From IMG/VR virus record IMGVR_UViG_3300042898_000421: DNA of 64,000 bases. One strand, 5' to 3'. Shown here one piece after another: positions 1 to 64,000 of this stretch. The notes beneath the pieces were generated by a model that was not told the origin of the DNA, searched no databases, and saw only the letters and a list, made by a program, of their open reading frames with translations. Every line of letters begins with the position of its first letter. Positions within the stretch are counted from its first letter, which is position 1. The position numbers and the translations under genes are program-made. The stretch comes from a virus.

Positions 1-1371
1 CCAGCCTATAAATTAGGTCGTTGGGACGGCAGTGTTAGTTTTTTCGGATTAGGTGGAACTACCTATCTATCAATGCTACCACAGGTGTTAACATATCTTG
101 AGAGTAAAAATTACAACATTGATCTTGAAGATAATCGCAAGCCCATTGCCCTAGATTTTCCTGAAATTTTTGAAGATTTTTGGGGTGATCAGACATGGCC
201 CGAAGGTCATCGATTTGCAGGCAAACCTATTAGACTGCGTGACGATCAAGTTGAAGCAGTCAATATGTTTCTTAAAAATCCACAGTGTATTCAAGAAATT
301 GCAACTGGTTTTGGCAAGACAATAACCACCGCAACTTTATCGAAAATTGTGGAAAAATATGGTCGTACAATAACCATTGTTCCTAACAAAAGTCTTGTGG
401 AACAAACAGAGGAAGACTTCATTAACTGTAAATTAGATGTAGGTGTTTACTACGGTGACAGAAAAGATCTGAACAAAACGCATACTATTTGCACCTGGCA
501 AAGTTTGAATATTTTAGACAAAAAATCCAAAGATACCACTGATGAAGAAGTGTTAACTTTAGCAGAATTACTCGAAGGAGTTGCTACAGTTATGGTTGAT
601 GAAGTACACATGGCCAAGGCGGAAGTGTTGAAAAACTTGCTAACCCGAAATCTTGCCAACGCACCAATACGCTGGGGCTTAACTGGTACTGTACCTAAAG
701 CAGACCACGAATTTCAAAGTTTACGTGCAAGTCTAGGTGAAGTAGTACATCAAGTTCGTGCTCACGAATTACAGGAAAAAGGTGTACTAAGTGATTGCCA
801 CGTAAACATTATTCAAACGGCAGAGTGGAAAGAATTTAGCGGATATCCTGAGGAGTTAAAATTCCTAGTAACCGATAATGATAGGATGAGTTACATATCT
901 ACGCTAATTAAAGAGATTGCAAACACTGGCAACACCCTTGTGTTAGTTGATAGAATCGAGTGCGGAGAATTCCTACAAACTCATCTTAGTGGCTTATTCA
1001 ATGTTTTGAAAGAAGAACCGGATGTTGCTTTTATATCTGGTAGAGTAAAAACCAAAGATAGAAAGACTGAATATGACGAAGTTAAAACTGCTACTAACAA
1101 GATTATTGTGGCGACTTACGGTGTGGCCGCTGTTGGTATTAATATCCCTAGGATTTTTAATCTGGTTATGTTGGAGTCCGGAAAGAGCTTTACTCGCGTT
1201 ATACAATCAATTGGGCGAGGCATTAGAAAAGCAGACGACAAAGACTTCGTACAAATCTGGGATATTACAGCGTCAACGAAGTATGCAAAGAGACACCTTA
1301 CTGAACGAAAAAAGTTCTATAAGGATGCGAAATATCCATTCGAAATTCAAAAAGTGAAATATAACAAATAA
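1..1371 (+). CDS. uvsW: UvsW-like SF2 DNA helicase (5' partial; frame open from base 1)
   Basis: Walker A ATGFGKT, DEVH, GINIP, QSIGRGIRK. Upstream in-frame PAYKLGRWDG shows the gene starts before the window. Confidence 0.9.
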   Translation, partial: PAYKLGRWDGSVSFFGLGGTTYLSMLPQVLTYLESKNYNIDLEDNRKPIALDFPEIFEDFWGDQTWPEGHRFAGKPIRLRDDQVEAVNMFLKNPQCIQEIATGFGKTITTATLSKIVEKYGRTITIVPNKSLVEQTEEDFINCKLDVGVYYGDRKDLNKTHTICTWQSLNILDKKSKDTTDEEVLTLAELLEGVATVMVDEVHMAKAEVLKNLLTRNLANAPIRWGLTGTVPKADHEFQSLRASLGEVVHQVRAHELQEKGVLSDCHVNIIQTAEWKEFSGYPEELKFLVTDNDRMSYISTLIKEIANTGNTLVLVDRIECGEFLQTHLSGLFNVLKEEPDVAFISGRVKTKDRKTEYDEVKTATNKIIVATYGVAAVGINIPRIFNLVMLESGKSFTRVIQSIGRGIRKADDKDFVQIWDITASTKYAKRHLTERKKFYKDAKYPFEIQKVKYNK

Positions 1372-1874
1372 TGCAAATCTTAACCTTAGAAAACAAAACA
1401 TTTTATCTCAACGAATTACCTGAAGAAGTAGACGATGATCTACGATTTTCAGTATTAGATAATAGTGATAATCAAAATCCTGATTACTTTTTTATCCCAC
1501 TAATTTTTCTTGAAAGTTTTACTGGTCCTGCAGCAGTTCTTAAAATAGGTCAGGATGAAATTACTATGCCACTTGATTGGTGTACAATTGTCGGAGATCC
1601 AGAAGGACCAGATATGGAAGTATTGCCATTAACAAGTCTAAATGATAGAGGATTCAAAACATATTGTTTTAATCCACTTAGTAGCTTTAGGCCAGAATTT
1701 CATGAAATTGATATTATTGATGTTTATCAAGATGTTAAATGGTATTTTCCTAAAATGAGGGCTGGGCAACTTTTAACCACACCATTACATGCAGGCGAAA
1801 AACCTTTATGCGCCTATTTTGTTAAAGAAGTTTCTAGACAAAGTGAGATTGTAGATTACACAAGATGTTGGTAA
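1371..1874 (+). CDS. hypothetical phage protein
   Basis: 167-aa ORF coupled to uvsW (TAATG overlap); no recognisable motif. Confidence 0.75.
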   Translation: MQILTLENKTFYLNELPEEVDDDLRFSVLDNSDNQNPDYFFIPLIFLESFTGPAAVLKIGQDEITMPLDWCTIVGDPEGPDMEVLPLTSLNDRGFKTYCFNPLSSFRPEFHEIDIIDVYQDVKWYFPKMRAGQLLTTPLHAGEKPLCAYFVKEVSRQSEIVDYTRCW

Positions 1875-1875
1875 G

Positions 1876-2157
1876 ATGTCACTAATTTTTGAAAGTCCGG
1901 ATAAGGGTAAAACTGTTTATGCTAGAAATGCAGGTTCTACTGAAAAAATGCGGATAGACAGTTCCGGCAATGTAGGAATCGGAACAGGATCACCTAGGGC
2001 ATCATTGCATGACGAAATAATGGAAAGTAAATTGTGGGGTGATATTCATCGTGCTGCCAAGTCCGATACTGCTTTACAAGCCGCCCTGGACCGTGTTAAA
2101 ATAACATACTACCTTACAGAAGATTACGAAAAAAGATATGGCAACCGCAAAACTTGA
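1876..2157 (+). CDS. small hypothetical protein containing a tail-fibre-like MRIDSSGNVGIGT segment
   Basis: 93-aa ORF in operon context. Confidence 0.7.
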   Translation: MSLIFESPDKGKTVYARNAGSTEKMRIDSSGNVGIGTGSPRASLHDEIMESKLWGDIHRAAKSDTALQAALDRVKITYYLTEDYEKRYGNRKT

Positions 2158-2602
2158 TATTAAGCGTGAACTAAATGCAGTAGACAGTCGCAACTATGAC
2201 TTTTACGAAAACCTCACCGACGAGGAAAAGAAAGCATTCAGTCCTTACATCTTAATGAGGTATACTGCTAATGTGCAAGGTGATCAATCATTGCAAGAAT
2301 GGTTCCTAGAAAGGACTAACGAGTATGTTAATAAAAATCATTGGGAATTAAGTAAGAATCATAGACCCTTGTTGTGGAAATTATTTGCAGCAACTGGTAT
2401 TGGTTCTAACATGTATCATCCTTATCTTGCCGCAGGTAAAAAGGGCAAAGCAAATAAGATTGAAAAACTGTTAGCTGAAATTTATCCTGCATGGAAGCTA
2501 GATGACATTAAGACGTTAGCTAGCATGATGACTAAGAAAGACATCGACGAACTGTTTGACAAAATGGGTTTTGACAAGAAGCAACGAAAAGATTACGAAT
2601 GA
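2138..2602 (+). CDS. possible clamp-loader small subunit (T4 gp62-like)
   Basis: FSPYILMRY...NEYVN pattern, size and replication context; no decisive motif. Confidence 0.4.
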   Translation: MATAKLDIKRELNAVDSRNYDFYENLTDEEKKAFSPYILMRYTANVQGDQSLQEWFLERTNEYVNKNHWELSKNHRPLLWKLFAATGIGSNMYHPYLAAGKKGKANKIEKLLAEIYPAWKLDDIKTLASMMTKKDIDELFDKMGFDKKQRKDYE

Positions 2603-3294
2603 TAGCATTGGCAGATCAACCTTTTAATTGTGTACATTGCGGTAAGAGTTTTATGAAAGAAAAGACTCTAGTAGCGCACATGTGTGAACAAAAAAGGCGT
2701 GCTCTGCAGAAAGATGAGAAGCGTGTTCAAGCAGGTTATATGGCCTATGTTCGTTTTTATCAACTTACACAAAATGATAAAAAAGGCAAGACCTATGAAC
2801 ATTTTTGTACCAGTGCTTACTATAATGCCTTTGTAAAGTTTGGCAGTTTTGTCAATAACGTCAATCCTATCTATCCTCAAAAGTTCATTGACTATGTGAT
2901 TAAAAGTGGTGTCAAATTAGACCACTGGTGCAGGGATGAACTGTATGAACAGTACCTATTTGACATGCTCAAAGTAGAACCAGTCGAAGCAGCAGTGCAG
3001 AGAACATTGCAAACAATGATGGATTGGGGAGACGAGCATAGTGCAAATTTTGCACAATACTTTGATTATGTCAGTTTGAACAAAGCAGTGCATGACATGC
3101 TAAATGGTCGCGTTAGTCCGTGGCTTATCCTAAATTGTACATCGGGTAAGACCATGGTTAGTAAGATGAGTGACGAACAGTTGAGCATGATTACACCTGT
3201 ATTTGATGTTAAATTCTGGATGAAGAAATTTAAAGATAGTCCTGCAGATATCTTGATGATTCAAGAACTGTGCAACGAGACTGGGATAAAATGA
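2599..3294 (+). CDS. N-terminal zinc-finger protein
   Basis: CVHCGKSF-x6-VAHMC, a C2H2-like finger, followed by a helical domain. Confidence 0.55.
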   Translation: MIALADQPFNCVHCGKSFMKEKTLVAHMCEQKRRALQKDEKRVQAGYMAYVRFYQLTQNDKKGKTYEHFCTSAYYNAFVKFGSFVNNVNPIYPQKFIDYVIKSGVKLDHWCRDELYEQYLFDMLKVEPVEAAVQRTLQTMMDWGDEHSANFAQYFDYVSLNKAVHDMLNGRVSPWLILNCTSGKTMVSKMSDEQLSMITPVFDVKFWMKKFKDSPADILMIQELCNETGIK

Positions 3295-3551
3295 CAGCCT
3301 TTATTAACAACATGTCCCAAGAAGAATTAAAAACATTTCTTCGTAAGGTCATGGGCCCTCCTCGTCGAACATTAGAAGGTCAAGAAAAAGAAAATGTTTG
3401 GTTGATGATACAGATGCAAGATGAGCCCGACGAGTTTAGTAACAATCAACATAGTATATCTGAAGTCTACAGATTTAATCAGCGAGAATATCATGTGCAT
3501 TATTTTCCTAACGAAAGTCCGTATATAGAAGAAATTATGAACGATGATTGA
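3291..3551 (+). CDS. hypothetical protein
   Basis: ATGA overlap with the upstream stop favours a start at 3291. Confidence 0.65.
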   Translation: MTAFINNMSQEELKTFLRKVMGPPRRTLEGQEKENVWLMIQMQDEPDEFSNNQHSISEVYRFNQREYHVHYFPNESPYIEEIMNDD

Positions 3552-3795
3552 AATTCGAATACCGTTCGACACTATAGTTCAATACAGACATCTTAATTTT
3601 ATGAAACTACACCACGCTAGTAACCACGCTATCCAGTTAGCAGAATGGTGTAAGGATCAGGGATTGATTATGGGACTAGATTTTGAATGGGCAGTATTTC
3701 AAGCCGATGAATATGTAACATTTAAGTTTATGAACAAGGGTGAGAAATATTCAACTATGTTTGCATTAAAGTTTGGGAGCGGCAACGGAGTATGA
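3544..3795 (+). CDS. small paralogue family member (C-terminal F-x-F...TMFALKF)
   Basis: C-terminus resembles the ORFs at 4404-5330. Confidence 0.65.
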   Translation: MIEIRIPFDTIVQYRHLNFMKLHHASNHAIQLAEWCKDQGLIMGLDFEWAVFQADEYVTFKFMNKGEKYSTMFALKFGSGNGV

Positions 3796-4100
3796 TTACT
3801 AAAACACTTTGGACACTGAGTAAGCCCGATGCTACAGAAATTGATGCAACATTCCTATTTGGGTTGGGTTGCGAAGTGGAAGTCGTTATGCCCGAATGGC
3901 AAGATTTTGAAACTTCAAATGGAACACGCTGGCGATATCAAAACGAAAATCCCTACATCAAGATAACAACCACTTGCGAAAAACAGGAAATGATGTTAAA
4001 ATTAAAGTACGGGGACGCACTCCTTCTATCAGAAACTCCAACATCTTTTTTAGACTATGAAGACTTCCATATGGCACCATACAGCAGATCAGCAGCCTGA
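3792..4100 (+). CDS. hypothetical protein (possible distant member of the same family)
   Basis: ATGA-coupled; contains EKQEMMLKLKYG. Confidence 0.6.
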   Translation: MITKTLWTLSKPDATEIDATFLFGLGCEVEVVMPEWQDFETSNGTRWRYQNENPYIKITTTCEKQEMMLKLKYGDALLLSETPTSFLDYEDFHMAPYSRSAA

Positions 4101-4407
4101 TAAAAGCGGCTATTATATGGGCTTCAGGACCGTAACCCTAGCTGACGATACTTGTGGTGTAGATTACTTTTATTGGAATCATACTGGAGGCATGAACGGC
4201 AAGGGAGAATGGCGTACTGACAGCACCTGTCATAGTCATTGGGCTAATGTCTATTACTGGACCAAAGATAATCCAGAGCAGTGGGTCGATAGTGATCCTC
4301 CTGTGAGATATAGAAAAGCACCAAAGTCTAATCCAGCATTGGCTATCGCTTGGAACAATGTCCAAGAAGCACTGCGTCAATATGAAATTGTGAAAGCACT
4401 AACATGA
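4057..4407 (+). CDS. hypothetical Trp-rich protein
   Basis: 116-aa ORF in operon. Confidence 0.6.
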   Translation: MKTSIWHHTADQQPDKSGYYMGFRTVTLADDTCGVDYFYWNHTGGMNGKGEWRTDSTCHSHWANVYYWTKDNPEQWVDSDPPVRYRKAPKSNPALAIAWNNVQEALRQYEIVKALT

Positions 4408-4604
4408 GACGACTTAAAAAAGAATTATGGCCATATAAGACCAAAGTTAATCTTTTGCACAGTACCAGAGAAGTTGATGAATGGTTAGGAAAGACCTTGG
4501 GCAAATTCAAAGGTAAATGGAATGTAGTTCATCACAGTACTTCTATTGAATATTATTTTAAACAAGATCGAGATCTTACTATGTTTATGTTGAGGTGGTC
4601 ATGA
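4404..4604 (+). CDS. small paralogue family member (YYFKQDRDLTMFMLRWS)
   Basis: shared C-terminal motif; ATGA coupling. Confidence 0.75.
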   Translation: MRRLKKELWPYKTKVNLLHSTREVDEWLGKTLGKFKGKWNVVHHSTSIEYYFKQDRDLTMFMLRWS

Positions 4605-4876
4605 CCAGTATTAGTTCTATTGTCGGCGGCTTGAACATCGGTTCAGAACACGAACTGCGACCTATGAAAACGGGAGAAGCTGGCGGATGGGGTATGAAAT
4701 ATACCTGGATTGAAATGGCTCGAACAGAAAGCACTCCCTTGGATCTAAATGAACAGGCACAGACTTGGTGCAGAGAACGATTTGGAAATAGTGGCAGTCG
4801 TTGGTTTGAAAAGAAAGACAAATTTTATTTTAAAGATGAAAAGGATTTGACCTTATTCATTCTGAGGTGGTCATGA
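4601..4876 (+). CDS. small paralogue family member (FYFKDEKDLTLFILRWS)
   Basis: shared motif; GAGGTGG SD-like sequence then ATGA overlap. Confidence 0.75.
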   Translation: MTSISSIVGGLNIGSEHELRPMKTGEAGGWGMKYTWIEMARTESTPLDLNEQAQTWCRERFGNSGSRWFEKKDKFYFKDEKDLTLFILRWS

Positions 4877-5109
4877 GTGATACTGCTAGCTGGATTACAT
4901 TTGGTAAAGAACGTTATTGGCAACATCCAGACATGGAACAATGGTGCCACGAACATATAGGAACCGGTGGGTGGTCCTACCAAACTCCTAAAACTTGGGA
5001 AGGCATGAATGGTAAGATTTGGGTTATGCACAGCATGTTTGGCAACACTACTTTTGCATTTAAAGATTCTAAAGACTTAACTATGTTTTTGTTGAGGTGG
5101 GGCACATAA
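4873..5109 (+). CDS. small paralogue family member (FAFKDSKDLTMFLLRWG)
   Basis: shared motif; GAGGTGG SD-like sequence then ATGA overlap. Confidence 0.75.
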   Translation: MSDTASWITFGKERYWQHPDMEQWCHEHIGTGGWSYQTPKTWEGMNGKIWVMHSMFGNTTFAFKDSKDLTMFLLRWGT

Positions 5110-5129
5110 AGTGATATATACTATAGAAC

Positions 5130-5330
5130 ATGATTGAGTTTAAAGTTCCTAGCGTAGGTAAAGCAGAGGCTTGGTGCATGAAGCACGTTGGGCCTCGTCT
5201 CTATTATATTCACGATAGAATAGGTGGAGAAGGTTGGCGCATTATGCCGCTTCGTGGCGGCGCTGAAATTTTACTTTGCTTAGAGGACGACAAGAAAGCC
5301 ACAATGGCTATGTTAATGCTGATAGAATAA
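5130..5330 (+). CDS. small paralogue family member (divergent)
   Basis: AEAWC...GGEGW...EDDKKATMAML resembles its neighbours. Confidence 0.6.
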   Translation: MIEFKVPSVGKAEAWCMKHVGPRLYYIHDRIGGEGWRIMPLRGGAEILLCLEDDKKATMAMLMLIE

Positions 5331-5713
5331 TGACTACAGAAAATATAAAACAATTTTGCCAACATCACAGTATTCGTGTACTTGATACAAACAAGCGGGC
5401 ACATCGGTACAGCAAAGTCAATTTAAATTACTTTAGAGATCCTATGGATTTTAATCGAGTTTATGAAGATGTTATATATGATAGCGAACCGTTGTATACT
5501 GTGGAAATTGCTGAAAGTGAATTAGAAAGAATTGCAGACTTCGAATCCGAGGTGTTTAACAACATGAAGAAGCAAGGGCATTACAGAATGTTTGAAACAC
5601 TAATGGAGCAGAAAGAACGAGAGAGAGCACTGCGGGACAAATATCCAGCAGTAAAAAAAGCATACGAACAATATAGCCTAATGTTAAAACTGGCTGAAAG
5701 TGGAGAATTATGA
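5330..5713 (+). CDS. hypothetical protein
   Basis: TAATG-type coupling favours a start at 5330. Confidence 0.7.
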   Translation: MTTENIKQFCQHHSIRVLDTNKRAHRYSKVNLNYFRDPMDFNRVYEDVIYDSEPLYTVEIAESELERIADFESEVFNNMKKQGHYRMFETLMEQKERERALRDKYPAVKKAYEQYSLMLKLAESGEL

Positions 5714-6066
5714 GATTAGAAGGTTTTGTAGAAAAAGGTTGGGGTCACGAATTAATTTGGGCAACAAACGACAAGTATTGCGGAAAATTACTAAAGTTTA
5801 ATACCGGTGCTAGATTTAGTATGCATTTCCATTCTGTAAAGGAAGAAACCTGGTATGTGTTAAGCGGTGAATTTCAAGTTAGATTTATTGATACGAAGAC
5901 AGCGGATGAATATTTAGAAGTATTAAAACCAGGCTCTGTGTGGCATAATAATCCACTGGTACCACATCAACTGATTTGTCTCGAAGAAGGGACCATTATC
6001 GAAGTTAGCACACCGGACAGTGTCGAAGACAATTATCGAGTTGCTAAAGGAGACAGTCAGAAATGA
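5710..6066 (+). CDS. cupin sugar isomerase-like protein
   Basis: VEKGWGHELIW, SMHFHSVKEETWYV and HQL cupin metal motifs. Confidence 0.8.
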   Translation: MRLEGFVEKGWGHELIWATNDKYCGKLLKFNTGARFSMHFHSVKEETWYVLSGEFQVRFIDTKTADEYLEVLKPGSVWHNNPLVPHQLICLEEGTIIEVSTPDSVEDNYRVAKGDSQK

Positions 6067-6851
6067 AAATTTTGATTACAGGGTATAAAGGTTTTATTGG
6101 TCAAAATATGGTCAATGCACTAAATGACGAACACGAACTGTCTCTTTTTGAATGGGGAGAAGAACTTCCAGATTTTAGAGGCTTAGACTGGTGCATACAT
6201 TTAGGAGCAAATTCGTCTACTACTGAAATGGATGTAGACAAGATGCTAGATCAGAATTATGATTTTAGTAGACTTGTTATCAATCAATGTCAGGCAAACA
6301 ATGTAAATTTGCAATATGCAAGTTCTGCAAGCGTATATGGACTAGGAAAAGAATTTAACGAAAATGCACCTGTTCATTTGCTAAGTCCATATGCATGGAG
6401 CAAATATCTTTTTGAAAGATATGTAAGTGGATTTAGAGAAAAATGGTCTAACATAACAGTCCAGGGATTTAGGTATTTCAACGTGTATGGACCTCATGAA
6501 GATCATAAAGGTGATCAGTCTAGCCCTCATCATAAGTTTACCAAGCAGGCAGAAGCTACCGGAGTTATCAAGCTATTTGAAAATTCTGAGAATTACAAAC
6601 GTGATTTTATTTCTGTACATGAAGTAGTTAGTATTCATAAAAAGTTTTTTAACGTAACTGAATCTGGTATTTGGAATGCCGGTACAGGTCGCGCTACATC
6701 GTTTGATAACGTTGCTCGAACAATTGCAGAAGGAATGAAATGTAGAGTTGAATATATTCCTATGCCTGATAATGTTAAAGCACATTATCAAACATACACA
6801 TGTGCTGATGTAACTAACCTAAGAAAGTATTATGACCCGAGTAATGGTTAA
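6063..6851 (+). CDS. hldD: ADP-L-glycero-D-manno-heptose 6-epimerase-like extended SDR
   Basis: TGYKGFIG, HLGANSST, YASSASVYG, YAWSK, FRYFNVYGPHE, RDFI. Confidence 0.85.
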   Translation: MKILITGYKGFIGQNMVNALNDEHELSLFEWGEELPDFRGLDWCIHLGANSSTTEMDVDKMLDQNYDFSRLVINQCQANNVNLQYASSASVYGLGKEFNENAPVHLLSPYAWSKYLFERYVSGFREKWSNITVQGFRYFNVYGPHEDHKGDQSSPHHKFTKQAEATGVIKLFENSENYKRDFISVHEVVSIHKKFFNVTESGIWNAGTGRATSFDNVARTIAEGMKCRVEYIPMPDNVKAHYQTYTCADVTNLRKYYDPSNG

Positions 6852-7236
6852 CGGAACATTTGATATTCTGCATCGAGGTCATATTGAAATGCTCAACTTT
6901 GCTAAAAGCAAAGGAGATGCGGTACTGGTTGTGATTGATACTGATCGTAGAGTGCAAGAGTTAAAAGGTGATGATCGTCCTATTAACAACCAAGAAGATC
7001 GTAAATTTCATTTAGAAAATTTAAAAGCAGTTGACAGTGTATTGTTTTTTGACAGCAAAGAACAACTTATAGAAATAATGAAAAGCTGGAAACCAGACGT
7101 GTATGTAAAAGGCAGCGACTGGAAAAAAGATAGACCTAGCACAGCAGAAGAATATTGTAAAGAAGTGATCTATTATGACAGAGTCGGCGAATACTCAACT
7201 ACCAACACCATTCAGAATATTATTAATCGGGGATGA
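6832..7236 (+). CDS. heptose-1-phosphate adenylyltransferase (RfaE domain II/HldC-like)
   Basis: NGTFDILHRGH, KGDDRPIN, VKGSDW, YSTT. Confidence 0.85.
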   Translation: MTRVMVNGTFDILHRGHIEMLNFAKSKGDAVLVVIDTDRRVQELKGDDRPINNQEDRKFHLENLKAVDSVLFFDSKEQLIEIMKSWKPDVYVKGSDWKKDRPSTAEEYCKEVIYYDRVGEYSTTNTIQNIINRG

Positions 7237-7942
7237 TTGCTTAGATGTTTATCAGTTTGGAACTGTTGACAGAATAAGTCCCGAGGCACCTGTTCCTGTA
7301 TTCAAATATAGCTCTAAGGAAGAAAGAGCAGGCATGGCTCGTAATGTCAAACTCAATCTTGAAGCACTGGGCTGTGAAGTTACATACCTATGCGGAGAAA
7401 CAAGTGTTAAGACCAGATTAATCGATTCCAAAAGTAAACAACACATTGTAAGAATTGACAATGATGTTAAATCTAATCCTATTGAATTTGCTTCGGCTAT
7501 TCCTGCGATTTACGACGCAGTTGTGATCAGTGACTACAACAAAGGTACAGTTAGCTACGAATTAATCGAAGAACTCGTTGCTTTGAGCATACCAGTGTTC
7601 ATAGACACTAAAAAGACTGACTTAGAACGTTTTCAAGGTGCATGGGTTAAGATTAATGAACTAGAGTATAGCAGATTAACAAGCGAGTGTGCTGGGTTAA
7701 TTGTTACATTAGGTAGCAAAGGTGCTAGACTATGGGACGAAGTGCATCCAAGTAAACAAGTAGAAGTAAGTGATGTTTGTGGATGTGGTGATACTTTTTT
7801 GGCGGCACTAACCACTCAATACCTATATACAAATGATATAAAGAAAGCTATAATGTTTGCTAACGTTGCCGCAGGATTAACTGTACAACATTTAGGAAAT
7901 TACGCACCATCATACGACGAGATTAGAAATGCCGGATATTGA
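7175..7942 (+). CDS. heptose-7-phosphate kinase (RfaE domain I/HldA-like, PfkB family)
   Basis: IGDDCLD, RISPEAPVPV, SDYNKG, DVCGCGDTF. Confidence 0.85.
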   Translation: MTESANTQLPTPFRILLIGDDCLDVYQFGTVDRISPEAPVPVFKYSSKEERAGMARNVKLNLEALGCEVTYLCGETSVKTRLIDSKSKQHIVRIDNDVKSNPIEFASAIPAIYDAVVISDYNKGTVSYELIEELVALSIPVFIDTKKTDLERFQGAWVKINELEYSRLTSECAGLIVTLGSKGARLWDEVHPSKQVEVSDVCGCGDTFLAALTTQYLYTNDIKKAIMFANVAAGLTVQHLGNYAPSYDEIRNAGY

Positions 7943-8519
7943 TATCGACTTTGCTGATAGAACAAAAATTCTCAAAATTATCGAGCATGTACCAGCGGCT
8001 ATTAAAGATAATGGAACTTTTAAAAAGCACAATACTGGCGTATATTGTCATTCTATCCCGTACAATTCCATAACTGATACTGCTAGCTTTGACTATAAAG
8101 AAGCTGAAAACCGCGGGTATTTTAAGATTGACCTATTAAATGTTGGAATTTACAAAGATGTACGAGATGAAGAACATCTCTTAAAATTATTAAATCAAGA
8201 ACCACTATGGGATCTTTTACAACAGGACGATTTCACTAATATGTTGTTCCATGTGAACGGTCACGGATCAATTCTAAGACAGATGTTGCCAAATAGCATA
8301 AGTCAATTGGCTGCGGTATTAGCTATGATTAGACCGGCAAAACGCTATCTAATTGGACAAGACTGGAATACTGTAAACGCAGAAATTTGGCAAAAGCCTG
8401 CGGGTAATGAGTATTATTTTAAAAAAGCTCACGCTATAGCATATGCGGCAGCTATTGTAGTTCAAATGAACTTAATTTGCGAAGGTCTTACTTCCTCGCA
8501 TTCCTTATTAGCTGAATAG
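7929..8519 (+). CDS. miniature DNA polymerase III alpha (DnaE)-like protein
   Basis: PDIDIDF, KKHNTGVY, FKIDLL, AMIRPA, YFKKAHAIAYA, all C-family motifs in order. Confidence 0.75.
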   Translation: MPDIDIDFADRTKILKIIEHVPAAIKDNGTFKKHNTGVYCHSIPYNSITDTASFDYKEAENRGYFKIDLLNVGIYKDVRDEEHLLKLLNQEPLWDLLQQDDFTNMLFHVNGHGSILRQMLPNSISQLAAVLAMIRPAKRYLIGQDWNTVNAEIWQKPAGNEYYFKKAHAIAYAAAIVVQMNLICEGLTSSHSLLAE

Positions 8520-8856
8520 ATTTACGTTTTACTCTCTTTTCAGCAATTTCGCTTAGATTAACACTAGGACCAAATACTAACTCTATGTCTTTTACATTAA
8601 AAGTTTTTATAAAGGGTCGGAATACATGCATTTCTTTTTTAAGAAAAATGTTTATGGGTATTTTTCTGTTACTTTCCCACCACCAGACTTCACCCATTTC
8701 TAGGAAAATCTGTCGTTCCTCGACTCCTACGATCATAGATAGATCGTAGATGCTAGCAACATAATCATCAAAGTTAATAACAATACCTACATATTCCTTA
8801 TCATTGGATTTTAAGCAGGTTATGAACGGAAAGTTTTCTTGGAACTGGTCTCTCAT
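8488..8856 (-). CDS. hypothetical phage protein
   Basis: 122-aa ORF, WWWESNRKIPI; convergent overlap with the DnaE-like gene. Confidence 0.7.
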   Translation of the reverse strand: MRDQFQENFPFITCLKSNDKEYVGIVINFDDYVASIYDLSMIVGVEERQIFLEMGEVWWWESNRKIPINIFLKKEMHVFRPFIKTFNVKDIELVFGPSVNLSEIAEKRVKRKSIQLIRNARK

Positions 8857-8876
8857 TAGTTTAAAATAAATACTTT

Positions 8877-9713
8877 ATGCAAAATTTACCAGTCTATTTA
8901 TATAATTACAAACTCGATGTAACATTAGATTTGGACGCTACTGTAAGAGGAGTAAACCAGGTTATGTACCAGCGAGACCTAAAGATACAAAAAGGTATCA
9001 AAAATCAAGTTAGAATTCAGTTTAAAAATAGCGACCAAAAAAATGTTAGAATCTACAACACGCAAACATTTGTATTCAGTATGTTTGATGCTATCAATCA
9101 GAGATTAATAGTTGAAAAACAAATCGAAGTACTAGATGTAGCAACTACTTCAACCAAGGGATTAGCTATACTAACTCTTAATGAGAGTGATACATTAGAT
9201 TTAGATAGAACCAGTTATCAATATACAATTAAACTTAGAGAATCTGATGGAGCCTATCTCCCAACTTATTCTAATACTTACTACGGAATGGCAGGAACCC
9301 TGCATCTAAGTTCTGAAGTATTTCCTGTTCTCAAAGACAGCACCACTATAAACACGTTTAATATTACATACAACGACGATATACAGAAGTATGAGCATAA
9401 GAGTGGAAACATCTATGCTAACCCAGAATACAATGGTAATAGCGCATTGCACACATTAGCCATGTACATGACCGGATATAAGGGGACCGTATACATTCAA
9501 GGAACCCTGGACAACACTCCGGGATCAAGTGGAAATTATTCTAACATCGTTACCAAGACTTATACTGGATTTACCGGAATAGATTCGATTAACTTTAATG
9601 GTGTCTATACCTATATTAGAATTCTACATGTTCCTGGAACTGCACCTGCAGAATCTAATAATGATAATCCTAGTTTCTTCGGATCGTTTGACAAAGCACT
9701 TTACAGAAGCTAA
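8877..9713 (+). CDS. putative virion/structural protein
   Basis: beta-rich, Thr/Asn-rich; TAAATA late-type motif 4 nt before the ATG. Confidence 0.55.
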   Translation: MQNLPVYLYNYKLDVTLDLDATVRGVNQVMYQRDLKIQKGIKNQVRIQFKNSDQKNVRIYNTQTFVFSMFDAINQRLIVEKQIEVLDVATTSTKGLAILTLNESDTLDLDRTSYQYTIKLRESDGAYLPTYSNTYYGMAGTLHLSSEVFPVLKDSTTINTFNITYNDDIQKYEHKSGNIYANPEYNGNSALHTLAMYMTGYKGTVYIQGTLDNTPGSSGNYSNIVTKTYTGFTGIDSINFNGVYTYIRILHVPGTAPAESNNDNPSFFGSFDKALYRS

Positions 9714-9716
9714 ACT
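9688..9716 (+). promoter_or_regulatory. sigma70-type promoter of primase
   Basis: TTGACA-17 nt-TAAACT, 6 nt before the GTG start. Confidence 0.7.
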
Positions 9717-9722
9717 GTATAT

Positions 9723-10727
9723 GTGAACGATATACAATCTGCATTACTGACATTACTGCCTTCTAAGAGGAAACTTACATCCGGTGGATGGACCAGTTTT
9801 AATGCTCCCTGCTGTCATCACAGAGGAGAACGTCAAGATGAAAAACTGCGTGGCGGTATTAGAGTAGAGAATGACGGGTTTGTATATCATTGTTTCAATT
9901 GTGGATTTGCCGCAGGATGGACTCCTGGTAAAATTCTAAGCAAGAATACCAAAAGCCTATTTCAATGGATAGGCATGAATGAGATAGACATAGGTAAACT
10001 TAATCTTGCGGCACTCAAGATCAAAGATGACCAGCCCGTTCTTAAGAAAGCACTAAATTTAGTATTATTAGAAAAACCCTTGCCCGATGGCACAATGTCT
10101 GTAATGGAATGGATTAATACCGGGTACTTGCCCGATGTAGCAGAAGACATTGGCAAGATAGTAGAATACATTTTAAGTAGGGGTATGGAGCTCGATTGGT
10201 ACAATTGGATGTGGAGTCCTGCATCGGGCTATGTAGATAGAGTACTAATACCGTTTTATCAAGATGGAAAGGTAGTAGGATACACTGGCAGAAAAATCAA
10301 TCCCGGCAACCCTAAGTACTTGACAGATAGTCAAAGTGGATATGTTTTTAATTTGGATCGTCAAGGGTGGAATCGTCAATGCGTCATAGTCGTAGAAGGA
10401 CAATTTGATGCTATAGCTATAGATGGCGTAGCCATTATGACGAACGAGCCTAACGATGCCCAGATTGCAAGATTGACTGGATTAGGAAAAGAAATTATAG
10501 TAGTACCAGACAGAGATCGCCCCGGTGCCAAGATGCTCAAATCAGCAATAACCAATGGCTGGAGTGCTAGTTTGCCTCCGTGGGGCGATGACGTCAAAGA
10601 TGTAGCAGATGCTGTAAAGAAATATGGACGACTGTATGTGTTAGCCACAATCTTGCACTACAAGGTTGCGGGCGAGATAAAAATAAATCTAATGAAGAAG
10701 AAACTAGAAGCGTTAAGAGATGAATAA
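9723..10727 (+). CDS. DNA primase (DnaG/gp61-type)
   Basis: Zn ribbon APCCHH...YHCFNCG; TOPRIM EGQFDAIA and PDRDRPG. Confidence 0.9.
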   Translation: MNDIQSALLTLLPSKRKLTSGGWTSFNAPCCHHRGERQDEKLRGGIRVENDGFVYHCFNCGFAAGWTPGKILSKNTKSLFQWIGMNEIDIGKLNLAALKIKDDQPVLKKALNLVLLEKPLPDGTMSVMEWINTGYLPDVAEDIGKIVEYILSRGMELDWYNWMWSPASGYVDRVLIPFYQDGKVVGYTGRKINPGNPKYLTDSQSGYVFNLDRQGWNRQCVIVVEGQFDAIAIDGVAIMTNEPNDAQIARLTGLGKEIIVVPDRDRPGAKMLKSAITNGWSASLPPWGDDVKDVADAVKKYGRLYVLATILHYKVAGEIKINLMKKKLEALRDE

Positions 10728-12192
10728 AAAAGAAAAACCACAAAAACCCAATTATGACTTTGAAGTGCAAAAGCTGTACTTGGAAATGTTTCTAAGTGAT
10801 GCTGAGACGTTTGTACGTTGTCAAAATATTTTTGATCCCAAAAACTTTGATCAGCGACTGCAAGAAAGTGCAGAGTTCATTACAAAATATGTAGATGAAT
10901 ACAAGGTAATGCCCGAGGCCAATATCGTCAACGCATCTACAAGAAGTCAGTATAACCCAGTTGCATTGCCCAGAGAAAACTATGAATGGTTAATGAATGA
11001 GTTTGAAAACTTTAGCAGACACAAAGGACTAGAAAGGGCAATTATCGAGTCTAGTGATTTGTTAGAGTCCGGAGACTACGGTCCAGTTGAAAAACTAATT
11101 AAGGATGCTATACAGATATCTCTAAACAAAGATATGGGTACAGATTACTTTGAAGATCCCAGAGCACGTCTGACTAAACTTAAAGATGGCAATGGGCAGA
11201 TCAGCACAGGATGGCCCAGCATTGATAAGAAATTATACGGCGGATTTAACCGAGGTGAACTGAATATCTTCTGTGCTGGATCAGGTGGCGGCAAGAGTTT
11301 GTTCTTAGCCAACTTAGGAGTGAACTGGGCACTAGCTGGACTTAATGTCTTATATCTTACATTTGAATTAGCCGAAGGCCTCGTAGGTATGCGACTCGAT
11401 AGTATGATGACAGGTATTACAACTCGAGAGATCTTTAAGAACATCGACGACGTTGAACTCAAGGTCAAGATGTTGGGCAAGAAGAGTGGTAACTTACAGG
11501 TTAAGTATATGCCATCGGGCAAGAACTGTAACGATATCCGTGCCTACTTGAAAGAGTATCAGGTCAAGAAAGGTTGCAAGCCCGACGTTATTCTAATTGA
11601 CTATTTGGACTTGATGATGCCGTTGAGTGTTAAAGTTAGCCCAAGTGACCTGTTCGTTAAGGACAAGTATGTGTCGGAAGAAATTCGTAACTTGGCTATG
11701 GAAACACAATGTATCACAGTCACAGCGTCACAGTTAAACCGTAGTGCTGTTGAAGAAATTGAGTTTGATCACAGCCACATCTCGGGCGGATTGAGTAAGA
11801 TTATGACGGCGGATAATGTTATCGGTATCTTTACCAGTCGTGCTATGAAAGAACGTGGGCGGTATCAAATACAGTTTATGAAGACACGTAGTTCTAGTGG
11901 TGTTGGGCAAAAAGTTGATCTAGAGTTTAATGTAGATACATTGCGTATTAGCGACCTAGGTGAAGATGAGCAAGAAGGCAGTTTTAATCAGCAACGGCAA
12001 CAGGGTGGCGGAAGTAGTGTCTATGCAGGCCTAAAAAGGACCAGCACAGTGTCAACTACTACTGATCCCGAAACTGGAGAAATTATTCCAATTGATCCTA
12101 CAAAAGGTGTAGCTGTTAGTAAAAATAAACACGCCAAGGGTGTTGCCGACATTAGAAGTATGTTGGCTAATTTAAATCCTGAAAAAGATTAA
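10720..12192 (+). CDS. replicative DnaB/gp41-like helicase
   Basis: AGSGGGKS, LIDYLD, TASQLNR, QFMKTR. Confidence 0.92.
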   Translation: MNKKEKPQKPNYDFEVQKLYLEMFLSDAETFVRCQNIFDPKNFDQRLQESAEFITKYVDEYKVMPEANIVNASTRSQYNPVALPRENYEWLMNEFENFSRHKGLERAIIESSDLLESGDYGPVEKLIKDAIQISLNKDMGTDYFEDPRARLTKLKDGNGQISTGWPSIDKKLYGGFNRGELNIFCAGSGGGKSLFLANLGVNWALAGLNVLYLTFELAEGLVGMRLDSMMTGITTREIFKNIDDVELKVKMLGKKSGNLQVKYMPSGKNCNDIRAYLKEYQVKKGCKPDVILIDYLDLMMPLSVKVSPSDLFVKDKYVSEEIRNLAMETQCITVTASQLNRSAVEEIEFDHSHISGGLSKIMTADNVIGIFTSRAMKERGRYQIQFMKTRSSSGVGQKVDLEFNVDTLRISDLGEDEQEGSFNQQRQQGGGSSVYAGLKRTSTVSTTTDPETGEIIPIDPTKGVAVSKNKHAKGVADIRSMLANLNPEKD

Positions 12193-12749
12193 AACCAATT
12201 TGCAATTTGTAAACGACCTGATTCAGCTATAACTTTGTGCCACTGGTCAATATCATCTGATCCAAATACAGTTTCGACTTCAGCAGGAGCATAACTCCAT
12301 GAACTCCATGAATGCCAAGGTTCTTTTCCTGCAACTTCCCCTTCAATGTGTCCGGGCAACCAACGTGTAAATCCTGCAACTACTCTGAAATGTTCAGGAC
12401 CTTCTCCCTTGCTTATTGCGGCAAGAACTGAAACATCATGACTTACTCCAATTCGATTTGTAACTTTAGTAGTGTTAGATGTATACCAGTCTAGACTATG
12501 TATTACATGTATTCTATTAGTTGACTCTTGACCGCCGTTGTATAAAGGCTGGTCTTGATCTGTATGTAAGCCTACATTCTGCATTACAGTTTGAAACGTG
12601 ATATCATTTGTAAATGGTTTATTGATCTGGAGTCCTATAGCCCCGGTTGCATCATGATCTAATATTAGCAATACTCCTTTACGAAGAATCGGTTCCTGTC
12701 GTCTAGGATGAGCTGCTAAAAGATAACCTCTATAATTTTGTTCAATCAT
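12189..12749 (-). CDS. YqgE/AlgH (DUF179) family protein
   Basis: LLAAHP, GAIGLQINKP, YNGG, IH, FRVVAGFTRWLPG..E.E, W. Confidence 0.8.
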   Translation of the reverse strand: MIEQNYRGYLLAAHPRRQEPILRKGVLLILDHDATGAIGLQINKPFTNDITFQTVMQNVGLHTDQDQPLYNGGQESTNRIHVIHSLDWYTSNTTKVTNRIGVSHDVSVLAAISKGEGPEHFRVVAGFTRWLPGHIEGEVAGKEPWHSWSSWSYAPAEVETVFGSDDIDQWHKVIAESGRLQIANWF

Positions 12750-12778
12750 AATAATATTTAATCAATAAATAATATTCT

Positions 12779-13471
12779 ATGCGAATGATTGAATTTACCA
12801 AGGGCTACGAGGAACATGATCGATTAAATCCCAAACTATGGGATGGTATACAACTGCGCCCCGAAGTTAAAGTTAAGCTGTTACAGATTGCAGAAAAATT
12901 TAGAGAATTTATAGATATCGATGTTCCTGTTATCGATGTACAAATAACCGGAGGTCAAGTCACTTATCACTATACCGAGCAAAGCGATCTTGATCTGCAT
13001 CTAATTATAGACTATGGTAAAATACAGTGTGATCAAGAAGTGGAAGAATTGTTGGACACTAAACGATTACTGTTTAAAGAAAAATTTCAAATCAATATCA
13101 GAGGTATTCCTGTAGAGCCCGGAACAGAAGATCAAACTCGTCCGACTGTAAGTTCAGCGTGGAGTCTTAAAACTAATAGCTGGATACGCGAGCCAAAGAA
13201 CTATAGTGGCAAAATAGACCGTAAAAGCATCGAAAAGCAGTACGAGTACTGGGATAATTTAATCAGGTATGTTTTGAATCAAAACGACTTCGAAATGGCT
13301 CAAAAAGTTCTAAAATTATTACGAAAATACCGCAAAATAGGTCTAAAACAGACCGGAGAATACGGGATAGAAAATTTAGTATATAAGAGCTTACGTAACA
13401 GTAAATCATTAGAAAAGCTAGTATCTTATATAGATCAGACATTTGATAAAAATTTAAGCATCAATAAGTAA
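12779..13471 (+). CDS. Pol-beta-superfamily nucleotidyltransferase
   Basis: ITGG-x9-SDLDLHL (G[GS]...DxD) and IRGIPVE third acidic residue. Confidence 0.7.
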   Translation: MRMIEFTKGYEEHDRLNPKLWDGIQLRPEVKVKLLQIAEKFREFIDIDVPVIDVQITGGQVTYHYTEQSDLDLHLIIDYGKIQCDQEVEELLDTKRLLFKEKFQINIRGIPVEPGTEDQTRPTVSSAWSLKTNSWIREPKNYSGKIDRKSIEKQYEYWDNLIRYVLNQNDFEMAQKVLKLLRKYRKIGLKQTGEYGIENLVYKSLRNSKSLEKLVSYIDQTFDKNLSINK

Positions 13472-13488
13472 ACTTTTATAAAGAATCA

Positions 13489-13515
13489 AAAGGAGCCTGA
13501 GGGTTCCTTTCTTGT
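13489..13515 (+). terminator. intrinsic terminator
   Basis: AAAGGAGCC-TGAG-GGTTCCTTT followed by CTTGTTT. Confidence 0.65.
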
Positions 13516-13549
13516 TTGTAAATATCAACAACATTTACACAGGATAAAA

Positions 13550-14149
13550 ATGACCTTAGAAGAAATGATCCGTAAAACTGGCAAGCGCCAGGACTCATTC
13601 CAAATAATGATAGAGCATTTAAAAACTTGTGAAGAACCATTAATAATTGAAACAGGATGCGCTCGTCCTCCACATAAAGAGTGGGGAAGCGAAGACGTAA
13701 GTTTTAAAGATGAAGGATTCAGCACAAGAATTTTTGATGCATTCATTAATCAAAGCGGCGGTGAATTACACTCCGTTGACATCAATCCAGAACACGTAGA
13801 ATATGCACTTACTCAAGTAAGCGATCGAGTACAAATCCATTGCAGTGACAGCGTTGAATTTCTCTGGCAAGCAAATCAGAACTTAACTGAAACAGAGAAC
13901 TATGTAGATCTGTTATACTTAGATAGTTATGATTACGAACCAGAAGACCCATGGCCCAGTGCTGCACATCACATTAAAGAACTTGCGGCAATTATGTCTA
14001 GACTGCGGCCTGGTTCACTTGTTGCTGTAGATGATAATTTTATTGTCAATGGGCAACGTCAAGGCAAAGGTGCATACATTTATGATTTTATGCAGAGCAT
14101 CGGCAAACCTTTAGTACATGAAGGTTATCAATACATTTGGAGATTTTAA
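13550..14149 (+). CDS. class I SAM-dependent methyltransferase
   Basis: IIETGCAR, SVDINP, DSVEFL, DLLYLDS, VAVDD. Confidence 0.8.
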   Translation: MTLEEMIRKTGKRQDSFQIMIEHLKTCEEPLIIETGCARPPHKEWGSEDVSFKDEGFSTRIFDAFINQSGGELHSVDINPEHVEYALTQVSDRVQIHCSDSVEFLWQANQNLTETENYVDLLYLDSYDYEPEDPWPSAAHHIKELAAIMSRLRPGSLVAVDDNFIVNGQRQGKGAYIYDFMQSIGKPLVHEGYQYIWRF

Positions 14150-14985
14150 TGAAAGTATATGATTGTTTTCCATTCTTTAACGAATTAGACGTTTTAGAAA
14201 TTCGATTGAAAGAACTGTGGGACGTAGTTGACGTATTTGTTTTAGCAGAATCAAATCTAAGTCACAGCGGTAAACCCAAAGAATATATCTTTGAAAATAA
14301 CAAAGAGAGATTTAGTCAGTGGATGAGTAAGATTCGTCATATAAAAGTAGAAGACATGCCCGAGACTGAAGACTCGTGGGTCCGTGAACGTTTCCAGCGG
14401 GTTTGTCTTGACCGAGGCCTATATGATATGGAACCCGAAGACATTGTTATTGTCAGTGACTGTGACGAAATTACTCGTGCTGAGATCGTTACTTTGATAA
14501 AAGAAGATGAGAATAATTATGACAAATACATCTTGAACATTCCGCAATTTCAATATAAACTAAACTACATGAAAGTTTATAACGTTTCAAAAAATGCCAA
14601 CATCATGGTAACAAGAGGTCGTTGTTATTCAAACGCACAACAAGAAAGAGAATGGACATTCTTTTGGAACGCAAAGCCAGAAAACACAGTATTTGTGGAT
14701 CATGGCGGCTGGCATTTCACTTACCTAGGTGATGATCAACATGCGATTACCAAAATTCAAAACTTTGCTCACACAGAAACTGATACACCTGATATGATCA
14801 AGCGTCACAATATCAAATGGTTTATACAAAACAAATACGGACATCATGGTCCCAATGACAGCGAAAGATATGAGTGGGTTCAACTAGATGATTACTTTCC
14901 CGAATGTGTTACTAGTAATGTTGAACAATACAAAGATATGATTTTAGAAGGCGCAGTATTACGTGCCACAGATATGTATAGATAA
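14149..14985 (+). CDS. GT17 (MGAT3-like beta-1,4-GlcNAc transferase) family glycosyltransferase
   Basis: YDCFPFFNELDVLEIRL, RERFQR, SDCDEI, GGWHFTYLG, KIQNFAH. Confidence 0.85.
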   Translation: MKVYDCFPFFNELDVLEIRLKELWDVVDVFVLAESNLSHSGKPKEYIFENNKERFSQWMSKIRHIKVEDMPETEDSWVRERFQRVCLDRGLYDMEPEDIVIVSDCDEITRAEIVTLIKEDENNYDKYILNIPQFQYKLNYMKVYNVSKNANIMVTRGRCYSNAQQEREWTFFWNAKPENTVFVDHGGWHFTYLGDDQHAITKIQNFAHTETDTPDMIKRHNIKWFIQNKYGHHGPNDSERYEWVQLDDYFPECVTSNVEQYKDMILEGAVLRATDMYR

Positions 14986-14995
14986 GAAAGAAATT

Positions 14996-15772
14996 ATGAC
15001 AACATTTTCACATTCAGGTACCATGGGCGACACATTGTGTAGCATGGTTGCAGTTAAAATATTAGGCGGTGGTGATGTTTACCTTCGTCTAGGTAATCTT
15101 AAAAAAATGATTCAAGAAAAGTTAGGGTGGCCTGATGCAGGACGTCACAACGATAAGATGAGACAAGTAGACTTTGATCAAATGGAAGAGTTTATGTTGC
15201 ATCAACCGTACATTAATAGTTTTAAAGTATGGAACGGTGAAGATATTGATTACGAACTTGAAGATGCAGCATTGCATTTAGAGACAGGTTTCTTACCTCG
15301 TAATTTTAGTAATCAACATGCACTAGCCAATGGCATTGATCACAAATATCATTTCAGACAACTTCAAATAGATCCATGGATGGAATGTCGTAATCCTATT
15401 AAGATTCCAGGACGTCCTATTGTAGTCCATCGTAACATGAATTACCAAGACGGAAATGAAAAAGACAGCAAAACATGGCAAAACGTTTGTCAAAGAGGAT
15501 TAACTGACCAGGGCGTATTTGTGGGCAGTGAAGAAGAACATGCGGCCTTTGAAGAAATATTCAAAGTATGGGTACCTCATTATAGAACAGAAAACCTAAT
15601 GGAACTTGCTCGAGTTATTCAAGGCAGCGAATACTTTGTTACCAGCATGGGCGGTCCTAGTGCAGTTGCACTGGCGTTGGGTAAGACTATGATGTTAGAA
15701 GTTCGTAAAAACGAACCATTCGAACGTTTAGAAATCAACTATCCTTTTAGATTAAACATTCAATATTTCTAA
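14996..15772 (+). CDS. GT9-like (heptosyltransferase-fold) glycosyltransferase
   Basis: HSGTMGDT N-terminus, FVG, LMELARVIQGSEYFV; paralogue of 36434-37192. Confidence 0.6.
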   Translation: MTTFSHSGTMGDTLCSMVAVKILGGGDVYLRLGNLKKMIQEKLGWPDAGRHNDKMRQVDFDQMEEFMLHQPYINSFKVWNGEDIDYELEDAALHLETGFLPRNFSNQHALANGIDHKYHFRQLQIDPWMECRNPIKIPGRPIVVHRNMNYQDGNEKDSKTWQNVCQRGLTDQGVFVGSEEEHAAFEEIFKVWVPHYRTENLMELARVIQGSEYFVTSMGGPSAVALALGKTMMLEVRKNEPFERLEINYPFRLNIQYF

Positions 15773-15773
15773 A

Positions 15774-16520
15774 ATGCGTGTAGCCTTAATCAGTGGCGGT
15801 CATCCTAGATTTACCGGAGACTTTATTGCCTTAATGCATCAGTTAACTGGCTTTGAGTCTGCGGATCTCTATCTAAATTTTTGGAACAGTAACTGGGCTT
15901 CAACTGAAGCAGAAGGCAGTGCTAGAATAGAATCAGTGTTATTGCCAAACTATCGTTTAGCAAAATTAAAAATAACAGAACAACCCGCATGGGAACTTCC
16001 TCCACACACATTGCCTCATCCTCCTGCTACACCCGAAAATATTCGTTGGTGGTATCAACGTAGGATAGGCATGTGGCAATCCTTGTACATGGCTTTTGAT
16101 TTAATCGATCAAGATTATGATCTTGTGATTAGATTTAGACCAGACGGTATGATTAACACAGTACTTGATTTAAGATCTTTAAATGTACAAGATGATATTG
16201 TTATACCTAAGAACGGTTGTGGATGGAATCACTGGCCCGTTAATGATCAATTTGCCGTCGGAACTTACAACAGTATGAAATTGTACACTGATATAGGTAG
16301 ACAATATAATAAGTTGGTAGTAGAATCAGATCCACAATGGGAACACAACGGACACGGAAACTGGTCAGGAGAACACATACTTGGCCACTATATAAATAAA
16401 AATAATATAAAATATAGATTAGAAAACTTTGATCACGTCTTAACCACAAGAGGTCGTTCTAAGTTTACTGACAAACATTATCACTTGCCTGTTACGCAAG
16501 ATCCAACAACCACATTATGA
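15774..16520 (+). CDS. putative glycosyltransferase (paralogue group A)
   Basis: VALISGGHPRF, YDLVIRFRPD, NDQFAVG..SM..Y, GEHIL. Confidence 0.6.
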   Translation: MRVALISGGHPRFTGDFIALMHQLTGFESADLYLNFWNSNWASTEAEGSARIESVLLPNYRLAKLKITEQPAWELPPHTLPHPPATPENIRWWYQRRIGMWQSLYMAFDLIDQDYDLVIRFRPDGMINTVLDLRSLNVQDDIVIPKNGCGWNHWPVNDQFAVGTYNSMKLYTDIGRQYNKLVVESDPQWEHNGHGNWSGEHILGHYINKNNIKYRLENFDHVLTTRGRSKFTDKHYHLPVTQDPTTTL

Positions 16521-17893
16521 ATAAACTTGTAATCTTTGACTTAGACGGCGTACTGATAGAAAGTAGAGAACTACACTATCATAGTCTAAATGCCGCATTA
16601 GAATCTATTGATAAAAAATATATAATCAATAGAGACGAACACCTTAGTGTATATGACGGACTCAATACCACTAAGAAATTAAAACTATTATCCGAAACAA
16701 AAGGTTTGCCCACAGAGTTTCATGATCTTATTTGGCGGAAGAAACAAGAAGCAACATTTGATCTAATTCGTAAATTTGATTTTGATTACAAATTGATCGA
16801 TATATTTGTTAAACTGAAAAAGCAAGGTTATCTAATTGCAGTGGCCAGTAATAGCATACGTGAAACTGTTAAGTTAAGTTTGCTTAAAATAGGAGTCATG
16901 GAATATGTTGATTGCTATGTAAGCAATCAGGATGTTACTTTACCTAAACCGTATCCAGAGATGTACTGGCAATGTATGACCATGTGTAATGCACTGCCCC
17001 GCAATACATTGATCATCGAAGACAGTCACATTGGTAGACAAGGTGCATTGGACAGTGGTGGAAACTTACTGGCTGTAGAAGACTCACACGATGTGACCTG
17101 GTCAAAAATTAATAATAAATTATCACATATGAACTCACAAACAATTAAAAATAACATTCCTTGGAAAGACAGTAAACTAAATGTTTTGATCCCTATGGCA
17201 GGCGCAGGCAGTAGATTTGCACAGATGGGTTACACATTTCCAAAACCACTGATCGAAGTCAACGGCAAGCCCATGATTCAAGTGGTGGTAGAAAATTTAA
17301 ACATTGAAGCACACTTTATTTTCATTGTACAAAAAGAACACTATGAAAAATATAACCTCAAATATCTGCTCAACTTAATTGCACCGGGCTGTGACATTGT
17401 GCAGGTTGAAGGTGTAACTGAAGGTGCAGCCTGTAGCACACTACTGGCCAAAGAATATATCAATACTGATGCTCCATTAGTTATGGCCAACAGTGACCAG
17501 TATGTTGAGTGGAACAGTAACGAATGTATGTATGCGTTTACCGCAGATGAGATTGATGGAGGTATCGTTACATTTGAAGCAAGTCATCCCAAATGGAGTT
17601 ACGCTAAACTAGGTGATGATGGTTTTGTTAGCGAAGTAGCAGAAAAGAAAGTCATCAGTAATGAAGCTACAGTAGGCATATACTATTGGAAGAAAGGTAG
17701 TGACTACGTTAAGTATGCAGAAGATATGATTGCAAAAGACATTCGTGTTAACAATGAGTTTTATGTTTGCCCTGTATTCAACCAGGCTATTGAAGCAGGT
17801 AAGAAAATTAAAGTTAAGAAAATTCAAAAGATGTGGGGTATAGGCACTCCGGAAGATCTAAATCATTTCTTAGCAAATCATAAAGAAGATTAA
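16517..17893 (+). CDS. HAD phosphatase fused to sugar-phosphate nucleotidyltransferase
   Basis: FDLDGVL, PKPYP and IEDS (HAD); IPMAGAGSRF..GY..PKPLI, ANSDQ and GTPED (NTP transferase). Confidence 0.88.
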   Translation: MNKLVIFDLDGVLIESRELHYHSLNAALESIDKKYIINRDEHLSVYDGLNTTKKLKLLSETKGLPTEFHDLIWRKKQEATFDLIRKFDFDYKLIDIFVKLKKQGYLIAVASNSIRETVKLSLLKIGVMEYVDCYVSNQDVTLPKPYPEMYWQCMTMCNALPRNTLIIEDSHIGRQGALDSGGNLLAVEDSHDVTWSKINNKLSHMNSQTIKNNIPWKDSKLNVLIPMAGAGSRFAQMGYTFPKPLIEVNGKPMIQVVVENLNIEAHFIFIVQKEHYEKYNLKYLLNLIAPGCDIVQVEGVTEGAACSTLLAKEYINTDAPLVMANSDQYVEWNSNECMYAFTADEIDGGIVTFEASHPKWSYAKLGDDGFVSEVAEKKVISNEATVGIYYWKKGSDYVKYAEDMIAKDIRVNNEFYVCPVFNQAIEAGKKIKVKKIQKMWGIGTPEDLNHFLANHKED

Positions 17894-17896
17894 AGT

Positions 17897-18577
17897 ATGA
17901 GCAAATATATTCTATTTGACATCGGTGCAAATCAGGGTCAAGACAGTTTAGACAGAACACGTAACGACACCTCAGTAGAGACCTGGGCATTTGAACCTAT
18001 TCCCGAATTGTTTAGTAGAATAGACACTGCAAGAAAAAATGGGTACACATGGCAATTTTATCATCGTGCTGAACCAGCTGGCGTTAGCTACGAAGATCGT
18101 TATCATGTATTTCCTTTGGCAATTAGTGACTATGACGGTGAGTCAACATTTTATGTTGCCGATCGTGATCCAGTAGGTGACTGGGGCGCTAGCAGTCTAT
18201 ATCCATTTGTTGACGAAGTAAGTCAGACCTGGCCCGGGCGGCGAGACCTAGTTACCACAAGAACTGTCACAGTCAAAGTTTCTAGATTTGATACGTGGTA
18301 TAAATCACAGGGCCTGAACTTGGAAAAGATCGATTACTTTCATTGTGATACACAGGGCAGTGACCTACGTGTGCTCAAAGGCATGGGCGACTATGTACGC
18401 CTAATTCAAGAAGGTGTTGTGGAATGTGCTCGGGATGAAGCAGGGAAACTCTACAAAGAAAACCACACAGTGGCCGAGATGAAAGATTTCCTTTCTGAAC
18501 ATGGATTTGCTGTGTTTCACGAACAATCAAACGACCAGTGGTCAAATGAACTCAACTTATATTTTAGAAAGAAATGA
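17897..18577 (+). CDS. FkbM-family methyltransferase
   Basis: FDIGANQG, AFEPIP, HCDTQGSDL. Confidence 0.8.
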   Translation: MSKYILFDIGANQGQDSLDRTRNDTSVETWAFEPIPELFSRIDTARKNGYTWQFYHRAEPAGVSYEDRYHVFPLAISDYDGESTFYVADRDPVGDWGASSLYPFVDEVSQTWPGRRDLVTTRTVTVKVSRFDTWYKSQGLNLEKIDYFHCDTQGSDLRVLKGMGDYVRLIQEGVVECARDEAGKLYKENHTVAEMKDFLSEHGFAVFHEQSNDQWSNELNLYFRKK

Positions 18578-19023
18578 AACTGATAGCACATCGTGGACTG
18601 ATCAATGGTCCTAACCGTTCATTAGAAAATCAACCACAGCAGATTAAAAATAGTCTAGCTCTGGGCTACGATTGTGAAATTGACCTATGGGTATTTGACG
18701 GCAGACTTTATCTAGGACACGATGGTCCACAGTACAACATTACTAGAGAATTTTTAGATCAACCGGGTCTGTGGATACACGCCAAACACATAGACGCACT
18801 TGACTGGTTGTTGGGCAAAGATTTGAATTATTTCTGGCATCAAGAAGATCATTACACACTGACCAGTAAAAACTACATTTGGGCCTATCCAGGATATCCT
18901 GTAACTGGGAGAAGTGTACAGGTCATGCCCGAAACTGCGGATCCCACACTGAGTAATCTAGACTGGAAATGTCATGCTATATGCAGTGACTGGATTCTAA
19001 AGATTCAAGCCCAGCGCCCGTAA
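18574..19023 (+). CDS. GDPD/PI-PLC-like phosphodiesterase
   Basis: IAHRG, ENQ, CEIDLW, LGHD, WIHAKH, ICSD. Confidence 0.8.
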   Translation: MKLIAHRGLINGPNRSLENQPQQIKNSLALGYDCEIDLWVFDGRLYLGHDGPQYNITREFLDQPGLWIHAKHIDALDWLLGKDLNYFWHQEDHYTLTSKNYIWAYPGYPVTGRSVQVMPETADPTLSNLDWKCHAICSDWILKIQAQRP

Positions 19024-19772
19024 TCGCTACGGTAAGCATCTCGTTCAACAGCGCCAAACTTACGCAACACTACTTCATAGCTGTCTTTATTATGGTTAGT
19101 CAGTCCCTGTGCTGCTATGTGAAATGCCAACATGGTTTCTGGATGATAGATCAAACCTAGTTTATGATGATACTCAACTATGTACTGAGCTAGATCACAG
19201 TAAGTGGACATTGCACTGCTCTGCCCCAGTGCCATCATGTCGTTGGTCTTGTGCCCATAGCCGTGTACTTCATTGCTGGGAGTGATAACAGTTTGAGGAT
19301 TTTGTTTTAGATATTCTAGACAATGTTCTAGATCCAAGGGTGCAGCCAAGCCTAGATCCGGGCGTGTGCGTATGACCAAATCATAGGACTGACCCGTGGC
19401 CTGTTCATGTGCTCGTCGCTGTAGATCACATTCCCTTACGCTGGTATACATGCCCCACATTCGTTCCACGCTGGTTTCCCCTGCTTTGTGGTGTACCCGA
19501 GGCGGAGGATAACTGCTTCGATTCTCTATGCTTAGATTAATCAACTGGTGCCCTGCAGGCAGATAGCTGTTCAAGCGACTGTGTGCTGTTTCATATTCCA
19601 TGTGACGCCAACTGGGCGCTACAACATCTACTCCACGATGTTCTTCACATTGACTGTCCTGCCACAGCCAAACAAACCAGTCCACTGTGGTATAGCCCCG
19701 GAGATTTTCCAGAAGCAGATCGAATTCTCTACAGAATCTAGGTTCTCCGGGTAATAACAATGCTACTCTCAT
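19005..19772 (-). CDS. putative glycosyltransferase (paralogue group A)
   Basis: VALLLPGEPRF, YDLVIRTRPD, NDMMALG..AM..Y, PETML. Confidence 0.6.
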   Translation of the reverse strand: MRVALLLPGEPRFCREFDLLLENLRGYTTVDWFVWLWQDSQCEEHRGVDVVAPSWRHMEYETAHSRLNSYLPAGHQLINLSIENRSSYPPPRVHHKAGETSVERMWGMYTSVRECDLQRRAHEQATGQSYDLVIRTRPDLGLAAPLDLEHCLEYLKQNPQTVITPSNEVHGYGHKTNDMMALGQSSAMSTYCDLAQYIVEYHHKLGLIYHPETMLAFHIAAQGLTNHNKDSYEVVLRKFGAVERDAYRSDYGRWA

Positions 19773-20545
19773 GCCCAACTTCCGAAATCGCTAATATATT
19801 CTGTTTCACTTATCCGTTGACCCAACTGTCTAATGTCAATGCGGAATCCGGCAGTGCGTATTCCCATCTGCTGAGATTTCAAATAATCTCCCAGTATGGT
19901 CTCGGGATGAAATATTTTACCCTGTGCTATATACTGTTCAATCGAATGTAAACAGTCAGCATAACAACTCATGGCAGCACCCCGTCCCACAGCCATAAGA
20001 TCACTGACTGCATGTCCATAGCCCGCACGAGTATTATCGGGCATGATCACTGCACGATCATCATGCCCTAGGATTTCAGCACAGCGAGCTAGATCCAAGG
20101 TATTGTGTAGCATTAGATCGGGACGTATCTTCAGTACTAGGTCATAGGGTTGTCCGGTGCTGTGTTCGTGTGCTTGACGCATTTGATCTGTGCGCCAGTT
20201 ACCCCAGAACATTTTCCACCCGTTGGCCACGTTGGTAACACCGTCATCACGACCACTGTGAGGGAATGCCAGCTGACTTTGATCCACTAGTTCTAAGTGA
20301 GCCAAACGATGCCCACCCTGTAGATTCAGCTGAATACGTTCCTGAGCCCACTCCACTGTGGGATTGAGCCACCCGGGTGCCACCAACTCACTGCCCTGAC
20401 TGCGCCAATAGTCACTGCGACTTTGGCTGCGTGACCAAACGGACACAAACCAATCAGCAGAATCAAAGCCCACAAGCCTAGATTGAAACACTGTCAATTC
20501 CCTGCAGAACCTAGGTTCACCGCTGACTAATATGGCCACCTTCAT
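19769..20545 (-). CDS. putative glycosyltransferase (paralogue group A)
   Basis: VAILVSGEPRF, YDLVLKIRPD, SDLMAVG..AM..Y, PETIL. Confidence 0.6.
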   Translation of the reverse strand: MKVAILVSGEPRFCRELTVFQSRLVGFDSADWFVSVWSRSQSRSDYWRSQGSELVAPGWLNPTVEWAQERIQLNLQGGHRLAHLELVDQSQLAFPHSGRDDGVTNVANGWKMFWGNWRTDQMRQAHEHSTGQPYDLVLKIRPDLMLHNTLDLARCAEILGHDDRAVIMPDNTRAGYGHAVSDLMAVGRGAAMSCYADCLHSIEQYIAQGKIFHPETILGDYLKSQQMGIRTAGFRIDIRQLGQRISETEYISDFGSWA

Positions 20546-20625
20546 CGGTCAAGAGCCCAACCCAGCAGCGCGAAGCGCGAAGCGGTAAAAAAGAGATTTT
20601 TATACACCTTTATCTACCCACTTAA

Positions 20626-21189
20626 TCACACTAGATCCAGAACAACGTCACGTAGATTCTTACGTGCCACACGAGTCCTTAAATCTGTCGAGATCAAATC
20701 CAGTACACTGCCCAGATCATTACCGTTGACCTTAAACGACAGTCCGCCTGCTTCAAGCCACTGTGAACAATTGTCCGGACGATCATCTACTAATATATCC
20801 CCCACTGTGCAGTGTTTATGCTTGTCCCACGAATGCGGTCCAAAGTGTACGGGTACGTCGGGAAAATGTAGTTGTGCCCATAACACCTTGTCATAGAATG
20901 CCCAGTGTACATCATCTTTGGCGGGCACAGCAGTGAGAAACAGCAAATTCCAACCCAAGATGTCTCTATATTGACGTGCTAGATGTACAAGCTCGCCCAC
21001 CCTGGGCATAAGTGGTAGATCACGGTAAAAACGTGTTTGAGTCTTGATCAGTTCCCATTCTTCCACAGTGTTGCGATAGTGTGTGAGTGAATCGGGATTG
21101 CGCATTGGTCGACCTAAAAAGCTAGAAGCAGCTGATTCCCAATCAGCTACGACTCCGTCCATGTCTAGATAAAAGGTATTTTTAGTCAT
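20626..21189 (-). CDS. 5'(3')-deoxyribonucleotidase (NT5C-type HAD)
   Basis: YLDMDGVVAD, FLTA, K, LVDDRPDN..W...GG. Confidence 0.85.
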   Translation of the reverse strand: MTKNTFYLDMDGVVADWESAASSFLGRPMRNPDSLTHYRNTVEEWELIKTQTRFYRDLPLMPRVGELVHLARQYRDILGWNLLFLTAVPAKDDVHWAFYDKVLWAQLHFPDVPVHFGPHSWDKHKHCTVGDILVDDRPDNCSQWLEAGGLSFKVNGNDLGSVLDLISTDLRTRVARKNLRDVVLDLV

Positions 21190-21201
21190 AAGTTATACTT
21201 G

Positions 21202-21639
21202 TTAGTTATAGATGTAATTGACAGTGTCCGCATTGACTGACAGCACGCCAGCACCATTGCGTAGGTGAAACACACGAGCCATGTCAGTGGGTGGTGATAG
21301 AGTGACAAACTGTGTTAGAGTGGGTTGCACAACTCGTAGATGATCACGAGTCTGTAGAATCAACTGCCTCCCAGAACCAGCACTGTAGCTCCATATGGTA
21401 TAGAACACTGCTATGTGTGGAGTCATCATGTTGGGATGTGTTAGTTCCAGTGTGTTTTTGGGAACTGAATCTTTGTAAACAGCACATACAGCAGCCATGG
21501 GCTTACCATAGAGATCTAACAGTACAAATATATTACTGCGTTCACTTACTCTGAATTCAATGGGTATTTCGGGACGCACGGGATCGTCCTTGACTATGGC
21601 GCAAAGTGGGTCAGTGAGGGTGGTTATACAGTGTAGCAT
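21202..21639 (-). CDS. hypothetical phage protein (possible GNAT-like fold)
   Basis: DDPVRP, FYTIWSY..GSGRQLI, TLSP.T.MA..FHLRNGA. Confidence 0.5.
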   Translation of the reverse strand: MLHCITTLTDPLCAIVKDDPVRPEIPIEFRVSERSNIFVLLDLYGKPMAAVCAVYKDSVPKNTLELTHPNMMTPHIAVFYTIWSYSAGSGRQLILQTRDHLRVVQPTLTQFVTLSPPTDMARVFHLRNGAGVLSVNADTVNYIYN

Positions 21640-21959
21640 GAGTGTGCGAGTTTAAAATAATTATATACGTACTTATGCTATAAGTCAAGAATTTCTATAT
21701 ATAGAGGAAAAAATTAGCGCAAAAAATTTTCAAAATCCGAACAGCGTGGGTACCGAAAGTTTTAGCGGCTCAAATTTTTGCCGCGCAGTTAAAAAAGGGG
21801 GAAGAGATCTCGGCCCCTGGTGATCTACTCTAACACTGGGGGTGAAAAGTTTGGAGATTTTTTGAGAGAATTTTTGAGAACTTTTGGCATGCTTGCAAGT
21901 TAGTGCTTGCTAACATGTGCAAGCACTACCTGACCACCCCACCATGGCCGGCCACCCCC

Positions 21960-22256
21960 TCAGGCCTGGACCACCTGGTCCTCATCAGCCAGCAAGCCCA
22001 ACTCCGAATCACCGTAGCAGTCAAAGCCCTCTGCTTCTAACTCAGCAATGGCTTCGTTCATGAGACTCTCTACTACACGAACCTTGTCCACGACCCGTAG
22101 TTCTTTGTGGCGTGTAGCCCGCTTAGTACCCTGCTTGTACACTAGCGTATAGTGCTCAGCACAGTAGCTACGGCCCTCTAGTGCGGCGTGTGTACATGTA
22201 GGTGTGTGAGCGTGTGCGCCAATGTACTGGCATGTGTGTTGTGTAGTGTTAGTCAT
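21960..22256 (-). CDS. small Cys/His protein resembling the GcrA C-terminal domain
   Basis: TCQYIG...TCTHAALEGRSYCAEHYTLVY. Confidence 0.45.
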   Translation of the reverse strand: MTNTTQHTCQYIGAHAHTPTCTHAALEGRSYCAEHYTLVYKQGTKRATRHKELRVVDKVRVVESLMNEAIAELEAEGFDCYGDSELGLLADEDQVVQA

Positions 22257-22479
22257 TGTTGTCTTTTACTATCTTATCTAGGTCTGCTCGTTGCTGTTCG
22301 TTAGCGTGACTGTAGGCAGCAATACCCTGCACCACACCCAGTTCAAAGCCCGCCCTACGGCCGAGGTAATCACTACAGATGAACAGCGCCAGCATACACC
22401 AGAACCATTCACTGTAGAAGTCTATACCAGCGGCACTGAGTACTGTGCCCACTAGTGCGTATATGATTACTCGGGTCAT
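22249..22479 (-). CDS. small membrane protein
   Basis: two hydrophobic segments. Confidence 0.65.
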   Translation of the reverse strand: MTRVIIYALVGTVLSAAGIDFYSEWFWCMLALFICSDYLGRRAGFELGVVQGIAAYSHANEQQRADLDKIVKDNND

Positions 22480-23348
22480 GCTCGCTTCATACAGGTAGTC
22501 TTGGCCATTGCCTGCCAGTTCTTTGGAAAGCCCTTGCGCAGGTCTGCCAGCTTCAAGACCATACGCAGGCTTAGCTCTCTGAGTTTGTCCTGGTTGGTCT
22601 CCACAAAATTGACAATCTCGTCCTTTTGGATCTGACTGAACTCAAAGCGGTCCAGCATGCCTGCATCGTTCACAACCTGCTTGATACGCAAGATCTTCTC
22701 TCTGTCGGTGTCCATCTGCAGGTCAATGTAGTGGCAACGGCTTTCCAATGCATCTAAGTGATCTCTCAGTCGCTTGCTCTTAACGTGCTCAAACTTGATG
22801 TTGGTGATAAAGATAGCCGCACCTTTGAACTCAAAGCGATCTGGGATACCTTCGGAGCGCAGGAGCCTGCTGTCTGTGTTCCAAGCAATGAAACGGCGCT
22901 CACTGGAGTCCAAGGCACCCTTGAGGATGTTCAAGCTGAGGTCTTCCATAAGGATACTGTCGCAGTCATCGAACACAACCACGTTCTTAGCGTCAGAGAA
23001 CTCATACAGTTTAGCGTACAGTCCCAAGGCACTCATAGCACCTTTGACAATCTCAAACTTGGGTTTCTTCTCAGCCAATGTATCAAACAGGCCGTCCTTT
23101 TGCAAAACCTTCTCAACTCCAAAGCTCTTGCCAACACCCGGGGGACCCGATACAATCATAGCACGGACATCACCTGACTTCACAGCCTTGGTCATCTCGT
23201 CCAGAATCTCAAAGCGCTCGCCCAGTCGTGCCAGGATCTCTGCGTCTGTTTCCTTAGCCACTTCGTTCTCGCGCTTCTTGATAGCGTCCGTATCGAATTC
23301 CAGTACTGTAGTGCCCTTGCTGGGGGCTTTTGCTTTAGTTGCTGCCAT
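22476..23348 (-). CDS. AAA+ P-loop ATPase
   Basis: SGPPGVGKS, VVVFDDCD, sensor ITN, ALESR arginine finger. Confidence 0.85.
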   Translation of the reverse strand: MAATKAKAPSKGTTVLEFDTDAIKKRENEVAKETDAEILARLGERFEILDEMTKAVKSGDVRAMIVSGPPGVGKSFGVEKVLQKDGLFDTLAEKKPKFEIVKGAMSALGLYAKLYEFSDAKNVVVFDDCDSILMEDLSLNILKGALDSSERRFIAWNTDSRLLRSEGIPDRFEFKGAAIFITNIKFEHVKSKRLRDHLDALESRCHYIDLQMDTDREKILRIKQVVNDAGMLDRFEFSQIQKDEIVNFVETNQDKLRELSLRMVLKLADLRKGFPKNWQAMAKTTCMKRA

Positions 23349-23410
23349 GTTGTTTCCTTAGTGTTAAAGATTGTATTATAGCAGGGAATTGCTTCCCCGT
23401 CAATGACTAA

Positions 23411-23761
23411 TTAGTCCATTCTTGAACCAGCGTAGACCTTGTCCAAGCCCAACTTAGCCTTGAGCACCTCTGCGTATGCATAGGCACCCGCTTCCAGGAT
23501 GTCCAAGCTCTGAGCAGCCGCCTTGCCTGGATTCCACAGCTGGAGCGAACCTGTGTAGTCTTTGCGGAAGCCAGCGGCTTGCAGGGCCTTGCCCAACTTG
23601 CTGTTGGAGCGTACACCCCACACATTGACCCAAGCAAAGCCACAAGCGCCACGGTCACCGCCCAGTGCGGCATAGGCCTGCTTAACAGCTGAGCGAGCAG
23701 CCAGTGCGGCTTCGTTGGTTGCGTCTTGCACGGCGTCCAGGTTAAAGTCTTTAGCGTTCAT
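23411..23761 (-). CDS. hypothetical phage protein
   Basis: promoter plus AAGGAG SD; CGFAWV...YAGSRMD. Confidence 0.8.
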   Translation of the reverse strand: MNAKDFNLDAVQDATNEAALAARSAVKQAYAALGGDRGACGFAWVNVWGVRSNSKLGKALQAAGFRKDYTGSLQLWNPGKAAAQSLDILEAGAYAYAEVLKAKLGLDKVYAGSRMD

Positions 23762-23826
23762 TTAAAAGCTCCTTAGTGCGTTGTTGATGTATGTATTATA
23801 ACAAGGTTTTACCAACTTGTCAACTG

Positions 23827-24027
23827 TTATTTGCTGTTATTTGTGTGGCTTTTAAACAACAGGCCGCAGAGGAAGTTCAATCCCCATGCTTGGAACAGAG
23901 TGATGGTCTTCAACCCAAACAGTTCGGGCATCAACCAGTCCCACAGCCACATTGTGGGCAGTGCCATGATCAAACTGAAGGCAACTAGAACTGCAACGGC
24001 AGTGATGAAAGCGGCGATGGCTTGCAT
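23827..24027 (-). CDS. small membrane protein
   Basis: AAGGAG SD before ATG 24027; LWDWLMPELFGL. Confidence 0.7.
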   Translation of the reverse strand: MQAIAAFITAVAVLVAFSLIMALPTMWLWDWLMPELFGLKTITLFQAWGLNFLCGLLFKSHTNNSK

Positions 24028-24041
24028 GGTGTGCTCCTTGT

Positions 24042-24260
24042 TTACTTGTTCAACTTGTTCAGGCTTTCCAGGTGCTCTGCTTTGGCCAATTCGATGTCGT
24101 AGACCATCTTGCACAGGTAGACTATCATACCTACACAGAAGCCTACGCCAATCTGTGCCACTGTGAAGTAGGTGAATGCCACGTTGACTGCGAAGCCTGC
24201 TACTAGGGCAATGCCCAGGAGTTTGCCCATGTTGAGCAGTGCGGTTTGTTTTGGAGTCAT
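24042..24260 (-). CDS. small membrane protein
   Basis: two hydrophobic segments. Confidence 0.7.
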   Translation of the reverse strand: MTPKQTALLNMGKLLGIALVAGFAVNVAFTYFTVAQIGVGFCVGMIVYLCKMVYDIELAKAEHLESLNKLNK

Positions 24261-24261
24261 T

Positions 24262-24396
24262 TCATTTTCCTTTGGTTTGTTTGGCTTCTTGCTGGGCGAT
24301 CTTGCCCGAGTAGGCTTTGCCTGCGGTGTGGATCAGACCAGTCTTGGTGTAGGTAATAACACCGCCAGTGCTTGATGGAACTGTTTTTGCTTGCAT
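24262..24396 (-). CDS. 44-aa basic protein (not in ORF track)
   Basis: MQAKTVPSSTGGVITYTKTGLIHTAGKAYSGKIAQQEAKQTKGK; own promoter and AAGGAAG SD. Confidence 0.7.
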   Translation of the reverse strand: MQAKTVPSSTGGVITYTKTGLIHTAGKAYSGKIAQQEAKQTKGK

Positions 24397-24511
24397 AGTG
24401 CTTCCTTGTTGTTTAAGTATGTATTGTAACATAAAAAAGCCTCAGTGTCAACCTACGAAGTGCCCAGGCGTGTTGCAGGGCCTAGTGGTAGGCTGACTCT
24501 TTGGCAACTCT

Positions 24512-24901
24512 TTAGACCCAGCTGTCCACCATCATAACGGGCTTCTTAAGGGCTCGCTTAACGAAGTCTTCTGGCTCGTCATCGCAACGTACCATAACAA
24601 AACCCATGCTCTCTACCAGGTCTGTCTCGCATACTTGGATGTCTACACCTGCGGCCTCTAGTGCCATGTTCATCTTGGTTAGTGCATATTTGACACCTGC
24701 TTCAAAGGCAGCGTACTCGCCGTCTGCTGTGTCTTCAAAGTCAAAGTGTTCTTCCATCACTTGGTGATAGTCTTGTCCATCTGCTATGATGAACTTGCCG
24801 ATCTTGTTCCACTGTGCTCTGCTGTCTACGTCAAAGTGGTCACAAGCTTCGTTCATGTCAAACTGTGCGAAGTTGTCGTAGTTTACTTTAGATTTAGCCA
24901 T
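24512..24901 (-). CDS. acidic hypothetical protein
   Basis: promoter plus SD. Confidence 0.75.
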   Translation of the reverse strand: MAKSKVNYDNFAQFDMNEACDHFDVDSRAQWNKIGKFIIADGQDYHQVMEEHFDFEDTADGEYAAFEAGVKYALTKMNMALEAAGVDIQVCETDLVESMGFVMVRCDDEPEDFVKRALKKPVMMVDSWV

Positions 24902-24941
24902 TTGTCGCTCCCTTTTGTGTTAGTGTGTATGTATTATAACT

Positions 24942-25151
24942 TCAAAGTCTGAACTTGTCAAGAACTTTGTTAGCTTCTTTGAACTGTGGCAATTTAGCCA
25001 CAGCAGTGTCGATGGTCAACAGGTGTGCCTGCGCCAGCAGTTCTTCTGCGTACAGGCGGTCGTCTTCCGATACTTCTATGTACCATTGTGCCAGCTGACG
25101 AGTAGGCATGTTCAACAAGAACATGAGGTTGTTGGTATCGTGTGCGTTCAT
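24942..25151 (-). CDS. hypothetical protein
   Basis: TAATG coupling sets the start at 25151. Confidence 0.65.
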   Translation of the reverse strand: MNAHDTNNLMFLLNMPTRQLAQWYIEVSEDDRLYAEELLAQAHLLTIDTAVAKLPQFKEANKVLDKFRL

Positions 25152-25234
25152 TAAAATTCTCCCATGATGACGATTGCCAAGCCCATGACGATCACGGGCA
25201 AGAGTACTATGGCTAGGTTGATCATTGCTTGCAT
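25151..25234 (-). CDS. 27-aa hydrophobic peptide (not in ORF track)
   Basis: MQAMINLAIVLLPVIVMGLAIVIMGEF; TAATG-coupled at both ends. Confidence 0.6.
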   Translation of the reverse strand: MQAMINLAIVLLPVIVMGLAIVIMGEF

Positions 25235-25458
25235 TAGATCCACTCCTTATAGTCGCCATGTTCTTCGTTGTCGTTGAAGCCTGCGGTGTAGGCCACGATC
25301 TCGTTGGGTGTCATGTCCTTGAGAGTGACACGCCCTGAGGCTTTGGTGTCACCTAGGTAGTAGTGGGGATTGTAGTCCCTGCGGTAATAGCTGTCTGCCA
25401 TGCCGCGATCATAAGGACCACCGTGTCGTGTGTCCATCTCGATGTGTTCTCTAATCAT
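25234..25458 (-). CDS. hypothetical phage protein
   Basis: RHGGPYDRGMADSYY...YTAG; promoter plus SD. Confidence 0.75.
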   Translation of the reverse strand: MIREHIEMDTRHGGPYDRGMADSYYRRDYNPHYYLGDTKASGRVTLKDMTPNEIVAYTAGFNDNEEHGDYKEWI

Positions 25459-25525
25459 CTTTGCTCCTTAGTGTCTATGTGTGTATTGTAACAGGAATTC
25501 AAAGCCCTGTCAACCACTAAGGTCT

Positions 25526-25843
25526 TTACCAAACCAACTCTTTTGCTGGGTAACGGATGGAACCTTCGTAGTCCAACTGGCTCTGCTCAAACTCTGTAAG
25601 GTAGTTATCGGCTACGATGCGGAAGTCTACGATGTGCTCGCGGAAGTGATCGTTGTCGCATTCGATCTGGCTACGCAAGGCCATCACTGCCATAGTAGCA
25701 TCAGCCATGCCACCTTTGAACTTCTTGATCACATAATCAGAACCGCCCTTGAACTTCCAGTACTGTGGGCACTCTCCTTCACCGTCCCAATCGTGGGCGC
25801 CGTAGTTCTCTTGGTACTGTGTGCTGATTAAGAGTTTAGCCAT
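25526..25843 (-). CDS. hypothetical phage protein
   Basis: TQYQENYGAHDWDG.GECPQYWKFKGG; promoter plus SD. Confidence 0.8.
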   Translation of the reverse strand: MAKLLISTQYQENYGAHDWDGEGECPQYWKFKGGSDYVIKKFKGGMADATMAVMALRSQIECDNDHFREHIVDFRIVADNYLTEFEQSQLDYEGSIRYPAKELVW

Positions 25844-25911
25844 TGTGTGCTCCTTGTTGCGATGTATGTATTATAACATCAAAAAGAAACCCTGTCAAGT
25901 GCAGGGTTATT

Positions 25912-25986
25912 TGGTCCGGCCACCAGGAATCGAACCTGGATTGACTGCTTAGAAGGCAGATGTTCTGTCCATTGAACTATGGCCAG
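25912..25986 (-). tRNA. tRNA-Arg (anticodon TCT)
   Basis: acceptor CTGGCCA/TGGCCGG, discriminator A plus encoded CCA, D-stem GTTC/GAAC, loop CT-TCT-AA, T-arm CCAGG-TTCGATT-CCTGG. Confidence 0.93.
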
Positions 25987-25992
25987 GAATCT

Positions 25993-26280
25993 TTATCTAC
26001 AGTGAGTGCGCCAGCCAAAGAACTGACCATAGCCGTTATAGACCGGAGTATGGTAGCATACCGGCTGTGGGGGCAAGGGTTGGTAGATGATCTGCGGTTG
26101 TGGTTGGTAGATCACAGGAGGTTGTTGAACGATTACAGGAGGCTGAACAGGCTGTTGTTTAGCCATTGAATTGCCTATGAATCCGCCTAGGATGATACCC
26201 AGCAAGACATCCTCTGGACCAGCTGCCTGTGCAGTGCCCAAGGATGCGATCAGTGCGATTGAAGTAAGGATTCGTTTCAT
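25993..26280 (-). CDS. secreted/membrane Gln-Pro-rich protein
   Basis: signal-like N-terminus, glycine-zipper ILLGIILGGFIG, QP-rich tail; ATG 6 nt after the -10 box. Confidence 0.7.
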   Translation of the reverse strand: MKRILTSIALIASLGTAQAAGPEDVLLGIILGGFIGNSMAKQQPVQPPVIVQQPPVIYQPQPQIIYQPLPPQPVCYHTPVYNGYGQFFGWRTHCR

Positions 26281-26306
26281 AGTTCTATTATACAGTCAAT
26301 TATTTA

Positions 26307-26516
26307 TCAAGTCAACTCTTTGAAGGTGCGCCCTTTGAGATCCAGCTTGAGCGGTGTTCGGAACTTCTTTACCTGATCTGTACCCGCTGGTATGTAGGCA
26401 ATGGCTGTGGCACTACGACCGCTGACTCGTTCATTGAAGACGTAGATGTGGTTGGCGCCGTTGCTGTCTGTCCACTGTGTGGTTTCCTGATAGACTTTAA
26501 TCGATTTGGATGTCAT
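26307..26516 (-). CDS. hypothetical protein
   Basis: 69-aa ORF in cassette. Confidence 0.7.
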   Translation of the reverse strand: MTSKSIKVYQETTQWTDSNGANHIYVFNERVSGRSATAIAYIPAGTDQVKKFRTPLKLDLKGRTFKELT

Positions 26517-26682
26517 GTATCTTACCCTCGTTGAAGATGTAATAGAGGTTCATTGGACCGTAGTAGACCCAAATGCAATCGTTGCCCCGGGTCATTGTAT
26601 AGTTTGATATCCCTTTGCGAGCCATGTCCTCTTCGACAAGGATGACCTCTAGTGGGTTCAAGTCTGGATGTATCTTAAGCAC
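26497..26682 (-). CDS. hypothetical protein
   Basis: 61-aa ORF in cassette. Confidence 0.6.
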   Translation of the reverse strand: MLKIHPDLNPLEVILVEEDMARKGISNYTMTRGNDCIWVYYGPMNLYYIFNEGKIHDIQID

Positions 26683-26878
26683 GTTTCAGCACTCCGAAGA
26701 TAGAATTTTGCAGTTCAGCGGCTTCCTCAGTCTCGAGGTAGAAGTCAGTCCGTGGATCCCAGTAGCGGCCTTCCTTAGGATCGTAGTAGGCAACACGACC
26801 GTTGGGATAGTGGAAAGGACCTTCAAGTCCATTGCGTGGACCGTATTCCTTATTGTGCTTGAAGACGATGTAGCTCAT
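26675..26878 (-). CDS. hypothetical phage protein
   Basis: GLEGPF.YPNGRVAYYDPKEGRYWDPRTDFY; promoter plus SD. Confidence 0.75.
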   Translation of the reverse strand: MSYIVFKHNKEYGPRNGLEGPFHYPNGRVAYYDPKEGRYWDPRTDFYLETEEAAELQNSIFGVLKRA

Positions 26879-26942
26879 TGACTGCTCCTTGTTGCGATGT
26901 ATGTATTATAACGCCGTTTGGATAACCTGTCAACCTGTAGGG

Positions 26943-27128
26943 TTATTCCATATAGTTGATTGGCGGATCCAGCATGGCCTCCAGCCGAGCAACCTCTTCC
27001 TTGGCACTGGCATACATACTCAGCAGCCACTCAACTCGCTCGGCTGGACTACCTTCACGCCAGTCCTTGCTACCCTCGAACAACTCTGTGGGCAGGAGTT
27101 CCTGGATGCGTTCAATTTCTGTTTTCAT
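26943..27128 (-). CDS. hypothetical protein
   Basis: ATGA-coupled start at 27128. Confidence 0.6.
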   Translation of the reverse strand: MKTEIERIQELLPTELFEGSKDWREGSPAERVEWLLSMYASAKEEVARLEAMLDPPINYME

Positions 27129-27241
27129 TTCCAACCCCACACCACTGAGTTATACTGCCCACTGCGACGAGCACGGACTTTGGCCTTACGCTCTTGTCGT
27201 TGTAGGAATAGCATAGTCCATGCATTTGTTTCTAATCTCAT
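27125..27241 (-). CDS. 38-aa basic peptide (not in ORF track)
   Basis: MRLETNAWTMLFLQRQERKAKVRARRSGQYNSVVWGWK; AAGGAG SD. Confidence 0.55.
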   Translation of the reverse strand: MRLETNAWTMLFLQRQERKAKVRARRSGQYNSVVWGWK

Positions 27242-27250
27242 ATCAACTCC

Positions 27251-27475
27251 TTAACGAACAGCCAAACGCTTGAGCATGGCCAGGGTCTCTGGCTTGTTCA
27301 TCAGACGATCAAAAGCCTCTTGTGGGTTGTAGTACAGGCCAGTCTTGCGATCCTGCACGCTAGCGGCGGCATCTTCTTCACGCTGTCGCACAATGTCGTA
27401 GGCCACATCGTCAGCATAGCCTTTTGCAGTCAACTCTGCCATCTGTGCTTCAAACTCTTCTTGACTGTAAAACAT
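27251..27475 (-). CDS. hypothetical protein
   Basis: promoter plus CAGGAG SD. Confidence 0.7.
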   Translation of the reverse strand: MFYSQEEFEAQMAELTAKGYADDVAYDIVRQREEDAAASVQDRKTGLYYNPQEAFDRLMNKPETLAMLKRLAVR

Positions 27476-27637
27476 GGTGTGCTCCTGTTTGTTGCTGTCT
27501 ATGTATGTATTATAACACCAAATCAATACCCTGTCAACCAGTCGGGATATAGGTGAACCCCGCGATGCTTCACAGCAGGGCAGGGTTCGGGGGTTGCCTG
27601 GGACACTACCCCCAGGACTTCGGAGCGAACTCTCTAA

Positions 27638-27907
27638 TTACGCAAGGCCGAGAGCCATAGCCTTGTAACCTGCGGCAATGATCTTGCGGCTTGGTTGACC
27701 CATAACATACTCGGTCACTTCAACACCGTTACCGGCTTTGCGGTTGTTTGCATACACTGCGAAACCGCTTTGACGAATGCGGCTGACTTCAGCTGTGACA
27801 TTCTTGATACCGAAACGCTTTGCAGCCTGTGCAGGAGTCAATGCCTCGCCTGCTTTCAATGCTGTGAATAGTTTCCCGGCTTTGGTTTCTGGATTAATCG
27901 TTTTCAT
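27638..27907 (-). CDS. winged helix-turn-helix DNA-binding protein
   Basis: KLFTALKAGEALTPAQAAKRFGIKNVTAEVSRIRQSGFAV followed by a beta wing. Confidence 0.65.
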   Translation of the reverse strand: MKTINPETKAGKLFTALKAGEALTPAQAAKRFGIKNVTAEVSRIRQSGFAVYANNRKAGNGVEVTEYVMGQPSRKIIAAGYKAMALGLA

Positions 27908-27972
27908 TTTGTCTTCCTTGTTAGATACTGCTGTGCAGTTATTATCTATTATAGAGAAGACTGACTGGTAAA

Positions 27973-28191
27973 TCAAGCACTAATTTTGCCAAATTCACGA
28001 TCGACATAATGTCCGATCAGTTTACGCTGGATAAGGGTAATCAAATCACCGTGCTGATCCGAAACAATGAATCGAACAGGGCAACGACCCCAAGTACCGG
28101 ACCTTTGGAACTCTGCAAACCATTTGCGGTGTTGCTTGTTCTCCGGATCGAATGCCGTCCAAGGACGACCAATATAATCTAATCTACTCAT
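27973..28191 (-). CDS. hypothetical phage protein
   Basis: RPWTAFDP...HRKW...WGRCPVRF. Confidence 0.7.
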   Translation of the reverse strand: MSRLDYIGRPWTAFDPENKQHRKWFAEFQRSGTWGRCPVRFIVSDQHGDLITLIQRKLIGHYVDREFGKISA

Positions 28192-28275
28192 AGTGTTCTC
28201 TCTGAATACCCCGTTATACATGTTATCGAAGAGGACTTATTGACATTGCCTCTACGCACACTGCAGGGGTTATTC

Positions 28276-28695
28276 TTAGTAAGGGGCGTCTTCCATGTCA
28301 GCCAGCTGGGCAATCACTTGGGCTTTGGTAGGAGTGGGTTTGGATTCTGCCTTCTTAGCAGCCACCTTGGCTTCGATAGCCTTCATAGTAGGCTTGGCCT
28401 TTGCAGCTTTGGCAACCTTAGCCTCTTTAGCAGGCACTTCGCTACGCTTGTCGATCTCAGCAGCCAGTGCAGCCAACACATCAGCATTGGTCTTGCCGTT
28501 GGTAGTGGCAAAGTCGATCTCCATGAGATAAGCAACAGCGTCCTCTTTGGTCATAGCGTGTTTCAGCTCGATGATATCAATATCGGTATGACCGTTCTTG
28601 ATCAGCACCTTGGTACGCAGTGCGTCATTGGCAAAACGAACTTTGAATTGGCCATCTTGTTTAGAAACGCCAGCATGGGTAAAAGATTTAGACAT
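28276..28695 (-). CDS. hypothetical protein with Lys/Ala-rich tail
   Basis: KVRFAND core; AKEAKVAKAAKAK tail. Confidence 0.75.
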   Translation of the reverse strand: MSKSFTHAGVSKQDGQFKVRFANDALRTKVLIKNGHTDIDIIELKHAMTKEDAVAYLMEIDFATTNGKTNADVLAALAAEIDKRSEVPAKEAKVAKAAKAKPTMKAIEAKVAAKKAESKPTPTKAQVIAQLADMEDAPY

Positions 28696-28777
28696 AAAAT
28701 TTCCTTTGTGTTTGTCTGTGTGTACGAACAGCACCGCGCTGTCCATGTATTAATTATAACCTCTTTTGGAGGAACTG

Positions 28778-28957
28778 TCAACCAAAATATGGCGAATAGA
28801 CTTCCTCCTCTTGTGGCGTATCAGCAACACTGTTGCCTTCAATCCAACCGTAGACAAGTTCCACGGGGCAATCCAATGTCAGTGCAATCATTCTGGCACT
28901 CATGCCATCGATGTACAGTTGCTCAATGTCGTATGCCAGTTCAGCGATCTTGCTCAT
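28778..28957 (-). CDS. 59-aa HTH protein (not in ORF track)
   Basis: MSKIAELAYDIEQLYIDGMSARMIALTLDCPVELVYGWIEG...; ATGA-coupled; stop TGA lies inside the next -35 TTGACA. Confidence 0.7.
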   Translation of the reverse strand: MSKIAELAYDIEQLYIDGMSARMIALTLDCPVELVYGWIEGNSVADTPQEEEVYSPYFG

Positions 28958-29367
28958 TCCATTTCCTCCTCTTGCTTCTCTTGTTCAAATGCCAGTTCTA
29001 ACGGAATCCAATTCTCTTGTGTGCCGTAGTGACGAACATACCACTGAGCCTTGCCTTTCCAGTTCATGCTGAGGATGTAGTCGTACTCCTCGCCGCTGAC
29101 ATTTTTGTAATAGTCCTCAATGTCTTTGTATTTCTCAATCGACAACTCTTCACCGCGTTGTGTGTAGGCACCCTGTTTAGTTTCCTCAACAGAGTCGCAC
29201 AGGCTTGAGAAACCGCCCAAGTCAATCAAGTCACGCAGTTTGAACGGATCGCTGTAGTGCTTGAGCAAGAGCTGGCCGTTGTGTGCCAGGTAGCCGTCCC
29301 AGTGACAGTAGACTTGCTGTACTGTGCCATCTGCAAACTCAAGTGCGATAGTGCTTCGTGTACCCAT
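28954..29367 (-). CDS. hypothetical phage protein
   Basis: MGTRSTI...VYCHWDGY...G..L...Y; promoter plus SD. Confidence 0.8.
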   Translation of the reverse strand: MGTRSTIALEFADGTVQQVYCHWDGYLAHNGQLLLKHYSDPFKLRDLIDLGGFSSLCDSVEETKQGAYTQRGEELSIEKYKDIEDYYKNVSGEEYDYILSMNWKGKAQWYVRHYGTQENWIPLELAFEQEKQEEEME

Positions 29368-29480
29368 TGTGTGCTCCAGTGTGTTTGTGTAAGTGTTAAT
29401 TATAGCAAGGTTTTACCAAACTGTCAACCCCTGCGAAGTACCCAGGCGTGTTGCAGGGTCTAATGGCAGGGGTTGACATT

Positions 29481-29747
29481 TCAGCAATCAGGGTCAAAGC
29501 TTTCCCACTCTTGCGCTTCGTCGGGCTGTCCGTCACGCTGTTCCTGCTCGTACTCCTCTTGCAGCTCCTCGCTCAGCGACATGAAGTCTTCGCAAGTGCT
29601 AAACAGCTCTTCAAACGCACGGCGCTCAGTGCGGCTCAGCTCACGCAGGAACTGCGGGCCTTCCTCGTTCATTGCAGTAACGATCTGACGCATGGCCAGC
29701 AGGGTGTTCTCATTCATACAGTAACTCATGTTTGGGTAGCTTGACAT
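29481..29747 (-). CDS. acidic hypothetical protein
   Basis: promoter plus AAGGAA SD. Confidence 0.7.
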   Translation of the reverse strand: MSSYPNMSYCMNENTLLAMRQIVTAMNEEGPQFLRELSRTERRAFEELFSTCEDFMSLSEELQEEYEQEQRDGQPDEAQEWESFDPDC

Positions 29748-29803
29748 TCTGTTTCCTTTAGTGTGTTGCGATGTATGTATTATAACAAGGTTTTGCCAAC
29801 TTG

Positions 29804-30043
29804 TCAACCCATTGTTGCAGAAACCCTATCCGCTGTAGGGTCATATCGCAGGAACATTTTGGCACTGTCACTGCCGCCTTTGACCTCGTGGACAATGTGA
29901 TAGCAGAACTCGCTGCCGTTAGTCATGCCTAGGAACTTGACCCCTGTGATAGCATAGCCGCTGATCTTGTTCTCAACGGCAATGGCTTTCATATGCTCGA
30001 CTGGGATGTCGATCATGTAGCGAACGTTGGCTGCTGTAATCAT
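29804..30043 (-). CDS. hypothetical protein
   Basis: stop inside the next -35 box. Confidence 0.65.
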   Translation of the reverse strand: MITAANVRYMIDIPVEHMKAIAVENKISGYAITGVKFLGMTNGSEFCYHIVHEVKGGSDSAKMFLRYDPTADRVSATMG

Positions 30044-30234
30044 GCCTGCTCCTTTGCCGACATGTCATCAAACTCAATAAAGGTGCAAATGTCGTCAGCA
30101 ATACTTTGTATTGCAATATGGGTTTCCCAAGTTACATCGCTGTCCCCTAGTGCCTGTTGCACTAGTGCGTCTGCTTCGTTAAGCATGTCTACTGCTTTGT
30201 TGAGTAAAGCACTCTTTTCTGCGTTTGACAACAT
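30040..30234 (-). CDS. hypothetical helical protein
   Basis: promoter plus CAGGAG SD. Confidence 0.65.
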   Translation of the reverse strand: MLSNAEKSALLNKAVDMLNEADALVQQALGDSDVTWETHIAIQSIADDICTFIEFDDMSAKEQA

Positions 30235-30311
30235 GTCTGCTCCTGTTTAGTGTAAGTGTATTATAACGCAAAAAGGCACTGCTGTCAACTGCACAGCAAT
30301 GCCCTTCCACT

Positions 30312-30662
30312 TTACTCAGTCATTAGTGCAAATGCGTTAAACTTAGCTTCCCACAGTTGCAGGAACTTACCCTCTACGTCTAGCGACACATAGTTGTCCC
30401 CTTGCATACCCTGCTCGCTATACTCCACAGCACACAGGCCCTGTGCTACGAGAAACTCGTTAAGCTCTCGCTTAAACTGTTTGTCTGTATAAATGAGACC
30501 CATTGTGTTTACGTCCCACGTGTCTGTGTTAAAGTAAACGCACAACTCGCCGAAGCTCTTTTCGTCGTTAATGTAATTAATACGCAGGTCAACAATCTCT
30601 ACTGCCTTAGCAGTGCGGCTCCAATAGCCCAGACCGTTTGTGTTAAATGTAACTGCTTGCAT
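30312..30662 (-). CDS. hypothetical phage protein
   Basis: GLGYWS...GLIYTDKQF...YSEQGMQGDNYVSLDV. Confidence 0.75.
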   Translation of the reverse strand: MQAVTFNTNGLGYWSRTAKAVEIVDLRINYINDEKSFGELCVYFNTDTWDVNTMGLIYTDKQFKRELNEFLVAQGLCAVEYSEQGMQGDNYVSLDVEGKFLQLWEAKFNAFALMTE

Positions 30663-30745
30663 GTTGCTTCCTTTGCTGTTTAGTGTAAGTGTATTATAAC
30701 GCAAAAACAGCACAGTGTCAACCAAAGACCCTGTGCTGTGTAGTG

Positions 30746-30946
30746 TTATAAAATAAACACTGCTACAGTGTCTCCTGCTTGCTTAATGCTTTGTGTTGCG
30801 TGTGCGAGCATAGTTTTATATTTGTACATGCTTGCTTTATTTTTTTGTGCTACTGCTAGCGGCACAAATTTTCCTGCAATTAGATAAGTGTTATTGCGTT
30901 GCAGTGTGTACATTTTTAACATTTTGGTTCCTGTTTGTTTTAACAT
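30746..30946 (-). CDS. AT-rich hypothetical protein (start 30946 or 30922)
   Basis: own promoter; AT-rich relative to neighbours. Confidence 0.5.
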   Translation of the reverse strand: MLKQTGTKMLKMYTLQRNNTYLIAGKFVPLAVAQKNKASMYKYKTMLAHATQSIKQAGDTVAVFIL

Positions 30947-31005
30947 GTGTGTATTATAACACTGTTTTGTAAAACGAGCAACCAAAGCCCCTAAGGGCTG
31001 TAGGG

Positions 31006-31557
31006 TTATTCTTGATCCTCTTCAGCGTTCTCTGCTTCCCACTCAGCCATGTTCTCACTGATAGCAAAGTAATCGTCCAGCTCCTCACCGATCATGTCAC
31101 GCACAGTCTCAGAGGTCTGCCCACCGTACTCAACACAGTAGTCACTACCGTTGTCCCACTTGCCTACGAACTGCATGCCAGGCTCGTAGTAGAAGGCCAC
31201 TAGATCAAAGCCCAAGTCCATCAACTGCTCATATGCACGGATGGGTGGTGCCCACGCTGAGTCAAAGCCCGCTGTGACAGTGTTAGCATCCTCGATCTCT
31301 ACATTGCTAGACTCTACATCCCACTTGGTGCCCCAGTTGGCCACATTGAAGTCATACCAAGAACTGTATCCGTACTTGTCGCGGTTGGCCTTTTCAGCAT
31401 CATTAGTGCCCATCTGAGCCACAGTCTCTAACAGTTCGGCAGGGCAAGGGATGAACTCCTGCAGGAACTTACCTTCCTGGAAAGCCTTAGCGGCTCGTTG
31501 GATCATTGCAGGGTCTTCGTGACGCAGGGTAATACCGTTAGCACACCAATTAGGCAT
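31006..31557 (-). CDS. DUF1281/YubB-like ferredoxin-fold protein
   Basis: MPNWCAN, WYDFNVANWGTKWDV, FDSAWAPP, YYEPGMQFVG. Confidence 0.75.
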   Translation of the reverse strand: MPNWCANGITLRHEDPAMIQRAAKAFQEGKFLQEFIPCPAELLETVAQMGTNDAEKANRDKYGYSSWYDFNVANWGTKWDVESSNVEIEDANTVTAGFDSAWAPPIRAYEQLMDLGFDLVAFYYEPGMQFVGKWDNGSDYCVEYGGQTSETVRDMIGEELDDYFAISENMAEWEAENAEEDQE

Positions 31558-31558
31558 C

Positions 31559-31825
31559 TTAGATCTCCATTTCGTATTCGTAGAACTTAACTTTAGGGTC
31601 CAATGCCTTCAACTGCTTTGCCGCAGTCATCAGTTCCTTGTAGCGACGATTGACTTCTGTGCGGCTCAGTTCGCCATCACAGGTCAAGTTCTCCGGACTC
31701 AATGCGGCATCGATCATGTCTGCGATACGCTGGCGACCCTTGGCGCTCTGGATCTCGTATTGCTCGCCTTTGAAGAAACTGTTCCAGTGATTCTTCTGCT
31801 CGATAAACTTCTCTAGTGCTTTCAT
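31559..31825 (-). CDS. hypothetical phage protein
   Basis: LSPENLTCDGE; promoter plus SD. Confidence 0.75.
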   Translation of the reverse strand: MKALEKFIEQKNHWNSFFKGEQYEIQSAKGRQRIADMIDAALSPENLTCDGELSRTEVNRRYKELMTAAKQLKALDPKVKFYEYEMEI

Positions 31826-31880
31826 CTTTGCTCCTTAGTGTGTAAGTGTGTATTATAGCAAGAAAACAGGGGATTGTCAA

Positions 31881-32062
31881 CTACCCGTTAGTCCGTCTCT
31901 AACGTTCGGTGTGCCAAACATTACGCCCTAGTTCCCCGTCAGCAACTCGTGTAAACTTTCGTTTACAACTGCCTTCATGCCCCACAGCAACCTGTCCCCG
32001 TCGGAACTCTTCGCTTGCTGTGGGCCCTAACGGACTAGGTAACCCTGTTTATTTCTTACTAT
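31881..32062 (-). ncRNA. candidate structured non-coding RNA
   Basis: own perfect promoter (32068-96), no SD-led ORF, closing stem TAGTCCGT/ACGGACTA, 10-bp stem, GAAA tetraloop hairpin, G.U pairs valid only on the minus strand. Confidence 0.65.
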
Positions 32063-32092
32063 GCCTTATTATAGCAAGGTTTTACCAACTTG

Positions 32093-32323
32093 TCAACCAA
32101 ATGCTTTGTATAACCCTACAATGCCTATGGCTAATGATACAACGTTGACTACAGCCTGTGGCTTATTTGCCACACGGATAGCCCATGCCAAGAACGCTAC
32201 AGTGCCCACAGCGAATGCGATAATGTTATAAGGATAGACACTGGGACCTATTGCGTTGAGTACGTGCCCGGCAATGATCGCCACGGCACCTACCCATTGC
32301 AGTACTTCATTCTTATTAAACAT
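32093..32323 (-). CDS. small membrane protein
   Basis: three hydrophobic segments; stop inside a -35 box. Confidence 0.7.
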   Translation of the reverse strand: MFNKNEVLQWVGAVAIIAGHVLNAIGPSVYPYNIIAFAVGTVAFLAWAIRVANKPQAVVNVVSLAIGIVGLYKAFG

Positions 32324-32696
32324 TAACACCTTCACGATCAACCATGTCGCTCAACTCAGCGAATTTTTGTTTGTACTTGTAGACTTCGCGTTTGGCCTCA
32401 TGCAGTGCTTCGCCGATGCAGTCCTCTGCGGTGCCGTCTGTCAGTACTTCGCGAGCGTCCTTGTACAGGCACCCTCCCAGGTAGTGCGAACCCATCTCAA
32501 GCCCCTCTACCATTACACGTACACGCAACATGAACCAGTCCAAGTTGCCATTGTCGATGTCTTTACACATCTTGCTAACTTCTTCTTCACTATCAAAGTC
32601 AAAGCAATCACGTGGGTTCAGGTCTTCGTAGCTCTTGTCTACGATAACAGTAAAGCCATCGCGCTCGTAAGTTGCCAGTTCATCGTAGTATCGCAT
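32316..32696 (-). CDS. hypothetical protein
   Basis: 126-aa ORF; YLGGCLY. Confidence 0.75.
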   Translation of the reverse strand: MRYYDELATYERDGFTVIVDKSYEDLNPRDCFDFDSEEEVSKMCKDIDNGNLDWFMLRVRVMVEGLEMGSHYLGGCLYKDAREVLTDGTAEDCIGEALHEAKREVYKYKQKFAELSDMVDREGVNV

Positions 32697-32705
32697 AGTT
32701 GCCTT

Positions 32706-32951
32706 TCAATAGTGGTGACGTGAGCCGGGATCGCAGAAGTCTGCATTGTCCGGAGTCCATTCTTCTTCCTCTTCGGGCTCTTCTTCCTCGTCCTCTACAA
32801 GGTCGTTAGCCAGCATCATCTCATGCACGGAACTCTCGCTGAGCCAGCTGAGGCACATGTCTGCCACAGCACGTGGGTCAAGCAGGCCCTCGTCCATCAT
32901 CTCAAGCATCTTTGTAGTTGCAGGGCGAATCTTTGCGTACGAATTAAACAT
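32706..32951 (-). CDS. acidic hypothetical protein
   Basis: promoter plus SD; poly-Glu tail. Confidence 0.7.
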   Translation of the reverse strand: MFNSYAKIRPATTKMLEMMDEGLLDPRAVADMCLSWLSESSVHEMMLANDLVEDEEEEPEEEEEWTPDNADFCDPGSRHHY

Positions 32952-33013
32952 ATTAGCTCCTTGTTGCGATGTATGTATTATAACAGGTTTTACCAACCCT
33001 GTCAACCGAAGGG

Positions 33014-33376
33014 TTATTCAACGCCCACAGACACATCGACCTCAATATCTGTAACGTCGCCAGCGAGATCGAACTTCAAGCCCGTCACTGCCGCGCCGTA
33101 GTTAACTGCCTTGAGACGCTCGCGAATCATGCTTTCAAGATCGCCCATCATGTCGCCAATGAAGTCAGTGGCACTGTCTTTTACGCCTTTCAGCGTCTCA
33201 TTGACGCTTGCCCGTGTAATGTCGCTGCCGCTCTCGCCGTCCATGATCATCTCAATGAACGCTTCTGTCTGGCTGATCAAGGCCTGCTCTACGATAGCGT
33301 TGACCAGTTCCCGTTTAGCCCACAGCACTTCAACGGCTTTGAAAGTCTGCTCACCTGCTTTGTATACCACTGTCAT
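33014..33376 (-). CDS. hypothetical protein
   Basis: promoter plus CAGGAG SD. Confidence 0.7.
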   Translation of the reverse strand: MTVVYKAGEQTFKAVEVLWAKRELVNAIVEQALISQTEAFIEMIMDGESGSDITRASVNETLKGVKDSATDFIGDMMGDLESMIRERLKAVNYGAAVTGLKFDLAGDVTDIEVDVSVGVE

Positions 33377-33451
33377 TTGCTTCTCCTGTTGAACAAGTAT
33401 GTATTATAACACCAAAGTGCAGGGCTGTCAATAACCCTGCACTCTGTAGGG

Positions 33452-33724
33452 TCAAGCCGTTTCCAGCATGTTAGCAGGCACCCTCCACAAGCCCTGCGGA
33501 GTACGCACAGTGACGAACTTGATAGCGATCTTGTCAACTGTGCCAATGAGGGTCACACCGCTCTTTGTACTAGTGAACTTGACTGTGGCACCCAGGCGAA
33601 GCGATCGCTTGTTGGTCTCTGTAAGGCGTGCTCGGGCAAACTTCACAGCGTCGATGATGCTGGACAGTTGCTCGTTAGTGAAGTTGCCTGCGAGGATCTC
33701 TGCGTTAACTGTTTGAATAGACAT
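33452..33724 (-). CDS. hypothetical protein, C-terminal SH3/KOW-like beta domain
   Basis: GTVDKIAIKFVTV...GLWRVPANML. Confidence 0.7.
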   Translation of the reverse strand: MSIQTVNAEILAGNFTNEQLSSIIDAVKFARARLTETNKRSLRLGATVKFTSTKSGVTLIGTVDKIAIKFVTVRTPQGLWRVPANMLETA

Positions 33725-33752
33725 TCAATGCTCCTTAGTGTGTAAGTGTATA

Positions 33753-33914
33753 TTATACGGTAAAACCAATAACCTTGTCAACCATCGGGTTTTTACGAGC
33801 CACAGACCGCCATGCCCGATTGGCCTTGGCGTATTGCTGGGCGTTTGTAGTAAAGCCCGGGAATCGAGTCCTTGCCCAGATCACGAAGTTCAGTCGTTCA
33901 ATCTCGTTCTTCAT
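33753..33914 (-). CDS. basic hypothetical protein
   Basis: TGATG-coupled start; runs through the next promoter. Confidence 0.5.
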   Translation of the reverse strand: MKNEIERLNFVIWARTRFPGFTTNAQQYAKANRAWRSVARKNPMVDKVIGFTV

Positions 33915-34198
33915 CACATGCTCCAGTAGAGTTCGCTTGAAGGATCGCATGAGCGGGGAGTGTCCGTTGGGATCTGCACATCTACGCCCGTCATTAGGTT
34001 CTTGACAGTCTTCATTGTAGGGAAGTACTCAAAGCGGAAGCCCTTGCTTGCAGGGTACAGCCAGTAGAGTCCGTTGCACTCATGTCGCATAGCTTCCGCA
34101 GTACGATCTGCCCACACTGTAGTAGAGACCAGACGCTCGCCACTCTTGGTGCGCTTGTCTGCTTTATAAATGTACATGGTGTAGTCTTGTTTCATCAT
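33914..34198 (-). CDS. hypothetical phage protein
   Basis: YKADKRTKSGER, VKNLMTG..V.I..DTP.SCDPSSE.YWSM. Confidence 0.75.
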   Translation of the reverse strand: MMKQDYTMYIYKADKRTKSGERLVSTTVWADRTAEAMRHECNGLYWLYPASKGFRFEYFPTMKTVKNLMTGVDVQIPTDTPRSCDPSSELYWSM

Positions 34199-34242
34199 TG
34201 CTCCTTAGTGTGTGTCTATTATAACATGGTTTTACCAGTTTG

Positions 34243-34581
34243 TCAATCCCCACGAACATCTGTGTTCAATGCGGGCTTTACCATACGACGGATCTCAACT
34301 TCCCTCTTGTGAGCAGCCGCCTTGCCACGAATGACCTCGTGTACATAGACCTCGATCTCGCTCTTGTCAGCAAGTGTACGCAATTCAGCGCACAAGAGCC
34401 AGTTCTTAGTCTCAGTCTTGGCACGATAAAAGTGTTTTGCGGCACGACTCAAAACACTCTTGTTTACAGTGCTTTCAGTCTTAGCTGTGACGCCAATGTA
34501 GTTCTTGCCATTCACGACCAGCTCATAGATGATATGATTGCGGTCTACACGCTTCTTACGGGTTACTGTTTGTGTCGTCAT
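34243..34581 (-). CDS. GIY-YIG-like endonuclease
   Basis: HIIYELVVNGKNYIGVT, R...H, E; ATG 6 nt after the -10 box. Confidence 0.7.
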   Translation of the reverse strand: MTTQTVTRKKRVDRNHIIYELVVNGKNYIGVTAKTESTVNKSVLSRAAKHFYRAKTETKNWLLCAELRTLADKSEIEVYVHEVIRGKAAAHKREVEIRRMVKPALNTDVRGD

Positions 34582-34709
34582 GTGTGTATTATAGCAAGGT
34601 TTTACCAATCAGTCAACCAAAGACCCTACACGATCTCTGTGTTCAAAATACAACAAGACAGGCACTCCAAAAGATGCTATAATACATACTTAAACAACAA
34701 AGGAAGCAC

Positions 34710-34961
34710 ATGTCAAAAGTATACACTGCAAACACTGCAAAAGCTAAAATTGTATATAATAAAGAAAAAGAAGTATATACTATTATCTGCGCTTTTAATG
34801 TTACAGAAAAAACAGATAAAGGTGCATATAAGTTTCCCACTCGTGCTAAATGCGACTTTGTTAGCGGAGATTTTGTTTGGGAAACTATACAAAAAGATAA
34901 ACTGCGTATTATCTCTACTGCAAAACAAACTATGCGTACAGATAATATTGAGTTTGTTTAA
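34710..34961 (+). CDS. AT-rich hypothetical protein
   Basis: divergent extended -10 TGCTATAAT (34675-83) and AAGGAAG SD with the same leader style. Confidence 0.65.
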   Translation: MSKVYTANTAKAKIVYNKEKEVYTIICAFNVTEKTDKGAYKFPTRAKCDFVSGDFVWETIQKDKLRIISTAKQTMRTDNIEFV

Positions 34962-35530
34962 AAGATAATCCAGATAATCAGTTATTGATTATCTACATAA
35001 TAGACTATACTGTATATAGTGAGATAATACTCCAATATACCAGTATAGTCATTATATATCCCGTATATACGCAAGTGTCATTATACGGGCCCGCAGACCT
35101 TGTTCCTGCTCAATGAGCTAGACTTTGCCGCTTACCACATTCCGGCCGGTCTTTCACTGTATAGTACACAGGTCTAGGACTTCTGCTCATGTACTTGGTC
35201 CCCACTCCCATCCGGTAAGCGACTGTGGTTAAGCTCATACACTACCTATACAGTTACGGTTTTCTCTACTGTATGCGTATAGTATAACATCATTAGCTAG
35301 TTTGGGCAACTGTGGGGCTGAAAAACCCTGCTAATAACCGGTGTATTTCCAGCATTTCTGTGGCGAAAATGCCACTTTTCCAGCATAAGATGCTGTGGTT
35401 TGGCTGTGGATTCACCGTGATTTCTAGGGTGCGGGCTGTGGTGGGGCCATGGTGAAGAGAGGTTATCGTAAAATGGTTTTCACCGTTCTCCCACAATTCT
35501 CTTAGGTTCCCCCACCGTGCCCCCAGACCA

Positions 35531-35662
35531 TTACAGCGGGGTATTTGCATATACAGTATCACGCTACTACACTAATCTCTTATAGTGTTACAGCGGGGTA
35601 TTTGCATGTATGCACTCATAAGAAACCCGCAGAGCCTATTATAGCTACAGCGGGGTTTTTAC
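35531..35662. repeat. three direct repeats with 57-bp period
   Basis: TACAGCGGGGT(A/T)TTT at 35532, 35589 and 35646. Confidence 0.8.
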
Positions 35663-35693
35663 TTGTATATGTGTATATACGTATATGTTTAGT

Positions 35694-36425
35694 TTAGAAC
35701 TTAATCCATGTCCAGTCCATACCGTGTACAGGTGTTAGTCCCACATGACTTCTTGGTATAAAGTATTTGTCCGTGGTGATCTGTAATTGATCCACTAGAT
35801 TACTATATACGCTGTCAACCATTACTAGACTTTCTGCGCCTTCTATGATCTTTAGCCAGTCGAAGATACTGTCAGTTTCCGCTTTGATATACACTGTTTG
35901 CCAGTCGCTGGGTATTATACTGGGATCGAAGTTGGCTGTGTGATCGCTGCCTTCTAGATGTACTACTGCGTATTTTTCATTGGTAATGATCTTGTCATAT
36001 AGACGTTGTTCTCTTTGTGCATCACGTTGAATACACTCGCTAAGTTTCCACTTGTTTAAGAATGGTACGCCCGCTTTGATGTACTTGTATTGATCAAACT
36101 TGGTCTGTTGAAAGTACAGTTCTTCGTGGAATTTATGGCCCGTCAGTGCTTGATACAGGGGGATGATCTCGTCACAATGAAAGTTCTTCAGGGCCTTCAT
36201 GGGTTGGTCGTAGAAGAAACTGCCCGGGTCTGTTTGTACTGGAATCCATTTGATCCAGGGGACTGTGTGTTCAAAGTGCGAGATGAATTCACTGCATATG
36301 GGCCACAGGCAGTCCCAGCCTTGATCGTGGTAAAATTTAGCTATGGGCAGAGCTATCACTATGTCGCCTAGACCTCTTGATTGTACTATGCCCAGTTTGG
36401 GTCTACGTGGAGATTTTGCTGTCAT
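35694..36425 (-). CDS. GT9-like glycosyltransferase
   Basis: QSRGLGDIVIALP; DWLKIIEGAESLVMVDS. Confidence 0.65.
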   Translation of the reverse strand: MTAKSPRRPKLGIVQSRGLGDIVIALPIAKFYHDQGWDCLWPICSEFISHFEHTVPWIKWIPVQTDPGSFFYDQPMKALKNFHCDEIIPLYQALTGHKFHEELYFQQTKFDQYKYIKAGVPFLNKWKLSECIQRDAQREQRLYDKIITNEKYAVVHLEGSDHTANFDPSIIPSDWQTVYIKAETDSIFDWLKIIEGAESLVMVDSVYSNLVDQLQITTDKYFIPRSHVGLTPVHGMDWTWIKF

Positions 36426-36433
36426 ATTGTTGA

Positions 36434-37192
36434 TTAAAAGTATTCGCCGCGGGGATGATCCGGGAACCAGCATTCATTGCGTTCCTGTGGTAGATCTCTG
36501 CGTAGTTCACAGGCCCAGTCCGCTCCCAGTCCTATGGCCAGACTCAAACCTAGGCTTTGATTGCCCACGAATTGTTCCGCACCCGCAATGACTTCAGCCA
36601 ACTCCAGTAGGGTCTCTGTGGGATGATAGGGTATGGCCCAGTTGGCAAATTTACAGAACTCTTGGTGCTCTTCGGGTAGACCCACAAACACAGCTCGATC
36701 TTCTGCTTGATCACGAATGGCTGTCCAACCTGTTAGACTGTCGGGACTGTTCCAACGAGCGGACCTGTTGACCACTATTTCCGCAATGGGCGTGGGCTTG
36801 GGCACGGTGAGCCAGGGTTGATTGCGTAAAATTGTGCGCAGACCCGGCTCTCGGATCTTGAATGCTTCTGCGTAGCAGTCCACATAGTTGCCCGGGTGAC
36901 CCACGAACAAGGGTCTGAATAGATCCAAATTGTGCGTGATTTCCTCTTTGGGATCCAGTGCATCACAGCGTGTGATGTAGTCCTGGGCCAGGAAAAAGCT
37001 CTGCATGAAGTCTAGATCTTTTGGGGTCATGCGACCCTGATGGAATGGGTTTGGGGGGCTACCGTAGTAGTGTTGACCTATCCAGTCAACTTGATTGAGG
37101 TGTAGATAAAATTCTCCACCGCCAAAGTGACGCATTATGGGCAGAGCATATATGATGTCGCCCATGGTACCTGAATGTTTGTATCGTTTCAT
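36434..37192 (-). CDS. GT9-like glycosyltransferase
   Basis: HSGTMGDIIYALP, LLELAEVIAGAEQFVGNQS; paralogue of 14996-15772; TAAATA 8 nt upstream. Confidence 0.65.
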   Translation of the reverse strand: MKRYKHSGTMGDIIYALPIMRHFGGGEFYLHLNQVDWIGQHYYGSPPNPFHQGRMTPKDLDFMQSFFLAQDYITRCDALDPKEEITHNLDLFRPLFVGHPGNYVDCYAEAFKIREPGLRTILRNQPWLTVPKPTPIAEIVVNRSARWNSPDSLTGWTAIRDQAEDRAVFVGLPEEHQEFCKFANWAIPYHPTETLLELAEVIAGAEQFVGNQSLGLSLAIGLGADWACELRRDLPQERNECWFPDHPRGEYF

Positions 37193-37267
37193 AATGTTAG
37201 TATTTAATCTAAGCTGATTTGTCAATGTCGAGATCAAGGATAAATATCACACTATTGTAACATCATT

Positions 37268-38095
37268 ATGACCTATCCACTATATTCCAGTCCATTGACT
37301 CTAATCCAGATCGACGACTACAACACCATCTACAACAATGTGGAAGAAATTCTGGGCACGGGCATAGATGGCTATGGGTTGACCTGGCTGAACAGTGTGC
37401 CCGTGACCAATCGCAACAGGGTCACAGCCCAGGGTTGGCATAACTTGATTGCTGACATTAATCAAATACATCTTCACGTACTAAACGTCACTACATCAAC
37501 AGTGGGCCCCACAACAGGCACTACCCTGGTCTCCACAGCCACACATAATGATCTACACTACAGAGCTCTTTGGCTCTTGGACGATGTGCGTCGGTACACT
37601 TGCCATCCTAGCCAGTACTTCTCAGATGGTGGTAATACTATAGATCGCACAGGCGCTGTGACCACAAGCCCTTATAGAGGGGGTGTTAGTACCAGTACAA
37701 CTACATCATGGGTTGGGGAAATCAGCCATGTGGTCACGGCCAGTTGGACTACTAGCCTGCTAGGTCACTATTTCTTTAACACTGGGGGTGAGTTTGTTTG
37801 GAGCAGTTTCTACGATGACACCACGGGGGTCAACGATCTAGATCAGGAGTGGGCTGCATTTATACTCTATATACAGGATACCCAGAACTGGAAATATACC
37901 AGAACACAGTGGCGCGACACAGCCTGGCCCACTACCAGTACCTACTGGACCAGTGGTACCCTGCAGATCAGCATGGTAGCACAAAAGGACGTTAACACCG
38001 GCAAGGGTGTGGAATTTACCATAACCTATACAGATACCACGGCTCCTGGCTTTATCATCACGCCCAAGACCCATTTTGAGAACATCGTACTATAA
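37268..38095 (+). CDS. putative virion (tail/baseplate) protein
   Basis: Thr/Trp-rich; YFFNTGGEF; TAAATA upstream. Confidence 0.6.
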   Translation: MTYPLYSSPLTLIQIDDYNTIYNNVEEILGTGIDGYGLTWLNSVPVTNRNRVTAQGWHNLIADINQIHLHVLNVTTSTVGPTTGTTLVSTATHNDLHYRALWLLDDVRRYTCHPSQYFSDGGNTIDRTGAVTTSPYRGGVSTSTTTSWVGEISHVVTASWTTSLLGHYFFNTGGEFVWSSFYDDTTGVNDLDQEWAAFILYIQDTQNWKYTRTQWRDTAWPTTSTYWTSGTLQISMVAQKDVNTGKGVEFTITYTDTTAPGFIITPKTHFENIVL

Positions 38096-38110
38096 AAGAG
38101 AACAACATAT

Positions 38111-38935
38111 ATGGCAGCGGGAAACTTTAAACTATACAACAACAGTGCAAACACCATCACTGTTACCACATTCTCTTTTACAATTGACAACACTAAGATA
38201 CTGCAACACGCGAATCTCACAGTATTTGGAGAGGGCAGTGACATTACCACAACGCCCATTACCCTGGCTAGTCCGTTGGTGTTGCCCCCACGTACATACA
38301 GTTCTGAATTTACCACATTCCATACTTCGGCCACACTGGTCACAGGTGACTATCTCAGTGTTTTAACAGTGTCTGGTCAGTACCCGGACGCTAGTTCAAC
38401 TACTACATCAGAGACCACAACAGTGCGTATTTCTGGAACATCGCAGCCAGACCCAGAAGTTCCTTACACACCTACAGGTGACGGCGCTGGCGACGGTGGT
38501 GTTTCTTGTGCTGACAGCAACAGTAGTAGTTGCTCGGCCAGCGGCAGCGGCAGCGGCAGCGCCGGTGCTTGCGTAGTAGCAACAGCGTTGACTACCGCTG
38601 GCACTTGGTCTTTATCTGAAAAAATGGAATTAGTAAAGTGGTGCGAAAATGCTTTACATGATACAATGTTAGGTGAAACATTTCGACGCGGTTATCAGGT
38701 TATTGGATCAAAAATCATTCTTCCTTTATTGTTTAAAAACGGAACAAGGTGGACATCTAAATATGTAGAATGGTCATTTACTAATGCTACAAATATGTTA
38801 CGCGGTAACAGATTTAATAAATTATCTATACCAAATAGTGTTGTTTGGTTAGCGGCAATGACTGTAACTGGTGCTGTTGTAAGTAAAAGATATGCAAGAA
38901 AATCGTGGATATCCTTATATAGGAAAAACAAATAA
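38111..38935 (+). CDS. putative virion protein with Ser/Gly linker and CFI-box-like C-terminal domain
   Basis: Thr-rich N-domain, SGSGSGS linker, ACVVATAL...G..F.RGY. Confidence 0.5.
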   Translation: MAAGNFKLYNNSANTITVTTFSFTIDNTKILQHANLTVFGEGSDITTTPITLASPLVLPPRTYSSEFTTFHTSATLVTGDYLSVLTVSGQYPDASSTTTSETTTVRISGTSQPDPEVPYTPTGDGAGDGGVSCADSNSSSCSASGSGSGSAGACVVATALTTAGTWSLSEKMELVKWCENALHDTMLGETFRRGYQVIGSKIILPLLFKNGTRWTSKYVEWSFTNATNMLRGNRFNKLSIPNSVVWLAAMTVTGAVVSKRYARKSWISLYRKNK

Positions 38936-38938
38936 GTC

Positions 38939-40468
38939 ATGGCAAATAATTTTGATACTAATCTAAGAATTACCAGTTCACTCGGATTTAGAATATCTGG
39001 TGGCGCTGTTAAAGGCCCAGTTCCAACATTAGAGACACTGAAATATCTATGGGAACCAGTTAAGAGGGCACCTACGGCTGTTACTCAAACAAAGATATTA
39101 CGAGTAACACCTAATCCCGTTCCTACCTTTGTATTTCCACCAGCTTCGACCAGTACCACAGATCTTGTTTTGCAAAATCCAACTAACTGGGCAGATTTGT
39201 TAAAATGGTACAGTACTGCTACACGACAGACTCTTACCCTACATAATGACGGAAATACTCCTTTGACAGTGGGGGACACTGATGGTAATGGTATTAAACG
39301 ATCTTTTCCTAACGGAGTCTTTCCAATATTTCATACTACCAGTTCCTTTGTTATCCCTCCGGGCGGCAGTCAAAACTTTATTATCTCTTATTATGGAACT
39401 GAAGTAGGTCAATATTCTAATTTCTTAAATATTGTTTCTGATTTTGATGCTGTAAACTATAAGATACCTACATTTCAAAATGTAGAACGTACCTTTAGTA
39501 TGCGTGTAAGTCCCATCACTGCAACTACCACGGCAACACAGCTAGGAGAACAAGTACGTCAAAGTTTTGAAATTATGCCCGTATATGATCTAATTGATCA
39601 GCCAGATGTACTATTAGATTTTACTACATCGTTTGGAAACAACAACCCAGGATGGAGCATCGTTGATAAAGCCAACAATACCTTTACTGTAAGATTGCGT
39701 GTGCTAGAGCTAAACAACACACCCGGAACCTATACTAACAATGTAACTATTGCATCTGAAGGCGGTGTTGGAATTAACTCTGTAGTCACAGTCACTAACA
39801 TAGTTAATGTAGCTATTGACCTTTCGAGATTTGAATCCTTGGGTTATTGGGTAAGTCCTGCTGCACCGTATAACAGTGTTATAGGAATGAGTTACGACAA
39901 GATTGATCAAGTTAAAGTTCTTACCATAGGTGTAGGTACAGGTGGAGATGGCACAGATTTATATGGTGCTGGTGGTCAAGTCTTTACAGCAACCAGCACA
40001 TTGGGCTATCTTGCCACAGCTACAGACTATCCGTATAGTGGATGGGCCACTGTATATAGATTCCCGTTATCGTCTACTGGACCTGTACAGCATCTCAGTA
40101 GCGCCACAAATAGTGACGGCCTGCCACTGTATAAGGTAAAGAGTACACCAGGATTGGACTACGAAACATCTTTTGGTTTAGAATCTTCTGTAGGATCTAT
40201 GTTCATTGTCAATGACGACGGCAACGGAAACGTTAATGTTTCATTAAATCAGTTGAGGGACATATCGGATCTTAACAGTGATTTTGATACAACACTAAAA
40301 AATCTAACTAGAGCATTCCATTATTATTCGAATGTTGATACTCCGCCTAGGTATTACCAGTTAGACTCCGGCGCTATACTTGATGGAACAGTGACACGTA
40401 AATTTATAGGATTTGACAATTCGGGTACAGTACTGACCAGCATTGTGTCGCTGCCTAAGAGTTTCTAA
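38939..40468 (+). CDS. putative virion protein with Ig-like domains
   Basis: LTLHNDGNTPLTV...FVIPPGGSQNF..SY...G.Y...L.I Ig-fold pattern. Confidence 0.6.
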   Translation: MANNFDTNLRITSSLGFRISGGAVKGPVPTLETLKYLWEPVKRAPTAVTQTKILRVTPNPVPTFVFPPASTSTTDLVLQNPTNWADLLKWYSTATRQTLTLHNDGNTPLTVGDTDGNGIKRSFPNGVFPIFHTTSSFVIPPGGSQNFIISYYGTEVGQYSNFLNIVSDFDAVNYKIPTFQNVERTFSMRVSPITATTTATQLGEQVRQSFEIMPVYDLIDQPDVLLDFTTSFGNNNPGWSIVDKANNTFTVRLRVLELNNTPGTYTNNVTIASEGGVGINSVVTVTNIVNVAIDLSRFESLGYWVSPAAPYNSVIGMSYDKIDQVKVLTIGVGTGGDGTDLYGAGGQVFTATSTLGYLATATDYPYSGWATVYRFPLSSTGPVQHLSSATNSDGLPLYKVKSTPGLDYETSFGLESSVGSMFIVNDDGNGNVNVSLNQLRDISDLNSDFDTTLKNLTRAFHYYSNVDTPPRYYQLDSGAILDGTVTRKFIGFDNSGTVLTSIVSLPKSF

Positions 40469-40507
40469 AAGATTCGGAAGCATTCTCTACTAAGATAATT
40501 AGTAGTA

Positions 40508-43114
40508 ATGCTTCTAGATCAATACCCCAAAATCAATACAGACTTAGTTAAAGAAATCCCCTGGGAGGGAGATGAGCTTTATTATGACCAACAATTGTAC
40601 AACTTAGGTGAACGCGACACTGAATTTTTAGTGATAAATCCTTACATAAGACATCCAAGTATCTTGAACTTTGTAAATTATGTTCCTAAAACTAGAAAAT
40701 GTATAGTCTGGACATATAAAGGCGAATGGACTGCTAAATTATTCAAAAACGGATGGCATCCTTATCATGGATATGAAACTTACGAAATAGAAGTGCTAAA
40801 CAATTATGTATGGAAAAGAAATCCTGCAATCAGTCATTCTATTACGTTTGATATAAATCCTATAGAAAATCATACACATGAGTGGAGTGATTTGGAGTAT
40901 AAACTAGTTTGGTATATTGATCCTAGAGTAAATCCCTTAGAAGATAAAGTATGGGCATTCAGTTGTGAAGCAACTAATGTTAAGACTAAAGGCGAAAAAG
41001 ATATGGGATATGTAATGCCCGATCTAACAGTTACATGGAATCCAGATATACCTAAAATGCAGGTCAACATTGATGAATGCTATCCTGCATTTTGGTCGTT
41101 AGACAATGTATCAGTAATTGAATTAGACCCTAATTATAGTCCAGCACCAGCTACATGGATGATTAAATTTGAACCTAAACATAAGAAAAGTAGCAAATGG
41201 GAGTGGATGGGTACTGTAAGTCCTGAGTTTAAAATTGAACAAAATCCTAGCCTACCAGAAATGCGTTTTGATTTAGATTACGACATTCCTTGGCACGATC
41301 TAGCCTATGAACATATATGGTATCTAGATAAAGAAATAAACGGGGAGAAGGTTTGGGCTTTGAAAATTACTCCCAGTGCAGAGATTGTAGGTGTTAAAGA
41401 AATGGGAACAGTTACTCCTCTAATTGCTGCAACTATGGATGTGATCTTTATTAGTTACAATGAACCTAATGCAGAAGAGAACTGGGCTCGTGTATTAGAA
41501 AAAGCCCCACACGCTAAACGAGTAAACGGAGTTGAGGGTATATTTGAAGCACACAAGGCCGCCGCCAAATTAGCAATAACAGATATGTTTTTTGTAGTGG
41601 ACGGTGATGCATATCTCGTAGATGATTGGCAGTTTAATTTCCAGCCTGGAATATTTGATAGAGACTGTACATATGTCTGGCATAGTAAGAATCCTCTAAA
41701 TGATCTAACATACGGATACGGAGGAGTTAAATTATTTCCACGAAAATCTTTAACCAGAGCCAGAAAATGGAATACATTGGACCTATCTACAACAATAACA
41801 TCTAAATTAAAAGTAATCGAAACAGTTAGTAATATTACTGCATTCAATACAGATGAATATTCTACCTGGCGCAGTGCATTCAGAGAAGTAGTTAAACTAT
41901 GCGAGACAATTAAACGAGATACTAATGATACAGATGCTATACATAGGCTAGATACATGGAAGACGGTAGGGTTAGATAAACCATTTGGCAATTATGCAAT
42001 TGCCGGAGCTAACGCCGCTGTTGCTTTCTTTGATAGGAACTATGATACACCGCAATTGCGACAAATAAATAATGGAGAATGGTTATACACAATGTTTAAA
42101 AATGAGAAGCCTTCAGTCTTTAATTATAAACCTATTAAGATTGTCAAACAAGAAGAGATTGTAGTTGATCCTACAGTATACACAAGATTAGAACACTCAA
42201 ATCCAGACCACGCAGACTGGTTTGTAGTCAACTGGTGCCTTGGCAATACCTGCAACTTTAGTTGTAGCTACTGCCCGATAGATCTTCACGATGCATCTAT
42301 CCCCTGGCCTGACTTAGATGTTATAAAGAACTTCATTATGAAGATCAAGCAGGCACATCCTAGTAAGAAGATATACTTTGAATTTACAGGCGGTGAAGTT
42401 ACACTATACAAACACTTTGTTGAACTGTGTCAGTTTTGTACAGAACACGGTGTTAAAGTTGGATTGATTAGTAACGGCAGTCGTACATTGCGTTACTGGG
42501 AAGAAAATAAACAATACTTTGATCATGTATGTCTAAGTTTTCATCCAGAAGAGGCTGATGAAAAGCATTTTATTGAAGTTGTTAAAATTTTAAACAACGA
42601 TGTACGCACTCATGTCAACATTATGATGAGCCCCGAGAAGTTTGACTTTTGCTATGCCGTGGCGAATAAGGTTAAGAACTTAGGTAATATATCAATGGCA
42701 TTGCAACCACTGATACATGACTTTGGTGACACTTTATACGACTATAACGAATTTCAAAAGAAGATATTTGATAAACAACACGAGTTAATTGTCAAACATA
42801 TCAAATACACGAAAACGTTTGATTACTATCGAGGCGCAATGGTTAAACTCTTTCCAGACGGCAACAAACAAGTATCGAGCGCACAGCGTTTTGTCAGTGA
42901 CAAAACAAATGACTGGTCTGGTTGGAAATGTTACGCAGGAGTTGAACAATTAATTGTTGATAAAGACGGTAGTGTTCATAGAGGTTGGTGCAAAGAAGGC
43001 GGCATGATTGGGCGTATTACAGACCCTGAATTAAACTTATCGATTGGGCCCGTGGTATGCGGTAGTACAATGTGCCATTGCAATTTTGATATTATGTGTA
43101 CTAAAGAAAAATGA
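40508..43114 (+). CDS. multidomain fusion: three tandem repeats, GT-A-like domain, radical SAM, twitch/SPASM
   Basis: three repeats of about 65-70 aa; FFVVDGD (DxD); CNFSCSYC, TGGEV, SNGS; WKCYAG...WC...CGSTMCHC. Confidence 0.8.
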   Translation: MLLDQYPKINTDLVKEIPWEGDELYYDQQLYNLGERDTEFLVINPYIRHPSILNFVNYVPKTRKCIVWTYKGEWTAKLFKNGWHPYHGYETYEIEVLNNYVWKRNPAISHSITFDINPIENHTHEWSDLEYKLVWYIDPRVNPLEDKVWAFSCEATNVKTKGEKDMGYVMPDLTVTWNPDIPKMQVNIDECYPAFWSLDNVSVIELDPNYSPAPATWMIKFEPKHKKSSKWEWMGTVSPEFKIEQNPSLPEMRFDLDYDIPWHDLAYEHIWYLDKEINGEKVWALKITPSAEIVGVKEMGTVTPLIAATMDVIFISYNEPNAEENWARVLEKAPHAKRVNGVEGIFEAHKAAAKLAITDMFFVVDGDAYLVDDWQFNFQPGIFDRDCTYVWHSKNPLNDLTYGYGGVKLFPRKSLTRARKWNTLDLSTTITSKLKVIETVSNITAFNTDEYSTWRSAFREVVKLCETIKRDTNDTDAIHRLDTWKTVGLDKPFGNYAIAGANAAVAFFDRNYDTPQLRQINNGEWLYTMFKNEKPSVFNYKPIKIVKQEEIVVDPTVYTRLEHSNPDHADWFVVNWCLGNTCNFSCSYCPIDLHDASIPWPDLDVIKNFIMKIKQAHPSKKIYFEFTGGEVTLYKHFVELCQFCTEHGVKVGLISNGSRTLRYWEENKQYFDHVCLSFHPEEADEKHFIEVVKILNNDVRTHVNIMMSPEKFDFCYAVANKVKNLGNISMALQPLIHDFGDTLYDYNEFQKKIFDKQHELIVKHIKYTKTFDYYRGAMVKLFPDGNKQVSSAQRFVSDKTNDWSGWKCYAGVEQLIVDKDGSVHRGWCKEGGMIGRITDPELNLSIGPVVCGSTMCHCNFDIMCTKEK

Positions 43115-43857
43115 AATATTGTATTGTTGCTGGGCCTCGAAGTGGTAGTACTTGGTTAGAATTTATATTGATAGAGCATTTAAAGTCTATCAATATACAT
43201 CCAACTCGCCTAGGCGAATTTCTTCAACCAGTAGTTGCTAAAAATGAACAGTTTACATTATCTGCTGATAACAATATTGTGTATGGAAAAAGACAATGGA
43301 CAACAGATCAAGAAACATTTGATGGTAGATTATCGATGATACTACACAGTAATCATTATCAATCATTAACTATGCGACTATTTCCACAAAATTATTTTTT
43401 TAATTTTATAGATTATATAGATGTTGCTAAAAAACTAAAATCTTATAATTTTAAATTTCTTTCTTTACATAGAAATGTATTTTCAAGAGCACTAAGTTGG
43501 GCTGTAATGGAGCATACCTCTATCATACACTTGTTTAATGTAAATAATACTCAATATCATACTACCTTTCAAGGTAAGAAAGAGAAAACTAGTATTGAGC
43601 CATTTTATGTATGCCCAATAAACTTTACAAGAATATTGCTAATGGCAGTTCAAGACGATATTAGTAGAAGGATAATTAATGAGGTAGTCGACGCTGTTGA
43701 AGTAGACTATGACAGTTTAGAACAAGATATTCAACAACTTAAAATTACTGTACTTCCTACACAGATATACCCGGTACATGAACTGCCTTATGAATCACTT
43801 ATTACGAATTATAACCAGTTACTGGACATTTATTACAAACTAAAGAATACTATATGA
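43111..43857 (+). CDS. sulfotransferase (Stf0-like)
   Basis: AGPRSGSTWL (5'-PSB loop), LGEF, LHRNVFSRALSW (3'-PB), VDYDSL. Confidence 0.7.
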   Translation: MKYCIVAGPRSGSTWLEFILIEHLKSINIHPTRLGEFLQPVVAKNEQFTLSADNNIVYGKRQWTTDQETFDGRLSMILHSNHYQSLTMRLFPQNYFFNFIDYIDVAKKLKSYNFKFLSLHRNVFSRALSWAVMEHTSIIHLFNVNNTQYHTTFQGKKEKTSIEPFYVCPINFTRILLMAVQDDISRRIINEVVDAVEVDYDSLEQDIQQLKITVLPTQIYPVHELPYESLITNYNQLLDIYYKLKNTI

Positions 43858-45251
43858 AAACAATACCAATAATTCCCGAAGCTCCGACTAGAGGTAATCC
43901 AATGGATACCATGTGCGAGTTTAAATGGAACTATCCTATATTTCAAATTGACCGAGGCGAATTTAGAAGTTGCTGTCGTACCCCGTCAGTGCCTATCCCC
44001 GAATCACTTCTAGAAGAGAAAGGTATTAATGCATTTCTCAATAACGATCATCTTGTTAGAAGCAGATTAGACCTAATCCAGGGAGTGCGACATTCTGATT
44101 GTCAGAGTTGCTGGAATCTTGAAGATAGAGGCATGAAAAGTCCGAGAGAGCCTGAGAACTTTTGGAATTTTTTAAAAAGAGAACAAGTTATTCCTCGAGA
44201 TATGGAATATACAGAAGAGAATGTTAGAACAGAATTGGGGAAAATTAATTCACTAGACCATCCTTTTCTAAAAGCTAAAACTCCTTATATGATGGAAATT
44301 AGTTTAGGAAATACATGTGATTTAAAATGTATGTATTGTAATCATCATTATTCAACACAGTGGGCAACTGAACTGATCAAGTTAGGAGAACTCACTCAAG
44401 AACAGTATGATAGAGAGTTTCCTAAATCTTCATCTAGTTTTGAAGAAAAGTATTGGGAATGGTTTGACAAGGTAGGCTGCTGGCATATACATCGTGTTAA
44501 TATGATTGGGGGAGAACCACTTATCATTCCTGAATTTTATGAATATGTGGAACGTATGGCAAATCGTATTACTAGAATTATGCCTATCAAGAAGTTAAGA
44601 CCAACTCTGTGTATTGTGACAAACCTCAACACTCCAGCAAATTATTTTAATAGGTTCATTGAAAGACTTCCAAAGATTATTGAAGCATTTGATCTAGAAA
44701 TATTAATTAGTATGGAATCATTAAATGATAGAGCGGAGTATATTCGAAACGGTATTACATGGAATCGATTTAATTCAAATGTAAATAAATTATTATCAAT
44801 TACTACCACTAAATTCCAAGTTGGATTCTTAATGTCAGTTAGTGCATTGAGTATTGCTACAACAAAAGATTTTATTGAATATGCAACTAACTTGTCAGAT
44901 CAATACAGCAGGCCAATAGGACTAAAGCAGAACATTATTAATTTCCCCTCGTGGCAAAATCCAATGATATTACCTCCAGAGTTTTCCAAGTATCTAAGTG
45001 ATACTATTGAATACATGGAGCAACATGTATCGAGGATGCCAAACGTTACTGACTTCTTTGGACGATATGATCAATACATGATATTTTTAAAGAGCTTGAC
45101 AGAAAGTATGAAAAACAATACAGGTGATTACACGGCAGACAGGAAGAAGTTCTATGAATGGTATAATACATTTGATCAACATCGAAATCTCAATCTCCTT
45201 AATACTTTTCCCGAGTATGCAGACTTTTATGAAATGTGTAAAGGATTATAA
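43854..45251 (+). CDS. radical SAM protein with N-terminal twitch domain
   Basis: C...W...SCC...C.SCW.LE.RG..S.R; CDLKCMYC; GGEP; TN. Confidence 0.88.
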   Translation: MKTIPIIPEAPTRGNPMDTMCEFKWNYPIFQIDRGEFRSCCRTPSVPIPESLLEEKGINAFLNNDHLVRSRLDLIQGVRHSDCQSCWNLEDRGMKSPREPENFWNFLKREQVIPRDMEYTEENVRTELGKINSLDHPFLKAKTPYMMEISLGNTCDLKCMYCNHHYSTQWATELIKLGELTQEQYDREFPKSSSSFEEKYWEWFDKVGCWHIHRVNMIGGEPLIIPEFYEYVERMANRITRIMPIKKLRPTLCIVTNLNTPANYFNRFIERLPKIIEAFDLEILISMESLNDRAEYIRNGITWNRFNSNVNKLLSITTTKFQVGFLMSVSALSIATTKDFIEYATNLSDQYSRPIGLKQNIINFPSWQNPMILPPEFSKYLSDTIEYMEQHVSRMPNVTDFFGRYDQYMIFLKSLTESMKNNTGDYTADRKKFYEWYNTFDQHRNLNLLNTFPEYADFYEMCKGL

Positions 45252-46468
45252 TGTCTAGAAAATGTCTTTTTCCTTTTACCAATCTTGTTGTTAATCCTAA
45301 TGGAACCGCAACACCTTGCTGTAAGTATAACATCAATAAAACAGATGAGGATATAGAAAAGCAAACACTCTATGATAAAAACATAAAGGAATTATTCTTT
45401 CAGCCAGCAATGGAAGATATCAGGAAACAATTTAATAACAATATTGAGCCCACAGCGTGCCAAATATGTTGGGACGAAGAAGCAGTGGGAATTACTTCAT
45501 TACGACAACACAGAGATAACATTGCAAAATGGCACAACACTCATAAATCAAAATATATAGGAAGATTTGATGATCCTAAAATTGTTACTATTGATTTTAA
45601 ATTTAGCAGTTTATGCAATCTAAAATGTAGAATCTGCGGACCTTATTGCAGTTCTAAATGGCTTGAAGAATCTCAGGAGACGGGCGAATTTCATGAGCAC
45701 ACTATAAAGATATTTGCAAAGTATGCAGATAGAAAATTTATTGATAATGAAATTAATTTTGAAATATTTAAAGAACTGATCCCAGATCTACACATAATTG
45801 AGTTTTATGGCGGCGAACCCTTAATGCAGCCCGAACATGAAAAAATTATGAATATATTGAGAGAATACCCGCTTGTTGAACGGTATAAGTTTGATCTATT
45901 ATATAATTCCAACGGAACTATATATGATCAAAGTGTAGTAGATACTTGGAAGAAAGTCGGCCTTGTAGAATTCAATATTAGTGTCGATGACATTGGCCCT
46001 AGATTTGAGTATCAGCGGTATCCTGCAAAATGGGATCAAGTATTAGAAAATATATTAAAATATAAGACTAATTGCGGAAACAATGTTAAGATGAATATAT
46101 ATGTTACTGTTAGCCTTTACAATATATTTTACATTGACGAGCTAATCAAGTTTAATGCAGAAAATCTTAAGTTGCCTTTAAGATTTAATCTGTTACATTT
46201 TCCCGACAAAATGTCTATTAAAAATCTTCCGTTGGATATTAAGAATATTATCAAAAGTAAAATAGATATTATTCCAGATGAACACAGGCAATATATTGAC
46301 AAACTATTTGGGATAGATGCGGTTATAAACTTTATGACGAGCACTGAAAAATCGGATGAGGATTATAATGAGTTTATAAAGACAACTCTCCTGCACGATG
46401 ACTATAGAAGCCAGTCGTTTGAAGAAACATTTCTTGAATATTGGATATTATTGAATGAAACCAATTAA
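45251..46468 (+). CDS. radical SAM protein with N-terminal twitch domain
   Basis: CLFPF...PCC...CQICW.EE..G..SLR; CNLKCRIC; GGEP; SNG. Confidence 0.88.
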   Translation: MSRKCLFPFTNLVVNPNGTATPCCKYNINKTDEDIEKQTLYDKNIKELFFQPAMEDIRKQFNNNIEPTACQICWDEEAVGITSLRQHRDNIAKWHNTHKSKYIGRFDDPKIVTIDFKFSSLCNLKCRICGPYCSSKWLEESQETGEFHEHTIKIFAKYADRKFIDNEINFEIFKELIPDLHIIEFYGGEPLMQPEHEKIMNILREYPLVERYKFDLLYNSNGTIYDQSVVDTWKKVGLVEFNISVDDIGPRFEYQRYPAKWDQVLENILKYKTNCGNNVKMNIYVTVSLYNIFYIDELIKFNAENLKLPLRFNLLHFPDKMSIKNLPLDIKNIIKSKIDIIPDEHRQYIDKLFGIDAVINFMTSTEKSDEDYNEFIKTTLLHDDYRSQSFEETFLEYWILLNETN

Positions 46469-47693
46469 CTTTGCATACGACGGCACCGTTGGAAATCAAC
46501 TTACGTGGCATTGGCACGTTAATACCTACGACAATAAGTTTTATCCCATTAATGGATTATTTGAAGAATGTTATTACGATTATCATGCACCATTACAGAC
46601 AGTATTTGAAAAGAACGGATATCAAACAAATACGCTTACAGTTAAAGATGCATTAAAAGGAACCGAGAAGTTTGTTTACGTTTTAACATTTAGATATCTG
46701 CGCAATACAATATTAAACGACCCTAGTTTTAATTTCTTTAAACATATTCCTATCGGTATCATTGATGCAGTTAATGCAGGACAATGTATTTTAATTTTAA
46801 ATGATTCTCACGAAAGTGCGTTATATACTCCGGATTTCCACGAAACACTTTTTAAAAATTTATGTGACGCGAGAATCGAGATTAGTAATATTATTTTACT
46901 AACTGGTAATCATATTAACAATACAGCAGATTCAAAAGTACCATTAATATTTTGGCAATTCTTTGAAACGGCTGTTAGGCTTGCTACTGAGGATATGAAT
47001 ATCGATATATCTAATAAGTTTAATAATCTTGCTTTACTTAGGAAGTTTTTGTGTCTTAATAGAATTCCTAGAGAGACTCGATATTATTTTATGTACAAAA
47101 TATACGAAAAAAACTTAATAAATCATTTTCGTGCTAGTCTTGACAAAGTTAATAATGTAGAAGATATTGTAAGTTATAATAACAATCTGTTCATAGATCA
47201 AATAAAAGATGAACCGATGTTTAAACAAATGTTAACAACGCTGCCGTGGGTAATTGATTCTACTAATTTTAAAATGAACCATTGGGATACAAACAGGAAC
47301 GATTTTTCATATAATAATTTAATTTTTATAGTCACTGAAACACTATTCCAGGGTGATATTAACAATATATTTTTAACGGAAAAAACGTTTAAACCTATCT
47401 CACTAAAAATGCCATTCATTGTAATAGGACAACCATTAACCTTACGGCGTTTGCGAGAATCAGGATATAAGACTTTTAGTCATTTATGGGACGAAAGTTA
47501 TGATGAGACATTCGATCCAGTTCAGCGGATGGAAAAGATATGTAATGTTGTTGAACATCTATCAACTATGTCCACAGCAGATTTGGCAGATATAGTTAAA
47601 CAAAGTTTTGACATACTAGAACATAACAGTAAATTATTAAAATCTAGAAGACCGGAATTCCAGATTATGGAATGCATTAAGGGAAAACTATGA
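46455..47693 (+). CDS. putative GT-B-like glycosyltransferase
   Basis: FLCLNR..R..R, IVTET, FLTEKTFKP..LKMPFI, GYKTF...DESYD. Confidence 0.55.
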   Translation: MKPINFAYDGTVGNQLTWHWHVNTYDNKFYPINGLFEECYYDYHAPLQTVFEKNGYQTNTLTVKDALKGTEKFVYVLTFRYLRNTILNDPSFNFFKHIPIGIIDAVNAGQCILILNDSHESALYTPDFHETLFKNLCDARIEISNIILLTGNHINNTADSKVPLIFWQFFETAVRLATEDMNIDISNKFNNLALLRKFLCLNRIPRETRYYFMYKIYEKNLINHFRASLDKVNNVEDIVSYNNNLFIDQIKDEPMFKQMLTTLPWVIDSTNFKMNHWDTNRNDFSYNNLIFIVTETLFQGDINNIFLTEKTFKPISLKMPFIVIGQPLTLRRLRESGYKTFSHLWDESYDETFDPVQRMEKICNVVEHLSTMSTADLADIVKQSFDILEHNSKLLKSRRPEFQIMECIKGKL

Positions 47694-48913
47694 AAGTTGC
47701 AATGATAGGATGTGGTAAGTTAGGTCTACCATGTGCAGAAGTAATGAGTCAGCATTATGATGTTGTGGGATATGACGTAGTTAAAGACCCTGCTGCACAA
47801 ATACCCTTACTTGATACAATAAAAGATGCGGTAGAACATAGAGATTTAATCTTTGTTGCAGTACCTACGCCTCATGATCCGGTGTATGGCGGTAGTAAAC
47901 CTATTGCTAGCCTACCATCAAAAGATTTCGATTATAGCATTGTTCAGCAAGTACTTACCGAGATTAACAAACATGTTAACAAGACACAATTAGTTGTCCT
48001 TATCAGCACAGTGTTACCGGGAACAGTTAGAGTACATTTGGAACCATGCATTACCAATGCTAGATTCATATATAATCCGTATCTTATTGCTATGGGCTCA
48101 GTTAAATGGGACATGGTCAATCCAGAATGCCTTATCATCGGAACAGCAGACGGATCACATACAGGCGATGCACAGGTACTAATTGATTTTTATAGGCCTG
48201 TTATGGAGAACACTCCTCAGATCAATGTAGGTACCTGGGACGAAGCAGAAGCAATTAAGATTTTTTATAACACATTTATCAGCGCTAAAATTGGACTAGT
48301 TAACATGATCCAAGATGTTGCTGAGAAGAATGGAAATATCAATGTTGATGTTGTGACAGATGCACTTAAGGCAGCAACACAGCGCATTACAGGACCTCGT
48401 TATCTAACGGCAGGTATGGGAGATGCAGGCGCATGTCATCCACGTGACAATATTGCTCTAAGATATCTAGCAGAGAGACTAGATCTAGGCTATGATTTGT
48501 TTCATGCAATTATGCACAGTCGAGATCAACAAGCAAAAAATATGGCTCTTAAATTAGTTGCACTGTCAAAAGAACACAATTTACCAGTTGTTATTCATGG
48601 TCGTGCATACAAACCGTATGTCGAATACACTATCGGTAGCTATAGTGAACTAGTTGGACACTTTGTAGAAACGGAGGGAGTTAATGTTTCCTACGCAGAT
48701 CCTCTTACGGGAGACACTTGGGCAGGTTGTGCGGTAATTCTAATGGCCCATAATCCAGCCGTTACCTATGCAGGTACTGGCGTAGAAATACAACCAAGTC
48801 AATTCTACTTTAATATCGAAAGCGGTAGTGTTATACTAGATCCGTGGAGGTCTATTAAAGATATTGTAGGATCCGAAGTTATACATTACGGAAATACAAG
48901 GATTAAAAAATGA
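47690..48913 (+). CDS. UDP-glucose/GDP-mannose dehydrogenase
   Basis: IGCGKLG, FVAVPTP, ISTVLPG, KIFYNTF, GDAGACHPRD. Confidence 0.9.
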   Translation: MKVAMIGCGKLGLPCAEVMSQHYDVVGYDVVKDPAAQIPLLDTIKDAVEHRDLIFVAVPTPHDPVYGGSKPIASLPSKDFDYSIVQQVLTEINKHVNKTQLVVLISTVLPGTVRVHLEPCITNARFIYNPYLIAMGSVKWDMVNPECLIIGTADGSHTGDAQVLIDFYRPVMENTPQINVGTWDEAEAIKIFYNTFISAKIGLVNMIQDVAEKNGNINVDVVTDALKAATQRITGPRYLTAGMGDAGACHPRDNIALRYLAERLDLGYDLFHAIMHSRDQQAKNMALKLVALSKEHNLPVVIHGRAYKPYVEYTIGSYSELVGHFVETEGVNVSYADPLTGDTWAGCAVILMAHNPAVTYAGTGVEIQPSQFYFNIESGSVILDPWRSIKDIVGSEVIHYGNTRIKK

Positions 48914-49476
48914 TTGATTACTCACGCATACATGCAATTCCGGAAATAGATTCGTTACTAGAAATTGCAAAATTATTGCCACCTAATCCTGTTATAGTAG
49001 AAATAGGAACATACTTAGGCGGAACAACTGTACAACTAGCCGAAACAAGACTTGATGCAAGTATCACAACAATTGACTGCTGCAATCATGGAGACAACTG
49101 GAATGAACCATACGGTGAATATGTACAAACCTATGTAGTAGAACAAGTACTATACGATAAAATATCTAAACAGCATTTATTAAACAATATTAATAGATTT
49201 AATAATATTACATTTATTGAAGGATATAGCCCTGCATGTGTAACGGATTGGAGCACAGAAATTGATCTATACTTCGAAGACGGTGACCACGCCAATCCTA
49301 ATTTACATAAAAATTTAGAATTTTGGAGTAAGTTTGTAAAAGTTGGAGGATACCTTGCGGCACATGACTATGGTAAACCGTGCCCCGATGTAATTACCGA
49401 AATTGATAAAATGATAGGCAACGGATGGAAGAAAATTACAAACGATCGGCTTTTAATTGTTCTTCAAAAGCAGTAA
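48910..49476 (+). CDS. class I SAM-dependent methyltransferase
   Basis: VEIGTYLGGT, DLYFEDGDH, KVGGYLAAHDY. Confidence 0.82.
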   Translation: MIDYSRIHAIPEIDSLLEIAKLLPPNPVIVEIGTYLGGTTVQLAETRLDASITTIDCCNHGDNWNEPYGEYVQTYVVEQVLYDKISKQHLLNNINRFNNITFIEGYSPACVTDWSTEIDLYFEDGDHANPNLHKNLEFWSKFVKVGGYLAAHDYGKPCPDVITEIDKMIGNGWKKITNDRLLIVLQKQ

Positions 49477-50520
49477 TCATTTCCTATTGCCAAATAGAAT
49501 ATAATCTTCCTTGGTATACCCTTCCATAACTTCACTACCGCTCCCGCTGTTAGGACTGCTAGTCTTGTTGTCTAGTCCTCCACGAATAGGTACTACAGCC
49601 CAAGTACAGTAATCTGTAAAGTAAGGCAAAGCCTTGAGTTCTTCTTCTAGACTTAATGTTTCTTCGCGATTGTGTGGGGCCATCATAAATTTGATTTCAA
49701 GATGCCCGTTTCCGCCTGCCGTAGCTTTTTCATCTGCAATAGCGGCCACGACTTTGACAAATTTTGCACGATCGTAAAATTCAAAGTGTACACTGAGATT
49801 TAAGTCACCGTAGTGAATGATCTCTCTATAGTATTCTGGTAAACGACTTCCGTTACTGTGTAAGCTAACATGATGCCCCATGGCATTTAGGTAACGTAAC
49901 CAATCTAAGAAATCTTTGTTAACAGTTGGTTCGCCACCACTGATGATAAAATTAACGCTTTCACCTTTGGTAAAGTGTTGTTCGAGATTGTGCGTAGCCT
50001 TCATTAGTTCTTCTAATGATTTATGCGGATCTGTTTTATTATGTATCCATGGCCAGCAATAACTACAATCATAGTTGCATCTACGACTAATTTCCCAATA
50101 GATTTGTTTTTGAGTACTTGCATGGGTACGTTCTACTGCAACAAAGTCTGTTAGTGTATCGTTACGTAATTCCGGAACTGTCGGTAGTCCTTGCCCCCTG
50201 CGTAGTAATGGCTTAAATTCTATCTTCTGAGTCTTGGGAATAAACAGGTCTGCACCACAACTACAAACATTCCTGGTGCAGTTGATCCACGAATCCGGCA
50301 CTCTAAAATCTTCAAACACATTGCCAAGCGGGCCGCCAACTCTACAGCTAGCAGTCCAGACGCCACCGTCCATATCAATAAACAAGCTATCTACACCTGC
50401 CCCGCATTTCCATCCAGAGATATAGTTCAATTTTGCACCCACTAACTCGTCTGTGCTCCAATCTCTCCATTGTCCATTTTCTGCGTATGTTCTAATTGGT
50501 TTTCCGGGCGTCTGGTCCAT
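49477..50520 (-). CDS. radical SAM protein, twitch-like domain N-terminal
   Basis: WKCGAG...SC...CTRNVCSC precedes CNYDCSYC, SGGEP, SNGS. Confidence 0.85.
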   Translation of the reverse strand: MDQTPGKPIRTYAENGQWRDWSTDELVGAKLNYISGWKCGAGVDSLFIDMDGGVWTASCRVGGPLGNVFEDFRVPDSWINCTRNVCSCGADLFIPKTQKIEFKPLLRRGQGLPTVPELRNDTLTDFVAVERTHASTQKQIYWEISRRCNYDCSYCWPWIHNKTDPHKSLEELMKATHNLEQHFTKGESVNFIISGGEPTVNKDFLDWLRYLNAMGHHVSLHSNGSRLPEYYREIIHYGDLNLSVHFEFYDRAKFVKVVAAIADEKATAGGNGHLEIKFMMAPHNREETLSLEEELKALPYFTDYCTWAVVPIRGGLDNKTSSPNSGSGSEVMEGYTKEDYILFGNRK

Positions 50521-50581
50521 TGTTTTTTCCTTGTAGCGTATTTATAATAAGTACTACTATAATGATTAACTATGAGGCCAA

Positions 50582-51334
50582 ATGAAAATAGTTGTATGTA
50601 CAGGTGGGTATGATCCACTTCACAGCGGGCACACCGCATACTTTAAAGCTGCTCGCCAGCTAGGTGATCGACTGGTTGTTGGTGTCAATTCCGATGCCTG
50701 GCTAACTCGCAAAAAAGGTCGAGCGTTTATGCCGTGGGAAGAGCGTGCTAACATAATTGCTCATCTGCATGACGTTGATAGAGTTATCAGTTTTAATGAT
50801 GACGACGGAACTGCAATTGATGCGATTCGCAAAGTTAGAGAATCCTATCCCAATCATCAAATTGTTTTTGCCAATGGCGGAGACCGTACAGCAAATAACA
50901 TCCCCGAAATGGTATTTGATGATGTTGAGTTTGTTTTTGGTGTAGGCGGCGAAGATAAAAAGAATTCTAGTAGCTGGATATTAGAAGAATGGAAAGCTCC
51001 GAAGACTACTCGCCAGTGGGGATATTACCGAGTACTCCACGAAGTTGCCGGCGTTAAGGTTAAGGAACTAACAGTAGAACCAGGGCAGTCATTGAGTATG
51101 CAAAGACACGATCATAGGAGTGAATACTGGTTAGTGTCCGAAGGCAAGTGTGTAGTAAATTCCACAATGCCCAACGGATATGCACTTCCGTCAGTTGAAC
51201 TATCTAAACACATGTCTTATCAAATTGCCCAAGGCGATTGGCATCAATTGATAAACCCGTTTGATATACCCTGCAGAATTGTAGAGATTCAGTACGGTAC
51301 ATTTTGCGACGAATCTGACATTGAGCGTAAATAA
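50582..51334 (+). CDS. cytidylyltransferase-like domain fused to mannose-6-P isomerase-type cupin
   Basis: GGYDPLHSGH, NSDAWL.RKKG, NGGDR; RQWGYY, LSMQRH.HRSEYW, WHQL, EIQYG. Confidence 0.85.
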   Translation: MKIVVCTGGYDPLHSGHTAYFKAARQLGDRLVVGVNSDAWLTRKKGRAFMPWEERANIIAHLHDVDRVISFNDDDGTAIDAIRKVRESYPNHQIVFANGGDRTANNIPEMVFDDVEFVFGVGGEDKKNSSSWILEEWKAPKTTRQWGYYRVLHEVAGVKVKELTVEPGQSLSMQRHDHRSEYWLVSEGKCVVNSTMPNGYALPSVELSKHMSYQIAQGDWHQLINPFDIPCRIVEIQYGTFCDESDIERK

Positions 51335-51339
51335 ATTAT

Positions 51340-51453
51340 ATGAATAATTTTCTACAATTTTTAAAAAATCCTTTCCGATGGTATCGAGAACGCAAGGCAC
51401 TAAAACGACGCATTGAAGAATTGCGTAAACGTGACCCTTTTATCTACAAATGA
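51340..51453 (+). CDS. 37-aa basic peptide (not in ORF track)
   Basis: MNNFLQFLKNPFRWYRERKALKRRIEELRKRDPFIYK; ATGA-coupled to the carbamoyltransferase. Confidence 0.65.
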   Translation: MNNFLQFLKNPFRWYRERKALKRRIEELRKRDPFIYK

Positions 51454-52397
51454 TACATTGGGGAATTAACTCACTTAATCATGGCAGTAGTCTAGCCGTA
51501 TTTCATAACGACAAATATATCTCAAGCTCGCAGTCTATACAAGACGTGCTGCCTGACTCGGTTATACAATATGAATTAGAACACAGTGGCAAGCCGGATC
51601 GAATCTTTTGGTACGAACAACCTTGGGTAAAGAAAGCACGTCAACTAAAGGCTGGTCAATATAGTACAGCGTTTGATATGAGCGTGTTGCCCAGCCGTAA
51701 TATGAAGCAATGTGGGTTAGGTAGTGTACCTATTACATATACTCCGCATCATGCTAGCCATGCAGCCGCTGGGTATTATACAAGCCCATTTAATCATTGT
51801 GCTGTTGTTGTATTGGATGCAATAGGTGAGTTTGAGTCTGCCACAATATGGGAAGGCCGCCACGGAGAGCTGAAGAAAGTATGGAGCCGCAGCTACCCAC
51901 ATAGTTTGGGCCTGTTTTATTCCGCATTTACTAAGTTCGTTGGTCTACAACCTATTCGAGACGAATACCTATTTCAACAAATGGCAGAACGTGGAAACCC
52001 TAAAAGGTTTAAAGACACCATAGCATCTTACTTTAAACCCGGTACTATGAAATTAGACTATAATTTCCATCGGGGTGTTCTTGGATGGAGTTGCGACACA
52101 TGGACAGAACAAGAGAAATGTGATCTTGCCGCTGCCGTACAAGTTATGTTTGAATTACAGGTAGCGATGGTTATGTATGAAGCTAAAGGGTTAATTAAGA
52201 CTAATAACTTAGTCTACATGGGCGGCTGTGCTATGAATAGCCGAGCCAATAAACAAGTTGTTAAGAGTTTTGACTATACCTGGAGTTTACCTAATCCTGG
52301 AGATCCTAGTAGTGCTATAGGTGCTGTCCTATATCATACCAAACAAAGAGTACAACGCGACTTTGGTACAGTTAAACATATTGAAATTAAAGTATGA
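51450..52397 (+). CDS. carbamoyltransferase (NodU/CmcH) N-terminal domain only
   Basis: HGSSLA, HHASHAA..YYTSPF, VLDAIGE, SLGLFY, GGCAMN, PGDPSSAIGA. Confidence 0.85.
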   Translation: MIHWGINSLNHGSSLAVFHNDKYISSSQSIQDVLPDSVIQYELEHSGKPDRIFWYEQPWVKKARQLKAGQYSTAFDMSVLPSRNMKQCGLGSVPITYTPHHASHAAAGYYTSPFNHCAVVVLDAIGEFESATIWEGRHGELKKVWSRSYPHSLGLFYSAFTKFVGLQPIRDEYLFQQMAERGNPKRFKDTIASYFKPGTMKLDYNFHRGVLGWSCDTWTEQEKCDLAAAVQVMFELQVAMVMYEAKGLIKTNNLVYMGGCAMNSRANKQVVKSFDYTWSLPNPGDPSSAIGAVLYHTKQRVQRDFGTVKHIEIKV

Positions 52398-52945
52398 TAG
52401 TGAACAGGGATGCATTTAGCAGCGGTCAAATTGGTAGCAAACTTTGGCTTTGCGAAGAACTAGAGAATCTGTTTGAATCTATAGATAGAGTGTGGATCTA
52501 CGGAGGATGGTACGGAGTAAGCGCATTCCTACTACAAAGTCGAGACCGTATTAAAATAGGTGAGATACGCAGTTATGATCTTGATCCACAATGCGAAGCT
52601 GTAGCTGACATGATCAACGAGAATTGGGTTATAGACAAATGGAAGTTTAAAGCTAAAACCCAGGACTGTAATCTACTTGATCTGGACTGGCACGGCCCAG
52701 ATTTGGTTATAAATACAAGCACCGAACACTTCGAAAGTTTGGATTGGTGGAACAGTATCCCAAAAGGAACCACTGTAGCACTTCAAGGCAACAATATGCC
52801 GCACGAAGACCACCACATACACAGCAGTAGTTTAGACGAGTTCATCGGGACTTATCCAGTTAGTAACCTACTGTACCGCGGCCAAAAAGACTTTGAGTAT
52901 CCTACCTGGAAGTTCTCAAGATTTATGCTTATTGGCATTAAGTAA
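52394..52945 (+). CDS. SAM-dependent methyltransferase-like protein
   Basis: GQIGSKLWL, IYGGWYG, SYDLDP, INTSTEH. Confidence 0.6.
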   Translation: MIVNRDAFSSGQIGSKLWLCEELENLFESIDRVWIYGGWYGVSAFLLQSRDRIKIGEIRSYDLDPQCEAVADMINENWVIDKWKFKAKTQDCNLLDLDWHGPDLVINTSTEHFESLDWWNSIPKGTTVALQGNNMPHEDHHIHSSSLDEFIGTYPVSNLLYRGQKDFEYPTWKFSRFMLIGIK

Positions 52946-52967
52946 TCCTAGATTTTACCAAAACCGG

Positions 52968-52996
52968 TTGCTTTTTACCAACTTTGACTGTACAAT
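52968..52996 (+). promoter_or_regulatory. sigma70-type promoter with TTTTACCAA boxes
   Basis: TTGCTT-17-TACAAT; TTTTACCAA in the spacer and at 52953. Confidence 0.55.
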
Positions 52997-53044
52997 AGTC
53001 ATTGTTGTATAATTATTTTACCACTAACGAAAAAGGAGGTCTAT

Positions 53045-53626
53045 ATGACTGAGTTAACGCTAGATAGGGATCAAGATACACAGGTGCAAGTTTCTTCGAC
53101 TTTGTTGAAGATCATCACATTATTGTTGATGATTGTAGCTGCTTATGGATCTGTATCTCTATTACAATGGGCCATTGCTAACAAGCAATCTAATTATCAA
53201 GTAACAGATAGTTCCCAAATTACAACAGAAGTTCGCGAAAGACAGTTAGCTTGTCTAGCTAAGAACATCTATTACGAAGCAGGCAATCAGCCGTTTGAAG
53301 GCAAGGTTGCAGTTGCACAAGTTACTATAAACAGAACCGAAAGCGGGCAGTATCCGAGTGATATCTGCAAGACAATCTATCAAAAGAATATTGTCTATGA
53401 AAAGGTACTGTGTCAATTTAGTTGGGTCTGTGACAGGACCGTTCCAACTAGGGCAGTGAACAAGGCTTCTTTTAAAGAAAGCGAAGAAGTCGCTAAGAAA
53501 GTTCTATTGGAAGGATTTCGCCTTCCTAGCCTGAAAGAAGCTATGTATTTCCACGGGGATTATATCAATCCAGGCTGGAAGAGAGAACGTATCACTAAAA
53601 TCGGCAATCACATTTTTTACAAGTAA
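53045..53626 (+). CDS. SleB-like cell wall hydrolase
   Basis: CLAKNIYYEA, VAQVTINR, QFSW, YFH, IGNHIFY; N-terminal TM segment. Confidence 0.9.
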   Translation: MTELTLDRDQDTQVQVSSTLLKIITLLLMIVAAYGSVSLLQWAIANKQSNYQVTDSSQITTEVRERQLACLAKNIYYEAGNQPFEGKVAVAQVTINRTESGQYPSDICKTIYQKNIVYEKVLCQFSWVCDRTVPTRAVNKASFKESEEVAKKVLLEGFRLPSLKEAMYFHGDYINPGWKRERITKIGNHIFYK

Positions 53627-53634
53627 GGACAAGT

Positions 53635-53955
53635 ATGTTTATCATTGATCAAATTAAAGACGCAGTATTATTTCTTGTTAAATTTGCTAAAGATCACCTT
53701 GGGCATGTAAGTGCCCATACATTAGGTTGGGTTACAATTATCCTACTGCATCTGTCTAGTATTCCTACTCTTGTAGCAGTATTGATGGCGCAGAGCGATA
53801 AGCTGCCTCCTGTAGATTTAATGGTATTTGTTTGGAGTGCATTGATCACGCTGTTTTTTAAAGCTCTTATTGAACGTAACTTCTTGTACATTGCTACTAT
53901 CTGTTTGGGCTTTGCGGCACAGACAGTAATTATGAGTTTGATCCTATTCAAATAA
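53635..53955 (+). CDS. multi-pass membrane protein (possible lysis accessory)
   Basis: three hydrophobic segments; follows the hydrolase. Confidence 0.6.
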   Translation: MFIIDQIKDAVLFLVKFAKDHLGHVSAHTLGWVTIILLHLSSIPTLVAVLMAQSDKLPPVDLMVFVWSALITLFFKALIERNFLYIATICLGFAAQTVIMSLILFK

Positions 53956-53963
53956 ATAAATCT

Positions 53964-54215
53964 ATGCGAATCACAGAACTACTTGCCGAAAAGAAAATAG
54001 CCGCACCTACTGCTAGCCAATGCTCTATTGGGCGTTCTAGATTGAGTAATGTGCGCTATTCACAATGCGTGAGCCGCGGCATGCTTAAACATGATAGCAA
54101 TCATACTGACGGTACGGGTACACAGGGCAAGGCAGGCAGCGGTGTAAGACTCAAAGGCAAAAAGTCTAAGAGTGAATTACACGGCGGCCCTGTTAAAGAC
54201 TACGACAGTAAGTAA
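53964..54215 (+). CDS. basic late protein (MRITELL N-terminus)
   Basis: TAAATA 5 nt upstream. Confidence 0.6.
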   Translation: MRITELLAEKKIAAPTASQCSIGRSRLSNVRYSQCVSRGMLKHDSNHTDGTGTQGKAGSGVRLKGKKSKSELHGGPVKDYDSK

Positions 54216-54575
54216 TTACCATTCATCTTGTTGATTGAGTTTGCTAATCGCTTTTTCCAGCAGTTCATCGTGATCTAAATCAGCATAACAGTCATCGAGT
54301 TCGTAGATCTTTTCCTCGTTGTCACTGTTAGTTTCCCATTCTTTGACACCTAACATTTCCATTAATTCTGTAAAAGTTATTTGTTCTCCACGAATTTGGC
54401 TAACCCAAATGCAAGTTAGGAAACTGCACATGAACACAGTCTTTTCGTCGTAGACTCCGTATTCATCACACCATGCCAACGTTCTATCCAAATAATAATC
54501 AATATCGTCGATTCGATGTTCTAATTGATTAATCCACTCTTTTGTATCATCTCGGGACCAAGGTCTTGTTGTCAT
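54216..54575 (-). CDS. acidic hypothetical protein
   Basis: 119-aa ORF with AAGGAAG SD. Confidence 0.7.
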   Translation of the reverse strand: MTTRPWSRDDTKEWINQLEHRIDDIDYYLDRTLAWCDEYGVYDEKTVFMCSFLTCIWVSQIRGEQITFTELMEMLGVKEWETNSDNEEKIYELDDCYADLDHDELLEKAISKLNQQDEW

Positions 54576-54584
54576 AAACTTCCT

Positions 54585-55379
54585 TTATTTTAGCCCCATT
54601 GCTTTTCTGATATTTGTAGCAGAAATAGAATGAGTTTTTTCATCAAATGTTTCTTGTTCTATTTTATAGCCCACCTCTCTACCATAGGTGATGTTAACAA
54701 TGTTCGGAACAATTTGAATCTCGTACTGACCCTGATACAACATATCTAGGTCACGTTTGATAAACCTCGTTACTTGCTCAATGGCAAATGGATTACTTCC
54801 TTGCCAGCCCTGACAGTCACGTATTTGGATAACGACCTGTCCTGTTTTAGCAATAGCTCGCTCAAACAGTTTACGATGTCCTTCGTGCCATGGTTGCCAG
54901 CGACCTAACATTTGTACAGTTTCTTTCTGCCAGTTAAACACTGGTCTACGACGGTTGTCATAAACGTGTGCGGCAATGAACTCGCCCCATTTTTCACCGT
55001 GTTGTTCTGTAATCCTAAAGTCGTATACATCCGGTGGAATGAATGCTTTGTTAGTATCTTCGTAACGACCTTTGTCAATTGTATCAACCCACACAGTCCA
55101 ATCTGCTTTGAAGTTGTCACGCATTTCTACTAGGGGCGCAACAAAGTCGCAGATTACATAATCATACTCTGTCATGCCATCTGCAAGTTCTCGCATACGA
55201 TGACTTTGTCTTATACGACCTTCTGTGCTAAAGTCCCAGTCATTGTATTTTTTACGCACATCGTCGGCATTTAGCCAACCTACTTTTTTCTTTTCGTTTT
55301 GTAAATGTTCTAGTATCCATTGAGCTAAAGTTGTTTTTCCAGCGCCTGGCAACCCCATTACTAATATTCGTGCAGTCAT
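54585..55379 (-). CDS. adenylylsulfate kinase (CysC-like) fused to an HxGH nucleotidyltransferase-like domain
   Basis: MGLPGAGKTT, NADDVR, DFS.EGR, DFVAP; LGRWQPWHEGH, NPF. TAATG-coupled start at 55379. Confidence 0.85.
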   Translation of the reverse strand: MTARILVMGLPGAGKTTLAQWILEHLQNEKKKVGWLNADDVRKKYNDWDFSTEGRIRQSHRMRELADGMTEYDYVICDFVAPLVEMRDNFKADWTVWVDTIDKGRYEDTNKAFIPPDVYDFRITEQHGEKWGEFIAAHVYDNRRRPVFNWQKETVQMLGRWQPWHEGHRKLFERAIAKTGQVVIQIRDCQGWQGSNPFAIEQVTRFIKRDLDMLYQGQYEIQIVPNIVNITYGREVGYKIEQETFDEKTHSISATNIRKAMGLK

Positions 55380-55543
55380 TAATTGTAACCTCTGCTTTTG
55401 TCTATTTCTACGCACTCTGGACATTCACAGTCCGGGCAGTATTCGCATTCAGTACAACTATGATTGCAGTGTGCAGGACAACCGCACTTGCATTTAGCTG
55501 TAAATCTTTTGTAGTTTTGAAAGTCATCCATGTATTGTTCCAT
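55379..55543 (-). CDS. 54-aa Cys-rich metallothionein-like peptide (not in ORF track)
   Basis: [54 protein letters not shown]; AGGAG SD; ATAAATA upstream. Confidence 0.75.
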
Positions 55544-55583
55544 GTTTTTCTCCTGCTTAGATATTTATAGTGTAAATAGTAGT

Positions 55584-55907
55584 ATGATCAACATAACATT
55601 AAATGCTAAAACAAAGATTACAGACCTCCTAATGGAAGAAAACAATCCAAAACTTGCCCTACGCACCTTTGTACAGGGCGGAGGATGTTCTGGTTTTAGT
55701 TATGGATTCACCTTTGATGAAGAATTTAACGAAGATGATTTTCAGTTCCCAATTGGTGAATTTAAAGTCGTAGTAGATGCTATGAGTATGCAGTACCTAC
55801 AAGGTGCCGAAATTGATTACAAAGAAGATCTTTCCGGATCTAGCTTTTCAATAAAAAATCCAAACGCTCAATCCACTTGCGGTTGCGGCAGTAGCTTCTC
55901 CATTTAA
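55584..55907 (+). CDS. A-type Fe-S carrier (ErpA/IscA/HesB)
   Basis: [33 protein letters not shown]. Confidence 0.93.
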
Positions 55908-55925
55908 ATTTTGGTAAAATGTCCA

Positions 55926-55954
55926 TTGACACTGTTCCAAAAATGTTGTATAAT
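55926..55954 (+). promoter_or_regulatory. sigma70 promoter of DNA ligase
   Basis: TTGACA-17-TATAAT, with TTGGTAAAA just upstream (55911). Confidence 0.8.
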
Positions 55955-55985
55955 TGTCTTATCGTAACACACTAATGAAACACAC

Positions 55986-57278
55986 ATGACAACTCCTTGT
56001 GATGCAGTAATCCGCAGTCTGGAAGAACACTCCAGCCGACTAAACAAAGAAGCAATCCTAGAAGCAGAAATCGACAACATAGAGTTGTTTGAAGGCTTTC
56101 AACTGGCTCTAAGTCCATTTATTACATTTGGTGTAAAGAAGGTACCTACCAGTACAGGTGGTAGCGGACAGGGTCTGCCTTGGGTTGCATTTAAAGAACT
56201 GTGCGAACTTCTACGCACTCGACAACTAACAGGCGATGCCGCACGTGATGCAATTGAATTGGCATTGAGTGCAAGCACACAGAAGCAATGGAATGATTGG
56301 TATCGTCGTATCCTAATCAAAGATCTCCGTTGCGGTGTTAGTGAAAAGACTATCAATAAGATTAAGAAAGACGCTGTACCATTGTTCGAGTGCATGTTGG
56401 CTCACGACGGCGCCAACCACGAAAGCAAAGTCGCAGGTAAGAAACTGCTTGAGCCTAAACTGGACGGTGTTCGTGCTGTGTTGATTGTTGATGCCGATGC
56501 TAAGACTGCAACTGTCTACAGCCGCAATGGCAAAATTTTAGAAAACTTTGGACACATTACCAAAGGCATTGAAGATAACATCGAACTGTTTGATCGCAGT
56601 ATTGTCATTGACGGTGAAGTGGTTAGCTCTAGCTTCCAAGCACTAATGAAACAGGTACATCGTAAAAGCGATGCAGATGCCAGCGATGCACGACTGATGG
56701 CCTTTGATGTTCTTCCACTTAGTGAATTCCGAAAAGGTAAAAGCATTCTGGGACAACGCCGTCGTAGTAATCTCCTACGCAGTATGCAGTCTGTACTGGA
56801 TAAGATTGGGAACATTGATATTATTCCTCAACTTGAAGTGGATCTAGACACAGCAGTTGGTGAAATGCAATTTAAACAATATAACAAAGATGCCATTGAT
56901 GCAGGGTTTGAAGGCATTATGATCAAAGACATTGATGCACCTTATGTCTGTAAGCGTCATGTGGCGTGGCTCAAACAAAAGCCATTTATCGAAGTAAGTT
57001 TAACCATTGTGGGCATCGAGCCAGGAACAGGTAAAAATGAAGGCAAAATGGGCGCAGTTATCTGCGAAGGCGAAGAGGATGGCAAGTTCATCCGTGTTAA
57101 TGTTGGCTCTGGCTGGACAGATGATCAGAGAGCCGAAGTTGACGATGAGGTTATTGGTCAAGTCTTGGAAGTGCGAGCAGATGCAATTACTCGGAGCCAA
57201 GATAGTGAAGACGTATACAGCCTCCGATTTCCACGGGCTCTTCGATTCCGAGGTTTTAAAGCAGGTGAGAAACTATAA
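55986..57278 (+). CDS. ATP-dependent DNA ligase
   Basis: EPKLDGVR, DGEV, FDVL, EGIMIK, WLK.K, LRFP. Confidence 0.93.
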   Translation: MTTPCDAVIRSLEEHSSRLNKEAILEAEIDNIELFEGFQLALSPFITFGVKKVPTSTGGSGQGLPWVAFKELCELLRTRQLTGDAARDAIELALSASTQKQWNDWYRRILIKDLRCGVSEKTINKIKKDAVPLFECMLAHDGANHESKVAGKKLLEPKLDGVRAVLIVDADAKTATVYSRNGKILENFGHITKGIEDNIELFDRSIVIDGEVVSSSFQALMKQVHRKSDADASDARLMAFDVLPLSEFRKGKSILGQRRRSNLLRSMQSVLDKIGNIDIIPQLEVDLDTAVGEMQFKQYNKDAIDAGFEGIMIKDIDAPYVCKRHVAWLKQKPFIEVSLTIVGIEPGTGKNEGKMGAVICEGEEDGKFIRVNVGSGWTDDQRAEVDDEVIGQVLEVRADAITRSQDSEDVYSLRFPRALRFRGFKAGEKL

Positions 57279-57279
57279 T

Positions 57280-57522
57280 ATGGATAAAGAAGCTGTTAAA
57301 AATTTAATGTTCGGAGGCTTCTGCGAGTTGGCCAGGGACGATCGATTCTACCACCGCAGTGCCGTAGGTCCAGAATACTGTTATTTTACTGATCGGGGCA
57401 AGATTGCCATAACGGACTTTATGATTCAAATGGCAGTAAATATACACAAAGCTGAAGTAGCTGATTTAGATAGGAGAGCTAAAGAAATGGTCATTAAAGG
57501 ACTTAAAGGAGAAAGTGTTTAA
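57280..57522 (+). CDS. hypothetical protein
   Basis: likely start ATG 57280, just after the ligase stop. Confidence 0.65.
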
Positions 57523-57524
57523 TC

Positions 57525-57743
57525 GTGGCTAAAGAAGATATGATCAGCCTTGAGGGCAGGATCGAAGAAGTACTACCCAACGCAATGTTTCGGGTAAGGT
57601 TGGAACAAGGTTCCGCAGTTCTGGGATTCATCTCGGGCAAGATGCGACAGAACAGAATTCAAATACTGTTAGGGGATAGAGTTAGGGTAGAAATGAGCCC
57701 ATACGACTTAACTAAATGTCGTATAGTATATCGTTCAAAATAA
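57525..57743 (+). CDS. infA: translation initiation factor IF-1
   Basis: [42 protein letters not shown]. Confidence 0.95.
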
Positions 57744-57755
57744 AATTTGGGTCAT

Positions 57756-57785
57756 AAAAAAAGCACCTTACGGTGCTTTTCTTTT
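57756..57785. terminator. bidirectional intrinsic terminator
   Basis: AAAAGCACC-TTAC-GGTGCTTTT with A/T tails between convergent genes. Confidence 0.8.
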
Positions 57786-58296
57786 ATCCTAAGTAGTTGG
57801 CCCACGATGGGTGTGGTATATCCCACTTTTGCTGTCTACGCTTGTCTACTAATTGATAGTAGGTGGGCTTAACTGGCTTGTGCTTTGGCACAATCTTCTT
57901 GTCGTTACCCTTGTTTGCATTACAGCTCGCGCAGGCGCAGACAGTGTTTTCAAAGGTAGTCTTACCACCGTGACTAACTGGCAGCACGTGGTCTAACGTG
58001 GCTGTTTTACGGCTTACATCATCCCCACAGTACTGGCATGTATAGCCATCACGAAGGAACACATTATGTTTGGAATAACGAATTGCAGTCTTGCGCTTTT
58101 CGTACTCGCGAAGAATCATAACGGCAGGAACCTGTGTTTCCCAGTTTGCACTATGCACGACCCAATTATCGTAGACATCTAACACAGTGGCTTTTTCAAG
58201 CACTATGAACTTAATAGATTCTTCCCAGGAAATTGTGCTCAACGGTAGCCAAGAAATTGGGGCTCCGTCTGCATTTAACAATAATGTCGAACTCAT
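57784..58296 (-). CDS. HNH endonuclease (McrA-like)
   Basis: RDGYTCQYCG, TLDHVLPVSHGG, ENTVCACASCNANKG. Confidence 0.9.
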   Translation of the reverse strand: MSSTLLLNADGAPISWLPLSTISWEESIKFIVLEKATVLDVYDNWVVHSANWETQVPAVMILREYEKRKTAIRYSKHNVFLRDGYTCQYCGDDVSRKTATLDHVLPVSHGGKTTFENTVCACASCNANKGNDKKIVPKHKPVKPTYYQLVDKRRQQKWDIPHPSWANYLG

Positions 58297-58372
58297 TTAC
58301 TACTTTCAAAGGTTGTTGTGACCCAGTATTTATTATACAGTCATTTACCATAAAGAGCAACTAAATAGTCAT

Positions 58373-58660
58373 ATGAGTCACTCAACTTTTATACATTCCG
58401 GCATTGTAAACCCTGCCAAACCAAATATTACAGTAAAGGAGTCCGCAGATGCTGTTGATACAGTAACATTGGATATTCCATTACTTACTCGAATTTTAGA
58501 ACTAGCCCGCGAGGACGTAAAATCGGATGCAGACCTGCACTTTGTTATCACTAACATTTTGGCTATTAAGAACAAGGGTGTACTCACTATGCAAGATTAT
58601 GACAAGATTCTAGAGAAACCGGATCAGTTAGAGTCAATTAGAAAACTAGCAGGATTATAA
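58373..58660 (+). CDS. late hypothetical protein
   Basis: TAAATA 5 nt upstream; ends IRKLAGL. Confidence 0.65.
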
Positions 58661-58662
58661 AA

Positions 58663-60252
58663 ATGACCATTCAAGTTATCAATACAGGTTCTAATGCAAA
58701 CTCAGGCGACGGTGACAGCATACGATCTGCATTTATCAAAGTAAATCAAAATTTTACAGAAATTGCCACACTGATAGGAACAACTGGTACTGATTTTACA
58801 GAAGCAGTAGCAGACGCTGGTGCTACGCTATTAGTTCATAGTAGTCATAGTGGCATGACTGCTGTATATAATGATGCATTAAACATTGTGCAATTTACTG
58901 TGTCTCCGGGTCCGTCTGGACCATCTGGACCATCTGGTGCGGCAAGTATTGTTCCAGGCCCTACAGGACCAGCTGGTATCAACGGTACAGAAGGGCCTGC
59001 TGGACCAACGGGACCTTCCGGAGTAGATGCTGTACCAAATGATGTTGCTAACGCAGGATCGTTAAGTTTTTATCGTAATACTGGAAGAACGGTATCCCCA
59101 GTACCTGGAATTTCCTTCAATACTCTTACTAGTTCACTGTTGATAGGTAATTCAAATAATACTGCCACTACTGTAAGTTGGACAAGAGAAACCTACATTC
59201 CTAATGCAAGAGGTTGGTCTTTTTCACAGCACTTTGATAACCAAGATGTCCATGATTTTACATGGTATAGGACTCGAGGATCCGCCATATCTCAAACCCT
59301 TCTCGAAACCAATGACGACATTGCAGATTTTGCATTTACAACATGGAATGGTACACAAACAAGTGAATCAGCCGCTATGAGTGTTAGGGTTGAAAGTACA
59401 TCAACTTCGAATCCGAATCCAGCAGGTAAGTTTATGTTTTTCACTAATGACGGGCTTCGTAGATTTCCACTCGTTGTATCAGAACTATCATCAACTGGAA
59501 CTTTTAAATTTTCTAAAATTGGATCGTTATCACCAGGTACAGGATTAATAGTACAAAACAGTCTAATTCCATCAGCAGATCTAACACATGATCTAGGTAG
59601 TACTAGCAGTCAATGGCGTAGCTTATATGTAGGAACTAGTACAATCTATCTAGGTGGAACATCGTTGAGTGTTGCTGACGGTCAGATAACATTAAACGGC
59701 AGTGTAATCGGAGGTGGCAGCGGGTCAACTGGCCCACAAGGACCATCGGGCGTTCAAGGAGACGTAGGACCAACTGGACCACAAGGCGATACAGGACCAC
59801 AGGGACCTACCGGTAGTAATGGACCAACTGGACCAACTGGACCACAAGGCGATACAGGACCACAGGGACCTACCGGTAGTAATGGACCAACTGGACCACA
59901 AGGACTACAAGGCGATACAGGACCAACTGGACCAAGTGGTTCTGTTACGTGGTCAGTGTCAGCTAGTGGTACCAGTGATTATGTATTCAGCGGCCCTGGT
60001 ATAGTTGCAGGCAACACTAATGATCCAGTGTTGTATCTGTACAAGGGATTTACCTATACTTTTGTTAATACCACAGGAGGAAGTCACCCGTTTGCCATTA
60101 GAGTCAGCAACGGAGGTGCAGATTATACCGACGGTGTATCGGGTAGTCAAACAGGCACACAGACATTTACTGTGCCGATGAATGCTCCCTCTACGCTGTA
60201 TTATCAATGCACTATTCACAGCGTAATGGGCAATGTTATCAACATAGTCTAA
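58663..60252 (+). CDS. collagen-like tail fibre protein
   Basis: N-terminal [20 protein letters not shown]; two Gly-X-Y tracts; DLG...QW..LY; C-terminal LYYQC..H..M cupredoxin-like domain. Confidence 0.85.
59767..59904 (+). repeat. 63-bp tandem repeat in collagen tract
   Basis: unit ggaccaactggaccacaaggcgatacagg... at 59767 and 59830. Confidence 0.85.
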
Positions 60253-60280
60253 GCTGTATTAATTACCGAGTAAATACATT

Positions 60281-60583
60281 ATGAGAGCAACTGAAATTAT
60301 TCGTGGCGTACTGGATCTTATTGATCAAGTTGAGTGCGCCCAACAATCTACACAGCAAGATCCGATCGGTGGTGCCTTTGCACAACTGTTTGCACAATTA
60401 TCAGCAGAACCTGTAGAAGTTAAATCTGCTGGCATGTATGACAACAGTCCAGACGTGCATGTACAAGGCATTGACAGCGTGACCACAGCCGCAGGGCTAG
60501 GCGGACTAAACGGTCCTAAAAACCCTAGTGACATTAGATCAGACAGCGTAAGCATGTATCCAAACTTTCAAACCAAGGAATAA
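60281..60583 (+). CDS. late protein (MRATEII N-terminus)
   Basis: TAAATA 4 nt upstream. Confidence 0.7.
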   Translation: MRATEIIRGVLDLIDQVECAQQSTQQDPIGGAFAQLFAQLSAEPVEVKSAGMYDNSPDVHVQGIDSVTTAAGLGGLNGPKNPSDIRSDSVSMYPNFQTKE

Positions 60584-60585
60584 CA

Positions 60586-60876
60586 ATGAGTAGATATCAC
60601 ACCCTTTATGCTAGCAATAGCGCCACTCCAAAATTCACCACACTGCAAACAGGTGCAGCCAGTGTTAATACAGCAATTACCGCAAGACGTATTACTGTAG
60701 TAACCAACGGTACTAGCCAGTTCATGTCATTCGGTACAGGGACTGTTTCTGCAACGACTGCTAGCTGTGTAGTTCCTGCAAACTCCATGATGGATTTTAA
60801 TGTTACTACAGGAACGCACGTTGCGTTTATCAGTCCAACAGGTCTAGGGTACGTTACGGTTATCGACGCTGATTAA
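60586..60876 (+). CDS. putative small virion protein
   Basis: Thr/Ala-rich beta protein. Confidence 0.65.
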   Translation: MSRYHTLYASNSATPKFTTLQTGAASVNTAITARRITVVTNGTSQFMSFGTGTVSATTASCVVPANSMMDFNVTTGTHVAFISPTGLGYVTVIDAD

Positions 60877-60878
60877 TT

Positions 60879-62429
60879 ATGGCGGTTGATCGTTATCAAA
60901 ACAGCACCGACTATGAACACTCCCAGGAGAGCAATCTTCTAAATATTCATAAGACTATGCAGTACAACAGCCAGGGGCAACCTGTGGCTCGTGTGCATGT
61001 TGACGGTATTAATTTAGAAGGTGATGTAATTGTTGATACTGTTAGCCTAAGCAGTTCAACACTGGCCGCATTGGAAACCATTACTATCAGTAATACAAGT
61101 TTTGCTATTACGAATTTCCCAACCACCTCCACAGTATACCAAGGTACTAATCCTTGGACTGTAACTGGTACCGTGGCTATTTCAAGCCTACCAGAAGTAG
61201 AGATTAAAAACGACACGGGCAATCCTATACCCGTCAGTGGTACAGTAACTGCTACACTAACTGGCACTAACACATTTACATTGGGCACAGGATCTACTGA
61301 TGCGTTTGGTAGACTACGAGTCAGCGAGCCTTATACATTGTTTGACAGTAGAGCAAGATATTACGACCACAATGATTTTAGCAATAGCACCAGCACTGGC
61401 GGTACAGTGGTCTACGAAGCAGACAGTTCTACATTTAGACTGGCGGTGAGCACAAGTAATGGATCAAGTGTCATACGAGAAACCAAAAGAGTGTTTCCTT
61501 ATCAGCCAGGCAAGAGTCTGCTGGTGTTGGCCACTTTTGCCATGAATACTCCCAAAGTCAACCTCCGTCAGCGTGTGGGATATTTTACCACCAACAACGG
61601 TATCTATTTTGAAAATGATGGCGTCTATAACTATTTGGTAATAAGAAGTTATAGTACAGGTGTGTTGGTTGAGGATAGGATAAGACAAGACGCTTGGGAC
61701 AATACATTTGCCGCATTAAATGTAGATAGAACACAGATATTTTGGACAGACATTGAGTGGTTAGGTGTAGGCAGTGTTCGTTGCGGGTTTGTCATCAACG
61801 GTGCTTATGTGCTTTGCCACACATTCCATCATGCTAATGTTGTGAATAACACTACCACTTATATGACCACGGCTGTACTGCCAGTGCGTTATGAAATAAC
61901 CAACACTGGGGCCACTGCTTCATCCAGTATGATGCGACAGATATGCTCCACTGTAATCAGCGAAGGTGGCTACAACGCATTTACCTACAGCGAATCAGCA
62001 GGCCGTGGAACCAGTGTGTTGAGATTGTCTTCAGCAGGCACCTACTATCCGTTAGTCAGCATTAGATTGGCCAGCACAAGATTAGATGCCATAGTACTGC
62101 CTAGACAAGTGGATGTACTGAGTCCTACAGTGAATTACTATCGTTGGAGATTGGTGGCAAATCCTACCCTAACTGGTGCTACTTGGGCAGGAACCAGTAC
62201 TTCAGGAACTGTTGAATATGACACGGCCGCCACAGGAGTTTCGGGCGGTATAGAACTACAAACTGGTTATGTCAGCAGTAGAGAACTATCGGAACTAGGA
62301 GCAGATGCGTTTGCGTTTCAGTTAGGCAGAACATTGGCAGGAGTCAGCGATATTGTGACACTAACTATGGCAGCAACATCAAACAACGCAGACGTGCTGG
62401 CACAAATTGGCTGGCAAGAAATTACTTAA
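60879..62429 (+). CDS. putative virion protein with lectin/LamG-like domain
   Basis: DAFGRLRVSEP, YQPGKS, RVGYF...NGIYFE, WLGVGSVRCGF. Confidence 0.65.
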   Translation: MAVDRYQNSTDYEHSQESNLLNIHKTMQYNSQGQPVARVHVDGINLEGDVIVDTVSLSSSTLAALETITISNTSFAITNFPTTSTVYQGTNPWTVTGTVAISSLPEVEIKNDTGNPIPVSGTVTATLTGTNTFTLGTGSTDAFGRLRVSEPYTLFDSRARYYDHNDFSNSTSTGGTVVYEADSSTFRLAVSTSNGSSVIRETKRVFPYQPGKSLLVLATFAMNTPKVNLRQRVGYFTTNNGIYFENDGVYNYLVIRSYSTGVLVEDRIRQDAWDNTFAALNVDRTQIFWTDIEWLGVGSVRCGFVINGAYVLCHTFHHANVVNNTTTYMTTAVLPVRYEITNTGATASSSMMRQICSTVISEGGYNAFTYSESAGRGTSVLRLSSAGTYYPLVSIRLASTRLDAIVLPRQVDVLSPTVNYYRWRLVANPTLTGATWAGTSTSGTVEYDTAATGVSGGIELQTGYVSSRELSELGADAFAFQLGRTLAGVSDIVTLTMAATSNNADVLAQIGWQEIT

Positions 62430-62436
62430 ATACATT

Positions 62437-62877
62437 ATGAAAAAACTATTATTAACCCTATTATTAGCAGTGGCGGCAGTTCCTGCTCTAGCACAAAAGA
62501 CACCTAAAGGTGCAACTTATGACGCACAGATTATACGTGTAAGCGACGGTGACACTATTGTGATTGCAGCACCATTCCTTCCTGCTCCACTAAAGCCAGA
62601 ACTAGCAGTTCGTATATTTGGTGTTGATACTCCGGAAAAAGGACACAGAGCACAGTGCCCGCAAGAAAATGAGCGAGCATTAGTGGCCAGCAAATTCACC
62701 ACACAGGCCATTCAATCCAACCCTAAACATCAAGTTATCATCTACGGTTGGGACAAGTTTGGCGGCCGTATCTTGGGAGACATTTTAGTCAATGGACAGA
62801 GCATTCGTCAAGGATTGATTGCCAACGGTTTAGCCCGTGAATATTACGGTGATGCTAAACAAAGTTGGTGTAACTAA
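62437..62877 (+). CDS. thermonuclease (SNase-like) with signal peptide
   Basis: DGDT, RIFGVDTPE, DKFGGRILG, GLAREY; MKKLLLTLLLAVAAVPALA. Confidence 0.9.
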   Translation: MKKLLLTLLLAVAAVPALAQKTPKGATYDAQIIRVSDGDTIVIAAPFLPAPLKPELAVRIFGVDTPEKGHRAQCPQENERALVASKFTTQAIQSNPKHQVIIYGWDKFGGRILGDILVNGQSIRQGLIANGLAREYYGDAKQSWCN

Positions 62878-63025
62878 CAGATCTCACCTTAGGGACCGTT
62901 GTCGTCACGGGGGCGAGCTTGCTTGCCCAGGCGTCCGTCTAGCAAACGTAAATTGCCGGCGTAATTACACTGCTGAGCCATAACAAATTCGGCGCCGGAT
63001 TAAGTAACCGGCAACTAAATACATC

Positions 63026-63316
63026 ATGAGAGCAAAAGAATTCACCATTAATGTACCTATTACCATTACAATTAATGGTGATGAAGATCCTGTAGTCAAC
63101 GCAGCCGGGCAAAACCCACCCGAGGAAGCCGATACAGAATTGCAGCAAAATCCTGTGATGATCAGCCCACAGCAGCAAGAACTAGAACTTGCCAAAGCCG
63201 CAGCAGGTAAAGCCAGCCCAGTTATAGATAAGCTAACAGGGCAGGAAACAGTAGGTGAAGAGCCTCCTGAGCAGAACGACATTATCCAACAACTAAAAGC
63301 ATTAATGTCAAGATAA
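63026..63316 (+). CDS. acidic late protein (MRAKEF N-terminus)
   Basis: TAAATA 4 nt upstream. Confidence 0.7.
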   Translation: MRAKEFTINVPITITINGDEDPVVNAAGQNPPEEADTELQQNPVMISPQQQELELAKAAAGKASPVIDKLTGQETVGEEPPEQNDIIQQLKALMSR

Positions 63317-63337
63317 CAGCATACGATAAATATCGTC

Positions 63338-64000
63338 ATGCCAATCTATAAAATACAAGCCGGTAGAATAATAACTGTCAATTCTTACGACTGGGTAGGG
63401 GACAAGGGCACAATTTGGTATGATGAGACATTAGGGGACCTACGCATAGGTGACGGCGTTACCCCTGGCGGCAGATTACTGCAATTTAATGGTTCGGGTA
63501 GTGGCGTTACTATTACAGGCAGCGTATCTAATAGTACTCAATTGGAAACTAGTTACGCAGGCGATTCCGGTGATGGATTTATTGAAGAAGCCACTGGAAA
63601 TTTATGGGTATGGGACGGGACAGTTTGGGTTGATGTAGGAAAAATACAAGGCCCTACAGGCTATACAGGTTCGCAGGGTAATATTGGCTATACAGGCTCG
63701 CGTGGAGATACCGGGTACACTGGATCTCAGGGAAATCTCGGATATACGGGCTACACAGGCAGTCAAGGTTTTACAGGTAGTCAAGGGAATGTAGGTTATA
63801 CTGGATCAGTTGGTGATACTGGATTTACTGGTAGTCAAGGCAATACTGGATTTACTGGAAGTGCCGGTGTTGATGGATCAGTTGGTGATACTGGATTTAC
63901 TGGTAGTCAAGGCAATACTGGATTTACTGGAAGTGCCGGTGTTGATGGATCAGTTGGTGATACTGGATTTACTGGTAGTCAAGGCGATATAGGATTTACT
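63338..64000 (+). CDS. collagen-like fibre protein with G(Y/F)TGS repeats (3' partial; not in ORF track)
   Basis: [10 protein letters not shown]...[11 protein letters not shown]...WVWDG..W.DVG.IQGP then GYTGSQG/GFTGS repeats to the window end. Confidence 0.85.
63803..63985 (+). repeat. 72-bp tandem repeat (about 2.5 copies)
   Basis: ggatcagttggtgatactgg... at 63803, 63875 and 63947. Confidence 0.9.

What the first reader, a model, noticed from the sequence alone, without database searches (positions are those of the whole stretch)
31881..32096. Dedicated early promoter driving an ORF-less, highly structured ~180-nt RNA
Seen in the sequence: a perfect TTGACA-17-TATAAT promoter (32068-96, with operator box) is followed by no SD or credible ORF, unlike the protein-coding cassettes around it. 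On the minus strand the transcript folds as a closed multibranch: end-to-end stem TAGTCCGT/ACGGACTA (32030-37 with 31889-96); 10-bp CCCACAGCAA/TTGCTGTGGG arm; TGTAAAC-GAAA-GTTTACA GNRA hairpin; TGTTTGG-CACA-CCGAACG hairpin whose G.U pairs work only on this strand; and two copies of GACGGGGA, each foldable into a hairpin with a GACG loop. I do not recognise the family. Inference: an abundant early phage sRNA, possibly a protein sponge (repeated loop motif), anti-defence decoy or ribozyme.
Basis: partly seen in the sequence, partly recalled or inferred. Interest (0 to 1): 0.82.

Follow-up and report, generated by a model that had tools for sequence, protein, structure and literature searches.

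The report
Uncatalogued folded RNA of lake phages
This stretch is a real gene for a roughly 205-base, tightly folded non-coding RNA, present once per genome in giant freshwater phages and often placed just ahead of their tRNA genes; it matches no catalogued RNA family and its job is unknown.

Summary
The promoter, the lack of a credible ORF and the strong fold are confirmed (MFE z = -5.6). The RNA is real. I collected 73 distinct relatives from uncultured ~350-kb freshwater phages. A 50-pair model is 90% paired, against about 40% when partners are slid, and 42 pairs show compensatory changes.

- The end-to-end stem, the second GACG hairpin and the TGTTTGG hairpin are not supported.
- The true closing helix pairs the 5' end (32061-32043) with 31871-31856, which is the spacer of the next promoter. 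That promoter's -35 box is one strand of helix P5.

Rfam 15 gives no match. There is also no match to T4 rnaC/rnaD, to four cultured jumbo phages tested with the family model, or to the cultured-phage collection by blastn. The family's 20-nt signature is absent from 185,579 cellular genomes.

The RNA occurs once in each of five complete genomes. In 34 of 73 versions a tRNA, mostly Asp or Glu, starts within 200 nt downstream.

Function is inferred only. Most likely it is a stable RNA cut out of early or tRNA transcripts that binds a protein. A cis-acting leader is the main rival.

This scan had already noted the same family on other phage DNA.

The parts
32068..32096 (-). Promoter 1: -35 TTGACA (32096-32091), 17-nt spacer with GGTAAAACC box, -10 TATAAT (32073-32068). 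The predicted start is near 32061.
   Evidence: Exact consensus match. A sigma70-type promoter lies within 70 nt upstream of the RNA in 36 of 85 family versions.
32043..32061 (-). P1, 5' strand of the closing helix (UAGUAAGAAA, a UAA bulge, then ACAGGG).
   Evidence: Pairs with 31871-31856 in the MFE of the extended transcript. L186 changes both strands together. In the family P1 is 20-31 bp, and 8 of its 10 modelled pairs covary.
32027..32039 (-). P2, 5' strand: CCUAG (P2a), a U bulge, CCGUUAG (P2b). It is preceded by the conserved junction UUA (32042-32040).
   Evidence: RNAalifold. Family covariation CCUAG/CUAGG versus CCUAC/GUAGG, and CCAC/GUGG versus CCGU/ACGG or GCGG.
31981..32024 (-). 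P3 arm: 10-bp helix CCCACAGCAA/UUGCUGUGGG. The tip helix GUUC/GGAC closes the hexaloop CGACGG (32003-31998).
   Evidence: Three compensatory pairs in the subfamily and seven in the family. The CGACGG tip occurs in 30 of 72 versions.
31973..31980 (-). Junction GCAUGAAG. AUGAA is more than 97% conserved in the family. CAUG may pair with the invariant UAGG at 32030-32027 (inference).
   Evidence: Consensus of 73 distinct sequences.
31950..31967 (-). P4 hairpin UGUAAAC-GAAA-GUUUACA.
   Evidence: The stem is fully exchanged in L173, L190, L183 and L186; L173 and L190 keep the GAAA loop, L183 and L186 have UUAG. The loop is GNRA in 33 of 72 versions.
31927..31942 (-). P2, 3' strand: CUGACGG, internal loop GGAA, CUAGG.
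31917..31926 (-). Junction GCGUAAUGUU. GUAAUG is invariant in the family.
31884..31909 (-). P6 hairpin: CGUUAG-AGACGGA-CUAACG, extendable by CC/GG across a GAA bulge.
   Evidence: Four compensatory pairs in the subfamily. The loop is AGACGUU or AGACGGU in 45 of 72 versions.
31875..31916 (-). P5: UGGCA (31916-31912) with UGACA (31879-31875), enclosing P6. There is one G-A mismatch in this copy.
   Evidence: Family covariation GUGCA/UGCAC, GUACA/UGUAC, GUCAA/UUGAC. In this subfamily the middle pair is U-A in 6 of 11 sequences.
31852..31880 (-). Promoter 2 (TTGACA-N17-TATAAT) for the 88-aa gene. Its -35 box is the 3' strand of P5. Its spacer plus the first two bases of its -10 box (31871-31856) form the 3' strand of P1.
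   Evidence: The same fusion of RNA 3' end and promoter occurs in the L291/L020/L049 subfamily. In most relatives the next promoter or a tRNA lies beyond a longer P1.

Best explanation
Window 32061-31856 (minus strand) encodes a roughly 205-nt non-coding RNA. It belongs to a large, uncatalogued family that is present once per genome in uncultured ~350-kb freshwater phages.

Fold. A closing helix P1 encloses two three-way junctions. The first joins P1, P2 and P5; the second joins P2, P3 and P4. P6 sits inside P5. The junction strands UUA, UAGG, AUGAA and GUAAUG are invariant. GACG-containing loops cap P3 and P6.

Expression. The RNA is transcribed from its own strong sigma70-type promoter, or from tRNA-operon promoters in relatives. 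It has no terminator, so it is made as the first part of a longer transcript.

Release (inferred). In most relatives a 20-31-bp P1 abuts the next tRNA. The RNA would therefore be freed by host processing, RNase P at the tRNA and probably RNase III in P1, as a blunt, nuclease-resistant stable RNA. In this window P1 is shortened to 16 bp, because its 3' strand and the P5 3' strand have been recruited as the promoter of the next gene.

Action (inferred). The freed RNA acts in trans by binding a protein, most likely a host factor of RNA or translation metabolism, through its conserved junctions and GACG loops.
For: Shown:
- Fold stability: z = -5.56 for the 181-nt core and -5.89 for the extended transcript.
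- On a structure-blind MAFFT alignment of 39 members, 85% of cells pair against 38-44% in slid controls, and 41 of 50 pairs show compensatory change.
- On 73 distinct sequences, 90.4% pair, 42 of 50 pairs are compensatory, and the covariation score is 0.468 against at most 0.094 when slid; 0 of 500 shuffles reach it.
- The 12 highest mutual-information column pairs of the whole alignment all belong to the model.
- Many G-U pairs make the fold specific to this strand.
- The family model finds one copy in 98 of 100 loci and exactly one in each of 5 complete genomes.
- The ORF is not conserved.
- All tRNAs in the loci lie on the RNA's strand. 34 of 73 versions have a tRNA within 200 nt downstream, often 0-7 nt after P1.
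- 36 of 85 versions have a promoter, and 17 of 85 a boxA-like GTTCTTTAAAAA, within 70 nt upstream.

Weak: contigs of 155 and 158 nt lying on the RNA occur in two metatranscriptome studies.
Against: - No experiment shows the RNA's ends, its stability or a partner.
- The metatranscriptome evidence is contigs only. DNA carry-over is not excluded, and one contig runs on through promoter 2.
- This copy's P1 is only 16 bp with a bulge, which makes it a poor RNase III substrate.
- The five complete phage genomes encode no RNase III or Ro60, so any processing or partner must come from the host or from an unrecognised protein.
- The RNA's promoter-proximal position fits a cis-acting leader equally well.
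Confidence: 0.5

Rival explanations
1. The RNA is a cis-acting leader. As the first transcribed element, it modifies the transcribing RNA polymerase or protects the transcript, so that downstream tRNAs or early genes are fully transcribed. This would work like the HK022 put RNAs, the EAR element or rrn leaders.
For: The RNA is promoter-proximal in at least 53 of 85 versions, and a boxA-like element directly precedes it in tRNA-operon lineages. It has no terminator of its own and is always co-oriented with downstream tRNAs or genes. A hairpin-plus-promoter cassette array lies downstream in this window.
Against: A 20-31-bp closing helix that abuts tRNAs on one or both sides (L246) looks like an excisable stable RNA. 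There is one copy per genome although there are dozens of promoters. No similarity to EAR or other Rfam leaders was found. Downstream genes are unrelated across lineages.
Confidence: 0.2
2. The RNA is a free-standing imitation of a ribosomal RNA site, namely the 16S head junction h28/h29/h42/h43, which is the uS7 platform. It would be carried in an rrn-like operon and act as a decoy for a ribosomal protein or assembly factor.
For: The conserved junction motifs CAUGAA, AGUAAU and GUUCC occur in the same order, and at comparable junctions, in E. coli 16S at 1328, 1346 and 1379. Some members carry AAGCGGCGGAGCAUGUAGG against 16S 936-954 AAGCGGUGGAGCAUGUGGU. The operon layout is rrn-like: tandem promoters, boxA-like element, long flanking stem, then tRNA-Glu or tRNA-Asp.
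Against: The best profile match to the rrnB operon has E = 0.85. There is no SSU or LSU hit in Rfam even at E up to 10. The same ordered motif triple also occurs once by chance on the opposite strand of the 6-kb locus. The AGCAU stretch is a variable internal loop in the family but a paired segment of h30 in 16S.
Confidence: 0.07
3. The RNA is a ribozyme, for example one that processes itself or the neighbouring tRNA.
For: It has a complex fold with invariant junction nucleotides and sits directly next to RNA processing sites.
Against: No match to any ribozyme family in Rfam. No conserved candidate cleavage site was identified. Host RNase P and RNase III suffice to explain release.
Confidence: 0.05
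4. There is no functional RNA. The region would be a small-peptide gene (MKAVVNESLHELLTGN), or DNA-level promoter and operator sequence that happens to fold.
For: An AUG is conserved in the junction CAUGAA, and two promoters flank or overlap the region.
Against: From that AUG the distance to the conserved GUAAUG falls in frames 0, 1 and 2 in 28, 21 and 13 sequences. Peptide lengths run from 2 to 38 aa. Five sequences lack ATG there and six more could not be scored for lack of a motif. No Shine-Dalgarno sequence is present. Compensatory changes, including G-U pairs, cannot be explained at the DNA or protein level.
Confidence: 0.02

Closest known systems
Phage T4 rnaC and rnaD (species 1 and 2 stable RNAs, 139 and 119 nt) in the T4 tRNA cluster
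   Same: They are small, stable, non-tRNA RNAs encoded with phage tRNA genes, co-transcribed with them and released by host processing. Their function has never been established.
   Different: No homology: the family model finds nothing in the T4 tRNA region with filters off (best 6.9 bits, at another place). T4 rnaC carries a tRNA-like T arm that this RNA lacks. This RNA is larger and has two three-way junctions.
GOLLD and ROOL RNAs (Rfam; Weinberg et al. 2017, PMC5737381; Kretsch et al., 10.1101/2024.12.08.627333)
   Same: They are ornate structured RNAs of phages and prophages with unknown biochemical role. From my own knowledge, not checked in the papers, they are often found next to tRNA genes.
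   Different: From my own knowledge they are several hundred nt long. No Rfam match here. Whether this RNA multimerises is unknown.
RNase III processing stems flanking 16S and 23S rRNA in rrn operons, and the intergenic RNase III sites of T7 early transcripts
   Same: A long helix formed by sequences on both sides of a stable RNA, in an operon that also carries tRNAs. In some lineages this lies behind tandem promoters and a boxA-like element.
   Different: Cleavage is not shown. The cargo is a 170-nt RNA, not rRNA. In this window the stem is only 16 bp and doubles as a promoter.
YrlA-type bacterial and phage Y RNAs with Ro60/Rsr
   Same: Closed by pairing of the 5' and 3' ends. From my own knowledge, they are found in some phage tRNA islands.
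   Different: No RF02553 hit, no tRNA-like module, and no TROVE/Ro60 gene in five complete genomes.
HK022 put RNAs and EAR (processive antitermination RNAs)
   Same: Structured RNAs placed directly behind early promoters and ahead of long operons.
   Different: From my own knowledge those are short two-hairpin or pseudoknotted leaders without a long closing helix. No sequence or model match was found, and cis action is untested here.

Membership tests
Any Rfam 15 family | Score at or above the family's gathering threshold, or at least a suggestive E-value. | tested here: not met
   The window at gathering threshold gives only a tRNA at 25915-25986. For 31700-32300 at E up to 10, the only match is a CRISPR-DR24 noise hit of 14.5 bits. 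Ten other loci give tRNAs only. The best-scoring family member, L236, gives noise only.
T4 rnaC/rnaD stable RNAs | Sequence and structure homology to T4 species 1 or 2 RNA. | tested here: not met
   cmsearch with R1, filters off, on T4 68000-75000: no hit on rnaC or rnaD; the best hit is 6.9 bits elsewhere.
T4 rnaC/rnaD stable RNAs | Encoded within or next to a phage tRNA cluster, on the same strand. | tested here: met
   Met for the family: 52 of 66 loci hold same-strand tRNAs, and 34 of 73 versions have one within 200 nt downstream. In this window the nearest tRNA (Arg-TCT) is 5.9 kb downstream.
Y RNA / YrlA | Ro60 (TROVE) partner gene and a tRNA-like domain. | tested here: not met
   PF05731 is absent from 5 complete genomes, with positive controls matching. 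No RF02553 hit.
CsrB/RsmZ-type protein sponge | Many A(N)GGA motifs displayed in hairpin loops. | tested here: not met
   Only the P6 loop of this subfamily (AGACGGA) fits. The family's loops are AGACGUU, AGACGGU and CGACGG, and there are at most two such loops per RNA.
6S RNA | A long, mostly double-stranded rod with a central open-promoter-like bubble. | tested here: not met
   The covariation-supported fold is multibranched with two three-way junctions. No Rfam 6S hit.
Riboswitch or other cis-regulatory aptamer | A conserved aptamer followed by an expression platform, upstream of functionally related genes. | tested here: not met
   There is no terminator or Shine-Dalgarno-sequestering helix. 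Downstream are tRNAs of several identities or unrelated small ORFs.
RNase III processing stem (rrn-type) | About 20 bp or more of nearly perfect duplex formed by the flanks of a stable RNA. | tested here: inconclusive
   Met in most relatives, with P1 of 20-31 bp. In this window P1 is 10 + 6 bp with a 3-nt bulge. Cleavage itself cannot be tested with these tools.
16S rRNA head-junction (uS7 site) mimic | Significant sequence or structure similarity to 16S h28/h29/h42/h43. | tested here: inconclusive
   nhmmer against rrnB: best E = 0.85. The ordered CAUGAA..AGUAAU..GUUCC triple is present in 16S, and 19 of 5000 shuffles also contain it, but a chance copy lies on the opposite strand. No SSU hit in Rfam.

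The most novel reading that the evidence does not exclude
The RNA is a miniature, free-standing copy of the 16S rRNA head junction (h28/h29/h42/h43, the uS7 platform). It would be expressed from an rrn-like phage operon with tandem promoters, a boxA-like element, a long processing stem and then tRNA-Glu or tRNA-Asp. Its role would be to capture a ribosomal protein or assembly factor during infection.
Probability: 0.07. Interest if true: 0.9.

Novelty: new variant of a known kind. Interest (0 to 1): 0.68.

Why it matters
Large structured RNAs with many covarying helices and invariant junctions usually do something specific. In the past such finds have proved to be ribozymes, riboswitches, ribonucleoprotein scaffolds or self-assembling RNAs.

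This one looks like a single-copy core gene of a widespread clade of giant freshwater phages. It is wired into their tRNA operons or early promoters, and it is absent from Rfam, from the cultured phages tested and from cellular genomes.

It adds a well-defined family, with a tested secondary structure and a working covariance model, to the unexplained class of stable RNAs that phages co-express with tRNAs. T4 species 1 and 2 have been in that class for some 50 years.

The window's copy also shows an unusual economy. Two RNA helix strands have been recruited as the -35 box and spacer of the next gene's promoter.

Tried and rejected
- blastn of the window RNA and of the L236 RNA against 50,697 cultured phage records: no match.
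- The window's own assembly is not held. The nearest record shares only promoter words.
- Two-anchor DNA patterns in viral and metagenome contigs found only close relatives plus chance hits in high-GC coding DNA: L179, L180, L185, L192. L178, in a tRNA-rich stretch, was judged by eye only.
- The 20-nt signature in 185,579 GTDB genomes gave two chance hits that fail the family model.
- The family model found nothing in RsoM2USA, XacN1, Atu_ph07 or PA5oct. The tool's first-look filter may miss weak matches.
- PHROGs gave no function for the flanking small proteins.
- No RNase III or Ro60 gene in five complete genomes.
- A T-box-like 'specifier' idea, with GAC in the P6 loop reading tRNA-Asp, was rejected. 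The loop is the same whether the next tRNA is Asp, Leu or Ser, or when no tRNA follows.
- A loop-E pseudoknot between CAUGAA and AGUAAUG cannot be tested, because both strands are invariant, and it is sterically doubtful. A local UAGG/CAUG pairing is simpler.
- No tertiary pair stood out in the mutual-information scan.
- Pairing of the P6 or P3 GACGG loops with CCGU of P2 as a switch was rejected, because the loops do not follow P2b when it changes to CCAC/GUGG.
- RNA runs X19 and X20 cover the neighbouring genes from relatives but not the RNA. This is not evidence of absence.
- Paper searches found no description of this RNA.

Full report
**What is in the window.** Read on the minus strand, a perfect TTGACA-N17-TATAAT promoter lies at 32096-32068. 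It is one of 16 perfect promoters on that strand between 23.8 and 34.3 kb; 0.07 are expected for the whole window. About 200 nt follow without a Shine-Dalgarno sequence or a credible ORF. A second perfect promoter then sits at 31880-31852, ahead of an 88-aa gene. The 181-nt core folds at -65.3 kcal/mol (z = -5.56). Extended through the second promoter it folds at -83.1 kcal/mol (z = -5.89). Rfam 15 gives nothing at gathering thresholds, nor at E up to 10.

**Relatives.** The neighbouring genes, DNA patterns and a profile search turned up relatives in IMG/VR and JGI lake and river metagenomes. First came 11 distinct close versions. A covariance model, R1, was built from 39 diverse members. It finds exactly one hit in 98 of 100 loci and one in each of five complete 345-383-kb genomes. 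It finds nothing in the following:
- the T4 tRNA region, including rnaC and rnaD;
- the cultured jumbo phages RsoM2USA, XacN1, Atu_ph07 and PA5oct. PA5oct is the closest cultured relative by DnaB, at 52% identity.

The signature is absent from 185,579 representative cellular genomes, apart from two chance hits that fail R1.

**Structure.** P1 closes the molecule. P2 is a long-range helix in two parts, P2a and P2b, with an internal loop. It encloses the P3 arm, the junction (C/U)AUGAAR and hairpin P4, which is often GNRA-capped. After P2 comes the invariant GUAAUG(A), then P5 enclosing hairpin P6, whose loop is mostly AGACGKU. The evidence for this model is:
- On a MAFFT alignment made without reference to structure, the 50 pairs are 85% paired against 38-44% when partners are slid. 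41 pairs show compensatory change.
- On 73 distinct sequences aligned to the model, 90.4% are paired, 42 pairs are compensatory, and the covariation score is 0.468 against at most 0.094 when slid.
- An unbiased mutual-information ranking of all column pairs puts 12 model pairs in the top 12.

- End-to-end stem. Its five inner pairs never vary. Its outer three decay, and one position is unpaired in 5 of 11 sequences. Its 3' half is really the loop and arm of P6, which has four compensatory pairs of its own.
- Second GACG hairpin. This segment is the 3' strand of P2.
- TGTTTGG hairpin. It has no compensatory change, and its innermost pair is broken in 7 of 11 sequences.

**The closing helix and the second promoter.** In this window P1 pairs 32061-32043 with 31871-31856. 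The latter is the spacer, plus the first two bases of the -10 box, of promoter 2. The -35 hexamer of promoter 2 is the 3' strand of P5. L186 changes both P1 strands together. In most relatives P1 is a 20-31-bp duplex of widely varying sequence, and the next promoter or a tRNA lies beyond it. A second subfamily (L291, L020, L049) shows the same fusion of RNA 3' end and promoter.

**Not a peptide gene.** The AUG of the conserved CAUGAA opens frames of 2-38 aa. Their distance to the conserved GUAAUG falls in all three frames (28, 21 and 13 sequences). Five sequences lack the ATG, and six more could not be scored because a motif was not found. None has a Shine-Dalgarno sequence.

**Genomic setting.**
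- In 52 of 66 loci the RNA shares its strand with tRNA genes, and every tRNA in those loci is on that strand.
- 34 of 73 distinct versions have a tRNA within 200 nt downstream: Asp-GTC 16, Glu-TTC 12, Leu 3, Ser 2, Ile 1. The tRNA often starts 0-7 nt after the full P1.
- In L246 the RNA is wedged between two tRNAs.
- 36 of 85 versions have a sigma70-type promoter within 70 nt upstream.
- 17 of 85 have a boxA-like GTTCTTTAAAAA plus a hairpin within 70 nt upstream; in L236 tandem promoters lie further upstream.
- The position in the genome varies. Only 19 of 73 loci around the 88-aa gene hold the RNA.

**Expression.** Only contigs could be laid. Two metatranscriptome studies each hold one short contig lying on the RNA: 158 nt at 31832-31989 (lake, 2017) and 155 nt at 31877-32024 (river, 2019). 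Both carry the compensatory P6 variant seen in L057. This is a weak hint, because DNA carry-over is not excluded.

**How it probably works.**
- Shown: it is a conserved, single-copy, strand-specific structured RNA gene without its own terminator, placed first in early or tRNA transcripts.
- Inferred: host RNase P, at the abutting tRNA, and RNase III, in the long P1, release a blunt, stable RNA. That RNA acts in trans through its invariant junctions and GACG loops, most likely on a protein.
- Caveats: the five complete genomes encode no RNase III or Ro60. In this window the short P1 makes RNase III cleavage uncertain.
- Main rival: a cis-acting leader of the put, EAR or rrn type.

**The rRNA-mimic idea.** Earlier notes of this scan on phage RNAs that copy rRNA sites prompted a test. 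Some motifs match 16S in order (CAUGAA, AGUAAU and GUUCC at 1328, 1346 and 1379), and there is one 19-nt near-match to 936-954. However, the profile E-value is 0.85, and a chance copy of the motif triple lies on the opposite strand. I keep this only as a low-probability reading.

**Earlier notes of this scan.** The same family was already noted on other phage genomes. Three notes share 39-40 of 74 sampled words with the L236 member. One follow-up reached a similar verdict. My results were obtained independently and agree on five points:
- The family is real.
- It is absent from Rfam.
- It sits at the head of tRNA operons in some phages.
- It is a stand-alone early gene in others.
- It occurs once per genome.

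Other notes describe a shared closing-stem 'wrapper' around different RNA cargos. I saw one such neighbour, a second small cassette with a very similar stem directly after the RNA in L288 and L220.

**Verdict.** This is a genuine member of a large, publicly undescribed phage RNA family.

Noticed in passing
L288:9970-10060 (same in L220): Directly after the RNA lies a second cassette of about 85 nt. It is closed by nearly the same stem (UAUAUGUAAACA / UGUGUUUUCAUAUA) but carries a different cargo. This fits the idea of a shared closing-stem wrapper around several RNAs.
   Followed up: partly
L236:8370-8425 and 16 other family versions: A boxA-like GTTCTTTAAAAA, then a GCAA- or GUAA-capped hairpin (AACCC...GGGTT), lie just ahead of the RNA. 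In L236 they follow two sigma70-type promoters about 100 bp apart. The layout resembles an rrn operon leader.
   Followed up: partly
L038, L097, L219 and L237, downstream of the RNA: A recurring element GGCATTCAGGTAG(N)CCCTGATGTAAGTCC follows the RNA in several loci. It looks like a small hairpin of unknown role.
   Followed up: no
L195, L197, L206, L219, L221, L255 and L295, upstream of the RNA: A conserved stretch of about 50 nt (...GGATACGRAGMGAGTTTRGAGACTCKGYCT...) precedes the RNA in place of a promoter. It could be the end of another structured RNA.
   Followed up: no
L097:1775-1850: A tRNA-like sequence with a normal T arm and a CCA end follows the RNA, but Rfam did not call it a tRNA at gathering threshold. 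It may be an unusual tRNA.
   Followed up: no
window 25912-25986 (-): A tRNA-Arg(TCT) sits inside the early promoter-cassette array, 5.9 kb downstream of the RNA on the same strand.
   Followed up: no
window 31559-31825 (-): The 88-aa protein downstream has at least 576 relatives in IMG/VR but no PHROG or known function. Relatives of it are present in two metatranscriptome runs.
   Followed up: no
window 31998-32003, 31936-31940 and 31893-31897 (-): This subfamily has three copies of GACGG, all complementary to the single CCGU(U) at 32033-32029. One copy is the P2 strand; two are hairpin loops. Alternative pairings are therefore possible in this subfamily, but they are not conserved across the family.
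   Followed up: partly

Follow-up and report, generated by a model that had tools for sequence, protein, structure and literature searches.

An undescribed family of ten-cysteine phage mini-proteins with a conserved set of putative metal ligands

A stretch of viral DNA of 64,000 nucleotides (IMG/VR record IMGVR_UViG_3300042898_000421; hereafter, the window) carries, next to a gene for an iron-sulfur (Fe-S) carrier, a short frame packed with cysteines, which raises the questions of whether this frame is a gene at all and, if so, what its product might do for a phage. The listing of open reading frames places it on the minus strand at positions 55379-55543, stop codon included, and translates it into a 54-aa protein, in which a 27-residue stretch (C18-C44; positions 55412-55492, minus strand) contains ten Cys and two His, exactly as a preliminary description of this DNA had reported. 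It is the only gene of such cysteine density in the window. The strong ribosome-binding site claimed for it was also found: a Shine-Dalgarno sequence, AGGAG, lies 6 nt before the ATG (55550-55554, minus strand) and is kept in relatives that share the same gene arrangement. Across a 40-nt spacer, the divergent neighbor is indeed an A-type Fe-S carrier gene (ErpA/IscA-like; 55584-55907, plus strand; PF01521, E 7e-18), which we regard as context rather than as a proven partner of the peptide gene.

A frame this short, and without database annotation, could be a chance or untranslated ORF. When compared with nine close relatives aligned without indels, however, its nucleotide differences were found mainly at third codon positions and its dN/dS was 0.04-0.08, which argues that the overlapping plus-strand ORF is not the coding frame. 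Moreover, the Shine-Dalgarno sequence is conserved, and the pattern of Cys and His recurs in 155 distinct homologues. These comparative data refute the reading of a chance ORF, the probability of which we consider practically nil, and indicate that the 54-codon frame is a genuine gene under purifying selection, encoding, as had been supposed, a translated and conserved Cys/His-rich small protein.

We looked for this protein in several collections. A search of 5.8 billion proteins returned three proteins (80-85% identical), an HMM search run exhaustively over 1.84 billion cluster representatives returned 20 clusters, a profile search returned 73 proteins and scans of viral contigs returned 136 loci; every one of the 155 distinct homologues lies in a viral or metagenomic contig. 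A pattern scan of one genome from each of 185,579 prokaryote species did not find the family. Among 50,697 phage records, neither the locus (megablast) nor the peptide (tblastn) had a match, in a comparison whose low-complexity filter may mask Cys-rich sequences, and no close relative of the window’s phage was found among the 50,697 deposited phage genomes. The record nearest to the window, of 17 kb, does not carry the peptide gene. Nor did an adjoining homologue turn up in the cultured phages Melnitz, C48C1, S-TIM54 and S-SSM5 beside their SNase, IscU or ‘PurM/phrog_3704’ genes. As for curated families, Pfam returned none, Metallothio_Pro (SmtA/BmtA) included, whether for the 54-aa protein (E<=0.1) or for 24 members (E<=1); no NCBIfam or PHROG match to the family was found; no PDB sequence came up at E<=10 in a profile search; and the ESM Atlas held only unnamed clusters with scores below 0.85. 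Fe-S assembly genes (A-type carriers, IscU) and many radical-SAM (rSAM) genes have already been described in the genomes of T4-like marine phages (PMC5332604). The term ‘cysteine-rich’ is absent from the main text of that paper, and a search of the full-text literature on phage metallothioneins and on small cyanophage proteins rich in Cys turned up no account of the family or of any metallothionein-like protein of a phage. Judging by these searches, the family is undescribed and, in the collections searched, restricted to phages, while its general kind is already known.

Alignment of the homologues (39-106 aa, median 54, in the 155 distinct sequences) revealed that 152 of the 155 conform to the pattern C-x(1,2)-C-x-[C/H]-x2-H-C-x3-C-x(2,4)-C-x(1,2)-C-x-[D/E]-C-x-C-x2-C. 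The third ligand position is Cys in 137 of these 152 sequences and His in the other 15, and of the three that do not conform one has Asp there; this is the only Cys of the family that varies, and it does so to His or Asp. The residue before C39, D38 in the window’s protein, is acidic (Asp or Glu) throughout the 152. With ten Cys, an invariant His25 and an invariant acidic residue conserved, the stretch offers twelve fixed ligand-type positions in ~27 residues, and we refer to it as the putative metal-ligand core. Within it Ser29 is near-invariant, the other non-ligand positions vary, and Gly residues, though common, are not fixed. That almost only ligand-type residues are invariant would fit a function centred on the cluster and not on a specific protein interface. 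Two spacing subtypes can be told apart, C-x2-C-x2-C (the window’s own) and C-x4-C-x-C. In front of the core, the N-terminal 17 residues (55493-55543, minus strand) carry a segment, YMDD[FY]xxYKR[FY], that most members keep; in some (e.g., L068, L069, L149 and L222) it is missing and the protein starts almost at the first Cys.

AF2 models built from 24 and 82 sequences reached pLDDT values of only 55.5 and 58.7, respectively. Both place helices solely at the N- and C-terminus (the former spanning residues 4-15, at low confidence) and leave the core unstructured, and at pLDDT 55-59 they are unusable; Foldseek with this low-confidence model found no match. The absence of an ordered core would be consistent with a fold that requires metal.

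Is the protein, then, a metallothionein? Its low mass and high Cys content (54 aa, 10 Cys, 18.5%) and its C-x-C-x-C and C-x2-C repeats are those of the metallothionein class, yet it contains six aromatic residues (Y4, F8, Y11, F14, Y35 and Y53) where that class has few or none. SmtA/BmtA (a Zn4Cys9His2 cluster in a zinc-finger-like fold) and the plant Ec-type metallothioneins are likewise small, with CxC/CxxC runs and ~11 Cys and His ligands, and share with the phage protein an invariant His in the Cys cluster and the lack of a core confidently predicted to be ordered in the absence of metal. In contrast to them, the phage protein displays no sequence relationship by Pfam, and it has, beside its aromatics, many acidic residues, flanking helices, an invariant acidic twelfth position and a phage-only distribution; its metal binding is predicted. 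‘Metallothionein-like’, the term used in the preliminary description, is thus fair inasmuch as the invariant positions look like metal ligands, but membership in the SmtA family is not borne out, no Pfam match having been obtained even at E<=1. Taking the sequence evidence as a whole, we give about even odds to a small metal-thiolate protein of this kind, working autonomously, that would bind metal ions and buffer them or hand them on. Counted against this explanation were the lack of any match to metallothionein, ferredoxin or rubredoxin models, the six aromatics and a weak link to Fe-S functions.

We called genes around 150 of the loci and clustered the neighbors, which yielded more than 30 different arrangements around the peptide gene. 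Longer or fused forms of the family were searched for and none was found, and five large viral records each carry a single copy. The variety of arrangements, the lack of fusions and the single copy argue that the protein is autonomous. In the window’s own arrangement, with the peptide gene taken as the plus strand, a ligase gene and ErpA on the minus strand diverge from the peptide gene and p119 on the plus strand, which are followed by p83 and SleB on the minus strand; 19 loci keep this exact order, and a more divergent one, L116, is of the same type. The gene is also found beside isocitrate lyase and beside genes of no assigned function.

The preliminary description tied the peptide gene to its downstream neighbor, a CysC (APS kinase) fusion gene, by translational coupling. 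The overlap itself is real: the stop codon of the peptide gene and the start codon of the kinase-like gene (54585-55379, minus strand) share the sequence TAATG at 55377-55381. In the product of the downstream gene, the first 90 residues match APS_kinase and a cytidylyltransferase-like motif comes after them, and PHROG 10255 ‘kinase’ matches it from end to end. A functional tie, however, did not stand. When the window was compared with L022 by blastn, the flank up to the peptide stop was 98.7% identical and the sequence from the start of p119 was 93% identical, and between them 816 bp in the window (54561-55376, minus strand) take the place of 6 bp in L022. The kinase gene is absent from all 20 sampled relatives of the same arrangement, some of which share 98.7% of the flank with the window, and no homologue of it was found in loci L001-L075, so that the coupling stems from a recent insertion specific to this lineage. 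In L116 the same slot is occupied by IscU plus ErpA.

Most copies of the gene lie inside virion-gene operons or 3′ of a late-type ATAAATA motif. In the window, the motif noted earlier takes the form of the T4 late-promoter consensus, TATAAATA, and stands 18 nt before the ATG (55562-55569, minus strand). With five copies against 4.9 expected, the window shows no enrichment for it, and its weight therefore lies only in where it stands and in its conservation in relatives: the whole 40-nt spacer, (T/A)ATAAATA and AGGAG included, is conserved in loci of the window’s arrangement, and a motif of the ATAAATA type also precedes the gene in L116, L107, L104, L113 and L068. One of the other four TATAAATA copies stands at the same 18-nt distance before the rSAM gene at 50520. 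Given the motif and the virion-operon placements, the gene is probably expressed late.

The virion context is most evident in 43 loci in which gp13, on the opposite strand, diverges from a run comprising the gene for the phrog_11591 virion protein, the peptide gene, gp15 and a NUDIX gene; the peptides are 51-85% identical here, and each stop codon touches or overlaps the start codon that comes next. In one contig set of this kind, where the peptide gene adjoins gp13, a ~1,100-aa sheath protein gene and gp15, the gp15 product is ~33% identical to its counterparts in three jumbo phages (Phosso, PA5oct and Atu_ph07), and CheckV rated a 151-kb record as 43% complete; by these two measures the phages of this set look like jumbo myophages. 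A second virion-associated order runs from the gene for the phrog_1645 virion protein through a gene for a 140-aa protein, the peptide gene and a gene for a 207-aa protein to an SNase-like or Endonuclease_NS nuclease gene. The C-x4-C-x-C subtype occurs mostly in contigs whose neighboring genes (the SNase-like nuclease, ‘PurM’/phrog_3704 and the phrog_1645 virion protein) best match Kyanoviridae. The family is, then, spread across two unrelated myophage groups. The pair formed by the peptide gene and that for the 207-aa protein recurs in 34 loci, behind many different upstream genes; the partner itself gave no lead in Pfam, PHROG, PDB or the Atlas and one weak match, in Ralstonia phage RsoM2USA.

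These placements keep alive a different reading, in which a zinc-stabilised knot would serve as a protein-binding module, that is, as a virion-assembly factor, a minor component of the virion or of the neck or tail, or a late inhibitor of a host protein. Its appeal lies in the 43 loci in which the gene is wedged between a structural protein and gp15, the tail-sheath stabiliser, in its position behind phrog_1645 in the Kyanoviridae-like group, in the late-type motifs in other contexts, in the conserved N-terminal helix and in the frequent pairing with the 207-aa protein. Nevertheless, in the distant jumbo relative PA5oct (gp15 34% identical) a structural gene verified by mass spectrometry is followed directly by gp15, with no homologue of the peptide gene between them, so that the peptide gene is an insert and not a core virion gene at that position; in Phosso, going by annotation alone, an endolysin gene lies just upstream of gp15. 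In addition, some members lack the N-terminal helix, one complete genome carries the peptide gene without that of the 207-aa partner, and few residues other than ligands are conserved. We consider this reading unlikely overall, if still viable.

Other placements draw attention to metal and redox functions. The gene lies between phrog_3704 and Trx in the order NrdA, phrog_3704, peptide gene, Trx, NrdB, sometimes with a fatty acid (FA) desaturase gene. It precedes IscU with overlapping stop and start codons in L065. In L116 it is followed by IscU, ErpA and p119 and diverges from a further ErpA gene; in L124, a complete 190-kb genome, it is embedded in the order IscU, ErpA, phrog_3704, peptide gene, ErpA, Trx, NrdB; and in L064 it stands between an FA desaturase gene and those of a PD-(D/E)XK nuclease and a heme oxygenase. 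ErpA, IscU (in L065, L116 and L124/127), Trx-NrdB, the FA desaturase and heme oxygenase are thus recurrent neighbors. The ‘ferredoxin’ label that PHROG gives to phrog_3704 was considered as support for a redox context and rejected, since the same gene is PurM in GenBank and its product has few Cys.

To what extent do these neighbors tie the peptide to Fe-S assembly? An ErpA or IscU homologue occurs in 23 of 149 fetched loci, always within 1.1 kb of the peptide gene and in four arrangements; 19 of the window’s clade, together with L116, have an ErpA-like gene adjoining it. The adjacency noted in the preliminary description is hence real within the clade, and Fe-S genes recur in three other arrangements. 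The reverse test points the other way: among 80 viral IscU loci (930 kb, searched within 10 kb), the motif was present in one and absent from 79, and a profile search of five large IscU-bearing viral records, a complete 374-kb genome among them, found the gene in none, when a search of the same kind recovered it in five of five known carriers. Even among carriers, the gene can be distant from such loci: in one complete genome, of 364 kb, IscU/ErpA lie ~110 kb from it, in another carrier the distance is ~20 kb, and in record G002, which is of the gp13/gp15 type, an ErpA paralogue is 70 kb away. Four Fe-S adjacencies, set against more than 30 independent placements within shuffled stretches that collect auxiliary genes, are suggestive and could be near what chance would give. 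A strong claim of an Fe-S module was rejected after the reverse tests; the link to ErpA and Fe-S assembly is weak, and a dedicated Fe-S or rSAM role of the peptide is at most possible.

An iron or redox reading stays alive nonetheless, owing to the Fe-S, di-iron and heme neighbors and to the rSAM-rich carriers. The peptide could be a redox protein of minimal size, with an Fe-S or a rubredoxin-like iron centre, and thus an electron donor or cluster carrier for phage rSAM enzymes, IscU/ErpA, NrdB, desaturases and heme oxygenase. Processes involving rSAM enzymes, Fe-S assembly, di-iron NrdB, desaturase and heme oxygenase are ferredoxin-dependent in cells. At 54 aa the peptide equals clostridial ferredoxins and rubredoxins in size, it has C-x3-C-x2-C and C-x2-C-x2-C runs and a group of three Cys and one His (C18/C20/C22/H25), its metal and redox neighbors occur in independent arrangements, and a carrier genome may hold up to 12 rSAM genes. 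Its spacing, though, is neither the CxxCxxCxxxCP of 2x[4Fe-4S] ferredoxins nor the two CxxCG knuckles ~30 residues apart of rubredoxins, and no ferredoxin or rubredoxin HMM, Pfam or PDB-sequence match was obtained. The density of ten Cys in 27 residues also exceeds that of known Fe-S folds, the gene is missing from most phage IscU loci and genomes, and most copies sit in virion operons. All in all, we judge this reading improbable. The corresponding class assignment, a new phage-specific kind of minimal iron/Fe-S protein whose 27-residue core would bind the cluster and which would act as electron donor or as cluster or iron shuttle, a viral counterpart of Fdx/YfaE/Dre2, strikes us as equally doubtful.

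Short, largely loop-like, Cys-dense segments that bind a polynuclear cluster are known from the Zn3Cys9 modules (CXC/tesmin, pre-SET) and from the C-terminal Fe-S domain of CIAPIN1/Dre2; a CxC opens them and a CxCxxC closes them. Dre2 works for Fe-S assembly as well as for the di-iron cofactor of ribonucleotide reductase (RNR), a dual role that echoes the Fe-S and RNR neighborhoods of the phage gene and that we mention as a lead. Unlike these domains, the phage protein stands alone, its Cys spacing is different, and it has no HMM or PDB sequence match to them.

The rSAM genes themselves suggested yet another possibility, raised in the preliminary description, namely that the peptide is the precursor of a RiPP (ranthipeptide, sactipeptide or SCIFF-like), modified by a phage rSAM/SPASM enzyme. 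Four rSAM proteins were confirmed in the window, at 40508, 43854, 45251 (with a SPASM match) and 49477 (minus strand), and the peptide does have a Cys-rich C-terminal part after a 17-aa N-terminal one. SCIFF and ranthipeptide precursors are similar in size (~45-55 aa), in their Cys-rich C-terminal half and in their high conservation, but they come with an adjacent or same-operon maturase and with curated precursor models that combine a conserved leader and a variable core. Here, the nearest rSAM gene lies 4.9 kb away on the opposite strand, with several genes between, and none adjoins the peptide gene in the Pfam-annotated flanks. Tblastn of the window’s rSAM proteins over loci L001-L075 located the nearest matches 2-7 kb away, none of them adjoining; this adjacency screen covered the Pfam-annotated flanks and L001-L075. 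There was no NCBIfam precursor match and no peptidase or transporter among the annotated neighbors. Furthermore, the core is invariant and the supposed leader dispensable, the reverse of what RiPPs display, and a Cys can be replaced by His or Asp. A RiPP precursor with a 17-aa leader is accordingly not supported, and we hold this reading to be highly improbable.

A dedicated service to the window’s rSAM enzymes, also envisaged earlier, was not borne out either, with no adjoining rSAM gene in the flanks and loci screened and a negative reverse Fe-S test; it could at best be a possibility. Co-occurrence at the level of whole records was seen: in ten large carrier records, counted without a matched control set lacking the peptide gene, nine had rSAM matches, at least weak ones (several had 10-12; the exception is one fragment), and six had ErpA and/or IscU.

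Returning to the metal-thiolate protein that we favor, its function would reside in the 27-residue core, flanked by the two short helices. The ten Cys, His25 and Asp/Glu38 would suffice for about three tetrahedral metal sites or for one polynuclear cluster. The almost exclusive restriction of invariance to ligand-type residues, the interchange of Cys, His and Asp at one position and the lack of a confidently predicted ordered core, with neighborhoods that vary freely, together suggest that the metal centre itself is the function. In the window’s phage, expression would proceed from the gene’s own late-type promoter and strong ribosome-binding site, whereas in most relatives the peptide would be translated within virion-gene operons, and it would probably be a late protein in both cases. 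It would then bind metal ions (Zn or Fe), and buffer them or pass them along, in phages with an unusual wealth of metalloenzymes, among them rSAM enzymes, Fe-S carriers, di-iron RNR and desaturases, and we propose no single fixed partner for it.

Metal-dependent auxiliary genes, for rSAM enzymes, Fe-S carriers, RNR and desaturases, are numerous in large aquatic phages. Should the peptide prove to be only a Zn knot, it would be an ordinary small phage protein; should it bind an Fe-S cluster, few known cluster proteins would be as small. A phage-only and strongly constrained mini-protein with twelve ligand-type positions offers a cheap and directly testable candidate for viral metal handling.

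In the window, the stop codon of the gene encoding the ten-cysteine peptide is separated from the start of p119, the 119-aa protein encoded downstream, by a clean 816-bp insertion (54561-55376), as judged against contigs with 98.7% flank identity. This insertion carries a minus-strand gene (54585-55379) for an APS-kinase-like/cytidylyltransferase-like fusion, which is matched over its full length by the PHROG 10255 'kinase' family and has no homologue in loci L001-L075. At L116, a more divergent relative that shares with the window the frame of ligase and ErpA divergent from the peptide gene and p119, the slot taken by the kinase in the window is occupied by IscU and a second ErpA (L116:4617-6208). 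The peptide-p119 slot is a cargo-gene hotspot. p119 itself (window 54216-54575, minus strand) is the conserved downstream partner of the peptide in the window's clade, with 59-78% identity across it; it also contains conserved Cys residues and is assigned to no family.

Two ErpA-like paralogues with a mutual identity of only ~33% are encoded by near relatives of the window's phage (G005:C1:48087-48392 and G005:C1:93441-93743). The phage in which the peptide gene lies between the virion protein phrog_11591 and gp15 (G002:C1:141978-142283; L079, L080) has the second ErpA type only, neighboured by an acyl-carrier-like gene, SleB, p83 and the ligase.

In 34 Kyanoviridae-like loci, the gene directly 3' of the peptide gene encodes a highly conserved 207-aa protein (alignment A5; e.g., L087:5159-5782 and L070:3598-4221), missing from G009, a complete genome carrying the peptide gene. 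Searches of Pfam, PHROG, PDB and Atlas gave no lead on this protein, its single match, a weak one, being in the Ralstonia jumbo phage RsoM2USA. Of the 11 loci containing phrog_3704 (L071:2761-3393 and relatives), 10 have it directly upstream of the peptide gene; it is labelled 'ferredoxin' in PHROGs and RefSeq but PurM in GenBank cyanophage records. The protein has few cysteines, and its 'ferredoxin' label looks unreliable.

Elsewhere in the window, a plus-strand radical-SAM gene (45251-46468) has an unusual domain order, its SPASM match (residues 5-74) preceding the radical-SAM core (118-285). Two of the five window copies of the T4 late-promoter-like motif TATAAATA sit exactly 18 nt 5' of a start codon, both on the minus strand: one (50539-50546) before a radical-SAM gene starting at 50520, the other (55562-55569) before the peptide gene, starting at 55543.

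The relatives encode a tail-sheath protein of ~1,115-1,125 aa (L001:1574-4921, L016:1-2932), and their CheckV completeness values imply genomes of ~350 kb, which suggests that they form a jumbo myophage lineage, so far represented by metagenomes only.
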